Assembly (NCBI GenBank): GCA_964486045.1
Contig: CAZALK010000011.1
Location: 112,526-176,525, forward strand
Direction: 5' to 3'
Source of the DNA: an uncultured archaeon
GTDB taxonomy: Archaea > Asgardarchaeota > Lokiarchaeia > Sigyniarchaeales > SOKP01
Length of the DNA stretch: 64,000 bases
Under the pieces are notes generated by a model. It was not told the origin of the DNA and made no database searches. It worked only from the letters and a program-made list of their open reading frames with translations. How positions within the stretch are numbered: the stretch's first letter is position 1; the number at the start of each line of letters is the position of its first letter. This document shows, in pieces, positions 1-64,000 of the stretch. A program made the translations under genes and the position numbers.

Positions 1-1
1 T

Positions 2-115
2 CGGGAATATGGTTTACCGGCGGTATCACTTCCAAACGCCTTAAAACTCATCAATGATGGATCTATTATTTCTCTTGACGGCAACAGTGGTGAAATTCGG
101 TTAATTTCCGAGTAG
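2..115 (+). CDS. 3' end of a PEP-utilising enzyme (mobile phosphohistidine domain), partial
   Basis: Manual translation REYGLPAVSLPNALKLINDGSIISLDGNSGEIRLISE*; REYGLPAV...DG..G is the typical C-terminal signature. Confidence 0.75.
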   Translation, partial: REYGLPAVSLPNALKLINDGSIISLDGNSGEIRLISE

Positions 116-315
116 GTGATGAATTTGGAAAAATTAATTTAATAAAAGAGAAAATAAATGTGTATTGAATATGGGTTTAGAGTGCCATTATGAATATTAG
201 CAGGTAGAAATGTATTTATTACAAACGATGGAGGAAAAGAAACTTGACAATTCTTTTGAAATAAATTAATTACAGACCAATCAACGACCCATATGCTCAT
301 GAATATTGTCAGTTG

Positions 316-654
316 CTAGAATCTCCACCCAGAACAGAACATACATTTCTCTTGCTCTGCGATCCAAGCTTCAATTCCGAGTTCTTTCATCCTTTTCATA
401 TTTTCTACAGTTTGTTCGTGGTGATCATAGCCATCGGAAGCAAAATCCTCCAGCTTCCGACAAAGAAACTCATCACAGTCGATACAATATCGATGACCCT
501 TTTCTCGTGCACAAGGCAATATTACACAATCAATGCTCTCGTGAACCTCAAGCGGACGACTTCCACACTCGATTTCACATTTCTTGGTGTGATAATCAGG
601 ACATTTCGCACAGTTTAATCCACAAATAGATATATCCCATTCTTCAGTTCCCAT
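316..654 (-). CDS. Small Cys-rich protein (DUF3795-like)
   Basis: SICGLNCAKC, C..CG and CAREKGHRYCIDCDEFLC pattern. Confidence 0.7.
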   Translation of the reverse strand: MGTEEWDISICGLNCAKCPDYHTKKCEIECGSRPLEVHESIDCVILPCAREKGHRYCIDCDEFLCRKLEDFASDGYDHHEQTVENMKRMKELGIEAWIAEQEKCMFCSGWRF

Positions 655-744
655 GAATCCAATTCATTTCGTTTTGTATTTTTGTATGATTTTAATGATT
701 TTATTAGTTTTCTACTATAATATGATTTTCGATATTAACACCTA

Positions 745-1554
745 TTACTCTAAACCTACGACATCTAAAGGTGCGCGAGGAGGAGTGCGATAATATTTGA
801 CTGCAGGGTAACCAATTGTCATTACTCCATTAAGTTGCCCCTCTAATCCGATAACTTTCATCATTTCTTTATTCATTCCTAAACCATGAGCATTTCCTAT
901 CCAACATGTTGCTAAACCGAGTGTGTGTGCGGCAAGCTGACCATATGTGAGCACAATTCCTGCATCATGTGGGGGCATCGAAGCCCACTTACTCGTAGCA
1001 TGAAATATTACTGTTGGAGCACCAAGAAAAATGGGATCACTATCAACTGAACTAAAATATTTCAATGCCGCTTCTGCAGAAGGCCATCCTAAATAACGAT
1101 ACATTATTTTAATTGATTCCTGACTTAATGTTTTTATTGTTGAAGGGTCAGAAATTACTGAAAATTTCCATGCTCTCCGATTATCCGCACTTGAAGCATA
1201 ACGCATAGCTTCAAAAACTTTTTTAAGTAACTCTTGGGGAACATTTTTAATTTTATATTGGCGTATAGATCTCTTAGCTCTTAATAATTGCATTAATTTT
1301 TCATAAGATACATTATATTCGTAGTTTTCTACACCCGGATAAGATTCCACATCATCTTCCCAGTTTCCTTCCCACAATATAGCATTCTCTTTACAAATCG
1401 CGACACATTTTCCACAAAAATTACATCGCTTCATTTCATCAGCAAGACGAATTATTTTCCCAGAAGAATCTTCCTTAAAAAGACCTCTAGTGCAATCAGA
1501 TACGCATCTTTTACAAACAGAGCATTTTTCATAATTTATTCCAACTATAGACAT
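745..1554 (-). CDS. Nitroreductase family protein with N-terminal 2x[4Fe-4S] ferredoxin domain
   Basis: Two CxxCxxCxxxC motifs; KRSIRQY; ASSADN; LGLATCWIG. Confidence 0.9.
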   Translation of the reverse strand: MSIVGINYEKCSVCKRCVSDCTRGLFKEDSSGKIIRLADEMKRCNFCGKCVAICKENAILWEGNWEDDVESYPGVENYEYNVSYEKLMQLLRAKRSIRQYKIKNVPQELLKKVFEAMRYASSADNRRAWKFSVISDPSTIKTLSQESIKIMYRYLGWPSAEAALKYFSSVDSDPIFLGAPTVIFHATSKWASMPPHDAGIVLTYGQLAAHTLGLATCWIGNAHGLGMNKEMMKVIGLEGQLNGVMTIGYPAVKYYRTPPRAPLDVVGLE

Positions 1555-1859
1555 AAGAATTAAGTCGGTTTTAAATGATTTAAACTTTTTCTTAAAGTTT
1601 TATGACATATTTCGATGGGGAACCTGTAATTTTTTATTGAAACTATTAAAGAATTTAAGCTTTGAAAAAGTGGATTTAATTGATTTTAAAATTGAGTCTA
1701 GATTAAACTTTTTATTTCCTAAAAGCTATTTATTTTAGGAATTTGAATTAAGGTGTAGAAATTATAATTTATTAAAGGTAAAAATAAGTATTTAGTATTT
1801 TTCGCATATAATAATTTATTTCAAAATCAATTAAATTTTGAGTAAAGAGGCTAAAAATT

Positions 1860-3047
1860 ATGAAAAGTAATAGTAGATGGCAACTGAAATGCATTTTAGC
1901 CCTAATTCTTTTTATTAACTTCACATTCTATTTTTCAAATATATATCTGTATAAAAACGGTGTAGTTTCAGTTAAATACCCTAAATCCCAAAATATTTTA
2001 GATAATCGCATATTTTCTGAAAGCAGTCCATTTAATATTAAAATTCCTGAAAATGTAGCAATAGATTCTTTTTCAGAGAGTTATGTGAATGCTATTACTG
2101 ATTCTTTTACTGATATGCTTGTAGTAGCTTTAGGAAATTGGTCAGTTCCTATATTTTTCGCAGATTCTTCTACAACTTCTTATGATGTAAACATAACGGA
2201 TCCCAATTGGGGGTTTATAATGGATGGTGTGCCAATTCCAGATAATGCAGCTCCAGATCCTGAGGAAGACGGACATATGTGTATCATTGATAACTCATCA
2301 GGGATCGAATATGACTTTTGGCAAGCGGAAAAACAAGGGAATACGTGGAGTGCCTCTTGGGGAAATAATATCTCTATTTATAGTACTGGAACATATCCAT
2401 GGGGTGCTGGAGCTAGAGCTTCAGGTTTTGCTTTAACTGCTGGTTTAATTCTTCCTAAAGAATTTGAGCAAGGAATTATTGACCATGCCTTAGTGTTTTC
2501 ACTTGATCCATCTCTTGTAAAACAAGGTGGTCCTATACTACCTGCAACCGATAGTGATGGATATTCATCTGATCCTTTTGCTCTCCCCGAAGGAGCTCGT
2601 TTGCAGCTTGATCCTTCAATTAATTTAGATTATCGTAATTTAACGTCCAGTGAAAAAATAATCGCTAAAGTATTGCAGGAATATGGCATGATCCTTGGAG
2701 ACATCGGGGGTGGAAGTCCAGAAATCTATGCTGCTAATCCGATCGGGGATACAGGAGGTTGGGAAAATTTCCTAAGCGTTGATTCAGATGGACTTGTATA
2801 TTTATTTGAAGATAAAATCTCTATCGCCGAATTTAGAGTTCTAAAAATGAGTCAACAATATCCAAATCCACCAGATGATCCCTGGGAAGATGAACCACTC
2901 CCTCCTTATGAAATTTATATAACATCACCAGAGTCAATTCCAGGATACAATACATCATTATTTTTTTTATTTCTTTTACTAGGTATGATAGTTAAAATAA
3001 AAAACCCCCGCAATAGAAAAAGTGTGGTTCTTGACGAAATAACTTAG
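1860..3047 (+). CDS. Secreted/surface protein with C-terminal IPGY + TM + basic tail (Loki-CTERM-like anchor)
   Basis: N-terminal hydrophobic signal, acidic/Pro-rich linker, ESIPGYNTSLFFLFLLLGMIVKIK. Confidence 0.7.
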   Translation: MKSNSRWQLKCILALILFINFTFYFSNIYLYKNGVVSVKYPKSQNILDNRIFSESSPFNIKIPENVAIDSFSESYVNAITDSFTDMLVVALGNWSVPIFFADSSTTSYDVNITDPNWGFIMDGVPIPDNAAPDPEEDGHMCIIDNSSGIEYDFWQAEKQGNTWSASWGNNISIYSTGTYPWGAGARASGFALTAGLILPKEFEQGIIDHALVFSLDPSLVKQGGPILPATDSDGYSSDPFALPEGARLQLDPSINLDYRNLTSSEKIIAKVLQEYGMILGDIGGGSPEIYAANPIGDTGGWENFLSVDSDGLVYLFEDKISIAEFRVLKMSQQYPNPPDDPWEDEPLPPYEIYITSPESIPGYNTSLFFLFLLLGMIVKIKNPRNRKSVVLDEIT

Positions 3048-3096
3048 TTTATACTATTTATGAGGTCAAATAAGAATTAAAGAAAAGAAGTTAGAA

Positions 3097-3606
3097 TTGA
3101 TGGTAGTAAAGGAAGTATTAATGCTGGGTAACCCTAAATTAAGAGAAATATCATCTGATATTAATAAATTCAACGATGAATATAGAAAAAATCTTCAAGA
3201 TCTGCGGGAGACACTTATATATCTCCAAGATACAAAAAAATTAGGGAGGGCTATCGCAGCACCGCAAATTGGTGTTATGAAGAATTTAATATATTTTCAA
3301 TTAGCAGAAAGAAAATTTTATATGTTAAATCCTAGAATTACATGGAGAAGTGAGGAATTGATTAATGTATGGGACAGTTGTTATAGTTTTGATATCAGGT
3401 TCTTCGTAGAAATTACAAGGAATAAAAGTATAAGAGTTGAATATCAAGATGAAAATGGTAATTCTATTAGTAAGGATTTTTCAGATGATCTTTCTGAATT
3501 AGTTCAGCATGAAATAGATCATCTTCATGGGATACTAGCAACGGATCATTTAAAAGATGTAAAAGGAATAATAATGAGAAGTGAATGGGAAAAGAGGTTT
3601 AAGTAA
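3097..3606 (+). CDS. def: Peptide deformylase family protein
   Basis: GRAIAAPQIG, DSCYS (EGCLS variant), QHEIDHLHG. Confidence 0.85.
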   Translation: MMVVKEVLMLGNPKLREISSDINKFNDEYRKNLQDLRETLIYLQDTKKLGRAIAAPQIGVMKNLIYFQLAERKFYMLNPRITWRSEELINVWDSCYSFDIRFFVEITRNKSIRVEYQDENGNSISKDFSDDLSELVQHEIDHLHGILATDHLKDVKGIIMRSEWEKRFK

Positions 3607-3607
3607 T

Positions 3608-4294
3608 GTGAAAAGAATAGGAATTTTAGGTGGTATGTCTTATGAATCTACCATAAAATATTATAAATTAATACTCCAAAAACATTATGAAAAATTCAGT
3701 GACTATAATTATCCTGAAATTATTATTTTTAGTCTAAACTTTCAACAAGTTATTGATTATGAACTGAGTGATGATAAAATTGCTTACATAGAGTATCTGA
3801 TCAGTGCTATTAAATCATTGGAAAATGCTGGTGCTAACTTCGTAATAATGGCCGCAAATTCACCACACGCTGTGTATGAGGAATTAGAGGGATTTGCTAA
3901 AGTCCCGATTCTAAGCATAGTTAAAACTACAATAAAAAAAGCACTAGCTGAAAATATGAAGACTCTACTCTTATTGGGTACAAAATTTACAATGCAATCT
4001 ACATTTTATCAAGAGTATTCAAGAAGGTTAGGTATCAATGTTATTACACCGTCACTTCAAGAGCAGGGTGAAATAGATAAAATTATATTTAGTGAATTAG
4101 TAATAGGTATTAATAAACTCGAATCTAAGAAGAAAATACTTGAAATAATTGACTCCTATAATATAGATGGAGTGATTTTAGGATGCACTGAATTACCTTT
4201 AATTTTAAGTCAAAAAGACACAAAAATCAAGCTGTTAGACACTCTAGAGCTTCACGTGGAAGCTGCTTTTACCTACTATTTATTTATCCCATAG
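3608..4294 (+). CDS. Aspartate/glutamate racemase family protein
   Basis: KRIGILGGMSYEST, AANSPH, LLGTKFTM, ILGCTELP; likely GTG start at 3608 just after the def stop. Confidence 0.9.
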   Translation: MKRIGILGGMSYESTIKYYKLILQKHYEKFSDYNYPEIIIFSLNFQQVIDYELSDDKIAYIEYLISAIKSLENAGANFVIMAANSPHAVYEELEGFAKVPILSIVKTTIKKALAENMKTLLLLGTKFTMQSTFYQEYSRRLGINVITPSLQEQGEIDKIIFSELVIGINKLESKKKILEIIDSYNIDGVILGCTELPLILSQKDTKIKLLDTLELHVEAAFTYYLFIP

Positions 4295-4357
4295 TTGTTT
4301 ATAAGTTTTTTTAACTTCCAAATCTTATCTATTATACTCAAATATTATTGGTAATCT

Positions 4358-6628
4358 ATTATCAAACGATCTAAACTTACTGCTGTAAAATTCAAGGATC
4401 TAGCACCTATTATAATAGTAATGCTATTGCTTTTTATTTCAACCTCAGTTTCTAGTATGTTGATTCCTAGTTATGCTACAATTCGAATTGAATTTAATAT
4501 TCCAGAAGCATTAATAGCAATCCCAGATGCATTTTTTGTATTAATAAGTGCATTTTTTGCTCTATTTTGGGGATATTGGGCCGATAAAATTGATAGAAAG
4601 AAAGTAGTAATCGCAGGAGCGTTTTCTTGGACAGTTGGGATGATAATAACGGCATTTTCCCCAAATTTTTTAGTGCTTGTAATTTCTAGAATGTCAAGTG
4701 GAGCAGGACTGGGTTGCGTATTGCCTGTTGGATATTCAATTATTTCAGATGCAATTCCTGCAGAAGAAAGATCAGGTTGGTTTGGTACACTTGCGATATT
4801 AAGCTCCATATCAAACGGTGCTGGTCAGGGTTTATCAGCTTTTTTAGGCCCTATTTTATCCTGGAGATTTCCATTTCTTTTACTTGCAATAATTAGCGTA
4901 ATTATTATCATTATTCTCTTCTTTGTAAAAATACCTCAACGTGGGGCAAGTGAAGGTGAACTATTAGATTTAATGGAATTAAATTTAGAATATAGTTATC
5001 GAATTTCAAAGGAAGACATAGGAGTTATCATAAGAAAGAAGACAAATCTCTATTTAATAATGCAAGGATTTTTTTCTGTGATCCCCGGAACCGTGCTTGT
5101 TTATTTTACAACCTCAATGTTAATTACTGATTTTTTTAATAATATACCTAATCAAATTCAACTACAAACGGCTACAATCTTTGCTGGTATGATCGGTGTA
5201 GGTTATCTTCTTGGTAACGCTGTTTTTGCTCGTTTAGGGGATAGTTTATTCCGTAGAAATAAAAAAAATAGGGCTAGATTGGCAACATTTTGTCTCATTT
5301 TTTCTATTCCTTTTGCAATTATATTACTGATTTCTTTACGTCCAATCAATGTTGGTAACTTAAATATTAATTATCCCATTCCTATTCCCCCAGATCAAGT
5401 AGGAGCCTTCATTCTTCAGACTATTGGGGCGATATTCGTGGCTTATCCCTCATATATTATTTTTTTCATATTTGCTATAATGGCTTCGATGTTGGGGGCA
5501 GGACCAGTTGCTAATAGAAATGCAGTGATGATAGATGTTAATATGCCTGAACATAAGGGGTCCGCAGCTTCTTTTTTCAAACTTTCAGAACAAATAAGTA
5601 AGGGTATAACCCTTCTAATATCCTATACTCTCATTTCGATACTCGGTAGTATTTTTAATATGATGTTTATAACAATCTTCTTTTGGCTTCCCGCAGCTTT
5701 ATTGTGGTTTCTTGCAAGCAAAAACGTGGAAAAAGATATGACTTATAAATCAAGAATTTTATCAGAAAGAAAACAGGTAAGTTTAATAGATTACATTTTT
5801 GAATTAGAAATCCAGATGGATAGAGCTATTCAAAAAGTACAAGATTCAAAATATTATATTCGAACAAACCAAGATAAATTTAATAAATTACTCGATGATG
5901 CATTAATAATCTTTAAATTTTGCGAACGTGAAGGTGTATTAAGAAGTATCACAAATATAGAGAAGAAAGCACACATAATGCACTTGAGAGTTCTACTAAT
6001 TAAACATGAGACCAATATTATATATAAAAACCTTAAGAATCCAAATTTAACTGTCAATGAAATAGACAATTTGATAAAAGAACTAAGTCAAAAATATACT
6101 AAGATTAGTGAATGGGAAAAAAGTACATTTGGAGAAATCCAAACCTATTATGAGGATGCGAGCTTAAAAATCATTGAAGCGAGATTAAATCGGAAAAAAC
6201 ATTTACTTGTAGGTTTGAGGAAAATATCCGAAGCAATTAAAATCTATGAGCGAGTGAAGTATTTGCTTAATGAACGACTCGAAATTGTTGAGGAAAAACC
6301 TGAATTATCTGAGGATGAAGCGATAATAAAAGATAAGGAACAAGAACTTCTTAATAACTGTGTTCAATACTTGAATGCAACAACAAAACTAAAGGAAGAA
6401 ATAGAATTTACTTTTAAACAATTAGAACAAAAAGGCATTGAGGTTGAAGATTTAAGAAAAATTTCTGATCTTACTCAAGAGTATAATGTAGATCTTTATG
6501 ATATCATTTTGGATACATTCAAGCAAGATCCTCTAACAAAATATGCTCTCCTCGATACATTAGAAACAATAGATGATATATTTAAGCAGTATGATAACTG
6601 GAAGGAACTAGATCAAACTGTATTTTAA
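4358..6628 (+). CDS. MFS transporter fused to a ~300-aa soluble helical C-terminal domain
   Basis: GYWADKIDRK MFS motif A and ~12 TMs, then a charged helical tail; frame open upstream of ATG 4421 to ATT 4358/ATC 4361, which completes TM1. Confidence 0.8.
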   Translation: MIKRSKLTAVKFKDLAPIIIVMLLLFISTSVSSMLIPSYATIRIEFNIPEALIAIPDAFFVLISAFFALFWGYWADKIDRKKVVIAGAFSWTVGMIITAFSPNFLVLVISRMSSGAGLGCVLPVGYSIISDAIPAEERSGWFGTLAILSSISNGAGQGLSAFLGPILSWRFPFLLLAIISVIIIIILFFVKIPQRGASEGELLDLMELNLEYSYRISKEDIGVIIRKKTNLYLIMQGFFSVIPGTVLVYFTTSMLITDFFNNIPNQIQLQTATIFAGMIGVGYLLGNAVFARLGDSLFRRNKKNRARLATFCLIFSIPFAIILLISLRPINVGNLNINYPIPIPPDQVGAFILQTIGAIFVAYPSYIIFFIFAIMASMLGAGPVANRNAVMIDVNMPEHKGSAASFFKLSEQISKGITLLISYTLISILGSIFNMMFITIFFWLPAALLWFLASKNVEKDMTYKSRILSERKQVSLIDYIFELEIQMDRAIQKVQDSKYYIRTNQDKFNKLLDDALIIFKFCEREGVLRSITNIEKKAHIMHLRVLLIKHETNIIYKNLKNPNLTVNEIDNLIKELSQKYTKISEWEKSTFGEIQTYYEDASLKIIEARLNRKKHLLVGLRKISEAIKIYERVKYLLNERLEIVEEKPELSEDEAIIKDKEQELLNNCVQYLNATTKLKEEIEFTFKQLEQKGIEVEDLRKISDLTQEYNVDLYDIILDTFKQDPLTKYALLDTLETIDDIFKQYDNWKELDQTVF

Positions 6629-6633
6629 ATGAT

Positions 6634-6900
6634 CTAGTTGTTGCACTCCCCTCTTAATAATTCAAACATCTGAAATCTTTCATTTTCTGTTAGCTCCTTA
6701 GGTTTTTTTCCCCTTTTATCTAAATAATCACCGTACCCTTCATTAAAACTTAAGTTAACTAGAAATAACAAACAATTTCTGACTCTCAAAGCGTTTGATA
6801 ATTCATCTTCGAGATCTTTCATTAGCTCTATGATAACCTTATATTTCGTTACCCAACCGTTGCTATTTGCCTCTAAGATTTTATCGAAACAATCTCCCAT
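6634..6900 (-). CDS. Hypothetical protein
   Basis: 88-aa ATG ORF, convergent with the MFS gene. Confidence 0.55.
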   Translation of the reverse strand: MGDCFDKILEANSNGWVTKYKVIIELMKDLEDELSNALRVRNCLLFLVNLSFNEGYGDYLDKRGKKPKELTENERFQMFELLRGECNN

Positions 6901-7067
6901 TTTTACGATGTAATTTTAAATTATTTTCCTAAAACTATACCATCTAAAGATCCTAAGCAATCACATAAAGATTCGTGAATTTAAAAGTATCTGTTGTCGT
7001 TTTAGTCAAATTACAAAGTGAAAAAAAAAATAGTTTGCAAAAATAGGTCATAAAATATTTATCGCAA

Positions 7068-7619
7068 TTAAAATGCTTCAATATCTTGAACAAAAGTTTC
7101 TATTTTTTGCTCTAAATCAACAATATCATCAACATCCTTAATTTCTGATGAGGCGAGTTTGTTTAAAAACTCTTTCAATAATTTTTCTTTCCCCTTATCT
7201 GTTGGAAACAAAAGGCTACTTTTATAATGCTCCCAATCTAAGATATTAGTAAAAATTAAAAATAAAACTTCGATGTGGCTAAAATCTAATAGTCTTTGGA
7301 GCTTATCTTTAGTTATTAATAATTTTGTGTGATCCGTATAAAAATCTGACAAATCATCATAATAATTAGTAATCCTGGCAATATTATCTAACTGAGAACG
7401 CAGTGCTGCTTGGTTAATGGGGCTTTCCTCATCCTTATACAAGATATCAAAGTAATTCATAATAAACTCTTTTAATCTTTGTAGTTTGGTTTGGAAAACT
7501 CTAGTTTTTACAATACGCTCAAACATTGGTGATTCACGATCAGAATAGAATTTTAACTCGAACTTTACTATATCTAAAATGTCAAAAAACAATTCTCTTA
7601 TGTCAATCTCTTCACTCAT
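7068..7619 (-). CDS. Hypothetical acidic helical protein
   Basis: 183-aa ORF with typical composition. Confidence 0.7.
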   Translation of the reverse strand: MSEEIDIRELFFDILDIVKFELKFYSDRESPMFERIVKTRVFQTKLQRLKEFIMNYFDILYKDEESPINQAALRSQLDNIARITNYYDDLSDFYTDHTKLLITKDKLQRLLDFSHIEVLFLIFTNILDWEHYKSSLLFPTDKGKEKLLKEFLNKLASSEIKDVDDIVDLEQKIETFVQDIEAF

Positions 7620-7786
7620 AATCAGTCACTATCAGATTCTAAAACTAGCAGTATTACAATTCTAAATAAATTCACAGATATTTATATTTTTATATTTAAG
7701 AATTAATTCTCTTTATCATTAAATTCTTAACGGAAAAGTGCGATCAGGAATGATTGGTTCTATTTTCCTAGAGATAACATGTGAAC

Positions 7787-8689
7787 TTATTTTTCATTTA
7801 TTAATTTTTGATAGGCTATAGCTTTCAAGTGAATTTTAACAATTCGAATAGGGCACCGGAGCATAAAGTTCATATCATCAATAGGTGCTTTCCTGAAATT
7901 TATGAATTTTGAGTAGAACTTTTTTGCTCTTTTTTGAGACCTAGGTTTTTCCAAAGAAATAAACCTTTTGGTAATTGTTTTCAGTGGTTTCGTATCTCTA
8001 TAACAATAAAAGTTAGAAGCTTTCAAAGCCCATTTTATAGCCTCTAACTGATATTTCGTGGGATCAAGCTTTCTAAACAAAGATATGATGATTGAGAAAA
8101 ATGAAATCATAAGGTTCATTATCGTACTTTTAATCATTTCAAAAAAAGTAATTTGAATTTTAGACCTGAGTTTCTCTCTTAGATCCTCTCCGTACAAAGT
8201 CGTGCTATTGGAGAGAATAATGCCCAAAACTATATTACGCGGAGCAAAAGCAGCTGAAAATACTTTATTGACTCTAAAAATTTTATGAAAATTCCCTTCC
8301 TCCCAATATTTTTTTTTGGTTAAAAAATGGCTAACAAAAATACCTGTGGTTTGCTGGATTACACCCATAATCTTCTTGGTCAACTTAGTGTTAAACTCTC
8401 GGAATTTATGTTTGATTTCCAGAGCAATAAAATATTTTTCAATCTCTTTTATATGATGATTAGTGACTCGATCCTTGAATATTATAAGTATATCACAATC
8501 AGATACTTCAGTGACTTCACTTTTTGCTCTTTGACTTCCAAAAAGGATCATTGATAATATCTTATTTATTCCAATCTCTTTATTAACAAGATTCAGAATA
8601 TCCTTAATATAATTGCGTGATTGTTCATTTATATCTCTTAAATTCTCTTCAATCTTTTTTGTGCTCTTTATAATGCTCGTATCTTGCAC
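7787..8689 (-). CDS. Nucleotidyltransferase (Pol-beta superfamily) domain protein
   Basis: ILFGS...SDCDILII motif. Confidence 0.75.
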   Translation of the reverse strand: MQDTSIIKSTKKIEENLRDINEQSRNYIKDILNLVNKEIGINKILSMILFGSQRAKSEVTEVSDCDILIIFKDRVTNHHIKEIEKYFIALEIKHKFREFNTKLTKKIMGVIQQTTGIFVSHFLTKKKYWEEGNFHKIFRVNKVFSAAFAPRNIVLGIILSNSTTLYGEDLREKLRSKIQITFFEMIKSTIMNLMISFFSIIISLFRKLDPTKYQLEAIKWALKASNFYCYRDTKPLKTITKRFISLEKPRSQKRAKKFYSKFINFRKAPIDDMNFMLRCPIRIVKIHLKAIAYQKLINEK

Positions 8690-8791
8690 TTCGAATCAAT
8701 TATCCATTGTAATTGTACTTGATGAGAATTATTACGTTTATTAATAATAAAAAAATTAATTAAAGATATAATTTGAATAAATCTTTCCATT

Positions 8792-9238
8792 TTATTTATC
8801 AAGATTGTAGGCTGTTTGAAATCCTTCGTGTATCGCATCCATCATTGTACGTTTTTTCTTATCTTTGTCGTTACAATCTCCCACTCTATATATCTTATAT
8901 GATGGATTTGAAGCTTCTGCTTTATCGTATAGATCGGTATTGGGTTTTACTCCAGTCGCTAAAATAAATGTATCAATATCATCTAGTGTATTCTTTTCAC
9001 CTTCAAGTTCATATTCTATGGATTTTCCTTCGAGTTTTGTGATATTTGCTCCCGTAATAGTCTTTATACCCATTTTCATCGTATGGCCAATCATGAAACC
9101 ACGGGTGGTCCTACCGAGATTAAGTCCTAATTTAGGAAGTTTTTCAATAATAATTTCCCCTTTTTTCTCAAGAATCGTTACATTATGACTAGCGGTGGTA
9201 AAATGTGCATTTTCTGTATGAAAGGTATAATCACTCAA
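8792..9238 (-). pseudogene. Truncated, internally deleted paralog of the 10461-12488 flavin oxidoreductase
   Basis: HNVTILEKK joined almost directly to IIEKLPKLGLNLGRTTRGFMIGH...TAYNLDK, matching two separated segments of the full gene. Confidence 0.8.
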
Positions 9239-9445
9239 ACTGTTTTTGGTATTTTAGATTTTGTTAATTTATTATAAATTTTAGGTAGTGAAACTATATT
9301 AGCTTTTCTTTTTGTAGCAAGTCAAACAAGAACGATTATACAATTTCTTTTATCGGACTTCCTTAATTTAAGCTTCCTCATTATCAAGTTCATAAGTCTT
9401 TGAACTTATCTTCTGATAAATTTAAAAGAGAAGGCTAGAAGAATA

Positions 9446-9685
9446 TTGGAATTCGGTTTTGAGGATCTTTATTATTACTCTTTTGTGCTTGGTCCTAACC
9501 GTTATTATGAAAAACGATTAAGCAAAGCTGAAAAGATTAAAGTTGTAATGTCTAATATGGAATTTAATATTAGAATGTATGAGAAATATAAAAAACATAA
9601 AAACAATAGATATGATAAAAAAGAATTAAACTATAATCAATGGATTCTAATCTCCCAAATCGAATATATTAAGAAAAATAATTGA
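9446..9685 (+). CDS. Short basic ORF or gene fragment within a dispersed repeat
   Basis: YEKRLSKAEKI...KHKNNRYDKKELNYNQW has a second copy at 60592-60777 (-). Confidence 0.45.
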   Translation: MEFGFEDLYYYSFVLGPNRYYEKRLSKAEKIKVVMSNMEFNIRMYEKYKKHKNNRYDKKELNYNQWILISQIEYIKKNN

Positions 9686-10120
9686 AATCACTTTCTTTTT
9701 TTTTCCTTTTTCTTCCTGTAATAAGCTATAATTTTTTGAAAGCGTTAAACAAAAACAGAATGATAAAATCCCTTTCTAATACTGTAATAAAGGAAGGACG
9801 ATGGGAACTAAGATAAAAAATTAATCTTAATTATCTCAACTTTTACGGCTTCAAATCGTGGTTTAGGTAAAGTCTTGGTTAATATTGGGCTTGGGAGAGA
9901 AATATTAACATCTACCCCATGGCGTGGGGATATCATAGAAAAGGAGAAGGTTAAATTGTAAACTATTAATTCCTCCTGAACTTATATCTTTTTTTTATTC
10001 TCGAAGCACAAAACAAACAAAATAGAATGATAAAATCCTTTTTAATATTTAAAGAAGAACAAAGGGGAATAATATGAATTATGTTCCTATCTTTCTTCTT
10101 GCATTGATTACTAATTCTAA
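9500..10120 (+). repeat. Dispersed mosaic repeat, copy 1 (inverted homolog at ~60180-60840)
   Basis: Four blocks align by eye to the reverse complement of 60180-60840. Confidence 0.8.
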
Positions 10121-10460
10121 GCGCATTAGGTAGTGATTTTTATCGATACAAAGCTTGAAAAATTTTAACTATTAAGTTTATCGGCTAATGAATTTATATG
10201 ACTCTCTCTTGAAAAATTCTTTGAAGATGACATCAGAAAATATGGCTTAAATAGAGTCTCTGTAGAGAATTTAAAATTACTAATATTTATAATATTTAAT
10301 GGGGTATGTGTAAAATCCTATCAATTTTTGCTTTACATGGGGTATAATTAGGAAAAATAGTAAATGGTGATCGTAAACACTAAAAATTTTAAAAAATTTA
10401 AAACTCATTGAAAATTTAAAGCTAGTAATAATTGAAAATTAAAAAGGAAAAATGTAAATT

Positions 10461-12488
10461 TTGAAGTTTGTTAAACTTTTTGAACCTTTAAAATTAAGAA
10501 ATGTAGAGATTCGCAATAGAATTGTGATGCCTGCTATGGCGCTCAATTTTTCACCCGATAGATCTGTAAATGATAAAACTATTGATTTTTATGAGGAAAG
10601 AGCTAAGGGAGGTGTAGGGTTAATAATCCTTGGAGGGTGTTCCGTAGAAGATAGAGGTGGTGGTCCGACAATGTTATCGATCGCTGAGGATAAATTTGTA
10701 CAAGGTTACACAGCTTTCGCGGAAAAAATGCACAAACATGGAGCCAAAACGATTGTCCAATTATACCATGCGGGGGCATATTCAGGTATGCCGGGAATGG
10801 TTTCATCCTCAGCTGTAATGTCAAATTTAACTAGAAGAGTTCCCGAAGAATTAACGATAGAAGAGATCAAAATTGTTCAAGAAAGTCATGCCAAAGCGGC
10901 GGAGCGGGTAAGAGAAGCGGGCTTCGATGGAGTAGAGTTATTGGGATCGGCAGGCTACTTAATAAATCAATTTCTTAGTCCGATGACAAACAAACGAACT
11001 GATGAATATGGAGGTTCATTAGAAAATCGTCTTAGATACCCTTTAGAATTAATAGAATTAGTCAAGGAAAGAGTAGGAAGAGATATTTTGGTAGGAATGA
11101 GAGTCGCTGGAGATGATTTTGTACCGGGGTCTAACACTTATAAGGAAAGTGCATTGTTTGCTAAACATTATGATGAGGCAGGTGTAGACTTCATAAATGT
11201 GACTGGGGGCTGGCATGAAACTAGGATTCCCCAGCTTCCAATGTTAGTACCGCCAGCAACTTATGTGTATTTAGCTGCAAACATAAAGGAAAACTTAAAT
11301 GGACCCGTTTTTTCTGCGAACCGAATTAATGATCCCATACTAGCCGAGAGAATTTTAAGAAATGAATGGGCAGACGCAATAGCCATGGGAAGGGGACTTA
11401 TTGCTGATCCTTACTTACCCAATAAGGCTAAAGAAAACAAATTATGGGACATTAAGAAGTGTTTAGCGTGTAACCAAGGATGCTTTGATAAAATCTTTAC
11501 CGGAAAATCGGTAGAATGCTTGCGAAATTATCAGGCTTCACGAGAGGGTAAATTTGACCTCGATCAAAAAACAAAATCTCCTAAGAAAGTGGTGATCGTT
11601 GGAAGCGGACCTGGAGGATTAGAAGCAGCTCGTGTAGCGACAATACTGGGCCATAAAGTCACGATCTTAGAAAAAAAAGAGAAGATTGGAGGTCAAGTTA
11701 ATGCCGCTTTTGTCCCACCTGGACGCGGTGAGATGCAAGAGATTATTAAGTATTACAAATCACAAATAAAACACCGAAATATTGATGTACGACTTAACAC
11801 TGAAGCGACATTAGAGAAAATTAATGAACTCGACCCTGAAGTAGTTATATTTGCTACTGGAGTCAAGTTTAGTATCCCAGATATTCCAGGCATCGATGGT
11901 AGCCTTGGAAGTACAGTATATTTTGCTGATGATGTGCTTACTGGGGATTACCATATTGGAAAAAATGTAGTCGTAGTAGGAGGATCAGCTACTGGAATGG
12001 AAACGGCAATCTGGGTAGCGGACCTTGGGGCCTTAGATTCAGAAATAGCAAGGTTTATAAGTCTTTATGAATTGGTTCCGCGTGACGAAATCTTTAGCAA
12101 GTGGCTTCGGGGTAATAGAGATGTTACCATCATTGAAAAACTTCCTAAAATAGGACTTAATCTTGGGAGAACTACTCGTGGATTCATGATTGGTCATTCA
12201 ATGAAGATGGGTATAAAGACTATAACTAATGCAAACATAACAAAATTCGAAGGAAAAACTGTGGAATATAAAATAGGAGATGAAAAGAATACATTAGAAA
12301 ATATTGATACATTTATATTAGCAACGGGTGTAAAACCTAATACAGAACTTTACGACAAAGCCATAGCTTCGGATCCAATATATAAAGTATATAGAGTCGG
12401 AGACTGTGACGACAAGAAACCAGAAAAACGTAATATGCTGGAAGCAATACACCAAGGATATTTGACAGCTTTCAACCTAGATAAATAA
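10461..12488 (+). CDS. NADH:flavin oxidoreductase, Old Yellow Enzyme family (2,4-dienoyl-CoA reductase FadH-like)
   Basis: RNRIVMPAM, AGFDGVEL, NKRTDEYGGSLENR, CLACNQGC Fe-S motif, GSGPGG and GGSATG Rossmann motifs. Confidence 0.92.
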   Translation: MKFVKLFEPLKLRNVEIRNRIVMPAMALNFSPDRSVNDKTIDFYEERAKGGVGLIILGGCSVEDRGGGPTMLSIAEDKFVQGYTAFAEKMHKHGAKTIVQLYHAGAYSGMPGMVSSSAVMSNLTRRVPEELTIEEIKIVQESHAKAAERVREAGFDGVELLGSAGYLINQFLSPMTNKRTDEYGGSLENRLRYPLELIELVKERVGRDILVGMRVAGDDFVPGSNTYKESALFAKHYDEAGVDFINVTGGWHETRIPQLPMLVPPATYVYLAANIKENLNGPVFSANRINDPILAERILRNEWADAIAMGRGLIADPYLPNKAKENKLWDIKKCLACNQGCFDKIFTGKSVECLRNYQASREGKFDLDQKTKSPKKVVIVGSGPGGLEAARVATILGHKVTILEKKEKIGGQVNAAFVPPGRGEMQEIIKYYKSQIKHRNIDVRLNTEATLEKINELDPEVVIFATGVKFSIPDIPGIDGSLGSTVYFADDVLTGDYHIGKNVVVVGGSATGMETAIWVADLGALDSEIARFISLYELVPRDEIFSKWLRGNRDVTIIEKLPKIGLNLGRTTRGFMIGHSMKMGIKTITNANITKFEGKTVEYKIGDEKNTLENIDTFILATGVKPNTELYDKAIASDPIYKVYRVGDCDDKKPEKRNMLEAIHQGYLTAFNLDK

Positions 12489-12540
12489 GATGGAGAGCAA
12501 AAAAAAGCTTATTATTAAATAAAATTTTTTAACTAAATTT

Positions 12541-12909
12541 TCAATATTCTAATCTCGCTAACCCCCTCATTAAGCTTGGCCTCCGAGATCGCTTATAACA
12601 ATCGGTGCAGAACCAAGAATTATGTTTACGTACGTATATCATGTCCTGATCGGTCCTACGACATGATGGGCACATGCAAATGGAATTTCTGAGCACCCTA
12701 TCTATTTCGTAATTCTCTTCTACTAACTTTTTATATCGGCTATCTTCATGAGGCTTCCACCCACTCTTTAAATATTTTAATAAATAAGTTTGCTCGTTTT
12801 GATTAACACCTCGCCTAACGTTAGCGACGCTGATCCACAACAGCCGGAGATTGTTCCTTACTTTTCGTAAAAAATCAGTACGCAGTTCAATTTTTTTTTT
12901 GTCCTTCAC
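12541..12909 (-). CDS. Hypothetical protein with a CxxC-x15-CxxC zinc-binding motif
   Basis: CPSC...WFCTDC. Confidence 0.6.
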   Translation of the reverse strand: MKDKKKIELRTDFLRKVRNNLRLLWISVANVRRGVNQNEQTYLLKYLKSGWKPHEDSRYKKLVEENYEIDRVLRNSICMCPSCRRTDQDMIYVRKHNSWFCTDCYKRSRRPSLMRGLARLEY

Positions 12910-13306
12910 AATAATTAAAAAAAAGTTATGATATTTAAATTAATCATTCAAAAAGTCTCGTCTTTATCAAGTTCGATCCCTTGGCTGAAATCAAAATACT
13001 TAAGGAGGGCAGTTCTATCCGCAAATCCCGGAATTCTTACGAGCATTGAATATACACCATCTCCATCCGTATGTTGGAAAAACCTCTAGTGAGTAGAATG
13101 AGTTTTAAATCTTTTAATAAAATTGAAATTGTTCAAAGAGTAAAATATATCTTATTATAATCAAAAAAGAAGAAGATTATAAGGCCCCAGATTAAAAAGA
13201 GAACCATCAGTGAAAATAGGAAACTGGATTTTTAAAGAGTTTTAAATTTTTTATAAAAGCAATAGTATTCTGATTAGAGTTCTCTGGTGTTTAATAAACT
13301 TATTAT

Positions 13307-14107
13307 TCAACGAAAGTAAGAATCTGCCCCTTTATCGTCCTGAGGTGGTTTCATAAATTGATCTGTTTGTTTCTTAAAAGATTCAAAAACATGTTCCATT
13401 TCTTTAATTTTCTCATCTAACTTACTAAAATCCATATCTAGGGTAAAATAATCCTTTATTAAAGAAACGAGGGCTTTTGATGAACGGGGATCTAAAGTCA
13501 TCATTGGTAAAGGAATTGTCTCAGCTAGTAAACAAACGCCTGGAGCAAAGTTATTAGACCCAGCATAAGCGGGAATTATTCCATTTGCTCCTGAAATATA
13601 TCCACTCTCATACAATTTGGTATTTTCAAACTCTAGGAATGACTTAACAAGATCTTTTTTAGTACCGCATACATAAACTAAAGGATTATCATGAACTCTA
13701 TCAGAAATCATAGCACCTGTACTTACATACATTTGGATATTTCCTCCTGTAATCTTTTCCATTTCTTCACAAAAGACTTTTGAAAATTCAAAGACCCCCT
13801 CGGGAGTTTGAGGTTGATAAGAGGCCGTTAAAATAAATAGGTCATTTTCCTCTTCTATTTTCGCTGGTTTATAATACAATTTTGCGGTTGGAATTTCTAA
13901 AGAACCCTTTTCTACAATTGCTTTAGGTGAAAAATCAAAATATTGAATATTTAACAGTTCCTTGGCATCAAGAGATTCAATTATAGATGTTATTGCCAAT
14001 TTTGCTACTAGTGCGATTCCAGGCCACCCAATCAACACAATAGGGTTTTTAATGCTCTTTTTTTCTAAACTAAATTTTTTTTCTATATTTATATGCATTT
14101 TTCTCAC
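13307..14107 (-). CDS. PAC2 family (proteasome assembly chaperone-like) protein
   Basis: PIVLIGWPGIALVAKLA, GYISGANG, CLLAET, DPRSSKAL. Confidence 0.88.
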   Translation of the reverse strand: MRKMHINIEKKFSLEKKSIKNPIVLIGWPGIALVAKLAITSIIESLDAKELLNIQYFDFSPKAIVEKGSLEIPTAKLYYKPAKIEEENDLFILTASYQPQTPEGVFEFSKVFCEEMEKITGGNIQMYVSTGAMISDRVHDNPLVYVCGTKKDLVKSFLEFENTKLYESGYISGANGIIPAYAGSNNFAPGVCLLAETIPLPMMTLDPRSSKALVSLIKDYFTLDMDFSKLDEKIKEMEHVFESFKKQTDQFMKPPQDDKGADSYFR

Positions 14108-14118
14108 TTATTTAATAA

Positions 14119-15147
14119 TTATTTATTTAAAGTGGAAAGATTTTCCCCGCAACGAGGACAAAATCTCTTTCTTCTATCTATTAAAACACCACAATATGGA
14201 CAATAAAATCTACCTTCATTTTGCAAAATTAATGTAGGTTCATCTTTTATGGAATAATAACTTCTTTGAAATTTTATTTCTAAATCTTTTTTAGTTTTTA
14301 ATGAAGCAAATAATACTGTTAATAAACATATAAACAAGGGTGCAAGAAGGATATTAACTAGATTTAGTAAAAATTGATACAGAATAATCATACCATAATT
14401 TCTCGTACTTGGTTCTAGCCATATGTTGTAATTATATGATATAACACTAGGATCCACAAAGAAATCGATAATGTAGTTGAATATAAAACTAAAAATGAAA
14501 ACTATACTAAAATTGAAAATAAAAACACCGATAATTTTAAGTTTGTTGTTAGTTCCTTTCGCAATTACTCTTGCTTCCGAAATTGGCTTTTTTATTTCTT
14601 CAATATTGTATGTGAATACTAAAAAAATAAACATGGTAAATACAACAATCGCAGGAATATATAATAAAATGGAACTGATTGGCAAACATATGCCAACTAT
14701 AAATATCACAATAAAAATTTTCTTATTAAAAGCTGATTTAAAAGAATTGGAAAAGCTTGTTTTATCATGCATATATTTTTTTAAAACATAGTTACTGACA
14801 GAACACATCGCTATTGTAATTATAATTGCTCCAATTAGGTTTTGGAGGAAAAGTAAAACAACACTCAATAGCATAAAAAGAGATATTAAATTCCACTCGC
14901 CTGCAGTTAGAGGTGTATCCTCAACGATCTGCGCCATTAAATCAACTACATTAATTCCTATCGAATCGATATATACTTTAAGATCGGTGAGTAAAAAAGT
15001 ATCGAACATAATTAATATTAGCTGAAAAAAGGCAAGTGGAAGAATTATTGCTCTGTAACATTGAAAAAACAATCTAATCCCCTCCGATAGAACTTCGCTG
15101 AATCTTTTATTTACGAGGTTTACCAATCTTTGGGAATTTTTTTCCAT
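14119..15147 (-). CDS. Multi-pass membrane protein with C-terminal zinc ribbon
   Basis: Hydrophobic segments and YCPYCG...FCPRCG. Confidence 0.75.
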   Translation of the reverse strand: MEKNSQRLVNLVNKRFSEVLSEGIRLFFQCYRAIILPLAFFQLILIMFDTFLLTDLKVYIDSIGINVVDLMAQIVEDTPLTAGEWNLISLFMLLSVVLLFLQNLIGAIIITIAMCSVSNYVLKKYMHDKTSFSNSFKSAFNKKIFIVIFIVGICLPISSILLYIPAIVVFTMFIFLVFTYNIEEIKKPISEARVIAKGTNNKLKIIGVFIFNFSIVFIFSFIFNYIIDFFVDPSVISYNYNIWLEPSTRNYGMIILYQFLLNLVNILLAPLFICLLTVLFASLKTKKDLEIKFQRSYYSIKDEPTLILQNEGRFYCPYCGVLIDRRKRFCPRCGENLSTLNK

Positions 15148-15265
15148 ACTGTCTATAAAAAAGTATTTTATTATAATTTTATTATATTTTCATAGATAAC
15201 GATATGTTAATACGTTTATTCACTATTATTGAAGGTAATTACTCAATTAAGTATTTCTAACAATA

Positions 15266-17173
15266 ATGTCTTTTATTGGAGAGTCAAGGTATATAAGGAA
15301 ACAATCTTCACGTCAAATTCCAGGAATAATTTCATATTTAGAATTGTTTTCTTCAAAAAAATTAGCGTATTCAATATTTTTTGTCATACCTTTACTTTTT
15401 GGCTTCATCTCATTAATTATTCATACCTCTTTAATAGGTTATTTAGAAGTTTTCCATTTTTTTAGGTTTGTAATTCTTTTTTTACTAATCTCAGGATTAT
15501 CGACATTATTTTCTATTATTTTCTTTTCTAAAAAGGCTCCTATTTTACGATCACCTCCTAATGGATGGTCAGTACAGATGAATGTGTATTTTAGTATCGT
15601 GATTGAAGTAACTTTCATTTTTGGTCAAATTGTTTCGAGTCTCTTGAATAATATATGGTATCAAGAAGTTTTTTTGATACTAGGGACAATAATCGCTTAC
15701 GCTGTAGCTTTTATAATTTATTTCTCATTCACTACAGTAGGTCGGCGTGGTTATTTTTTTTTATCCTTAGCTCAACCGGTTACAACTATTTTGCTTTATG
15801 CTTTATACACTGGTCAATTTAATACAGATTTCTTTGTAAGAGCAATGATTTTTTTCACAGGGTGTGCCTTATTATTTGCAATCCCCTATAGAAGAGGTTT
15901 ATTTCAAGTCAGTAATGTATATAAAGAAGCAACAGGAATGGGGGGTTACTCCTTTATTAGAGCCTTTATTCTTTCCATGATGACTGAAGGAAATGATGAA
16001 CTTATTGAAACATATTTTGACAGAGTTGGTATAAAATCTAAAGTGAAAATTCAATATCTTCTTATCCGTAGCATAAACACTAAAGAAATAAAAGGCTTGT
16101 TTATTATTCCGCATATTCACTTTGGACCATTTAAGACGTGTGGTTCCTCAGATTTACCGGAACATATATATAGAGCATTTACAGATATTCCGGGAACTAC
16201 TGTATATCACACAACAAACGATCATTCCAAAAATTTAACAACCCAGGGTTATGTTGAGACAGTAGTAGATAAAATTAAACAAGACATTAATGAAATAAGA
16301 AATAATAACGAAACTACATGGATTAAAGAAATTAAAGACTTTACAAGAAAAATTTCGAATTCTGCTAAACTCATAGGAATGGAAGTTGGGAATGTACCAT
16401 TAGTTTTTATTACTAGACACCCCCTACCTTCTGATGATATAGAAGCAGAAGTAGGAGAACAAATTAGAGAGTTTGCTATTTCTCAAGGACTTCAAGACAT
16501 AATTATCATCGATTCTCATAATGCAATAATTGGTGATGAAATATTAATAACCAAAAATACAATCGAATCCCAAGATCTCATTAACGTCTCAAAGAAATAT
16601 ATTGAGAGTAAAACCATTCAAGGATCTAAGAAAGTTCAAATGCAATATGGAGTTGCGAAGAGTACATTTAAAAATTACTCAGAAAAAGATGGTATTGGTT
16701 TTGGGGGAATGGTTGTTCATCTATTTAAAAATTCTGAGAATGACCAAACCACATTATTAATACATTTTGATGGTAATAATGCATATGTAGATATTAGGTC
16801 CTATATTCTAAATATGCTTCAAAATAGAGGAATCGAGAAAGGAGAAATCTCTACTTCCGATTCTCATACAGTAGCCAGGCAGCTTTCCGCGAGAGGGTAT
16901 TCACCCATAGGTGATAAAATAAAAATCGATGATATTCTGGTAAAACTAGATTTATTAATCCAAGAAGCAGAAAATAATTTGGAACCCGTTGAATTTTATT
17001 ATAAAGCTTCAAGTGTAGATAATGTTAAGATCTGGGGAAACCCTAGATACTTTTACGCAATCTTAGACACACTTAAAGAATGTATTAAAGTATCCCAGAA
17101 ATTATTAACACTAAGTTTAATCATTCCAACATTTTTTTCACTTATTTTACTCTTATTTCTCTACAATATCTAA
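15266..17173 (+). CDS. DUF2070 family archaeal membrane protein
   Basis: N-terminal TMs; PHIHFGPF..GSSDL, IDSHN, DGNN, TSDSH motifs. Confidence 0.85.
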   Translation: MSFIGESRYIRKQSSRQIPGIISYLELFSSKKLAYSIFFVIPLLFGFISLIIHTSLIGYLEVFHFFRFVILFLLISGLSTLFSIIFFSKKAPILRSPPNGWSVQMNVYFSIVIEVTFIFGQIVSSLLNNIWYQEVFLILGTIIAYAVAFIIYFSFTTVGRRGYFFLSLAQPVTTILLYALYTGQFNTDFFVRAMIFFTGCALLFAIPYRRGLFQVSNVYKEATGMGGYSFIRAFILSMMTEGNDELIETYFDRVGIKSKVKIQYLLIRSINTKEIKGLFIIPHIHFGPFKTCGSSDLPEHIYRAFTDIPGTTVYHTTNDHSKNLTTQGYVETVVDKIKQDINEIRNNNETTWIKEIKDFTRKISNSAKLIGMEVGNVPLVFITRHPLPSDDIEAEVGEQIREFAISQGLQDIIIIDSHNAIIGDEILITKNTIESQDLINVSKKYIESKTIQGSKKVQMQYGVAKSTFKNYSEKDGIGFGGMVVHLFKNSENDQTTLLIHFDGNNAYVDIRSYILNMLQNRGIEKGEISTSDSHTVARQLSARGYSPIGDKIKIDDILVKLDLLIQEAENNLEPVEFYYKASSVDNVKIWGNPRYFYAILDTLKECIKVSQKLLTLSLIIPTFFSLILLLFLYNI

Positions 17174-17257
17174 CAAATTTTATTATCTTATAATTCAATA
17201 TTTAAATAATTCCTCTACCTATTTGTTATTTATACATAAAATGGAAAAAGTGAGTAG

Positions 17258-17983
17258 ATGGTATTAAACCCCTTGGATATTTTAAATGGAATATTTAGTT
17301 TCATATTTGTGGTTATATCTTTATTTGTTGGCTTTCTAATACTATTAAGATATATCAGGTATAAAGAGAAAATATATTTTTTAGTTGGAACTACCTGGAT
17401 TTTAATATCTGAACCCTGGTGGCCTTCCAGTTTGTCCTTCCTAGTATCCTTAAGTAATGGGGTGGGATTATCACCAACATTGTACTTCATAATTGGGAAT
17501 ACGTTGGTTCCGTTGGCGATTATCTTGTGGTTATTAGCATTTACAGATTTTTTATTTACTGAAAAACGTAAATTGATACTAATAGTATTCATAATTATCG
17601 GAATAATCTTTGAAGTTATATTCTATACTTTCTTATTTATAAATCCTGTTCTAATTGGAACCCAAAACTCGCCTGTCGACGTGAGTTATAGTTTCTTCAT
17701 AATAATTTTTTTGGTAATTTTTGTTTTAATTGTTGTCATTAGTGGCTTACTATTTGCTCATTTATCGTTAAAATCTGATGATCCAGAAGTTAAACTCAAA
17801 GGAAAATTATTAGTAATTGCTTTTATAGCGTTTTTCCTAGGAGCATTATTAGATTCATCGATACGTTTAAATGAGCTTGGAGTAATATTCGTAAGGTTAA
17901 TATTAATAGCGAGTGCCATCTTTTGGTATGGTGGATTCTTACTTCCCTCTTGGATGAAAAAACTTTTTCTAAAACAGAACTAG
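17258..17983 (+). CDS. Stand-alone 7-TM membrane protein
   Basis: Seven hydrophobic segments, no soluble domain. Confidence 0.7.
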   Translation: MVLNPLDILNGIFSFIFVVISLFVGFLILLRYIRYKEKIYFLVGTTWILISEPWWPSSLSFLVSLSNGVGLSPTLYFIIGNTLVPLAIILWLLAFTDFLFTEKRKLILIVFIIIGIIFEVIFYTFLFINPVLIGTQNSPVDVSYSFFIIIFLVIFVLIVVISGLLFAHLSLKSDDPEVKLKGKLLVIAFIAFFLGALLDSSIRLNELGVIFVRLILIASAIFWYGGFLLPSWMKKLFLKQN

Positions 17984-18063
17984 GTATTATTAGGATATTA
18001 TCTGGATTCATATTTTTTTTAAACTAGATCTCTTTAATAAATCAATTAATATCCTGGACAGTT

Positions 18064-18591
18064 ATGTTAAGCTCTGAAATTAGTAAAATAATAAAAGTAA
18101 CCTTTATTGGATCTCCTGCCGTGGGTAAAACAACTATGTTAAAACTTTTAATTCAGGATCCTATTGATAGGTTTTACATACCGACCCATGGACTTGACCT
18201 TAGAACAGTGAAATTTGATGATTATTATCTTCGTGTATGGGATCTTGCAGGTCAGAGTGGTTATCTGCGAACTTACTCAAAAGATTACTTATTAGGCTCA
18301 GATATTATTTTTATCGTATCAGACTCAACTCCTCGAAACGTATTAAACACTAGAGAATTGATTAATTATGCATGCCATTTTGTCGGAAAAGAATGTCCAA
18401 TAATATGTATAGCGAACAAACAAGATCTAGTAAAAACTGATGGTCGAATGGATGCAAAAAGGGTTGAGGATCTTTTACATGTGAAAACCTATGGATTAAC
18501 TGCAATAAATTCATCAGAGAGATTAAAATTATTAAATATAATAAAAAAAGAATTAGAACATATATCAATTAGAAGGGGGTTAAGAAAATAA
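18064..18591 (+). CDS. Small Ras-superfamily GTPase
   Basis: G1 GSPAVGKT, G2 PTHG, G3 WDLAGQ, G4 NKQD. Confidence 0.92.
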   Translation: MLSSEISKIIKVTFIGSPAVGKTTMLKLLIQDPIDRFYIPTHGLDLRTVKFDDYYLRVWDLAGQSGYLRTYSKDYLLGSDIIFIVSDSTPRNVLNTRELINYACHFVGKECPIICIANKQDLVKTDGRMDAKRVEDLLHVKTYGLTAINSSERLKLLNIIKKELEHISIRRGLRK

Positions 18592-19145
18592 TGAGATTTA
18601 GTGAAAATGAGCTGTTTGGCGCAGCTCTAATTGGATTCGACATGATTGATGGTCCATTCCTCAAATGGAAAAAAGAATTTGAAAAATCCACAAATTTAGT
18701 TAATTTAAACGATTTTGCTATGAATTTTTATCTTGCTTTTCGAGGTGGAAACGCTGGTAAAAAACCAAGGGCGATTCTATATGATAAATTTTATATCGTA
18801 GCTTTTCCTAAAGATTTAGAATTATTATGTCTTTTTATGAAACCTCAGGGAATTGAAAATAATATAAAACAACTAAATAAAATAGCTACCAAAATAACTC
18901 TTGAAATGGAAAGGGAAGAAGAAAATTTATCACCATCGAAGGATTCTAATGAGGAAACTGTAGAAGAAACCAAGAGACTCATACCGAATTTGTTAAGCGG
19001 AGCAAAAATGTCAACTCCAGAATTAAGAAGATACTTTAAATTAAGTAACTCTCAAATTTGGAAGATCATGTCTGATTTAGAGAATTCCCAAAAAATCAAA
19101 CGTGCGGAAAAAAAAGGGAGAGCTCAACTTTGGACAGCAATATAA
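18591..19145 (+). CDS. Longin/uDENN-like N-terminal domain plus C-terminal winged HTH (putative)
   Basis: LIGFDMIDGP start resembles uDENN/longin; MSTPELRRYFKLSNSQIWKIMSDLE is wHTH-like; TAATG overlap with the GTPase gene. Confidence 0.55.
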   Translation: MRFSENELFGAALIGFDMIDGPFLKWKKEFEKSTNLVNLNDFAMNFYLAFRGGNAGKKPRAILYDKFYIVAFPKDLELLCLFMKPQGIENNIKQLNKIATKITLEMEREEENLSPSKDSNEETVEETKRLIPNLLSGAKMSTPELRRYFKLSNSQIWKIMSDLENSQKIKRAEKKGRAQLWTAI

Positions 19146-19161
19146 ATTCCCCATTTTTATT

Positions 19162-19986
19162 TTATCTTGTCCTGTGATCCCATTTTCCAATATTTTTTGT
19201 ATAATATCGTGAGAACATAATATGACAAATGTCTGGTAAGTCTTTATCTAGGTTATTTACAGTAATAAATCGTAGAATATGGTTTATTAAAAAAATTCCG
19301 ATAAATTCAGCATGATAACTATCTAAATTTCTTTCTAGGGTTTCCCCTTGAAATTTTATATCTAAACCGTCCTCCTTATCCCATATTATTTCTGCAAAAA
19401 TTTTCGGGAAAATTTCCTTTTTAATTCTCCATTTATTTTCAGTTTTCCATACTTCGGCCCCAATAAAAATCGCGAGTGGTTCAATGTCATTTTCACGTAA
19501 ATATTTGAAGGGTTCATTTCTTTGCATGAGAACATTTTCCATTAATTCTGATTTTGAGTTGTAATTCTTTTCAAACGGTTCCTTTTCCTTCAGTTTTCTT
19601 TCAATAAAATCCATGACAATATCAATATAGGTGGCACTATCTTCACCGGGTACCCAAGCTACACGTTTACCTGAAAAGTAAAAGGTGAATTCTGCCTTAA
19701 TATCATCACCAAACTCATTCCCAAAATAAGTGTAAGAAATATGTATGGTTACCTCTGGAAACATTTCAATAGTTATTGACCAATCTTCACTAAATCCAAT
19801 ATTTTCAATTCTACCTCCTAAATCATTGTTCACAATAGCACCAAGCTTTTCTAAGTCTATATCTATGAAGAGAGCATATTTAGCTTTACTAATGTCTTCA
19901 AGTTCTTTTTCATGAGGTCCTCTTACACCAGTAGCATCAATTTGGCCTATTTTCATGAATTTTCTATTTTCTTGTGGCATTAACAA
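19162..19986 (-). CDS. Hypothetical protein with an internal two-fold repeat
   Basis: WSITIEMFPEV vs WRIKKEIFPKI halves. Confidence 0.6.
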   Translation of the reverse strand: MLMPQENRKFMKIGQIDATGVRGPHEKELEDISKAKYALFIDIDLEKLGAIVNNDLGGRIENIGFSEDWSITIEMFPEVTIHISYTYFGNEFGDDIKAEFTFYFSGKRVAWVPGEDSATYIDIVMDFIERKLKEKEPFEKNYNSKSELMENVLMQRNEPFKYLRENDIEPLAIFIGAEVWKTENKWRIKKEIFPKIFAEIIWDKEDGLDIKFQGETLERNLDSYHAEFIGIFLINHILRFITVNNLDKDLPDICHIMFSRYYTKNIGKWDHRTR

Positions 19987-20018
19987 ACCATCACATTAAT
20001 TAATTGAAATAAGAACTG

Positions 20019-21284
20019 TTATATATCTTTTTTTTTGAATTTTCCTATGAAAAAACCCTGAGTATGGTGGATTGAGGGAAATAACCTACCAGTTCCAGGT
20101 AATATCGAATTATTGAGAGTATAACTAGGAGAAAACCAATGAGGTAATTCTAATGGTTCCAAACTATTATTGAATTTTGAGATGAGGTATTCACCTTCCT
20201 CTGGATATAAACTGCAAGTTGAATATACAAGAATGCCGTCGTGTTTTAATAATTTTAGAGCACTTTCAAATAATTTTTCTTGTAATAACATACACTGGTG
20301 TAAAAACCTCTCGTTTTGTCGCCATTTCAGTTCTGGATTTGCTGATAAAGTTCCATTCCCCGTACACGGAGCATCCAGCAATATACGATCAAAATAATTT
20401 TTGAATCGAACAGGGAATTTTATACTATCAGTATTGATCATCTGTGTGTTTATTACGTATAAATTTTTGAGTAATTTCTTCATTGCTTTTATCCTGCTAA
20501 ACATGAAATCCCCCGCTATGATGCGACCTTTATTTTTCATACTTTGAGCTATTAAACTTGTTTTACTACCCGGAGCTGCACACATGTCGCATATAATTTC
20601 TCCTGGTTGAGGTGATAATACTTGAACCACCGCAGCTGATGCTTTATCTTGGAACATCAGAAATCCTTTTTGATACCAATCATTTTGAATAACTCTACTC
20701 TTCATATTAATTGGAATATTTAACAAATATGGTATTTGTGGGTCTTCATTAAATCTAATATTCTTTTTTCTTAGCTCATTTTTAATTTGATAAAATATAT
20801 TTTTTAGCTGATTTTTTCTCTTTAATGTATTAAATCGAAGATAAGTGTTGCCATCACTTATTGAATTGTCCATATATCTAACATTCTCTTTTAAAAATTT
20901 GAGTTCCATCACGGGTAAAAGATGGTTAATCATAAAAGTTGGAACTCCTTCGTATATACTTAACTTCTCTATTTCAGTTTTACCTGCTAAAGCCTTCCTC
21001 CAAGAAAATTGTCTTATCTTTTTCAAGAAATCCCATTCGATATTCTTTAATTCTCTAAAGATAATTTCATTTGAGGCTTTTTCCCAAAATATTCTATAAA
21101 CAGCATAGGAAATTTGTGCTAACTTAATTTCGGAATGAAGTTTTGAATCGAGATTAGTTCTAGTAATTATAAAATTTATCTTATTCCAAAATCTTACAAT
21201 TTCATAATAATAATGAATAATCTGGGGATTATTACCGAAATTCTTCAATGAAGAAGGTTCTTTTTTAATAAATCTCATCAGCAA
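20019..21284 (-). CDS. RsmB/NOL1/NOP2/Sun family RNA m5C methyltransferase
   Basis: FQDKAS, DMCAAPGSKT, DAPCTG, YSTCS; possible upstream ATC start at 21317. Confidence 0.93.
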   Translation of the reverse strand: MLMRFIKKEPSSLKNFGNNPQIIHYYYEIVRFWNKINFIITRTNLDSKLHSEIKLAQISYAVYRIFWEKASNEIIFRELKNIEWDFLKKIRQFSWRKALAGKTEIEKLSIYEGVPTFMINHLLPVMELKFLKENVRYMDNSISDGNTYLRFNTLKRKNQLKNIFYQIKNELRKKNIRFNEDPQIPYLLNIPINMKSRVIQNDWYQKGFLMFQDKASAAVVQVLSPQPGEIICDMCAAPGSKTSLIAQSMKNKGRIIAGDFMFSRIKAMKKLLKNLYVINTQMINTDSIKFPVRFKNYFDRILLDAPCTGNGTLSANPELKWRQNERFLHQCMLLQEKLFESALKLLKHDGILVYSTCSLYPEEGEYLISKFNNSLEPLELPHWFSPSYTLNNSILPGTGRLFPSIHHTQGFFIGKFKKKDI

Positions 21285-21398
21285 ATCAAGTATTTCTGCA
21301 ATTTCTGTTTTTTTGATAGCGAATAACCTCTCAATTGAAAAAGATAATTGTTCCTATTTATATTAATAAAAATAGATTGAATTGAAAGAAAAAATTAA

Positions 21399-24300
21399 TT
21401 ACTCTAATTTTGCTGGTACGATAAGCCCTTTTTCTCTTAAAGATATAATTGTGCTAATAATTTCATCTCTTGATGCCTTCCTCGCGGCTAAAGAGAGATT
21501 TAATAGGCTTGAAATGAAGATTGTTTTCCTTTCTTTTTGAATTTCTGCGGCCATTTCCACAAGATCCTTTTCTAAGCCCTTAAGTTTAATAACTCCGTAA
21601 TGTCGGCCCAATTTTAGAGGGTATAATAATGAAATGTTGAAGTGTTTTTCAATTAAATCATCAGATTGTCTGAATGGTGTAATATCACCAGTAAATCCTT
21701 TTAGTACTCCTGCAAATCTTTTCTCAAAGTGATCAGTAAATAACCATTGATTTTCTTTTAATTTTACACTAGGTTTCCCTTCTAATACTAAAGCTACTCT
21801 TACATATGATCCATCAGTTATAACAATTTTAAAATCAATATAGTCCATTTCAAATCCAGTTCTTTCAACTGTGGTAATTGTGCTCTTTTTAATTTCACTT
21901 TTAAAGGCGGAAATTGCTTGTAAGAACCCCGAAATGAGATCAGAATCTATGTCTTCAAATGAAATCTGTTTATGATATATGGAAACGCCTACTTCTTTAG
22001 AAATGATCATTATGTAAGATATTTTAACCAAATCATCTAAGACAGTAGCGTCATCAGCCCAAATTCTTCTTTTTCTGGATTTCATGATATATCTTACTGT
22101 GATGAATGTACTTATAACAGCGATGCCTAAGATTATAAATGGCAGATATTGGGTGAATGCTTCCATAAACTGGGTAAATTCATTTATTACTCTTAAACTC
22201 TCTGAAGATATTTCAGCACTAGCATAAATTCCTTTTTGGGCAAAAGATACTTGGATCGTGAAACCTGTTCCTAAATTTTGTAGAATCAAGGATGCAGAAG
22301 CAATTCCTTCTTCATTCGACCTTGAAGCAACCTCGTAAATTACGTTATTCTGGGTACCTAAAAGCTTGAATATAAGCTCAACTGATTCCAAAGGATTGCC
22401 TAGCCCATCAGTCACTTTCACTGAAAAGTAATACACTCCTGTTAGATATTGAATATTGGGTGTTTCTACAAATTGTATATTAACACCTAATCTTTCTTCA
22501 ATGTCAAGGGAAAACTCCTCGCTATAACCATCTATCCTATAATTTCCCTCAAATTCAATTGTTATATTTAAGTTTCCACTAAAACTGTCTGGAACGGTAT
22601 AGTTTAGCGATGTTTCATAATTAGTGTCAATATATCTTGTAAAAGGTTGTGTTAACGTCTCATATTTTATTGAGAATTTAACTGGAAAACCTTCAAATGA
22701 TATCGAACTATTTTCACAAGAAAAATCTAAATCAAGGAAAATTTCTTGACCAAATCGAATAGTTCCTGGCAAGGGGTCATAAGTAAAATTTGATCTCCAC
22801 TTGGAAACATTTATTTGTGCTACATCTATGGAAAGAAATGCATGCGTTTGATTAGATTTCACCCAATATGTTTTTAAATAATATTTTTCAATGTTTAAAG
22901 TAGTATCAAGGACATTCCATTTAAAAGATGTTGAATTCTCTAATGCTGTTTCATTTAAGATATCGTAATCACTAAAAATCATAGATGAACTTTCGCTATA
23001 AACTTCAAAATTTACTTCACCTCCATAATATAACGGGATGGAAGCATTAGCAACCATAACTTGATCAATTTTGATCTCTCCTGTTACACTATAATTCATA
23101 TTCAGAATCGACATTGAAGAATTCATTCCAATTTTCCAAAGGCCATCTGAAATATTTAATAAAGTTATAGTTTTAAAGACATTATCAGATTGATTCGTCC
23201 AATACCATCCACCGTTAACAATAGGGGGAGAACTTGAAAAATTATAAACGTCTAAAATTAACCATTCTGAGGGGATATTAAATTGTAAACCCCTACTTTC
23301 ATCTATATTAGCATAATAAGAATAATAATTAATATCAGCACTTACATTCCATAATATTTTAGGATTATTTTGAGTTAATAAATATTCCCAATCGCAATTT
23401 TGAGAATTTTCTATAGTATAAATTCCACTAACATCGAATTGAACTTCTGGCCAAAGAGATGTAATATTAAAATAATAAAATCCTTGAGTCGGGAAACCAT
23501 CATATATATCCATTTCCCATAATCCATTATCTGAAACTCCGATACCAAAATTTTTTAATTGTATTTGGGGGGCTTTAAGTGTGCTGCTATTTATACCAAA
23601 ACCTATTTTAGAAGCTATGTCTGAAGAAAAAGCATTTTGTATATGAAAATTAAGAGTAAATTCGTCAATTGAGACATTTATTCCCTTAAATGTACCATTT
23701 CCTATAAATCGAAGTCTAACTCTTAAAGAATTATCCTCACTTTCATTTAATAGATGCATTACATACCAAGAGTAGTAGGAATCAAAGGGTAAGATTTTTG
23801 TATCTTCCCCTATATCTGCAAAAGTTTTATTATCACTAAATTGAGGCCATTCAATTCCATAAAATGGAGTAAAGTTACCCCCATTATAAATTTCTAACAT
23901 TGCGTGTGTAAGATTTGTAGTGTCTGAAATGCTAACATTAGAACTAATCCGGAAGTCAATTTGGTAGATTCTAGGGTTCGGTAAACGAAATATCCAATCT
24001 AAAGGATCGTCAACATCCCATAATGAGCTGTCTAAATTTTGTAATATATTAAATCTAAAATCAATAGATGTGGTGTTTGAAGTTGAATTACCAATAACTT
24101 CAAGAAACAAGTTATCATTTTCTTTAAGTGAATCAACTATTTCATCATTATCAGTATTAATGGTGCCATTTAACACAGTTACGTTACTCGCATAATGTAA
24201 TTCCTTTACTATTGGATCGTACTTTTGAATAGTTGTAATGGGTTTTATCTCTCCTACTTCGATATTAAATAAATTTACTGAAATATTATGAAAATCATTA

Positions 24301-25712
24301 TTTCCAAGAGCAATATATTCAAACATAAATCTTAGTGAATTGTTCCCACCTGCAGAGGTATTCATCATCTGTATGAAGAATAGTTTTTCATCAGGGTCTA
24401 TAGCTGTGTAGAACTGTAAAAATTCATCCTGTTGTGTAAGATTAATTATGGATTGAGATATTCTATAAAATTCATCCTTAACAGGATTATTTATATACAG
24501 CCAAGAATTTTCTATTAAGGTAGAATCACTCACATTTAGAGCATATGAAAAATTCATACTAAAAACAATGCTATTCAATAAATTTTTCCATTCAAAAGGG
24601 CTCGTGAATTTTATAGTCTTTAAATCATCCCAAGTATAATCTGAGTTTGTTAAGTTGTCAATATCAACTTTAACTTCTAATTTTATCCTCTGCCTTCCAC
24701 TACTGCTTATACTTTTAACACGAAATCTATTTTCATCAAAATTTCTAAACGAAGAAATATTTCCTGTTACGTATTCTCCAATTTTGGTTTGGTTTTTTAC
24801 CACATCTTCATTAAAATAACCCAAATCAATAAATTGTGGAGATTGAGCAAAAGTTTCCCCCTCACCTATATCATTTGGATCACTCCCATCTGGATTTAAA
24901 TAGAGGAATTTTGGACCTCCTCCAGTTCGCCAATCATTTGGGGGCATTTTTATTTTAAATGCATACCAGTATTTTGTTATTCCGTCAATGAGTGTCCAAT
25001 TTGTTTTCGATGTATTGAGAAAAATGGGACCTATTCCTGAGTTTTTAAAATCAAACACTTCCCAGTGGGCCACAATATCATTGGGGTGAGGTTTTCTTAG
25101 CATTCCTAATGTGTCATTTGAGTTAGGCGTGCCAAGGAGGTCATTTGAACAATTCACAATAGATACTTCCCACGAGTTCTCGTCTGTATAGGAAACGGAA
25201 TCGATTATGTCTTGAATGAATATGCTTACATTATTCACATATTGATCCGTCTCCACCGCAAATTTCTGATATACATATATAGGTTCTGTCTCGGAATAAC
25301 TCATAATAAATTCTGTTGGTTCGGTTTCAATATTTCTTGTATAATTAATTGCTGTCAAATTTTCAAAAACCATCCTTGCATGTGTGATATTCCAATTTTG
25401 TAAAAACAAATATGGTTGACTGTCTAATCCTGGTTGGTATCTATTAATATAAGAATCACTACTTAAAACCGTTACATTAGTAAAAATTTTTCCATTCCTA
25501 TCAGAAATTATTCCATCTATTTCATTTTGAGGATTTATAGCCCCAACATTTAAATTCGTAGGCTCTCGCCTCTCAAAAACATCATTTTTCTCTACAGCTG
25601 AAGATTTGTGATAATTAAAAAGAAAAGATATGATTATTATATTAAAAAACATCATAAAAATAACGATAAAAGTTTTAAAGTTCTTAGTTTTATTCATATT
25701 AAAGATCCCCAT
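21399..25712 (-). CDS. Large single-pass cell-surface protein with a cytoplasmic longin-like domain
   Basis: Signal anchor, ~1150-aa beta-rich ectodomain, TM (LPFIILGIAVISTFITV), then ISKEVGVSIY...DLISGFLQAISAF. Confidence 0.75.
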   Translation of the reverse strand: MGIFNMNKTKNFKTFIVIFMMFFNIIIISFLFNYHKSSAVEKNDVFERREPTNLNVGAINPQNEIDGIISDRNGKIFTNVTVLSSDSYINRYQPGLDSQPYLFLQNWNITHARMVFENLTAINYTRNIETEPTEFIMSYSETEPIYVYQKFAVETDQYVNNVSIFIQDIIDSVSYTDENSWEVSIVNCSNDLLGTPNSNDTLGMLRKPHPNDIVAHWEVFDFKNSGIGPIFLNTSKTNWTLIDGITKYWYAFKIKMPPNDWRTGGGPKFLYLNPDGSDPNDIGEGETFAQSPQFIDLGYFNEDVVKNQTKIGEYVTGNISSFRNFDENRFRVKSISSSGRQRIKLEVKVDIDNLTNSDYTWDDLKTIKFTSPFEWKNLLNSIVFSMNFSYALNVSDSTLIENSWLYINNPVKDEFYRISQSIINLTQQDEFLQFYTAIDPDEKLFFIQMMNTSAGGNNSLRFMFEYIALGNNDFHNISVNLFNIEVGEIKPITTIQKYDPIVKELHYASNVTVLNGTINTDNDEIVDSLKENDNLFLEVIGNSTSNTTSIDFRFNILQNLDSSLWDVDDPLDWIFRLPNPRIYQIDFRISSNVSISDTTNLTHAMLEIYNGGNFTPFYGIEWPQFSDNKTFADIGEDTKILPFDSYYSWYVMHLLNESEDNSLRVRLRFIGNGTFKGINVSIDEFTLNFHIQNAFSSDIASKIGFGINSSTLKAPQIQLKNFGIGVSDNGLWEMDIYDGFPTQGFYYFNITSLWPEVQFDVSGIYTIENSQNCDWEYLLTQNNPKILWNVSADINYYSYYANIDESRGLQFNIPSEWLILDVYNFSSSPPIVNGGWYWTNQSDNVFKTITLLNISDGLWKIGMNSSMSILNMNYSVTGEIKIDQVMVANASIPLYYGGEVNFEVYSESSSMIFSDYDILNETALENSTSFKWNVLDTTLNIEKYYLKTYWVKSNQTHAFLSIDVAQINVSKWRSNFTYDPLPGTIRFGQEIFLDLDFSCENSSISFEGFPVKFSIKYETLTQPFTRYIDTNYETSLNYTVPDSFSGNLNITIEFEGNYRIDGYSEEFSLDIEERLGVNIQFVETPNIQYLTGVYYFSVKVTDGLGNPLESVELIFKLLGTQNNVIYEVASRSNEEGIASASLILQNLGTGFTIQVSFAQKGIYASAEISSESLRVINEFTQFMEAFTQYLPFIILGIAVISTFITVRYIMKSRKRRIWADDATVLDDLVKISYIMIISKEVGVSIYHKQISFEDIDSDLISGFLQAISAFKSEIKKSTITTVERTGFEMDYIDFKIVITDGSYVRVALVLEGKPSVKLKENQWLFTDHFEKRFAGVLKGFTGDITPFRQSDDLIEKHFNISLLYPLKLGRHYGVIKLKGLEKDLVEMAAEIQKERKTIFISSLLNLSLAARKASRDEIISTIISLREKGLIVPAKLE

Positions 25713-25846
25713 AAATAATAAACATAATTTTCTGAATATTATTTAAACATTATATGATTGATTATCCTTTTAAGAGTAAGTTTTCTATTATAATAGAAAT
25801 TGTAAAATAGGACATATTTGAAACAATTCAGTGGACATTTTAATGG

Positions 25847-27085
25847 TTATTCTAATACATCCTTGATAAGCAAATCCAATTCTTCTTCTGAGAGAAAATT
25901 TTTCTGAGTTATGATTTCTTGTATTTTTTCTATGATCTTTTTTATGGATTGTTCAAAATTTTGATAACCTAACTGTTTACATTTCGTTTTGATTGCATCT
26001 CCATGTAAAGTAGTAGGGCCAAATATTACGTGTTCTTCTTGTCCGACAACTTCAGGCCGGTAGGGAGTAAAACACATCCAAAATTTATCTTTCTCTAACG
26101 CACTCATCACATGAAGTTCACTCTCGTGTAAAAAAGTATTTCTACCAACAACTGGTTTGTTATAGGGCAATGGAACCCCAGATAATTTCTCGATAAATTT
26201 ACTTAGATTATATAGTTTAGAAAGGTCAATACCAGTATCTATTCCGTAAAGCATTTCTAAGGCAACAACAACTTCCTCTAATGACGAATTACCTGCTCTG
26301 TCTCCAAGTTTATTCACAACAAGATCCATAAAAGTTGCACCTTGTTCAACAGCTGCTATTGTTGAAGCTATTCCTAAACTAAAATCATCATGGACATGAA
26401 TACCTACAGGAATGTCCTTGATAACAGGTTTGAGTTGGTGATACAGATAAGAAATTGCTGAAATGTTACACGCACCAACGGTATCATACAACATCACCAT
26501 TTTAACCCCATTTTCTATTCCTTGCTCTATAGCTTTTATTAAGGTTGAAAGATTAGATCTCGTAGCGTCAACACAATCTAATATAGCATTAGCACCTAAT
26601 TTCTTGATCCTTTTTAAAATAGAGGGTATAATCGAAATCATAACATCTGGAGTAATCTTATTATCGTGAGTAAATAATTGAAGTTGCCAATCTGTCAAGA
26701 CAACCCCAAATCCTATATAATCAATTTTTGCTTCCAACGATTTTTCAATCTCTGTAATCCATCTTGAAGGATTTGAGCTTAAATGCGAATAAGTTTGTAA
26801 TTTTATTCCCAATTCTTTAATTTGGTTAGCCAAATCCCATTGATCTTTGACTTGTCCAATATAGCTACAGTCTATATGCCCTACTCCTATATCTTCTAAT
26901 TTTTCTACAATTTTTATCTTCTGATCTAACGTGTAGTAGATACCTGGAGTCTCTTCTCCTTCTCTTATTGTAGAATCTCTTACGTAAACCTTTTCTGGAA
27001 GATTAAAGGATTTTAATACTTTTTCGCTGTAATTAAAAGGTGAAACCCACCATCTCTTGTTAAACCATTTACTTTCTTTTGTCAT
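25847..27085 (-). CDS. LeuA/AksA/CimA-type (DRE-TIM) synthase lacking a regulatory domain
   Basis: DSTIREGEE, YDTVG, HVHDD, LGDRAGN, F.HES.LH. Confidence 0.85.
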   Translation of the reverse strand: MTKESKWFNKRWWVSPFNYSEKVLKSFNLPEKVYVRDSTIREGEETPGIYYTLDQKIKIVEKLEDIGVGHIDCSYIGQVKDQWDLANQIKELGIKLQTYSHLSSNPSRWITEIEKSLEAKIDYIGFGVVLTDWQLQLFTHDNKITPDVMISIIPSILKRIKKLGANAILDCVDATRSNLSTLIKAIEQGIENGVKMVMLYDTVGACNISAISYLYHQLKPVIKDIPVGIHVHDDFSLGIASTIAAVEQGATFMDLVVNKLGDRAGNSSLEEVVVALEMLYGIDTGIDLSKLYNLSKFIEKLSGVPLPYNKPVVGRNTFLHESELHVMSALEKDKFWMCFTPYRPEVVGQEEHVIFGPTTLHGDAIKTKCKQLGYQNFEQSIKKIIEKIQEIITQKNFLSEEELDLLIKDVLE

Positions 27086-27199
27086 TAAATTCCCTTTTTA
27101 CATTTAAATCTAATATTAAATAAAAAAATATTAATATTTTTCCATTACTCACTATTATGTAATAAATTTACCTAATAAGTACCAAAGAAGTGGATTATT

Positions 27200-27973
27200 A
27201 TGTGGTTAATACTACTAGTCTGGCTTGTTGTAATTTTCGTTTCAACAATATTTATTAGCCAATATATCAAAACCCAAAAGAGAGAAGACGTTGCAATAGC
27301 ATTTTATGTTTTATTTTTAGCTATGTCTCAGATACTTGCAGCTAAGATTGGAGATTTTAGCATTGGTAGTTTCACGATAACAGCGCCCGTTGCTGTTCTT
27401 ATATTTCCCTTCACATTTCAAATTACAGACATGGTAAATGAAAACTTTGGGCAAAGAGCCACACATAGAATGATATTCATCGCTTTCATCACTCAAATAT
27501 TTATGGCTATTTTTATTTGGTTTAGTGTTGAAATGAATGCTGCTAATTTTTGGGGTTTTGATTGGGGCAGTAATCCTGTTGAAGCTCAGCAATTTTGGAG
27601 TAACTTTCTCGGTTCAACCATACGAATTATTGCAGCTTCTTGGATCTCTTTCTTAATAACTGAAAATTTAGATGCTTTTTTGTTTGCGAAGATTAAAAAA
27701 TTAACAAACTCCAAAAATTTATGGATAAGGAATGTGTTTAGTGATATCCCAACTCTAGCTTTAGACAGTCTAATTTTTGTTAGCATTGCTTTTGGGGGCC
27801 TCTTTCCATTAGAAATGTTTTATTCTATAATTTGGGGGCAGATACTAACGAAATGGTTCTTTGGTGTAATTGACACTCCTTTTATGTATCTCTCTCGTAG
27901 CATTATAGATGGAAAGATTGATTTTTTTGGTAAAATTGCTAGTTTAATCCCTGCTAAAAAAATTTCAGACTAA
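27200..27973 (+). CDS. yhhQ: Queuosine/archaeosine precursor transporter (YhhQ/VUT family)
   Basis: FPFTFQITDMVNENFG, WIRNVFS, DSLIF, DTPFMY. Confidence 0.85.
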   Translation: MWLILLVWLVVIFVSTIFISQYIKTQKREDVAIAFYVLFLAMSQILAAKIGDFSIGSFTITAPVAVLIFPFTFQITDMVNENFGQRATHRMIFIAFITQIFMAIFIWFSVEMNAANFWGFDWGSNPVEAQQFWSNFLGSTIRIIAASWISFLITENLDAFLFAKIKKLTNSKNLWIRNVFSDIPTLALDSLIFVSIAFGGLFPLEMFYSIIWGQILTKWFFGVIDTPFMYLSRSIIDGKIDFFGKIASLIPAKKISD

Positions 27974-28002
27974 AAATTCAAAAAATAAAAATAAAATTTA
28001 AT

Positions 28003-29205
28003 TTATATTTGTACTAAGTCATATTCTAATGATCCTAATTTATTTCTAGCTGCAGCATTGAGTGTTATAGTTGGATCTACCATTGGGTTCATAGCTTTGA
28101 ATTTTTCGATTCCTGGTGAAATTGGAATACTCCATGTACCATCAGATTTTAATACAGGAAGACCTGGGGCGTTTGTTTCAGCATCTACACAAGCCTTATC
28201 AATCGCTAGAGGATCAGATGATCCAAAAATTCCCAGATCAGGGACAACCGGCATGCTAGGATTCGCAGCACAATCACACATTAATGGAATGTCAAAAGCA
28301 AAATTAATATATCTAATATTTTCAGGGCCAAAAGTAATCACGCCAGTAGCCATATCAATAAATCGCTCAACAAATTTAGCACCAAGATTCACTGAGGATC
28401 TTTTTATAACTCTTTCAACAGGACATGTAGATATACAATTCAAACATCCATAGCAAATGGAATCATCAATTACTGCTTTTTCACTCTCGATTGTAATTGC
28501 ATCAACTGGGCAAGATTTAACACAATCTTGTTTACATAATGCAAGATCACATCTTTTATTATTTACTTTTGGTATACTATCAACATGAGCTAGGTATTTA
28601 CCGTGCTTAGAGACACAACCTATTCCAAGTTGCTTAAATGCTCCTCCAAAACCCGCTAATGGATGCCCCTTAAAATGAGAGATAACAACAAGCTTGTTAA
28701 ACTCAAAAAGACCTGCAGCTACGGGAATTTCATTGAAATGAATTCCATTAATTTCTACGATTTTTCTATCTGTACCCTCTTTTCCATCAATAAAATGCAA
28801 TGGAGCACCCGTTATTGATTCAGTGTATCCATGTAGATGAGCAATCTTTAGATGGTCTTCAGAATTTCTACGATGCGCTAGAGAAATTGTATATTCCTCA
28901 TTAATTCCGACATGACTAATATTATTTCCTAATCCTTGAGTTTCAATGAGTGTTGAACTACCTCCTTTAGATTTAATAGCTTTAACTACTTCCCGCACAT
29001 AATCTGGACGTAAATATCTTGTATTATGTGACTCGCCTACATGAACTTTTACTCCCACTTTATCTCCTGAGTTGATGTTATCTAAAATTTTATCTAAAAC
29101 TAAACGAGTTTTCACTAAATTATTTGTTACCATATTTTTAGCATCATTAGGCATAGCCGCCACCTCTATAGGAGATGCCCAATATACTTTAGATTTGCTT
29201 CCCAT
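28003..29205 (-). CDS. DUF362 domain protein with inserted ferredoxin
   Basis: VKVHVGE, SHFKGH..AGFGGAFKQLGIGC, two ferredoxin Cys motifs, CDC, DPLAIDKAC. Confidence 0.88.
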   Translation of the reverse strand: MGSKSKVYWASPIEVAAMPNDAKNMVTNNLVKTRLVLDKILDNINSGDKVGVKVHVGESHNTRYLRPDYVREVVKAIKSKGGSSTLIETQGLGNNISHVGINEEYTISLAHRRNSEDHLKIAHLHGYTESITGAPLHFIDGKEGTDRKIVEINGIHFNEIPVAAGLFEFNKLVVISHFKGHPLAGFGGAFKQLGIGCVSKHGKYLAHVDSIPKVNNKRCDLALCKQDCVKSCPVDAITIESEKAVIDDSICYGCLNCISTCPVERVIKRSSVNLGAKFVERFIDMATGVITFGPENIRYINFAFDIPLMCDCAANPSMPVVPDLGIFGSSDPLAIDKACVDAETNAPGLPVLKSDGTWSIPISPGIEKFKAMNPMVDPTITLNAAARNKLGSLEYDLVQI

Positions 29206-29324
29206 AATTATTTTACACCTTACTATTATTTGTAAATCTTATTAATTAGGAAAAAAGAGTGAATATTAATAAAAGTCTTTTATAATGATAGCGAAACTAA
29301 CTTTATTGGTTAATTCAAATTCAG

Positions 29325-30203
29325 CTACATTGTTGTATTGAATTCTTCCTTTGAGAAGCCAAATGATTTTAAGGTGTTCTCAGCATTAATAATGATATCG
29401 TTAATTAAATCTTTAATAGAAACTATTCCAGTTTGAAATCCGATTGCGGGTGAAGGAACACCAGTGCCTCCCAATCTCGAATGATAGAGCCTTTTATGAT
29501 AGTCTTCGGTGAAAATGTCCGTATTTACCCAATTTTCCTTTTTTCCCTCCGAAAACGGACTTTCCTTTGTAGTTAAAATTGCTGTTCCTAGACAAACAGC
29601 ATCAGCACCCATTGTTAACGCACCAAGGAAACCACGACCATCCCCTATTCCGCCAGCAGCGATTAATGGGACCTTCAGTAATCTTCTCCCCATCGTTAAA
29701 TTAACTAAAGTTGAGTGTTGAAACGGATTCTTATCTCCCGAAGATTCCATGCCCATAAGCGTTATTGCATCTGCTCCTGCTCTTTCTACAGATAATGCAT
29801 GCCTTATTAATGGAACCTTGGGAAACCAATAACAACCTGCTTCATGGACTCGTTCGCCAATATATGGAGCTGGATAAGATGAGGTAGTAAATATCTTCAC
29901 CCCAGCATCTATGGCAATCTCAATATATTTTAAATATTCCTCTTTATTTGCTTCGGCCTCCGCACTCCCTCGAGGACGACCAACTGTTAAGTTCACACCG
30001 AAAGGTTTATCAGTTAATTCTCTCATTTTTTGTAATTCTTTTTTAAATTCATTTGTTTCATAATTAAGAGCTGTAACAGTTCCGAAACCTCCTGCGTTTG
30101 AAAATGAGGCAGCAAATTCAGTTATTCCATGTCTCCAAAATGCAGCCATTATCAGAGGGTATTTAGTTTTAGTTAATTTTGTAATCCTTGTATTCCAAAT
30201 CAT
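29325..30203 (-). CDS. Nitronate monooxygenase / FabK-like flavoprotein
   Basis: TDKPFGVN, PLIAAGGIGDGRG, GADAVCLGT. Confidence 0.88.
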   Translation of the reverse strand: MIWNTRITKLTKTKYPLIMAAFWRHGITEFAASFSNAGGFGTVTALNYETNEFKKELQKMRELTDKPFGVNLTVGRPRGSAEAEANKEEYLKYIEIAIDAGVKIFTTSSYPAPYIGERVHEAGCYWFPKVPLIRHALSVERAGADAITLMGMESSGDKNPFQHSTLVNLTMGRRLLKVPLIAAGGIGDGRGFLGALTMGADAVCLGTAILTTKESPFSEGKKENWVNTDIFTEDYHKRLYHSRLGGTGVPSPAIGFQTGIVSIKDLINDIIINAENTLKSFGFSKEEFNTTM

Positions 30204-30304
30204 TAAATTTTTTCACTTTAAGGTATTTTAATATTTCAAAAAGTTGAAATTCTAAAAAACTTAATTATTGAAATTCATACTCTCTTTTTCTATTAGAATC
30301 AACA

Positions 30305-31288
30305 TTAAGCGGTTGAATTTCTTAGGGTAATTATTATTTGCTCCAATTCCCTGTATTGACTTGGATAGAATCGTTTAAAAATTTTAAGCCAGTCTATACC
30401 GATTATTGCTCCTGCGCAAAAACTAAGAAGATAGCCTAAATTTACTATAAATTCATGGGTTAAAATTTCTTTCGGTAGGAAATCATTACCATAAATAACC
30501 ATGAGGAATGAAATACTAGTAATAAATAATCCAAATGGAAAAATATTTAATTTACGGAGCCTAAAAAAGTGAAGATCATCCTTAGTAATAGAATTGAATG
30601 CTGAAGCATCAGAATTTTGCTTAATATTTGACTTTTTGACTTTTTGGAGAAATTTCAACCTAACCAGATCATGGAAATCTCGAAATGCAAAAAAACTTCC
30701 AAAAAAAAGAAAGAAGTATAAAAACAGCATAATTATGGCCAAAAAAACTTTATATTCCTTCCAAAAAATTTCTAATAGTATCATGTTAAATCGAATGACA
30801 TAAAAAAATGAAGCTAATATTAGTAAAATGAGACCTAACAAGCTCTCATGTAAGTGGTACTTTCCAATAAAGTTTCCCTCAAATTTTTTGGTAATTTTTT
30901 TAATATAATGAACGATAAAAAGGATGATGCCTGGGGGAACAATAGCAGTTGATATGAAAAAAATGATTTCTTGAAAGTTTATTAAATAAGCGGAACCTAA
31001 CTCAACTTCAAGAGTATTTTGTAAATGAATTACATTCCAGGCAATAATTCCAAAAACTACAAAGAAAAGAAATACCTTTCTATAAATGTTGATATTTATC
31101 ATAAAATTCAGAATTAGCAACAAGAAACTTAGCAAACTAAGTGTAATCCCTCTGCTTATGGTTAATTCCAAAGAATTTGGATAATAAATCTTCTTAAACT
31201 GAAAATAATTTAAAAAGGAAAAATAAATTAACAGAAAAAAACTAAAAATAACAACTGATTTTACTATTAATTTAATGCTTCTTCTCAT
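30305..31288 (-). CDS. Hypothetical multi-pass membrane protein
   Basis: About 8 hydrophobic segments; YHLHE motif. Confidence 0.7.
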   Translation of the reverse strand: MRRSIKLIVKSVVIFSFFLLIYFSFLNYFQFKKIYYPNSLELTISRGITLSLLSFLLLILNFMININIYRKVFLFFVVFGIIAWNVIHLQNTLEVELGSAYLINFQEIIFFISTAIVPPGIILFIVHYIKKITKKFEGNFIGKYHLHESLLGLILLILASFFYVIRFNMILLEIFWKEYKVFLAIIMLFLYFFLFFGSFFAFRDFHDLVRLKFLQKVKKSNIKQNSDASAFNSITKDDLHFFRLRKLNIFPFGLFITSISFLMVIYGNDFLPKEILTHEFIVNLGYLLSFCAGAIIGIDWLKIFKRFYPSQYRELEQIIITLRNSTA

Positions 31289-31448
31289 TAAAATTTATAA
31301 AATTAAATACTATTTATAGTGAATTAATTTTAATTTCGAATCTTCAAACTGTACTAATTAAAAAAAAATGTTTATAAATTTCTTCTTTATATTAGATATA
31401 AATTTGAAAAATTTTGATTTAAATGTAAAAACTACTGAGGTGGATTGA

Positions 31449-32420
31449 ATGTTAATTTTATTTCCTATAATTTTTGGTCTAATAAGCATTGTAATCTTTG
31501 TTTTTATCATAAGGTATATAATAATTACCGTCAGATGTTCTAGATGGCCTGTAGTTATAGGCGAAGTAATCTCTGCAGAAATGAAGGCAAAGTACAAGAA
31601 ATTGGCAGAATTCATGGAAGCTGCTCATACTGTAACTTCACTCTACCAACCAGATATAACCTATGAATATCAGATTAATGGAGAGAAATTTACTAATAAT
31701 CGAGTGAGACCAGTTGGCAGGAATGTCTGGAAGAAAACTCCTGTAGTACAACGGGTTTTAAATCTTTATCCTAAGGGCTCAAATGTACAAATTTTTTATA
31801 ATCCGGCAAATCCAAGTGATTCAGTATTAGATCCTTATATCCGGTTTTCCCCACTAGCTATCACTATACCAACAGCCATAATTTTCCTTGGATTGGGATT
31901 TTCCTTAAGTGGCAATAATATGCTGTTCGGGTGGGGCACAAATCTCATATCTTATGCATTATATACAGCATCTGTACTTATCTTCGTACAAAATATTAGG
32001 TATTTAGTAAAAGTGTTGAAGAGTAAGAAATGGCCTTATGTGGAAGGAGAAATAGAAGGGGTGCAGATTTATAGAAAAGCTTCTAGAAAAGGATCTACTA
32101 GAAAAGCATCTTATAATGTTGATATAACCTATACATATTATATTGAAGAACAGAAATACATGAATCATCAAATAAAACTTGATATCGTCCACGGCGCTCG
32201 CACTTTTGTTCCCAAACTCTTTGCGATGATGAAGATGGAGCGTTATGAGGAGGGCAAAAAAGTTAATGTCTACTATAATCCGCTGAAACCTTATGAATCC
32301 ATTTTGAAGCACGGATTAAGGATATTTACATTTATAATTATGATTATTACAGCTGTAGGATTGTTCATTCTTGGATTTTTTGCTATTCCAGCCATGATTA
32401 ATGCTATTACTACAAGCTAA
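31449..32420 (+). CDS. Tandem DUF3592-like membrane protein
   Basis: Two repeats of WP.V.GE...ITY.Y...V..YNP..P..S.L. Confidence 0.8.
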   Translation: MLILFPIIFGLISIVIFVFIIRYIIITVRCSRWPVVIGEVISAEMKAKYKKLAEFMEAAHTVTSLYQPDITYEYQINGEKFTNNRVRPVGRNVWKKTPVVQRVLNLYPKGSNVQIFYNPANPSDSVLDPYIRFSPLAITIPTAIIFLGLGFSLSGNNMLFGWGTNLISYALYTASVLIFVQNIRYLVKVLKSKKWPYVEGEIEGVQIYRKASRKGSTRKASYNVDITYTYYIEEQKYMNHQIKLDIVHGARTFVPKLFAMMKMERYEEGKKVNVYYNPLKPYESILKHGLRIFTFIIMIITAVGLFILGFFAIPAMINAITTS

Positions 32421-32498
32421 ACCGGTATTAATCCAGATGGATCTTGAAAGATTAAAATAATTGCTGATACAAGCTCAACAGCTAGTTGAAGTTAACTC

Positions 32499-33830
32499 CT
32501 ATAAAAAATTATCTAGAGTTTTTTGAGTTTTAATATAATTAATTAACTTACTACTCTTTTTCCAGTGTTTAAACTCTACAATAAAGCCCTCAGTTAATTT
32601 ATTAATGGCATCATCAAAATTATCTAAAATAGTAGGAGTACTTGTCCACATTGCGTTGTTAACAGTTTCTCTTATAACCCAGACACCTAATGGAACAACA
32701 TAGCCACCGGAAACTTCACGGAATATAAGAACTCTTGCCTGTTTTTTTATCTTATACAAGTATTCACATACCGATTTTCTTGCTGCATAGTATGCGCCAG
32801 TTATATTACTTGCATAATTCTTTCTCCCACCGTAAAATTCAAAGTCAGTCATTATTTGAGGTTTTAAATTTCGGTTATTACCATCAAGAGAAACATTCCA
32901 TAATGTATTTGGGGCCCATACTTCATTCATTTCATAAATAAATTTCCCGGGAAATAACAAAATCTTGAGATGGTTATCAAGATAAGTGGCTTCAAAAATC
33001 TGATAATCATCAATTTCTGGGAACTTTTTGATTTCTTTAATCAGACCTTTTGAAATTATATCATCAACAGCTGTTATCGTCCAACGAGTAGGCACAATTC
33101 TACGCTTCTTTTCCTCGCCAAGTAATCCTGCTGAAAATATTCTTTTTATTGTGGATTCAGGTACATGTCCCTTAAAATAGAGATGTTCTGACACTGCTTC
33201 AGCTGCTGTTAAATCTATGTCTGATACACAATAATCAACCTGAGGATGAACTTTTGTATTCTCTGTTATCGTGATTTTCTCTGTAATACCAGAAGGTCCT
33301 ACGGGACTTGCGTGGTTGTCTACCAATATTCTTAAGTTTAATCGATCTAACTTAGCCTCAACATCAACTGGCTGAGAGGCCATAGATAATTCTTGAGATG
33401 ACTCTAGTAATCTCTGCGTTTTTATCGAGGGGGTAATCTTTCTTGATTTTTGGCCAATATTGACATTGAGTTTGAAATTACTCCTCACTAGGCAACTCCT
33501 ATATTTAATTATATCAACCATAGGTTTACCAAACCACAATTCAGGAGAATCGAGAATATGATAATCTGAAATATTAAGTCCTGTTTCAAATTCTTGAAAA
33601 GGAATTAAGGGTCCTAAATATACATTTGGATAATGAAAGTGTCCTACAAAAAATCCGGGAGGGCTGGCTCCAAAAATCTTAACATTTCTTCTCGTCTTAT
33701 CTAAATCGAAAGTAACCATAGATTTCAAAACTGATTTCTTTAATAAAATAGGACAAGTTTTTTTTCCACATAACAACCTCCCTCCTTTACAACGAAGACA
33801 AACATTCTTTTCTGTTTGAGGTCTGACCAA
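32499..33830 (-). CDS. nreA: Archaeal DNA repair protein NreA
   Basis: CLRCKGGRLLCGKKTCP, RRIVPTRWTITAVD, YYAAR, PLGVWVIRE and C-terminal PIP box QKTLDNF. Confidence 0.92.
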   Translation of the reverse strand: MVRPQTEKNVCLRCKGGRLLCGKKTCPILLKKSVLKSMVTFDLDKTRRNVKIFGASPPGFFVGHFHYPNVYLGPLIPFQEFETGLNISDYHILDSPELWFGKPMVDIIKYRSCLVRSNFKLNVNIGQKSRKITPSIKTQRLLESSQELSMASQPVDVEAKLDRLNLRILVDNHASPVGPSGITEKITITENTKVHPQVDYCVSDIDLTAAEAVSEHLYFKGHVPESTIKRIFSAGLLGEEKKRRIVPTRWTITAVDDIISKGLIKEIKKFPEIDDYQIFEATYLDNHLKILLFPGKFIYEMNEVWAPNTLWNVSLDGNNRNLKPQIMTDFEFYGGRKNYASNITGAYYAARKSVCEYLYKIKKQARVLIFREVSGGYVVPLGVWVIRETVNNAMWTSTPTILDNFDDAINKLTEGFIVEFKHWKKSSKLINYIKTQKTLDNFL

Positions 33831-33996
33831 TTAACTCTCTCTTGATTCTATTTGTATTGCTCAAAAATAATAAATATCTCCTATTATAAAAAGAAAAGAA
33901 GAGTATAAATTTTTAATATTTATATTAAAAGACAAACAATTTCTATTCATGATATAATAATCCTCTAAATTAAATTTTAAGGTTGAAAACGACCAA

Positions 33997-34287
33997 ATGC
34001 TATTTATAATGTATAAAGCATTAAATGTACTATTTCAGACTATAGAGGCTGGTTCTATATATTTTGTGTACCTTCGAAAAAATGGGAATCTTGAACGTTC
34101 AATGGCAAGGATCGAAATATGGGGTAATCCAAGCCCAACCAATTATTATGCAAAATCTTCACTTTACGTTAACAGCAATGGGACTGATTACTTCGAAATA
34201 AATTGTAAAAATTATGCTGATGGCTTTTTATTTTCAGTTATGGGGTCAAATCTGTATAATCAATTATCGATCGAATATGTTTTGTAA
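33997..34287 (+). CDS. Hypothetical beta-rich protein or gene fragment between duplicated nreA 5' ends
   Basis: 96-aa ATG ORF. Confidence 0.45.
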   Translation: MLFIMYKALNVLFQTIEAGSIYFVYLRKNGNLERSMARIEIWGNPSPTNYYAKSSLYVNSNGTDYFEINCKNYADGFLFSVMGSNLYNQLSIEYVL

Positions 34288-34355
34288 TAATTGATTTCTT
34301 GAAAATAAAAAATATTTTTTATTTTATCTTTAAGAAAAGTTATTTGTTAAAATAA

Positions 34356-34611
34356 AGATGTTCTGACACTGCTTCAGCTGCGGTTAAATCTATGTCTGAT
34401 ACACAATAATCAACCTGAGGATGAACTTTTGTATTCTCTGTTATAGTGATCCAAAAATCTCAACATTCCTCTTTATTTTATCTAACTTAAATGGAACCAT
34501 CGATTTTAAGACAGATTTCTTTATTAAAATTGGGCAAGTCTTTTTTCCGCAGAGGAGTCTCCCAGACTTGCACTTCAAACATATATTGGGCTCTGTGGAA
34601 GGTCGTACCAA
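34356..34611 (-). pseudogene. nreA: nreA 5' remnant with internal deletion
   Basis: 34451-34611 encodes MVRPSTEPNICLKCKSGRLLCGKKTCP...VEIFG; 34356-34450 is nearly identical to 33181-33275. Confidence 0.88.
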
Positions 34612-34797
34612 TCTTTTTTTACTCGAAAATTAATTAAATTCAAAAGTAACTATTATTCTCTATTATATAAATGGTAAAAGAGTTTAAATTTTTAATATTT
34701 TTAAAAAAAGAATTAATAATTCTAAATTATGAAATCAAATAAATCGATATTTTTAAGATTATTAGTAGGAATTGATTGTATGAAAAAGTATAAATTA

Positions 34798-34810
34798 ATA
34801 GTAATACTAT
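34798..34810. promoter_or_regulatory. Palindrome ATAGTA-A-TACTAT, putative vapBC autoregulatory operator
   Basis: Inverted repeat immediately upstream of the antitoxin gene. Confidence 0.35.
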
Positions 34811-34816
34811 CATTTA

Positions 34817-35065
34817 GTGATAATTATGATAATAAAACGAAAAGTGGGGCCAAAAGGTCAAGTTGTTATACCTAAAGATGTACGAGAAGCCCTTAATATT
34901 AAACCTGGAAGTGAAGTTTTAATAGAAATCATTGAAAATGAAATCAGAATAAGACTTCCTTCAAACAAGAAAGAATTTTTAGAAGACTTTTTAAAAACTC
35001 CTGAAAAATTAACAGAGAAAGTAGATTTTAAAAAATTTTACTATAAACAATACACAAAGGATTAA
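34817..35065 (+). CDS. vapB: AbrB/MazE/SpoVT family antitoxin
   Basis: KVGPKGQVVIPKDVREALNIKPG. Confidence 0.9.
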   Translation: MIIMIIKRKVGPKGQVVIPKDVREALNIKPGSEVLIEIIENEIRIRLPSNKKEFLEDFLKTPEKLTEKVDFKKFYYKQYTKD

Positions 35066-35068
35066 ATT

Positions 35069-35482
35069 ATGGAAAAGGTCTACATTGACACAAATATATT
35101 TCTCAACCCCATTTTATATGATACAAAAACAAATCAGGAAGCTAGCAAATCTAAAAGCTTTTTAGAAAAGATTATCGTTAATGAAATAATTGGATTTACA
35201 TCTGTTTTAACTTGGGATGAATTTGTTTGGATTATAAGAAAAACTTTAGGCATACAAGTAGCTATAGAGAAGGGGAGAAAGTTTCTTATTATTCCAAATC
35301 TAAGAATTGTAAAAGTATCACTAATAACTATAAATCGGGCGCAGGATTTAATATCTAATTATAGTATTCAACCTCGAGATGCCATTCATGTAGCATGTGC
35401 ATTAGAAAATAAAATAAATCAAATTATCAGCTTTGATGAAGAATTCGACATTATTAAGGAAATAGAAAGAACTGAACCATAA
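35069..35482 (+). CDS. vapC: PIN-domain toxin
   Basis: YIDTNIF, TWDE, DAIHVACA, ISFDEEFD. Confidence 0.9.
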   Translation: MEKVYIDTNIFLNPILYDTKTNQEASKSKSFLEKIIVNEIIGFTSVLTWDEFVWIIRKTLGIQVAIEKGRKFLIIPNLRIVKVSLITINRAQDLISNYSIQPRDAIHVACALENKINQIISFDEEFDIIKEIERTEP

Positions 35483-35531
35483 ATATCAAATATATAATTT
35501 AGAGACTTACGCCCATCAAAAAATTAAATAA

Positions 35532-35894
35532 TTATTTATCATTTTGTAAAGATTTATTATGAGCCCATTTCATTAAAGGTATCATAGCATCTCTAACTTC
35601 GATTCCATCCTGAGTTAGCGAGTATTCCACTTTTGGAGGTATTTCGGGAAAGAGCTCTCTCTTTATTAAGCCTGCTTCATTCAACTTTTTTAATCTATCT
35701 GAAAGGGCTTTTGGGCTTATACCTTTAATATCTTTTAAAAGTTCATTAAACCTTAACTTATCATAATTACTGATTGTGCCAATAATCACTAATGCCCATT
35801 TTTTACTAATGACATTAATAATTCCTTCTACCGGGCAAAAACAAAAGCCCTCTTCTCCCGTATTTTTACAACGAATCCCAGTAACCTTTTTAAT
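35532..35894 (-). CDS. HxlR-family winged-helix regulator with Cys-rich N-terminus
   Basis: ISPKALSDRLKKL...PPKVEYSLT; frame extends upstream of GTG 35789 through CKNTGEEGFCFCPVEGIINVISKKW to ATT 35894, 6 nt after GGTGA. Confidence 0.85.
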   Translation of the reverse strand: MKKVTGIRCKNTGEEGFCFCPVEGIINVISKKWALVIIGTISNYDKLRFNELLKDIKGISPKALSDRLKKLNEAGLIKRELFPEIPPKVEYSLTQDGIEVRDAMIPLMKWAHNKSLQNDK

Positions 35895-36000
35895 ACTATC
35901 TCACCATTTTACTACTTACTATACAATTTAATACTGGACAATTTAAATACTTTATTATCTATATCTACTATAAAAACTAAAGTATTGAAGGTGATAAAAA

Positions 36001-36150
36001 ATGCTCGAGGAATCTCATCTCATAAAGAAAGTCGAAATTCAACCAGAACAAAATGCTTGTTCTTGTGGTTGTACGGGTCAAGAAAATGAAAATTTTGAAG
36101 AAACTAAACAAAAACTAGTTAGTCAGTCCCAAAATGAATCAAAGAAATAA
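36001..36150 (+). CDS. 49-aa peptide with a CSCGC motif (putative metal-binding), not in ORF track
   Basis: MLEESHLIKKVEIQPEQNACSCGCTGQENENFEETKQKLVSQSQNESKK*, preceded by a GAAGGTGA SD-like site. Confidence 0.65.
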   Translation: MLEESHLIKKVEIQPEQNACSCGCTGQENENFEETKQKLVSQSQNESKK

Positions 36151-36161
36151 GTTGTAATTAT

Positions 36162-36428
36162 ATGTTAATTTTAAAACATGTCGAATATGAAATACCTGAT
36201 CTTAATCAATTGAATCTACTATTAGAACATATAAATCAAATATCTTCTAAAATTGAAGGGATTTCATTTACTGACATTTTTTTTTCTAAAAATGGGAAGG
36301 AATTTGTTCTTCTGTTAGAATCTGAAAGTGAAGAAGTTTATCTTAATTGGAGAAAAATATGTCCTCCTCCATCTGGTACTAGAGATTGGTATGACGTATA
36401 TTTGTCTAAAAAAGAAAGTTTCTCTTAA
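36162..36428 (+). CDS. Hypothetical 88-aa protein co-oriented with the CSCGC peptide
   Basis: ATG ORF 11 nt after the peptide stop. Confidence 0.65.
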   Translation: MLILKHVEYEIPDLNQLNLLLEHINQISSKIEGISFTDIFFSKNGKEFVLLLESESEEVYLNWRKICPPPSGTRDWYDVYLSKKESFS

Positions 36429-36592
36429 ACCTTGCAACCTTATTGGAAAGAACCTATACAAGAACTTGTCATAAAATCTGAAATCAACACTCTTCAACAT
36501 TTAGAAACCTAAGTCATATTGAAACTTAAGTTCACGAGCTATCTTATTAAATTAACTCCTAATTATATGAATTATTATAAAATTATAACTGG

Positions 36593-36610
36593 AAGTTATT
36601 TAAATAACTT
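36593..36610. promoter_or_regulatory. Perfect 18-bp palindrome AAGTTATTTAAATAACTT centred on a TTTAAA TATA-like box
   Basis: Ends 48 nt upstream of ATG 36659. Confidence 0.45.
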
Positions 36611-36658
36611 AATCCTAAGATTAATGTAAATCTGTTAAAGATTTTTTCGTTGATTATT

Positions 36659-36868
36659 ATGTTATATAATTGTACCGTACATTGCCCATTTTGTGGACAT
36701 TTAAATAAAGTTGAAATTCCGGAAAATAAATGACTTCTGAGCCTTGAATGTCAAGGTTGTAAGGATATCATTTCAGGGAAGGAAAATCCCCATGGTTGAA
36801 ATTGAGTATTATGCGCTTATGGTGACACTCCTTGAGTACAAATTCAAGCAAAAGAAAAAATCAAGTAA
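36659..36868 (+). CDS. GDCCVxC-family selenoprotein candidate with four in-frame TGA (Sec) codons
   Basis: MLYNCTVHCPFCGHLNKVEIPENK-U-LLSLECQGCKDIISGKENPHG-U-N-U-VLCAYGDTP-U-VQIQAKEKIK*; TGA at 36731, 36797, 36803 and 36833 fall at family Cys positions. Confidence 0.85.
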
Positions 36869-36873
36869 AAAAA

Positions 36874-36922
36874 AATCAATGATGCCAATGAATAAATGTT
36901 AGTCATTGGTTAAGACGAGATT
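36874..36922 (+). promoter_or_regulatory. Candidate eukaryote-like SECIS element in the 3' UTR
   Basis: AATC-A-ATGA, stem CCAATGA/TCATTGG, AAA in the apical loop 11 nt after ATGA, GA at 36914, closing GATT. Confidence 0.5.
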
Positions 36923-37064
36923 GCGCTCTCGAAAATTAAAAATAATATCTATAATCTCCTTTTTTTTATATATTATTATAATAAGATTGAAAAAAGTTTT
37001 GATTGTAGATCTAAATAGAATAATAAATTAATAACTAATTTCTTTATTTAGAAGATGAAACAAA

Positions 37065-38468
37065 ATGGAAAACTATGAATTAATTATAATAGGCGGCGGA
37101 GCAGCAGGATTTGCTGCTGCAATGAAAGCTAATGATTTAAAAATTAAAGCCCTAATGGTAAATAATGATGCGATAGGATTAGGTGGAACATGTGTTAATG
37201 TAGGCTGCGTTCCAACAAAATATTTGCTAAATATCGGAGATTTAATTAACAAATCGAGAAATCAACGATTTGAAGGTATCAAATCATCGATTTCTGTTAA
37301 TTTTCAAAAAGTCATCGAGGGAAAAAATAATCTTATCAAGCAATTGCAACAGGATAAATATGAAAATGTTTTGAAAAAATTACCAAACGTTGATCTTGTT
37401 GAAGGTAATGCCAAATTCGTTTCAAACTCAGAAATTCAAGTGGATAATCAAAAAACATTTAAAACAAATAAATTTATTGTTGCTACTGGCTCCTCATCTT
37501 TTATTCCACCAATAAAGGGTATTGAGCAAGTTGATTACACCACTAATATTGAAGCACTTCAATTAGAAAAGCTACCAGAGACTATGATTGTTTTAGGTGG
37601 GGGTGCATTAGGAGTTGAATTTGCTCAATTATTTTCTCGATTTGGGACAAAAGTTTATCTTTTTGAAATGCTAGATAGTATAGTACCAAATGAAGAACCT
37701 GAAATATCTCTTTATCTAAAAGAATATCTTCAAGATGAAGGAATCGAGATTTATACAAATGCTAAAATAATTGAAATCGAAAATGGAGATAGTGAGAAAG
37801 TAATAAAAGTACTTCATAATAACAATGAGTCAACATTTAAAGCAGAACACATTTTAATCGCAGCAGGAAGGAAGCCTAACACTAACAATCTAGGACTAGA
37901 AGAAATTGGAATAAATTTAGGAAAGAAGGGACAGATTATCGTTGATGAATTTATGAAGGCAAGAGAAAACATATGGGCTGCCGGGGATGTAATCGGTGAA
38001 CCAATGTTAGAAACTATTGCTGCTAGAGAAGGAATGATTGCTACGACGAATGCTTTATCAGATGAAAAAATTAAAATGGATTACAGAGTGGTTCCCCATG
38101 CAATTTTTACCAGTCCTCAAGTTGGGAGTGTTGGTTTAACTGATCTCCAAGCAAATCAAATGGGTTTTGATTGCAGATGTAATACAATCCCAATTGGGTT
38201 TGTAGCTAAATCAAAAATCATTAATGAAGATAAAGGAGTATTAAAAATCGTAATCAATAGAAAAACAGAAGAAATTTTAGGCATTCACATTTTATCTACT
38301 AATGCTGCTGATCTAATTCATGAAGGTGTTATGATTATTAAGAATCATATGACACTCGATGATGTAATTAGTACAATCCATGTTTTTCCTACATTATCAG
38401 AAGCTATAAAACTTACAGCCCAATCATTCAAACGAGATATTTCTGTTATTAGTTGTTGTATTGAATAA
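37065..38468 (+). CDS. merA: Mercuric reductase (no N-terminal NmerA domain)
   Basis: GGTCVNVGCVP redox centre, HVFPTLSE and C-terminal vicinal Cys pair SCCIE. Confidence 0.88.
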   Translation: MENYELIIIGGGAAGFAAAMKANDLKIKALMVNNDAIGLGGTCVNVGCVPTKYLLNIGDLINKSRNQRFEGIKSSISVNFQKVIEGKNNLIKQLQQDKYENVLKKLPNVDLVEGNAKFVSNSEIQVDNQKTFKTNKFIVATGSSSFIPPIKGIEQVDYTTNIEALQLEKLPETMIVLGGGALGVEFAQLFSRFGTKVYLFEMLDSIVPNEEPEISLYLKEYLQDEGIEIYTNAKIIEIENGDSEKVIKVLHNNNESTFKAEHILIAAGRKPNTNNLGLEEIGINLGKKGQIIVDEFMKARENIWAAGDVIGEPMLETIAAREGMIATTNALSDEKIKMDYRVVPHAIFTSPQVGSVGLTDLQANQMGFDCRCNTIPIGFVAKSKIINEDKGVLKIVINRKTEEILGIHILSTNAADLIHEGVMIIKNHMTLDDVISTIHVFPTLSEAIKLTAQSFKRDISVISCCIE

Positions 38469-38550
38469 CTTTATCTATTTTACATCAGATAAGATATAGA
38501 TAAAGTGTATAATGAGAATTTTACCAAATTTAAAATCAAGGTAGTTTAAA

Positions 38551-38778
38551 ATTAAACCAAGAAAAATAAAATTCACCGCGAAAAATAAGGCAATTCATTG
38601 TAAATCTTGCAAAGCGCGTATTGAGACAGTATTAAAAAATGAACCAGGTATAATAAGTATCAAAGCGGATTATAAAACTCAGAATGTAGATTTGCTTTTT
38701 GATGAGGAAATAATCACAATACAAGTTATAAAAACAATAATAGAAGATTTGGGATTTCCTATCAAAAAATTGGGTTAA
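38551..38778 (+). CDS. Stand-alone HMA-domain metallochaperone (CopZ/MerP-like), not in ORF track
   Basis: IKPRKIKFTAKNKAIHCKSCKARIETVLKNEPGIISIKADYKTQNVDLLFDEEIITIQVIKTIIEDLGFPIKKLG*; no ATG/GTG/TTG before the CxxC, apparent ATT start. Confidence 0.8.
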   Translation: MKPRKIKFTAKNKAIHCKSCKARIETVLKNEPGIISIKADYKTQNVDLLFDEEIITIQVIKTIIEDLGFPIKKLG

Positions 38779-38805
38779 AAATTTTAGGATGATAATCGAG
38801 GCTTC

Positions 38806-48969: not shown

Positions 48970-49232
48970 ATGGGAAAAGTTGGAGCTGTTTTAGGTTTCA
49001 TAGTAATTCTTCCATTTTGTTTTCCTTTAGTGTAGATGGAGTGACGATTAATACACCATCGACAAAAGTTGGAAATGATATGGGTGGATCAACCACTGAT
49101 TTCTTTTCTGTAAGTCTACAACATGTAATACATAGTATAGCTGTAGGATGGCATAATATTTCAGTAGCGGTTTTATCGGAAAGCGCTGGAAATAGTATAT
49201 CAAACATGACTTTATTTGTACTGAGTTATTAA
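48970..49232 (+). pseudogene. Frame-disrupted remnant of an exported protein gene
   Basis: MGKVGAVLGFIVILP (signal-like) stops early; a different frame continues FSVDGVTIN...GWHNISV...LFVLSY*. Confidence 0.4.
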
Positions 49233-49328
49233 CCTTACAATTAAATAATTTTTAACTTTTATTTATAACTAATTTGGCTTTATTTTGCCGTATCAAGGTT
49301 TTTAAACCTTAAAACAAAAATACTATTT

Positions 49329-50825
49329 ATGGAAAAATCAAACATTATTGAAACTAAAGCCGGAAAAATCCAAGGGTATAAAGAAGAAGGTTTGGAAATT
49401 TTTAAGGGTGTTCCCTTTGCTGAACCCCCGATTGGGAAATTACGTTTTTCTCCGCCTGTAGATAAGCAATCTTGGGATGGAGTGCTTAATACCACTGAAT
49501 ACGGACCGTGTTCATTTCAAGGACATTCTGAGCTTGAACAATTTCTCGGTAAACTTGAACCTGAGGGTGAAGATTGCTTAACGCTAAACATTTGGACTCC
49601 AGCAACCGACAATGAAAAACGTCCTGTTATGTTTTGGATTCATGGAGGGGCTTTCATGATAGGAGGTGGAACGGATCCAATGTACGATGGGTCGGTATTA
49701 GCTCTTAGGGGTGATATTGTGATCGTCACGATTAATTATAGACTCGGATCTTTTGGTTTTTTGTATAGTAAGGGTATACCACCTAACGTAGGATTTCAAG
49801 ATCAATTAATGGCTTTAAAATGGGTAAACGAGAATATTGGGTCTTTTGGGGGTGATCCTGCGAATGTTACGATTTTTGGAGAATCTGCGGGAGGATATTC
49901 CGTAGCCGCTTTATGCACAATACCGAAGGCGAAAGGTCTTTTTCGCAGAGTCATTGCCCAGAGTGCTCCTTATATTGATACTAATGTTAGTGATAAAACA
50001 TCTAAGAAGATAATTCGTAAACTAAATATTAAAATAGGTGATATTGAATCGTTACGAGAAGTTCCACCGGAAAAGATCATTGACGCGCAAAATCAAGTTA
50101 CTGCTTCACAACCCACAGATGTCATGGCCTTAAGACCTTTAATCATCGGAGATACGTTCCCAAAACATCCACTAAAAGCTTTTCTAAATGGAGAGTGTGC
50201 CAATATTGATTTCATGATAGGCACCAACCTTGAGGAATTTAAATTATATACGGCAATAGAACCTTTCCACTCGATGGTTGAAAATGATGCTGAAAATATG
50301 TTGGTTGGGTTTTTAGGTACGCTAGGAATAGAAAAAGAAAAAAGTGCAAAAATAATAAAAACATATAAGGAAGCAAGAGAAGGAAAACATCCTACAGAGA
50401 CGCTTGAAGTCCTCATAGCGGTTATTACAGATTTTGCATTCCGCATCCCTACGATACGCCTACTTGAGGCTCAGAAACTTCATCAACCTAACACTTACAA
50501 TTATATGTTTACTTGGCCTTCACCTGGATTAGAGGGAAACTTAGGGGCATGTCACTCGCTCGAGATACCTTTTGTTTTTGGTACATTGAATTCTCCAACC
50601 TTAGAAGCCTTTCTAAAAGGTGCACCTAAAGATTTATCTGAAAAGATGATGGATGCTTGGATTAGTTTTGCAAAAACAGGTAATCCGAATCACGGAAATA
50701 TCCCCGAATGGCCTACCTATGATTCAAAGACGCGTGGAACAATGGTTTTTGGGGAAGAATGTAAAGTAGAGAAGGCACTTTTTGATAAAGAACGGGCAGC
50801 TTGGGATGATTTATTGGAAATTTAA
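49329..50825 (+). CDS. Type-B carboxylesterase (PnbA-like)
   Basis: EDCLTLNIW, HGGAF, FGESAGG, ACHSLEIPFVFG. Confidence 0.93.
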   Translation: MEKSNIIETKAGKIQGYKEEGLEIFKGVPFAEPPIGKLRFSPPVDKQSWDGVLNTTEYGPCSFQGHSELEQFLGKLEPEGEDCLTLNIWTPATDNEKRPVMFWIHGGAFMIGGGTDPMYDGSVLALRGDIVIVTINYRLGSFGFLYSKGIPPNVGFQDQLMALKWVNENIGSFGGDPANVTIFGESAGGYSVAALCTIPKAKGLFRRVIAQSAPYIDTNVSDKTSKKIIRKLNIKIGDIESLREVPPEKIIDAQNQVTASQPTDVMALRPLIIGDTFPKHPLKAFLNGECANIDFMIGTNLEEFKLYTAIEPFHSMVENDAENMLVGFLGTLGIEKEKSAKIIKTYKEAREGKHPTETLEVLIAVITDFAFRIPTIRLLEAQKLHQPNTYNYMFTWPSPGLEGNLGACHSLEIPFVFGTLNSPTLEAFLKGAPKDLSEKMMDAWISFAKTGNPNHGNIPEWPTYDSKTRGTMVFGEECKVEKALFDKERAAWDDLLEI

Positions 50826-50832
50826 ATTTTTT

Positions 50833-52080
50833 TTACCTTGGAAAAAGCTTCACCATGACTTTTTCCCCTTTTTTTAATCCTTCTTGATATGGGGGGATTT
50901 CAATAATACCATCAGATTCCGTTAGTGAACTAATAACTCCAGAACCCTTCAACTTTACTGGAATAGCAATAAATTTTTCTTCAGATTTTTCAATGTTAAC
51001 CCTTAAATGATGAAGATATCCAAGACCAGAAACTGGAACATCTCTACTGATCTCCGCCATAATTTCAGTTCTTGGATCAAGAACAGAGCACCCTAGCATA
51101 CCCCTTATTGCTAACCCAGCTATATTTAAAAAAGAAACATAAGCTGCAACCGGAGTGCCTGGTAAACAAAATATTAAAGTATCATTTAATAAACCAATTA
51201 AAACGGGGGTTCCCGGTCTTTGGGCAATTCCATGAGCTAAAATTATGCCTGATTCTTTAATAACTTCAGGAAGATAATCTTTAGTACCTACAGAAGTACC
51301 TCCTGTAAAAATAACTATATCAGAATCACTTGCTGCATCAAATAATCTATTTTTGATAACATTTTTATCATCTTTTACTGTTTCCCCTCGAATAACTTCT
51401 CCACCATAAAGATTTACTAATGCTGAAATCATTGGGGTATTTGAATTGTAGATTTTCCCAGGAAGTATTGTATCACCTGGTTCAAGTAATTCATCTCCAG
51501 ATGAAAAAACACTTACTTTTGGTTTAATACGCACTTTTATTCTTTTAAATCCTAAAGATGTTAATAGAGCTATATGTTCAGCCTTTAACTCTATACCCAT
51601 ATTTAATACTTGAGTTCCATTTTTAATATCTTCTCCTTTCTTTGAAATGTTTTTTCCAGGAGGTAGAGAGACATAAATTTTTATCAGCTTATTATCTATC
51701 TCTGTATCTTCAATTTTGATAACTGCATCTCCCCCTTCTGGTATCGGTGCCCCAGTGGATATTCTGATGGCTTCACTTATATTAAGTTTAAGAGTAGATG
51801 ATTCGCCAATTTCGATTGTTCCAACAAGGTTAATCGTTTTCGGATTTGCTGTAGAAGCCCCGAACGAATCTTCTGCGTTAATAGCATACCCATCCATGGC
51901 GGATCGATCAAATGGTGGAAGATCAATTTCGCTAACTATGTCATTCGCTAAAACTCGGTTTAAAGCATCATTTATATCAATTCCTTCCTTAGGATTTAAC
52001 TGGATATGAGAAAAAAGCTTTTCTACAGCCTCTTTTAATGGGATTAACTTTGAGAATCCTATTTTTCTTAGCTTTTCCAA
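50833..52080 (-). CDS. moeA: Molybdopterin molybdenumtransferase MoeA
   Basis: PPFDRSAMDGYA, SGDEL, GGTSVG, LPGTP. Confidence 0.93.
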   Translation of the reverse strand: MEKLRKIGFSKLIPLKEAVEKLFSHIQLNPKEGIDINDALNRVLANDIVSEIDLPPFDRSAMDGYAINAEDSFGASTANPKTINLVGTIEIGESSTLKLNISEAIRISTGAPIPEGGDAVIKIEDTEIDNKLIKIYVSLPPGKNISKKGEDIKNGTQVLNMGIELKAEHIALLTSLGFKRIKVRIKPKVSVFSSGDELLEPGDTILPGKIYNSNTPMISALVNLYGGEVIRGETVKDDKNVIKNRLFDAASDSDIVIFTGGTSVGTKDYLPEVIKESGIILAHGIAQRPGTPVLIGLLNDTLIFCLPGTPVAAYVSFLNIAGLAIRGMLGCSVLDPRTEIMAEISRDVPVSGLGYLHHLRVNIEKSEEKFIAIPVKLKGSGVISSLTESDGIIEIPPYQEGLKKGEKVMVKLFPR

Positions 52081-52085
52081 TTATA

Positions 52086-52658
52086 TCACTCTTTTTTGTT
52101 AATAATATAAATGATATGACCAATTTCAGGCATTATTAATGCTTCTAAGGCTAAATTCACAGCTTTCGGTGATCCCGGAAGTAAGAAGACAGCCTTATTT
52201 TTCTTTTTGCCTTTTAATATCCCTGCAACAGCCCTGGATAGCATAGCTGATGAGCCAATTTCATTATATGAGAGATTCCGAAAGAGTTCTCCAAATCCAT
52301 TAAACTTTTTCTCTAAATGCGGTTCTATTGTTTCATATGTGATATCTTTTAGTGATAAACCTGTTCCTCCACTGAATATAATAGCGTCAATAGCATCCTC
52401 TTTCATTACTTTAACTAAAATATGATTGAGATGTACTTCTGAATCTGGTATGATTTCTGCTAATTCTAGTGAAATCGATAAATCTTTACTTAGTATTTTT
52501 TTCACCAAAGGAATTGTTTTATCCGAACTTACTTTTTTAGACTTAAGTTCTTTATACCTACTCGTGCTTACTACAATTAAGGCAAAAACGATTTTCTTAG
52601 GAGCTTTATATTTATGTTCTTCGTGAACGTTTAATTTTTTTTTCATATCACTCATCAC
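52086..52658 (-). CDS. moaB: MoaB/MogA molybdopterin adenylyltransferase
   Basis: SGGTG...DITYE, GFGELFR, AMLSRA, LPGSPKAV. Confidence 0.92.
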   Translation of the reverse strand: MMSDMKKKLNVHEEHKYKAPKKIVFALIVVSTSRYKELKSKKVSSDKTIPLVKKILSKDLSISLELAEIIPDSEVHLNHILVKVMKEDAIDAIIFSGGTGLSLKDITYETIEPHLEKKFNGFGELFRNLSYNEIGSSAMLSRAVAGILKGKKKNKAVFLLPGSPKAVNLALEALIMPEIGHIIYIINKKE

Positions 52659-52681
52659 ATGGTTTAATTTTAATTTAAAAA

Positions 52682-53908
52682 TTAGAAGAAATAGAACCTT
52701 CTTTTATCCCCTTTTTCAATTATCGATTCAAGCTCTTCTATTTCAATATACCCATCAGCATGGAAAATTGTACTCACTGCTTCTGAACCAGTCTTTATCG
52801 GGAAAATTAGCCTTATACCATCTTCTTCTTTAATCTTAACCGCTTTAAATTCATGTCTTCCAACAGTGCTATATATTCTTTCTCCTATCTCAATTTCTTT
52901 TGAATATTTATCTCTCAAGGGATAACCAGATATTTTTCGCAAAAAATTATCAATAAAAACATAAAAACAGCTTAAAGCAGATGTTGGATAACCAGGTAGA
53001 ATAAAGATTATTTTGTTCTTTAATTTCGTAAAGATAATCGGCTTTCCTGGCTTTATTTTTACTCCGTGAACCATAATTTCAATGTCATTATATTTTTCTA
53101 AGACTTGGGGACCCAAATCTCCTTCTCCTTTCGAGGTTCCCCCAGATAAAATTACTATGTCACTCGATACTAAAGCTTTATCTACAGCACTTTTCAATTC
53201 TTCATAACTATCTTTTATAACACCTAAATACTTGACTAAAACCCCAGTATTTTCAATAGCTTTTTTCAAAACTACCGAATTAACATCATAAATCTTACCA
53301 ATATCTAGAGTTTCTACATCTTGGCTCACAATTTCATTACCAGTACTAAGAAGGGAAACAATAACCTGTTTGTATACCCTTACTTCCTTACTTCCTACTG
53401 AAGCAAGAATTCCCATAGTCGCTAGGTTAATTAGTGTATCTTTTTTTACTATTACACTTCTCTCCTTTATATCATGCCCTATTTCAATAATGTGAGTTCC
53501 AGGAGTGATCGCTTTAGAGACTAAAATTTCACTTCCCTCTTTTTCACTAAACTCAACCATTACAACACCGTTAGCATTCTCAGGCACAGCAGCTCCAGTT
53601 GCAACATACGAACATTGACCTTTACCCAATCTATTTTGAGGAATATCACCGGCTTGAATTACTTCTATTAATTTTAAATTTATAAGATTATCTTCTTCTG
53701 CTCCAAAAGTATCTTCAGCTAGTACAGCATATCCATCCATTCTTGATTTTCTAAAGTGAGGGACGTTAATTCTGCTAATAATTTCTCTTGAAGTTATTCG
53801 ATTAAAGCTTTCTTCAATGCTGACAATTTCTTCCTCTGTTCTTAAAATTGGAACTGAATCTAAGATTTCCTTAAATTCTTCAACTTTAATTGTTTTTAGA
53901 AATTTCAT
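52682..53908 (-). CDS. moeA: Molybdopterin molybdenumtransferase MoeA (second paralog)
   Basis: SRMDGYA, STGNE, GGTSKG, KPGKP, LPGYP. Confidence 0.93.
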   Translation of the reverse strand: MKFLKTIKVEEFKEILDSVPILRTEEEIVSIEESFNRITSREIISRINVPHFRKSRMDGYAVLAEDTFGAEEDNLINLKLIEVIQAGDIPQNRLGKGQCSYVATGAAVPENANGVVMVEFSEKEGSEILVSKAITPGTHIIEIGHDIKERSVIVKKDTLINLATMGILASVGSKEVRVYKQVIVSLLSTGNEIVSQDVETLDIGKIYDVNSVVLKKAIENTGVLVKYLGVIKDSYEELKSAVDKALVSSDIVILSGGTSKGEGDLGPQVLEKYNDIEIMVHGVKIKPGKPIIFTKLKNKIIFILPGYPTSALSCFYVFIDNFLRKISGYPLRDKYSKEIEIGERIYSTVGRHEFKAVKIKEEDGIRLIFPIKTGSEAVSTIFHADGYIEIEELESIIEKGDKRRFYFF

Positions 53909-53937
53909 CTAATCCACATTCATAATATAATACAATT

Positions 53938-54387
53938 TCAATGGATCCATTCAGAAGATCCATCTTTAAAATCTTCTCTTTTCCACACAGCTATTTCGTT
54001 CTTATACATGTCAACAGCTTTACTGATTACTTTGAAGCCCTCCTTTCTATGGGCAGAAACAACAACCACGTAAACTAAATCCTCAGAAAGCTCAAATTCT
54101 CCCTTTAAATGAATAATTTTAATAGTTATAATCCCCTTCTCTTGTTTTAGTTTTTCACAAATTTTCTTTATACTTTGATTCGCTAGGCTTTCATAAGCAT
54201 CTATCTTCATCCCAATCACGGGTTTTCCTGTCTTAGAACTACGTCTTACAATCCCTGTAAAAGTGTGAATTGATCCTGCTTCATCGATACTGGAATCTTC
54301 TTTTATTGATTGTATAATCCGCGCAAGATCAATTTCTCCCTTACTATAGATACCAGATTTAATTTTGGATTTATTTTTAGTATTCAA
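53938..54387 (-). CDS. moaE: Molybdopterin synthase catalytic subunit
   Basis: FTGIVR, SAHRKEGF, VWKRE. Confidence 0.92.
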   Translation of the reverse strand: MNTKNKSKIKSGIYSKGEIDLARIIQSIKEDSSIDEAGSIHTFTGIVRRSSKTGKPVIGMKIDAYESLANQSIKKICEKLKQEKGIITIKIIHLKGEFELSEDLVYVVVVSAHRKEGFKVISKAVDMYKNEIAVWKREDFKDGSSEWIH

Positions 54388-54393
54388 TTCACC

Positions 54394-54678
54394 TTATCCC
54401 CCCGATACAGGCATTAAGAAGGCTATTACATCTCCATCATTTAATTCTGCTAAAAGGGGATTTTCAAGAAGGAGGGGTTGATTATTTATAATTACTGAGA
54501 TTAAATTACTTATGTTTTGACAATTTTCATCCCATAGCAAATTTCGAAGAGGTACTTTATATTTAGTTAACAATAATTCGATCAAAGTCTTTAATTGATT
54601 ATTTGATAATTCAAATTGTTCTTTCTCTTTTCCCGTTATATCCTTAAACTCAGCAAAATAAAGAACTTCTACAATCAT
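54394..54678 (-). CDS. moaD: MoaD/SAMP ubiquitin-like sulfur carrier
   Basis: YFAEFKDITG...GDVIAFLMPVSGG. Confidence 0.92.
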   Translation of the reverse strand: MIVEVLYFAEFKDITGKEKEQFELSNNQLKTLIELLLTKYKVPLRNLLWDENCQNISNLISVIINNQPLLLENPLLAELNDGDVIAFLMPVSGG

Positions 54679-54703
54679 TTAATAAACCCAAATTCAACAA
54701 TCT

Positions 54704-55624
54704 TTAATAATATGGTTCTCTTGAGTCCAAAACCCGCGAAACTTGCTTTACAATTTCTTCAAATGAATGATGATTTCGAAGAGCTTCTTTAATATTTTTT
54801 CCAAGATCGGATCTATATAAACATCCAAATAGATTCCCGTCACAACCAATTCGTAATTTAGTACAGCCCATACAAAATTCGTGACTAGGTGTGATTGTTT
54901 CGACCACCGCTCCATTAGGTAATGTTATAACTTTTCGATTCTGCATAGAACCCCTGATTTGGACTTTCTGCTTTGATCTAAGCTCCAAACTTTTTATAAT
55001 CGATTTAATATCTAAATGGTGTTTTTCATAAAATTCTAAATTTCCTCCAATTACTTCAGAAACTTTATGTAATTCGATAATTTGCAAAATGAAGTTATTT
55101 CGTGCACAATATTCTATCATATCTCCCAATTCATTATTATTTAACCCATTCATCACTACAAAATTTAACTTTATAGGATTAAATCCAACTTCTTTTGCTT
55201 TTTGTAAACCTTTCAATACTTTTTCAAGGGTATCTGAACCATATATTTCTTTATACACTTTTGGATTAAGAGATGCTAAAGAAACATTAATTCGATTTAA
55301 ACCAGCTTTATATAATTCTTCTGCCTTTTCAAGAAGAAATAATCCGTTAGTAGTCATGGAAATATCTTTATAGAGGTGTAAATCAGATACGTTTTTGATT
55401 ATTTCTACTATTTCTTCTCGGCACATTGGTTCCCCCCCAGTGAATTTAATCCTGGAAACTTCTAATATTTCTGCTAATATCTTGCACAATTTTGTAATCT
55501 CTTCAACACTAAGCTCATTAGTTCTACTATACCCTTCGCTATCGCAATACAAACAGGAATATTGACATTTAGACGTGAGTGAAAATCTGATGTGCTTAAT
55601 TTTTCTGTTGTAGCTGTCTTTCAT
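54704..55624 (-). CDS. moaA: GTP 3',8-cyclase (radical SAM)
   Basis: CQYSCLYC, FTGGEP, MTTNG, FCMGCTKLR...GCL. Confidence 0.93.
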   Translation of the reverse strand: MKDSYNRKIKHIRFSLTSKCQYSCLYCDSEGYSRTNELSVEEITKLCKILAEILEVSRIKFTGGEPMCREEIVEIIKNVSDLHLYKDISMTTNGLFLLEKAEELYKAGLNRINVSLASLNPKVYKEIYGSDTLEKVLKGLQKAKEVGFNPIKLNFVVMNGLNNNELGDMIEYCARNNFILQIIELHKVSEVIGGNLEFYEKHHLDIKSIIKSLELRSKQKVQIRGSMQNRKVITLPNGAVVETITPSHEFCMGCTKLRIGCDGNLFGCLYRSDLGKNIKEALRNHHSFEEIVKQVSRVLDSREPYY

Positions 55625-55630
55625 CTAAAT

Positions 55631-56065
55631 TTACTTTATTTTTTTTATTTTTTCATCAACTTTAATATCAGAAATTAATGTAGAGGGATATTGACCTTTT
55701 TCGTCTTTCTCATACATCTTTACAACATCCCATATATTTAAAAGCGCAACGTTAACACCTGTAAGAGACTCCATCTCGACTCCTGTCTGCGCAACACTTT
55801 TTACTGTGCATGAAACGCTTATAGTAGTGTCATTTTCAATATTGAAATCTATCTCAATTTTGTTGATTGGGATTTGGTGGCATAATGGAATCAGATCAGG
55901 AACTTTTTTTACAGCATTAATCGCTGCTATTTTTGCTATAGTAAAAACATCCCCTTTCTTAACTTGATTATTCTGTATTTTCTGGATAGTTTCCTTCTTA
56001 AGCTTAATACTTCCAGAGGCAGTAGCGATCCTAAGAATTGGTTCTTTTCCCGATATATCAATCAT
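55631..56065 (-). CDS. moaC: Cyclic pyranopterin monophosphate synthase
   Basis: MIDISGK start (ATG 56065), LIPLCHQI, TGVEMESL, WDVVK. Confidence 0.93.
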   Translation of the reverse strand: MIDISGKEPILRIATASGSIKLKKETIQKIQNNQVKKGDVFTIAKIAAINAVKKVPDLIPLCHQIPINKIEIDFNIENDTTISVSCTVKSVAQTGVEMESLTGVNVALLNIWDVVKMYEKDEKGQYPSTLISDIKVDEKIKKIK

Positions 56066-56083
56066 TATAGTTCTCAAACTTAG

Positions 56084-56107
56084 CGTTATATACACATGTA
56101 CATAACG
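56084..56107. promoter_or_regulatory. ModE-like operator CGTTATATA-N6-TACATAACG upstream of the Moco operon
   Basis: One mismatch to the ModE consensus CGTTATATA-N6-TATATAACG; ends 18 nt upstream of the moaC ATG. Confidence 0.7.
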
Positions 56108-56345
56108 AAAAATCTTTGATTACTTAAAACCTCTCCTTTTTAAAAAGAAATAACAATATTTTGATCCTGTTTTAAAAAGGATTGTTTATCCCCCTTAAAT
56201 CTTCTTAAGTTCTTGAGGAGTTGTCGTGAAAGCGATTTTAAAATGATTAGTCAAGTCTTTGATAAATAAAAGAGAATGGATATTCGTTAGTGAATACAAA
56301 ATTTGTTGTCCCTATACATTTAAATTTGTGAATTTCTTTAGTAAC

Positions 56346-57722
56346 ATGAAGACAATGGTTAAACGAGAATTTACAATCAACAAATTCCTCACGATGAAGC
56401 TTGAAGGCGGGAAAACGTATATTTATGTAGCCGGTGAGAAGTTTAAACAGTGTCGGTTCCTCATGATTAACCTTCCCTTAGAGGAAATCGAGAGCTTCGA
56501 CGAGATAAAATCCATTGACGAAGCTGCAGAAATTATAAACCCTTCAATGAGAGAACCTCCTGAACCAGAAAAGATCCGGAGACATGAAATTCCGACGTAC
56601 AAAATCCTCCCTGAAGAGGAGTTTTGGGGGCTCTGCTCGAATCTACAAGCATGGTGTGAGCACGGGTATAATACAAGACTGCTTCACTCAAATTTATCCT
56701 TTCCACTGCTGAAAAAACTTGCTAATGTCGGAGACCTTCAAGCAAAAAGAATCTTTAAGGAAGAGATTGTTGAGCGCTATAACACTGGAGTCGAAAGCGT
56801 GCGGAAATACCTTAAAAGCACGAATTATCTGAGCTATTTATCATTAGAAGAGCTATTAAGCATAGTCGATGATGAGAATGAAAGAGAGGCGATGCTGCTA
56901 TTAATAAAGACGTTGATTCGAACCGATAACCTTGATATTGACATCAAACAAGGAAAGGTAATTAAAATAAAGCTCCAAGGTCAGAAACTTAAGAAAGTTC
57001 CTGAACTTATTCGAAAGTTAACTTCACTAGAACACTTAATTCTGTCGTACAATTCAATAGAAGCCCTCCCTGAATGGATTGGTGAGCTTAAAACCCTTAG
57101 GGTTTTTGAAGTGACTAATAACTGTCTAAAAACACTTCCAGATTCTATTGGTGATCTTAAATCATTGGAACAAATAAAAGCACGCAGTAATAAAATTGAA
57201 TATCTTCCAGAATCTATCGGAAATTTAAAGTCGCTTAAATTGCTTGAATTGTATCGCAATAAACTTGATAGGCTTCCTGAATCTATTGGGAATTTATCCA
57301 GTCTAGAATTGTTGGACCTTCATGAAAATAATCTAATAACCCTACCAGAATCGATTGGTAAGCTTAAAGATCTGAATAAGTTAATTCTTAGAGACAATTA
57401 TATTGAAGATTTACCCCTCTCATTTGGTAATCTTCATAGTTTAAAAAGTCTGTCTTTATCAGAAAATATCATCAAAGAACTACCAAAATCAATGAAGAAT
57501 CTTATTAACTTAAAGATCTTATCAATTTATTATAATCCTATTAATATTATACCTGAATTTTTGTATTGGTTACCTAACTTAAGAGAACTCATTATTGATC
57601 ATGTATACTTCGATAAATTTCAGATATTCGAAGGAGATTTTGTAAATAAAATGGTATCAATCATGTATATTCAATATGAAGAAAAAAGATTTTTAAATTA
57701 TAGGGAAAAAAGAATTATCTGA
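56346..57722 (+). CDS. Leucine-rich repeat protein with Lokiarchaeia-type N-terminal domain
   Basis: EFTINKFLTMKLEGGKTYIYV...EEEFWGLCSNLQAW; ~9 LPESIGNLxxL repeats; ATG 56346 more likely than TTG 56259. Confidence 0.88.
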   Translation: MKTMVKREFTINKFLTMKLEGGKTYIYVAGEKFKQCRFLMINLPLEEIESFDEIKSIDEAAEIINPSMREPPEPEKIRRHEIPTYKILPEEEFWGLCSNLQAWCEHGYNTRLLHSNLSFPLLKKLANVGDLQAKRIFKEEIVERYNTGVESVRKYLKSTNYLSYLSLEELLSIVDDENEREAMLLLIKTLIRTDNLDIDIKQGKVIKIKLQGQKLKKVPELIRKLTSLEHLILSYNSIEALPEWIGELKTLRVFEVTNNCLKTLPDSIGDLKSLEQIKARSNKIEYLPESIGNLKSLKLLELYRNKLDRLPESIGNLSSLELLDLHENNLITLPESIGKLKDLNKLILRDNYIEDLPLSFGNLHSLKSLSLSENIIKELPKSMKNLINLKILSIYYNPINIIPEFLYWLPNLRELIIDHVYFDKFQIFEGDFVNKMVSIMYIQYEEKRFLNYREKRII

Positions 57723-59562
57723 GGTCAAGTAGATCATCGTGTAAAACTCCCCTGTTTTTGAAAAGCACTTTGACCTTGTATTTGATATAATCGATTATAT
57801 TGTTAAATCTGTTGTCTGTCTCATGATTGTGGAATCCCAAGAAGTATCGTATATCTCGGGGCATGAAAATTCTTGAAAAGGCGTCTGCGAACTGTTTATA
57901 TGCTTCTGGTGTAAATGTTCCCCCCGCCCCGTCAATCCAAACAAATGATCCTTCAATACGGTTGGCAGAATCGATCGAGCCAGACTGAATATGGCTTTGA
58001 TCATATAAATCAAAGATGTCTGAATATATAAAGTTTCTATTTCCCCATTTAACTACAGAAAAGATATTAGGCTCTAGCATCATCCACAAAAGTAAACTAA
58101 TAATAGCCTTAGCGGGATTTTCGCGGTTTACCTCTATTTCATGAAACCTAAAATCGGTATCGATATAATCGGGTCTAACCAATATGTTTTCAGAGTTTAG
58201 CTTTCTGTTAATTGTATTAAATCGGTCAATGCCATTTTTACCTCTTGCATATAATTCTATTTTTAAGGAATCGCTCTCAGGAACCATGTCAAACATTTCT
58301 TTGATTTTTCTATATGCATCAATAAGATCTTGATCCAGCCCAGAATTTAATGCTATATCGAAATCTAGAAAATAGTCACTCTCCTCTCTGTTTAGTATCG
58401 CATAATTTGACTCTCGCCATGTTTTAAAAGTGTCTAAGGTTAATTTGGAATTACTTATGGCCGGAATTAAGTCGTTGTTTCGAGTCATCTCAAAAGCCAC
58501 CCAAGTGCCACCCCACGCTTCTTCGGTTGACCTCCCTAAAACAAAACGCTCATTTGAGTTTGCGGTACCAAGCATTTTCAATTTGGTTACAAAATCGTGG
58601 GCAGTTTGGTCTGGAAAGTCTATATTCTTCATTAATTGGTTTATAAATATTCTTTCAGATCCAGAATGATAAATACTTGGGTCAATTCTTTCTCTTTCCT
58701 TTTCAAAAGACTCTCTCGCTTTAGGAAACATTAAATCGAAGATTTCAAGTCTCCCATCAAAATGTTTTTGTCTTGTTTTAGAGACTGAGTTGTATTCTGT
58801 GAAATATCTTTTTAGAAACTCTTGTGTAGCAAAACTGTAATCGGATACCAGTGCTGGATCAAAGTCATCATAATAATTGTCAGTAAAATAAGTGGTTGGG
58901 GGATTGATAATACTATTACCTCGTCTGAAGCCAAATAGAAGTGTTTCCGTCCAATAAAAGGCTCTTCTTGTAAATCCTCTAATTGATCCTGATAAGTATT
59001 TATCGCCTATATCTCGGGGGAATGTGTCATGAAGAGCTCTTCCGAGAAAATCTTTTAAGAGAGTTGACTGTTCTTGCTGAGAGTGTTTTACAAAATCGAT
59101 TCTATAACCAAAACTTTGTGTCGAATCTTCACTAAATGTCATGACTCCGCCTAATAAAAGTACAAAAGCAGGGTATCCAAACACATCTTGAAGGGCTGCA
59201 TCAATCATAGCAATTTGGTCGCTCGAACCGGTAAAAGTAACGGATTTCAGGCTTTTATGTTCTCCAAAAACAAGCGGGGATGGTGGATTAGGGGGGTTAA
59301 GATCATTTTTAATTATATTAAACCATTCTTGATAAAACTGTTGTGGGGTTATGTCATTTTTCTTAAACTTGCCATCACTTTGAATAATTCCTCTAGTTAG
59401 TTTAGCGAAATCTGCTTCTTTTAGGTTTAAAGCTTTCAAAATTAATTTAAAATTTTCAACACTATACGTCATGTCTTCCTTTGGAAAGAAATTAAGGAAA
59501 TTGTCTTCTATTAAAATGTGTGAGATTGAACCTATAACGCTCCTTATATTTGAAAAAAGCAA
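57715..59562 (-). CDS. Hypothetical protein, possibly the C-terminal fragment of a larger gene
   Basis: 615-aa ORF with no recognisable motif; head-to-head overlap with 59550-59972. Confidence 0.6.
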   Translation of the reverse strand: MLFSNIRSVIGSISHILIEDNFLNFFPKEDMTYSVENFKLILKALNLKEADFAKLTRGIIQSDGKFKKNDITPQQFYQEWFNIIKNDLNPPNPPSPLVFGEHKSLKSVTFTGSSDQIAMIDAALQDVFGYPAFVLLLGGVMTFSEDSTQSFGYRIDFVKHSQQEQSTLLKDFLGRALHDTFPRDIGDKYLSGSIRGFTRRAFYWTETLLFGFRRGNSIINPPTTYFTDNYYDDFDPALVSDYSFATQEFLKRYFTEYNSVSKTRQKHFDGRLEIFDLMFPKARESFEKERERIDPSIYHSGSERIFINQLMKNIDFPDQTAHDFVTKLKMLGTANSNERFVLGRSTEEAWGGTWVAFEMTRNNDLIPAISNSKLTLDTFKTWRESNYAILNREESDYFLDFDIALNSGLDQDLIDAYRKIKEMFDMVPESDSLKIELYARGKNGIDRFNTINRKLNSENILVRPDYIDTDFRFHEIEVNRENPAKAIISLLLWMMLEPNIFSVVKWGNRNFIYSDIFDLYDQSHIQSGSIDSANRIEGSFVWIDGAGGTFTPEAYKQFADAFSRIFMPRDIRYFLGFHNHETDNRFNNIIDYIKYKVKVLFKNRGVLHDDLLDLR

Positions 59563-59972
59563 AAGCAGGAGGTACCGAAAAAATCGGAATTGAAAAATTA
59601 GAATACGCTGTAAAGAAATTAAAATCTACCCTCAAGAACTATTCCCAATCTCAAGAAATCGCAAATTCTCCAAAAATTGATTTTACCACCGAGAATTTAA
59701 ATCAAAAAATAGCTCAGATTAGGAAGAAATACAAACCAGAACTAACGAGTATAAGAAAAGCCTTTGGAGGCACTCGAAAGGGAAGAAAGCACATTTGCTA
59801 CCGCTTTGAGTATAAAGACGGGGTTTATGATTTAGAAATAGATGAATTTGGGAAGTATTACCTACACCCTTTTAACAACTACAAAAAAAGAGATTACAAA
59901 CGCTTTTCTTCAGTAAAAGAAATGATTACAGAATTAGAAGATTTTTTGAACACTAAGAAAAACAGCATCTGA
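59550..59972 (+). CDS. Hypothetical basic protein
   Basis: 140-aa ORF; start uncertain. Confidence 0.55.
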   Translation: MKKAKAGGTEKIGIEKLEYAVKKLKSTLKNYSQSQEIANSPKIDFTTENLNQKIAQIRKKYKPELTSIRKAFGGTRKGRKHICYRFEYKDGVYDLEIDEFGKYYLHPFNNYKKRDYKRFSSVKEMITELEDFLNTKKNSI

Positions 59973-60179
59973 ACAATTCAAACCTTATTATTTTTTTCTT
60001 TTTATATATTTTGGAAAATAACAAAACAAATTTTACCTGATAAGATTAAAATTTTGCCCAGATTACTAAACTTTCGTTCTCACTCATTTTAAATAAGCCA
60101 GATCATCTTAAAATTTAGGTGAATAATGAATCTTTTCGAGTTTTGGCATTATTAATTAGGGAACTTTTTCTTTTTACAA

Positions 60180-60840
60180 CTTTAGAGATTCTTTAACCTT
60201 CTCTTTCTTACTAATGGTAGTTAGTCCTTAATCATGTATCTTTTTCTAATCATCTTCTGTGATACTCCCACGCCTTAGGGTTATATTTCAAATTCTCCAT
60301 TAAATTAATATTAGGGGGGAGTTCAAACAAAATTAGTAATTTAAATGCTTAAGCTACTTTAAATGGATATAACCTTTTTTGTAGTTTTTCTTCTTTTTTC
60401 TGTTATTAGTTCATTACCTAATGCACTTAGAATTAATATTAGATGGGAGAAGAAAGACGGGAACATGATTCTATAGTAATTCCCCCATATTCTTCTTTAA
60501 TTTTGATATGAAAAGGGTTTTGTTTCTGTTTCATGCTTTGAACAAAGATTTTTGGCATTAGTACAGGAAGGAAAAAAAAAGAAAAAGGAAGTTACTTTTT
60601 GTTCTTAATAGATTCAATTTGAGATATTAAAGTCCACTGATTATAATTTAATTCTTTCTTGTCGTATCTATTATTTTTATGCTTTTTATGTTTCTCATAC
60701 ATTTTAATATTAAATTTCATATTAGAAAGAACAAGATTAATCTTTTCAGCTTTGCTTAATCGTTTTTCATAATGATATTACAGTAGAGAAAGAAATTTTA
60801 TCTTTCTGTTTTTGGTAAACGCTTTCAAAAATAATAATTT
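60180..60840 (-). repeat. Dispersed mosaic repeat, copy 2, including a startless ORF fragment at 60592-60777
   Basis: Encodes YEKRLSKAEKINLVLSNMKFNIKMYEKHKKHKNNRYDKKELNYNQWTLISQIESIKNKK*. Confidence 0.8.
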
Positions 60841-60932
60841 TTTTAACATTATCGTTTTACTAAAATTTTATATTTTGGAATTTATTAAATTTGTAAAAAA
60901 AAGGAAAATAGAATTTTACGAAAATAAGGAGT

Positions 60933-63900
60933 ATGTTTAATATGCTAGAAGACGATATTCTAATGGTTATAACACACATGCAATTATTTTTGATTCTTAT
61001 CGCTTTAGGTATTTTTTATTATGCCGTGAAAAAGGAGAAATATTTTAAAAAATGGCTTCCAATTTATGTAATACTTGTTATTGGTGCTATAATAAGCTCA
61101 TTTAAAGATTTCATACCAGAAGCATCTTTAATTTCAAATGTTATTAATGCTATTTGTGTTGTTATTCTATTTACAGTTTCTTACCGCGAGTATAAGGTCT
61201 TGTTCAAAGCCAACACAAATTTATCTGTTGGTTTAAAAGCAATTGCAGTTGCTGTCCCTTTTACTGCCGAACCTTTTTCTCCAATAATTTTCGGACTTGA
61301 AATCTTTATTATAGCTCTCTGTATCTATAGTGGATATATGTTGATTAAAATTTATAAATTGAAAAGAAGACCGACTCACTTATTTTTTTGTTTTGCAATA
61401 GTAATTGCCGCTTTTTCAGTAGTTGTGGCGATCTTTACAGATTTTGGGTATCTTCCTAAGGTATTTGGTCCAGGGGTCACATTTGTCTTTTATACAGTGT
61501 TGGTTAATAGCGGTGTGGTAGCGCATATTGAAATACGTATGGAAGCGCGGAAGAAAGAATTAAGTTCAATGGCAGATGATTTTAAAAAGTTATTGGAAGC
61601 AGGTTCGTATGCTTCTTTTAACACCGCAAGTATGGCAGCAGAATTAGCTAGTAGTGCGCAAGAAGTTAACGCTTCAAATCTTGAGATCTCATCAATAACT
61701 GAAGAATTAACAAATAACTCCCAAGAACAATTCGAAAAGTTAACTAAAATTAGTAAAGACGCAATTGGACTTAATGCTTTATCTAATGAGGTGTTAGCCT
61801 CAGCAGAAGGTATTCGAGCAATTATGGGATTTTTGAAACGTATATCAACACAAACCAATTTATTAGCATTAAATGCAAAATTAGAAGCTGGCAGAGCAGG
61901 AGAACAAGGGAGAGGATTTTCTGTCGTAGCAGATGAAGTTAGAAAATTAGCTGAAGAATCTAAACTCTCTGTAGACGAAACAGGTTCAAAAATTAGTGAG
62001 ATTCTTTCTAAAATCGAACAAAGTGTCAAAGTTCAAAAAACAATAAGTTCGGAAATTAATCAATCCGTTTTAACGACTCAAGAAATATCAGAATTAATGG
62101 TGAGCATTAATTCATCGAGTAGCTTACAGTCTAGCGCAATGGGAGAGATAACACAAACAGCTCAAAAATTGAATGATTTAGCTGAAGACCTCAAAAATTC
62201 TTTATCAAAATCGACGACAACCATAAGTGAAGAACCAGAAATATTTAAAGAAAAATTAACGAAAAAAGCAAAGAAGAAAGCGGAACAAAAAGCGAAAAAA
62301 GAAGAAGCAAAACTCAAAAAGAAAGAAGCAGAATTAGAAGCTAAAAAAGAAAAAGCTGAAATAAAAGCAAAGAAAGAAGCAGAATTAGAAGCTAAAAAAG
62401 AAAAAGCTCAGGAAAAAGCTCAGGAAAACGCAGAGCTAAAAACTATAAAAGATCAAGAGAAATTAGCTCAGAAAGCAGCGGACGCGAAACTTAAAGCAGA
62501 AAATGCTAAAAAGGCAGCAGAATTAGCTAGTAGTGCTCAAGAAGTTAACGCTTCAAATCTTGAGATTTCATCAATTACTGAAGAATTAACACATAACGCA
62601 CAAGAACAATTGGAAAAGTTAACTAAAATTAGTGAAGAAGCGATTGGACTTAACGCTTTATCTAATGAAGTGTTAGAATCAGCAGAAGGCATTCGAGGAA
62701 TTATGGAATTTTTAAAACGTATTTCAGTACAAACCAATTTGTTAGCATTAAATGCAAAATTAGAAGCTGGCAGAGCAGGAGAACAAGGGAGAGGATTTTC
62801 TGTCGTAGCAGATGAAGTTAGAAAATTGGCTGAAGAATCTAAAAGCTCAGTAGATCAAACAGGTTCAAGAATTAGTGAGATTCTTTCTAAAATCTCACAA
62901 AGCGTTAACGTTCAAAAAAAGATAAGTACGGAAATTAAACAATCGGTTTTAACCACTCAAGAAATATCAGAATTAATGGTGAGCATTAATTCATCCAGTA
63001 GTTTGCAATCTAGCGCAATGGGAGAGATAACCCTAACAGCACAAAAATTGAATGATTTAGCTGAAGAGCTAAAAAATTCTTTATCAAAAACAACGATTAT
63101 TAGTGAAGAAGAAAATATTGATAAAGAAATTTTTTCTTTTTTTAAGAAGAAAAAAGTCAGAGAAAAGGCAACGAAAAAAGCGGAGCAAAAAGCTAAAAAA
63201 GAAGAAGAAAAACTCGCAAAGAAAGAAGCAGAATTAATAGCTAAAAAAGAAAAAGCCGAAGAAAATGCTAATAAAGAAGCGGAATTAATAACTAAAAAAG
63301 AAAATGACGCGTTGGCAAAGAAAGAAGAAGCAGAACTAAAAGCTATCAGAGATAAGGAAAACTTAGCACAAAAAGAAGCAGATTTAATAGTCAAAAAAGA
63401 AAAAGCTGAAGAAAATGCAAAGTTAAAAGCAGAACAAAAAGCTAAAAAAGTACAGGAACGGTTAATAAAGAAAGAAGCTGAGTTAAAAGTTAAGAAAGAA
63501 AAAGCCGAAGTAAATACAAAGAAAAAGGCAGAGCTTAAAGCGATAAGAGACAAAGAAAAACTCGAACAAAAAGAAGCAAATGTCAAAATTAAGGAAAAAA
63601 ACGCAAGAAAAGCAGCAGAATTAAAAGCCATCAAAGATCAAGAAAAATTAGCTCAGAAAGAAGCTGATGCTAAGATTAAAACAGAAAACGACAAAAAGGC
63701 AGCAGAGCTAAAAGCCATAAAAGAAAAAGAAAAGCTCGCTCAAAAAGAAGCCGATACGAAACATAAAGCTGAAAGCGATAAAAATGCTGTAGAGCTGAAA
63801 ATCATCAAAGATGAAGAAAAATTAACTCAGAAAGAAACTGATGCAAAAATTAAGACAGAAAGCGACAAAAATGTTACAGAGCTAAAAGCTATAAGATATC

Positions 63901-64000
63901 AAGAAAAACTAGCTCAGAAAGAAGCCAATGCGAAACTTAAAGCAGAAAATGCTAAAAAAGCAGCAGAATTAAAAACCATCAAAGATAAAGAAAAACTAGC
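60933..64000 (+). CDS. Methyl-accepting chemotaxis-like protein: ~6 TMs, two MCP signalling domains, K/E/A-rich repeat tail; runs off the window and is not in the ORF track
   Basis: AAGGAG upstream of ATG 60933/60942; [37 protein letters not shown] at 61851 and 62730. Confidence 0.9.
63525..64000 (+). repeat. 87-nt (29-aa) coding tandem repeat [29 protein letters not shown]
   Basis: Units start at 63525, 63612, 63699, 63786, 63873 and 63960. Confidence 0.85.

Follow-up and report, generated by a model that had tools for sequence, protein, structure and literature searches.

The 119 prokaryotic selenoprotein families on record contain one selenocysteine (Sec) residue or, in a few cases, two or three (PMC13188914). 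NF041374, the NCBIfam model for the small GDCCVxC proteins, is entered in that work under the name "Hypothetical protein GOS_B" as a single-Sec family of bacteria; in our full-text literature search the accession was found only there, and the term "GDCCVxC" was found in no paper. For the Asgard archaea, seven selenoprotein families have been reported: SelD, FrhA, HdrA, FrhD/VhuD, a Prx-like protein, AhpF-N, and a DsbA-like protein (Huang et al. 2024, PMC11227280). FlpD/VhuD is an established Asgard selenoprotein family, and an AUGA_AA core is a known variant of the SECIS elements of these archaea (PMC11227280). The GDCCVxC family and the Asgard decoding system were thus known already. What is new at the locus described here is the presence of the family in archaea, with four to five Sec residues, a UxU motif, and a pairing with merA, the gene for mercury(II) reductase. 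In the literature searched, which included the dedicated Asgard surveys, the four-Sec form is unreported.

The window analyzed here is a stretch of 64,000 nucleotides from an uncultured archaeon of the Lokiarchaeia (contig CAZALK010000011.1 of assembly GCA_964486045.1). On its plus strand, the coding sequence at 36659..36868 begins with an ATG at 36659, ends with a TAA stop at 36866-36868, and comprises 69 sense codons. TGA occurs in frame at 36731, 36797, 36803, and 36833, corresponding to residues 25, 47, 49, and 59; no TAA, TAG, or frameshift was found in 36659-36868 before the terminal TAA. The frame is missing from the standard ORF listing, as gene finders overlook a gene with four UGA "stop" codons inside it. 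It had been picked out in a preliminary description of this DNA, whose coordinates, TGA positions, and 69-residue ATG-to-TAA reading are exact and whose translation string is identical to the printed one. That description took the frame for a real multi-Sec protein and not a pseudogene. The family HMM, the placement of TGA at Cys columns, 27 homologues, a SECIS element, and the Sec machinery all agree with it, and judging from these comparisons we consider it very probable that this is a genuine four-Sec gene, decoded through a SECIS at 36874-36917. Insertion of Sec at the four UGAs is what we infer from gene structure, conservation, SECIS, machinery, family, and gene associations, each of which was observed directly and is set out below.

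With Sec read as Cys, the predicted protein matches NF041374 from position 2 to position 57 of the 58-position model and, at 48 bits, exceeds the curated 40-bit cut-off for the whole protein, so that the membership of the GDCCVxC family proposed earlier is borne out; with the stops left unread, the score is 34.8 bits. No Pfam model matches the protein, and an exhaustive profile-free search returned 193 relatives. The TGA codons had also been said to occupy Cys sites. In an alignment against 78 Cys-form homologues, all four indeed fall on conserved Cys columns: the column of codon 25 (36731..36733), the "DAC" Cys, is Cys in 63 of 78; those of residues 47 and 49 in 66 and 76, respectively; and that of codon 59 (36833..36835), the "PCP" Cys, in 72. 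The earlier reading of the GUNU stretch as the Asp plus the second Cys of the motif did not hold. Residue 48 is an insertion between two Cys columns, a gap in 76/78 Cys forms, and the CC pair of GDCCVxC has therefore become a UxU motif (UGA-AAU-UGA at 36797..36805; Sec47, Asn48, Sec49). One Cys-form homologue, P0017, also shows CxC at the CC pair. The name-giving stretch accordingly reads H-G-U-N-U-V-L-C, in which the literal GDCCVxC string is absent, the D lost, and V-x-C kept.

Two sets of Cys/Sec positions can be told apart in the predicted product. Cys9, 12, 31, and 34 form a zinc-ribbon-like CPxCG...CxxC pattern, with knuckles (C9-P-F-C12-G and C31-Q-G-C34) whose columns are invariant or nearly so among the 78 Cys-form homologues. 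Of the five other conserved Cys positions, only that of Cys52 still holds Cys; the remaining four hold Sec (U25, U47, U49, and U59), and by sequence all five residues make up a second cluster. The C-terminal spacing is C/U-x-U-x2-C-x6-U-hydrophobic, as against CC-x2-C-x6-CP in the Cys forms. By alignment, then, the predicted four-Sec protein represents a branch of the GDCCVxC family that is both divergent and rich in Sec. Its AlphaFold2 model, computed from an 86-row alignment (pLDDT 95.9), has four short strands followed by two helices, a predicted fold that would be zinc-ribbon-like. Foldseek found no PDB match with E <0.4, a VIA-align comparison with 48,161 chains gave only generic zinc fingers and ribbons (best Z 3.8), and a PDB profile search gave only weak zinc-ribbon matches. 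Neither Pfam nor NCBIfam returned an HMA match that would indicate an HMA fold or a GMTCxxC motif.

Four stops in 69 codons, in a frame that standard gene calling leaves out, could also signify a pseudogene or a chance frame in which translation ends at the first UGA. We surveyed conservation with six-frame searches that read through stops, covering the 154 genomes of the window's own order. The four-Sec gene was found in 27 of these, all in families f1 and f2, and in every one of the 27 distinct homologues TGA stands at the same four codons (108/108); one genome, G047, has a fifth TGA that replaces the second Cys of the CxxC. No TAA, TAG, or frameshift occurs in the core of any of the 27, so that homologues disrupted in this way, which the preliminary description had named as refuting its reading, were not found among them. 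Among the homologues, identity to the window protein goes as low as about 32%, with saturation at synonymous sites (median dS ~1.3). A four-TGA frame could arise by chance in a genome of 31% GC, but chance is ruled out because TGA is kept at 108/108 codons at saturated dS. Moreover, downstream of the first TGA the median dN/dS is 0.28, with 99% of pairs below 1, and a conserved SECIS is present. Real decay looks different: a copy in genome G224 has acquired TAA and TAG stops, lost its N-terminal half, and changed Cys52 to Phe, retaining a SECIS relic of 34.8 bits. A pseudogene or chance frame is, in our judgment, hardly credible.

In a single-protein query, one carrier of the four-Sec gene came up by name: "Ca. 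Harpocratesius repetitus" FW102, a Lokiarchaeia metagenome-assembled genome. Seven more database proteins carry W at the four Sec sites, the presumed source being gene calls in which TGA was translated as Trp. In other Asgard families (f13, f16, and f18) the ordinary GDCC form occurs with Cys and without stops. Two f18 homologues (G145 and G146) that seemed to carry one TGA were considered as one-Sec forms and rejected, the TGA being the ordinary stop of a Cys form.

The element that would direct Sec insertion lies just 3' of the gene. The SECIS at 36874..36917 (+) is of the eukaryote-like type and sits in the 3' untranslated region, its AUGA (36879-36882) beginning 11 nt past the stop. Two 9-nt arms (36883-36891 and 36903-36911) enclose an A-rich 11-nt loop, AUAAAUGUUAG, at 36892-36902, and AA followed by GA occupies 36912-36915. 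On the 3' side the window thus has AA, the variant noted above, where most relatives have GA, and its own GA comes 2 nt further on. An AUGA...GA/AA hairpin is found at all 27 homologous loci (L030 has AAGA), 38-75 nt from the last Sec codon and, at one of the 27, further downstream. A permissive Rfam scan of 36400-37300 gave chance matches only and no SECIS family; in the absence of a matching Rfam model, the element was established from comparative data. In an alignment of 20 SECIS elements that left out the window genome, 91% of the cells in the 9-bp helix are paired, compared with 34-58% for slid-partner controls; at each of the nine pairs both partners vary, and the covariation score was reached by none of 500 shuffles.

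From the hairpins of the other genomes, again without the window genome, we built a covariance model, R1. A search of the window genome with R1 recovered the window element at 51.7 bits plus six other sites. Matches lie just 3' of two FlpD/VhuD genes, each of which has two in-frame TGAs. In its SECIS, the second of two SelD genes shares the 9/11/9 layout of the window element, with a one-base difference in the loop. On 20 Cys-form homologue loci, R1 found nothing better than E 0.48.

The remaining R1 matches are observations in their own right. The best in the genome (52.2 bits; C16:46342-46385, minus strand) follows only the last 16 codons of a four-Sec paralogue (…ILICSHSDTPULKIQQ, then stop), and this locus, L079, is a 5'-truncated relic that kept its SECIS. 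At L083, a 164-codon frame (C25:38547-39041, plus strand) contains two adjacent in-frame TGAs (…HADUUADV…), has no Pfam match, and is followed after 4 nt by a SECIS-like element (C25:39045-39088; 39.9 bits); we regard it as a candidate for a new selenoprotein having two Sec residues side by side. Two shorter plus-strand frames with one internal TGA each and an R1 SECIS directly after them, L082 (C3:142679-142927; 82 codons; 42.0 bits) and L084 (C35:3559-3789; 76 codons; 31.7 bits), lack a convincing Pfam match and may be further unannotated small selenoproteins.

A second small hairpin, CGAGA-UUGCGC-UCUCG (36916..36931, +), directly follows the window SECIS and was recognized by eye, as was its conservation, with compensatory changes, at the homologous loci. 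All eight SECIS elements that we looked at in this genome are immediately followed by a short hairpin, whose loop is often of the GCAA or UGC type and which may belong to the functional element in this lineage. After both hairpins comes a run of eight T residues (T8; 36960..36967, +), with a similar run in homologous loci. It is possibly an archaeal transcript end; if so, the four-Sec gene is transcribed separately from merA. Among public sequencing runs, no RNA run is listed as containing the window stretch, and it is present in full length only in two marine-sediment DNA runs, from which it may derive. In two other genomes (G240 and G268; loci L035 and L036) the frame runs into the SECIS, with the UGA of its AUGA in frame 9 nt before the first TAA, so that termination may occur at the SECIS core itself.

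The 5.18-Mb window genome (31% GC) also has the means to use such an element. The genes for tRNA-Sec, SepSecS (494 bits, above its cut-off), and an EFSec-like factor are close together on contig C15; the EFSec-like gene, ~4 kb from the tRNA-Sec gene, scores 231 bits, just under the bacterial SelB cut-off, and a PSTK-like gene scores 141 bits, below its equivalog cut-off. There are two SelD genes, each with a TGA Sec codon. The complete set of Sec machinery that the preliminary description expected was therefore found in part at full strength (tRNA-Sec, SepSecS, and SelD) and in part only below family cut-offs (the PSTK-like and EFSec-like genes). The SelD genes are in tandem (C1:756562-759906; L002 and L003), each with the usual Sec codon, and the second has, compared with the first, a 9-residue insertion with an extra in-frame TGA (…LIKKVVLFUGEIGG…). 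In our proposal, the four UGAs would be read as Sec by this archaeal/eukaryote-type machinery, and the one eukaryote-like SECIS 3' of the stop would direct all four insertions.

The public gene calls of relatives that print W at these sites could instead be taken to mean that read-through of the UGAs inserts Cys or Trp, or is only partial, and that the product is not a selenoprotein or not fully one. However, TGA closes 341 of 2027 long frames in this genome and so is an ordinary stop without genome-wide reassignment. A covarying SECIS in the class of the VhuD element belongs to the gene itself, and the four sites line up with Cys, the usual counterpart of Sec. In addition, the Sec form occurs only where SepSecS is present among the genomes sampled: SepSecS was above its cut-off in 5/5 Sec-form genomes compared with 0/5 Asgard Cys-form genomes. 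Read-through of this kind is very improbable, and decoding as Sec is the reading that we carry forward.

Downstream of the four-Sec gene in the window, on the same strand, is merA (37065..38471), encoding a 467-residue mercury(II) reductase that scores 534 bits against TIGR02053 (cut-off 454). Its redox pair is CVNVGC and its C terminus ends ...SCCIE. A match to the long-form model begins only at model position 98, confirming the earlier remark that this is a core-only enzyme without NmerA; its relatives are labelled Promethearchaeota. Next come a free HMA protein of the CopZ/MerP/NmerA-like type with a CxxC (38545..38778, +; PF00403, 47 bits) and a P1B-type heavy-metal ATPase with an N-terminal HMA domain (38806..41013, +; TIGR01525, 560 bits). 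The HMA protein could play the NmerA part for MerA. None of ATG, GTG, or TTG is available as a start within the open part of its frame (38545-38775); an in-frame ATG lies at 38512 with a TAG at 38542 in between, and ATG-TGA precedes this frame in G224. The protein may use an unusual start codon, or there may be some other cause. Upstream of the four-Sec gene, on the minus strand, is an HxlR-type winged-helix regulator (35532..35789), possibly a regulator of the locus, which adjoins the four-Sec gene in only one other genome (both copies in G219). Two ORFs in between, a CSCGC peptide (36001-36150) and an 88-residue frame (36162-36428), were considered as parts of the system and rejected, having no counterpart in homologous loci.

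Among the 154 genomes of the order, true MerA (above the cut-off) is encoded in eight. An intact four-Sec gene lies 0.2-1.3 kb upstream of merA on the same strand in seven; the eighth, G224 (L099, C36), has the decayed copy upstream and keeps merA, the HMA gene, and the ATPase gene. Where merA occurs in the order, it is coupled to the four-Sec gene. Since the merA genomes belong to only four related genera, this 8-of-8 association rests on few independent events. In G240 (L100, C116), an intact four-Sec gene stands beside a merA cut off after ~190 residues; together, G224 and G240 show the two-gene module decaying in reciprocal ways. MerA above the cut-off is absent from about 20 of the 27 four-Sec carriers, in agreement with the order-wide survey; the best MerA scores in ten carriers that we checked directly were 272-306 bits, below 454. 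Elsewhere, the neighbors of the four-Sec gene have no relation to metals and include an F420 ligase, methyltransferases, endonuclease V, and a PAN ATPase.

In bacteria, the surroundings of the family mostly concern mercury and heavy metals. By tblastn, GDCCVxC Cys forms are present on 352 plasmids, and among the matches listed they are often directly after merT/merP or beside HMA, cation-transporter, and ACR3 genes. One metagenomic copy follows merT, and in two proteins MerC is fused to a C-terminal GDCCVxC domain. The statement that the family is found near mer genes was therefore sound. The companion idea, that the selenoprotein is a mercury scavenger or a shuttle feeding MerA, is plausible in light of both the merA neighborhood and the bacterial mer contexts, and its scavenger part may hold; a MerA shuttle cannot be the general role, because most carriers have no MerA. 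The carriers without MerA, with their metal-unrelated neighbors, instead point to a role of the protein's own. We lean toward a cytoplasmic protein that would serve as a trap or hand-off point for Hg(II) or some other soft metal, bound at its selenolate-rich site. Direct hand-off to MerA seems less likely than such binding. Where merA is present, the four-Sec gene and the NmerA-less MerA would constitute a two-gene module. The more specific proposal, in which four selenolates and one thiolate form a selenium-based mercury trap that replaces NmerA as the partner of MerA, we advance only tentatively.

The main rival for the function accepts the four-Sec protein as real and makes it an Fe-S(Se) center or a selenenylsulfide/diselenide redox switch for which mercury is not a substrate, the adjacency of merA reflecting shared regulation or shared mobility. 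The spacing C/U-x-U-x2-C-x6-U-hydrophobic, or CC-x2-C-x6-CP in the Cys forms, could fit such a center and is reminiscent of the ferredoxin-type Cys motifs with a terminal CP. VhuD/FlpD, the other archaeal multi-Sec protein, is an Fe-S protein, and the many carriers that lack MerA and have metal-unrelated neighbors accord with this account as well. The family contexts, on the other hand, are mostly mercury or heavy-metal genes (merT, merP, MerC fusions, HMA, and ACR3), and merA in this order is always beside the four-Sec gene or its remnant. We regard a role in Fe-S or redox chemistry as unlikely and retain soft-metal binding as the working function. The explanation as a whole, namely a functional four-Sec gene served by one SECIS, a divergent branch of the GDCCVxC family, and a putative soft-metal role, is one that we hold with good confidence.

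How, then, does this locus compare with the systems already described? The NF041374 proteins share with it their length, the pattern of nine Cys/Sec positions (CPxCG...C...CxxC...C-C-x2-C...PC-P), and a link to mercury and metal genes. They differ in having no Sec or one, where the archaeal form has four (five in one genome); in the archaeal form, moreover, the CC pair is split to UxU and the GD is replaced (ENPHGUxU). The decoding signals are also unlike: the archaeal gene has a 3'-UTR eukaryote-like SECIS, the bacterial ones an in-frame SECIS. With the Asgard genes that use eSECIS-like elements, the four-Sec gene has in common the AUGA...GA/AA core, the A-rich loop, the location in the 3' UTR, and the decoding system, but its family is outside the seven reported, and its number of Sec residues is twice that of VhuD. 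Bacterial two-Sec proteins, too, are small and predicted to bind metal, with paired Cys ligands replaced by Sec; they belong to other families and folds and have two Sec residues rather than four. Four Sec residues from one SECIS exceed the 1 to 3 per protein listed for prokaryotes in PMC13188914, and a 69-residue protein with four or five would, if real, raise the prokaryotic ceiling of Sec per protein. There is a warning for annotation here as well, since such genes are absent from public annotations or mistranslated in them, with W at the Sec sites.

Compared with the HMA metallochaperones NmerA, MerP, and CopZ, the likeness is one of proposed role, a small cytoplasmic soft-metal module beside an NmerA-less MerA. 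Fold and motif are unrelated, the model predicting a zinc ribbon plus two helices, and there is no HMA match; the four-Sec protein may work like NmerA without being a member of the NmerA/HMA family. If the four-Sec protein is real, the locus would suggest a part for selenium chemistry in how archaea deal with mercury or soft metals. Were the protein a selenium-based trap in partnership with MerA, this would be the first Se-dependent archaeal mercury detoxification module, built on the most Sec-rich prokaryotic protein known.

The closest parallel in decoding is eukaryotic. Selenoprotein P is large and secreted and uses two SECIS elements; its Sec-rich part binds mercury in vivo. As in the gene described here, several UGA-Sec codons are served from the 3' UTR, and if our reading is correct, multiple UGAs lying close together can be decoded through the eukaryote-like SECIS of Asgard archaea, a point that bears on the origin of multi-Sec decoding such as that of selenoprotein P. 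The two proteins have no homology, and the archaeal arrangement is the more compact, with one hairpin and four UGAs 46-148 nt upstream of it.
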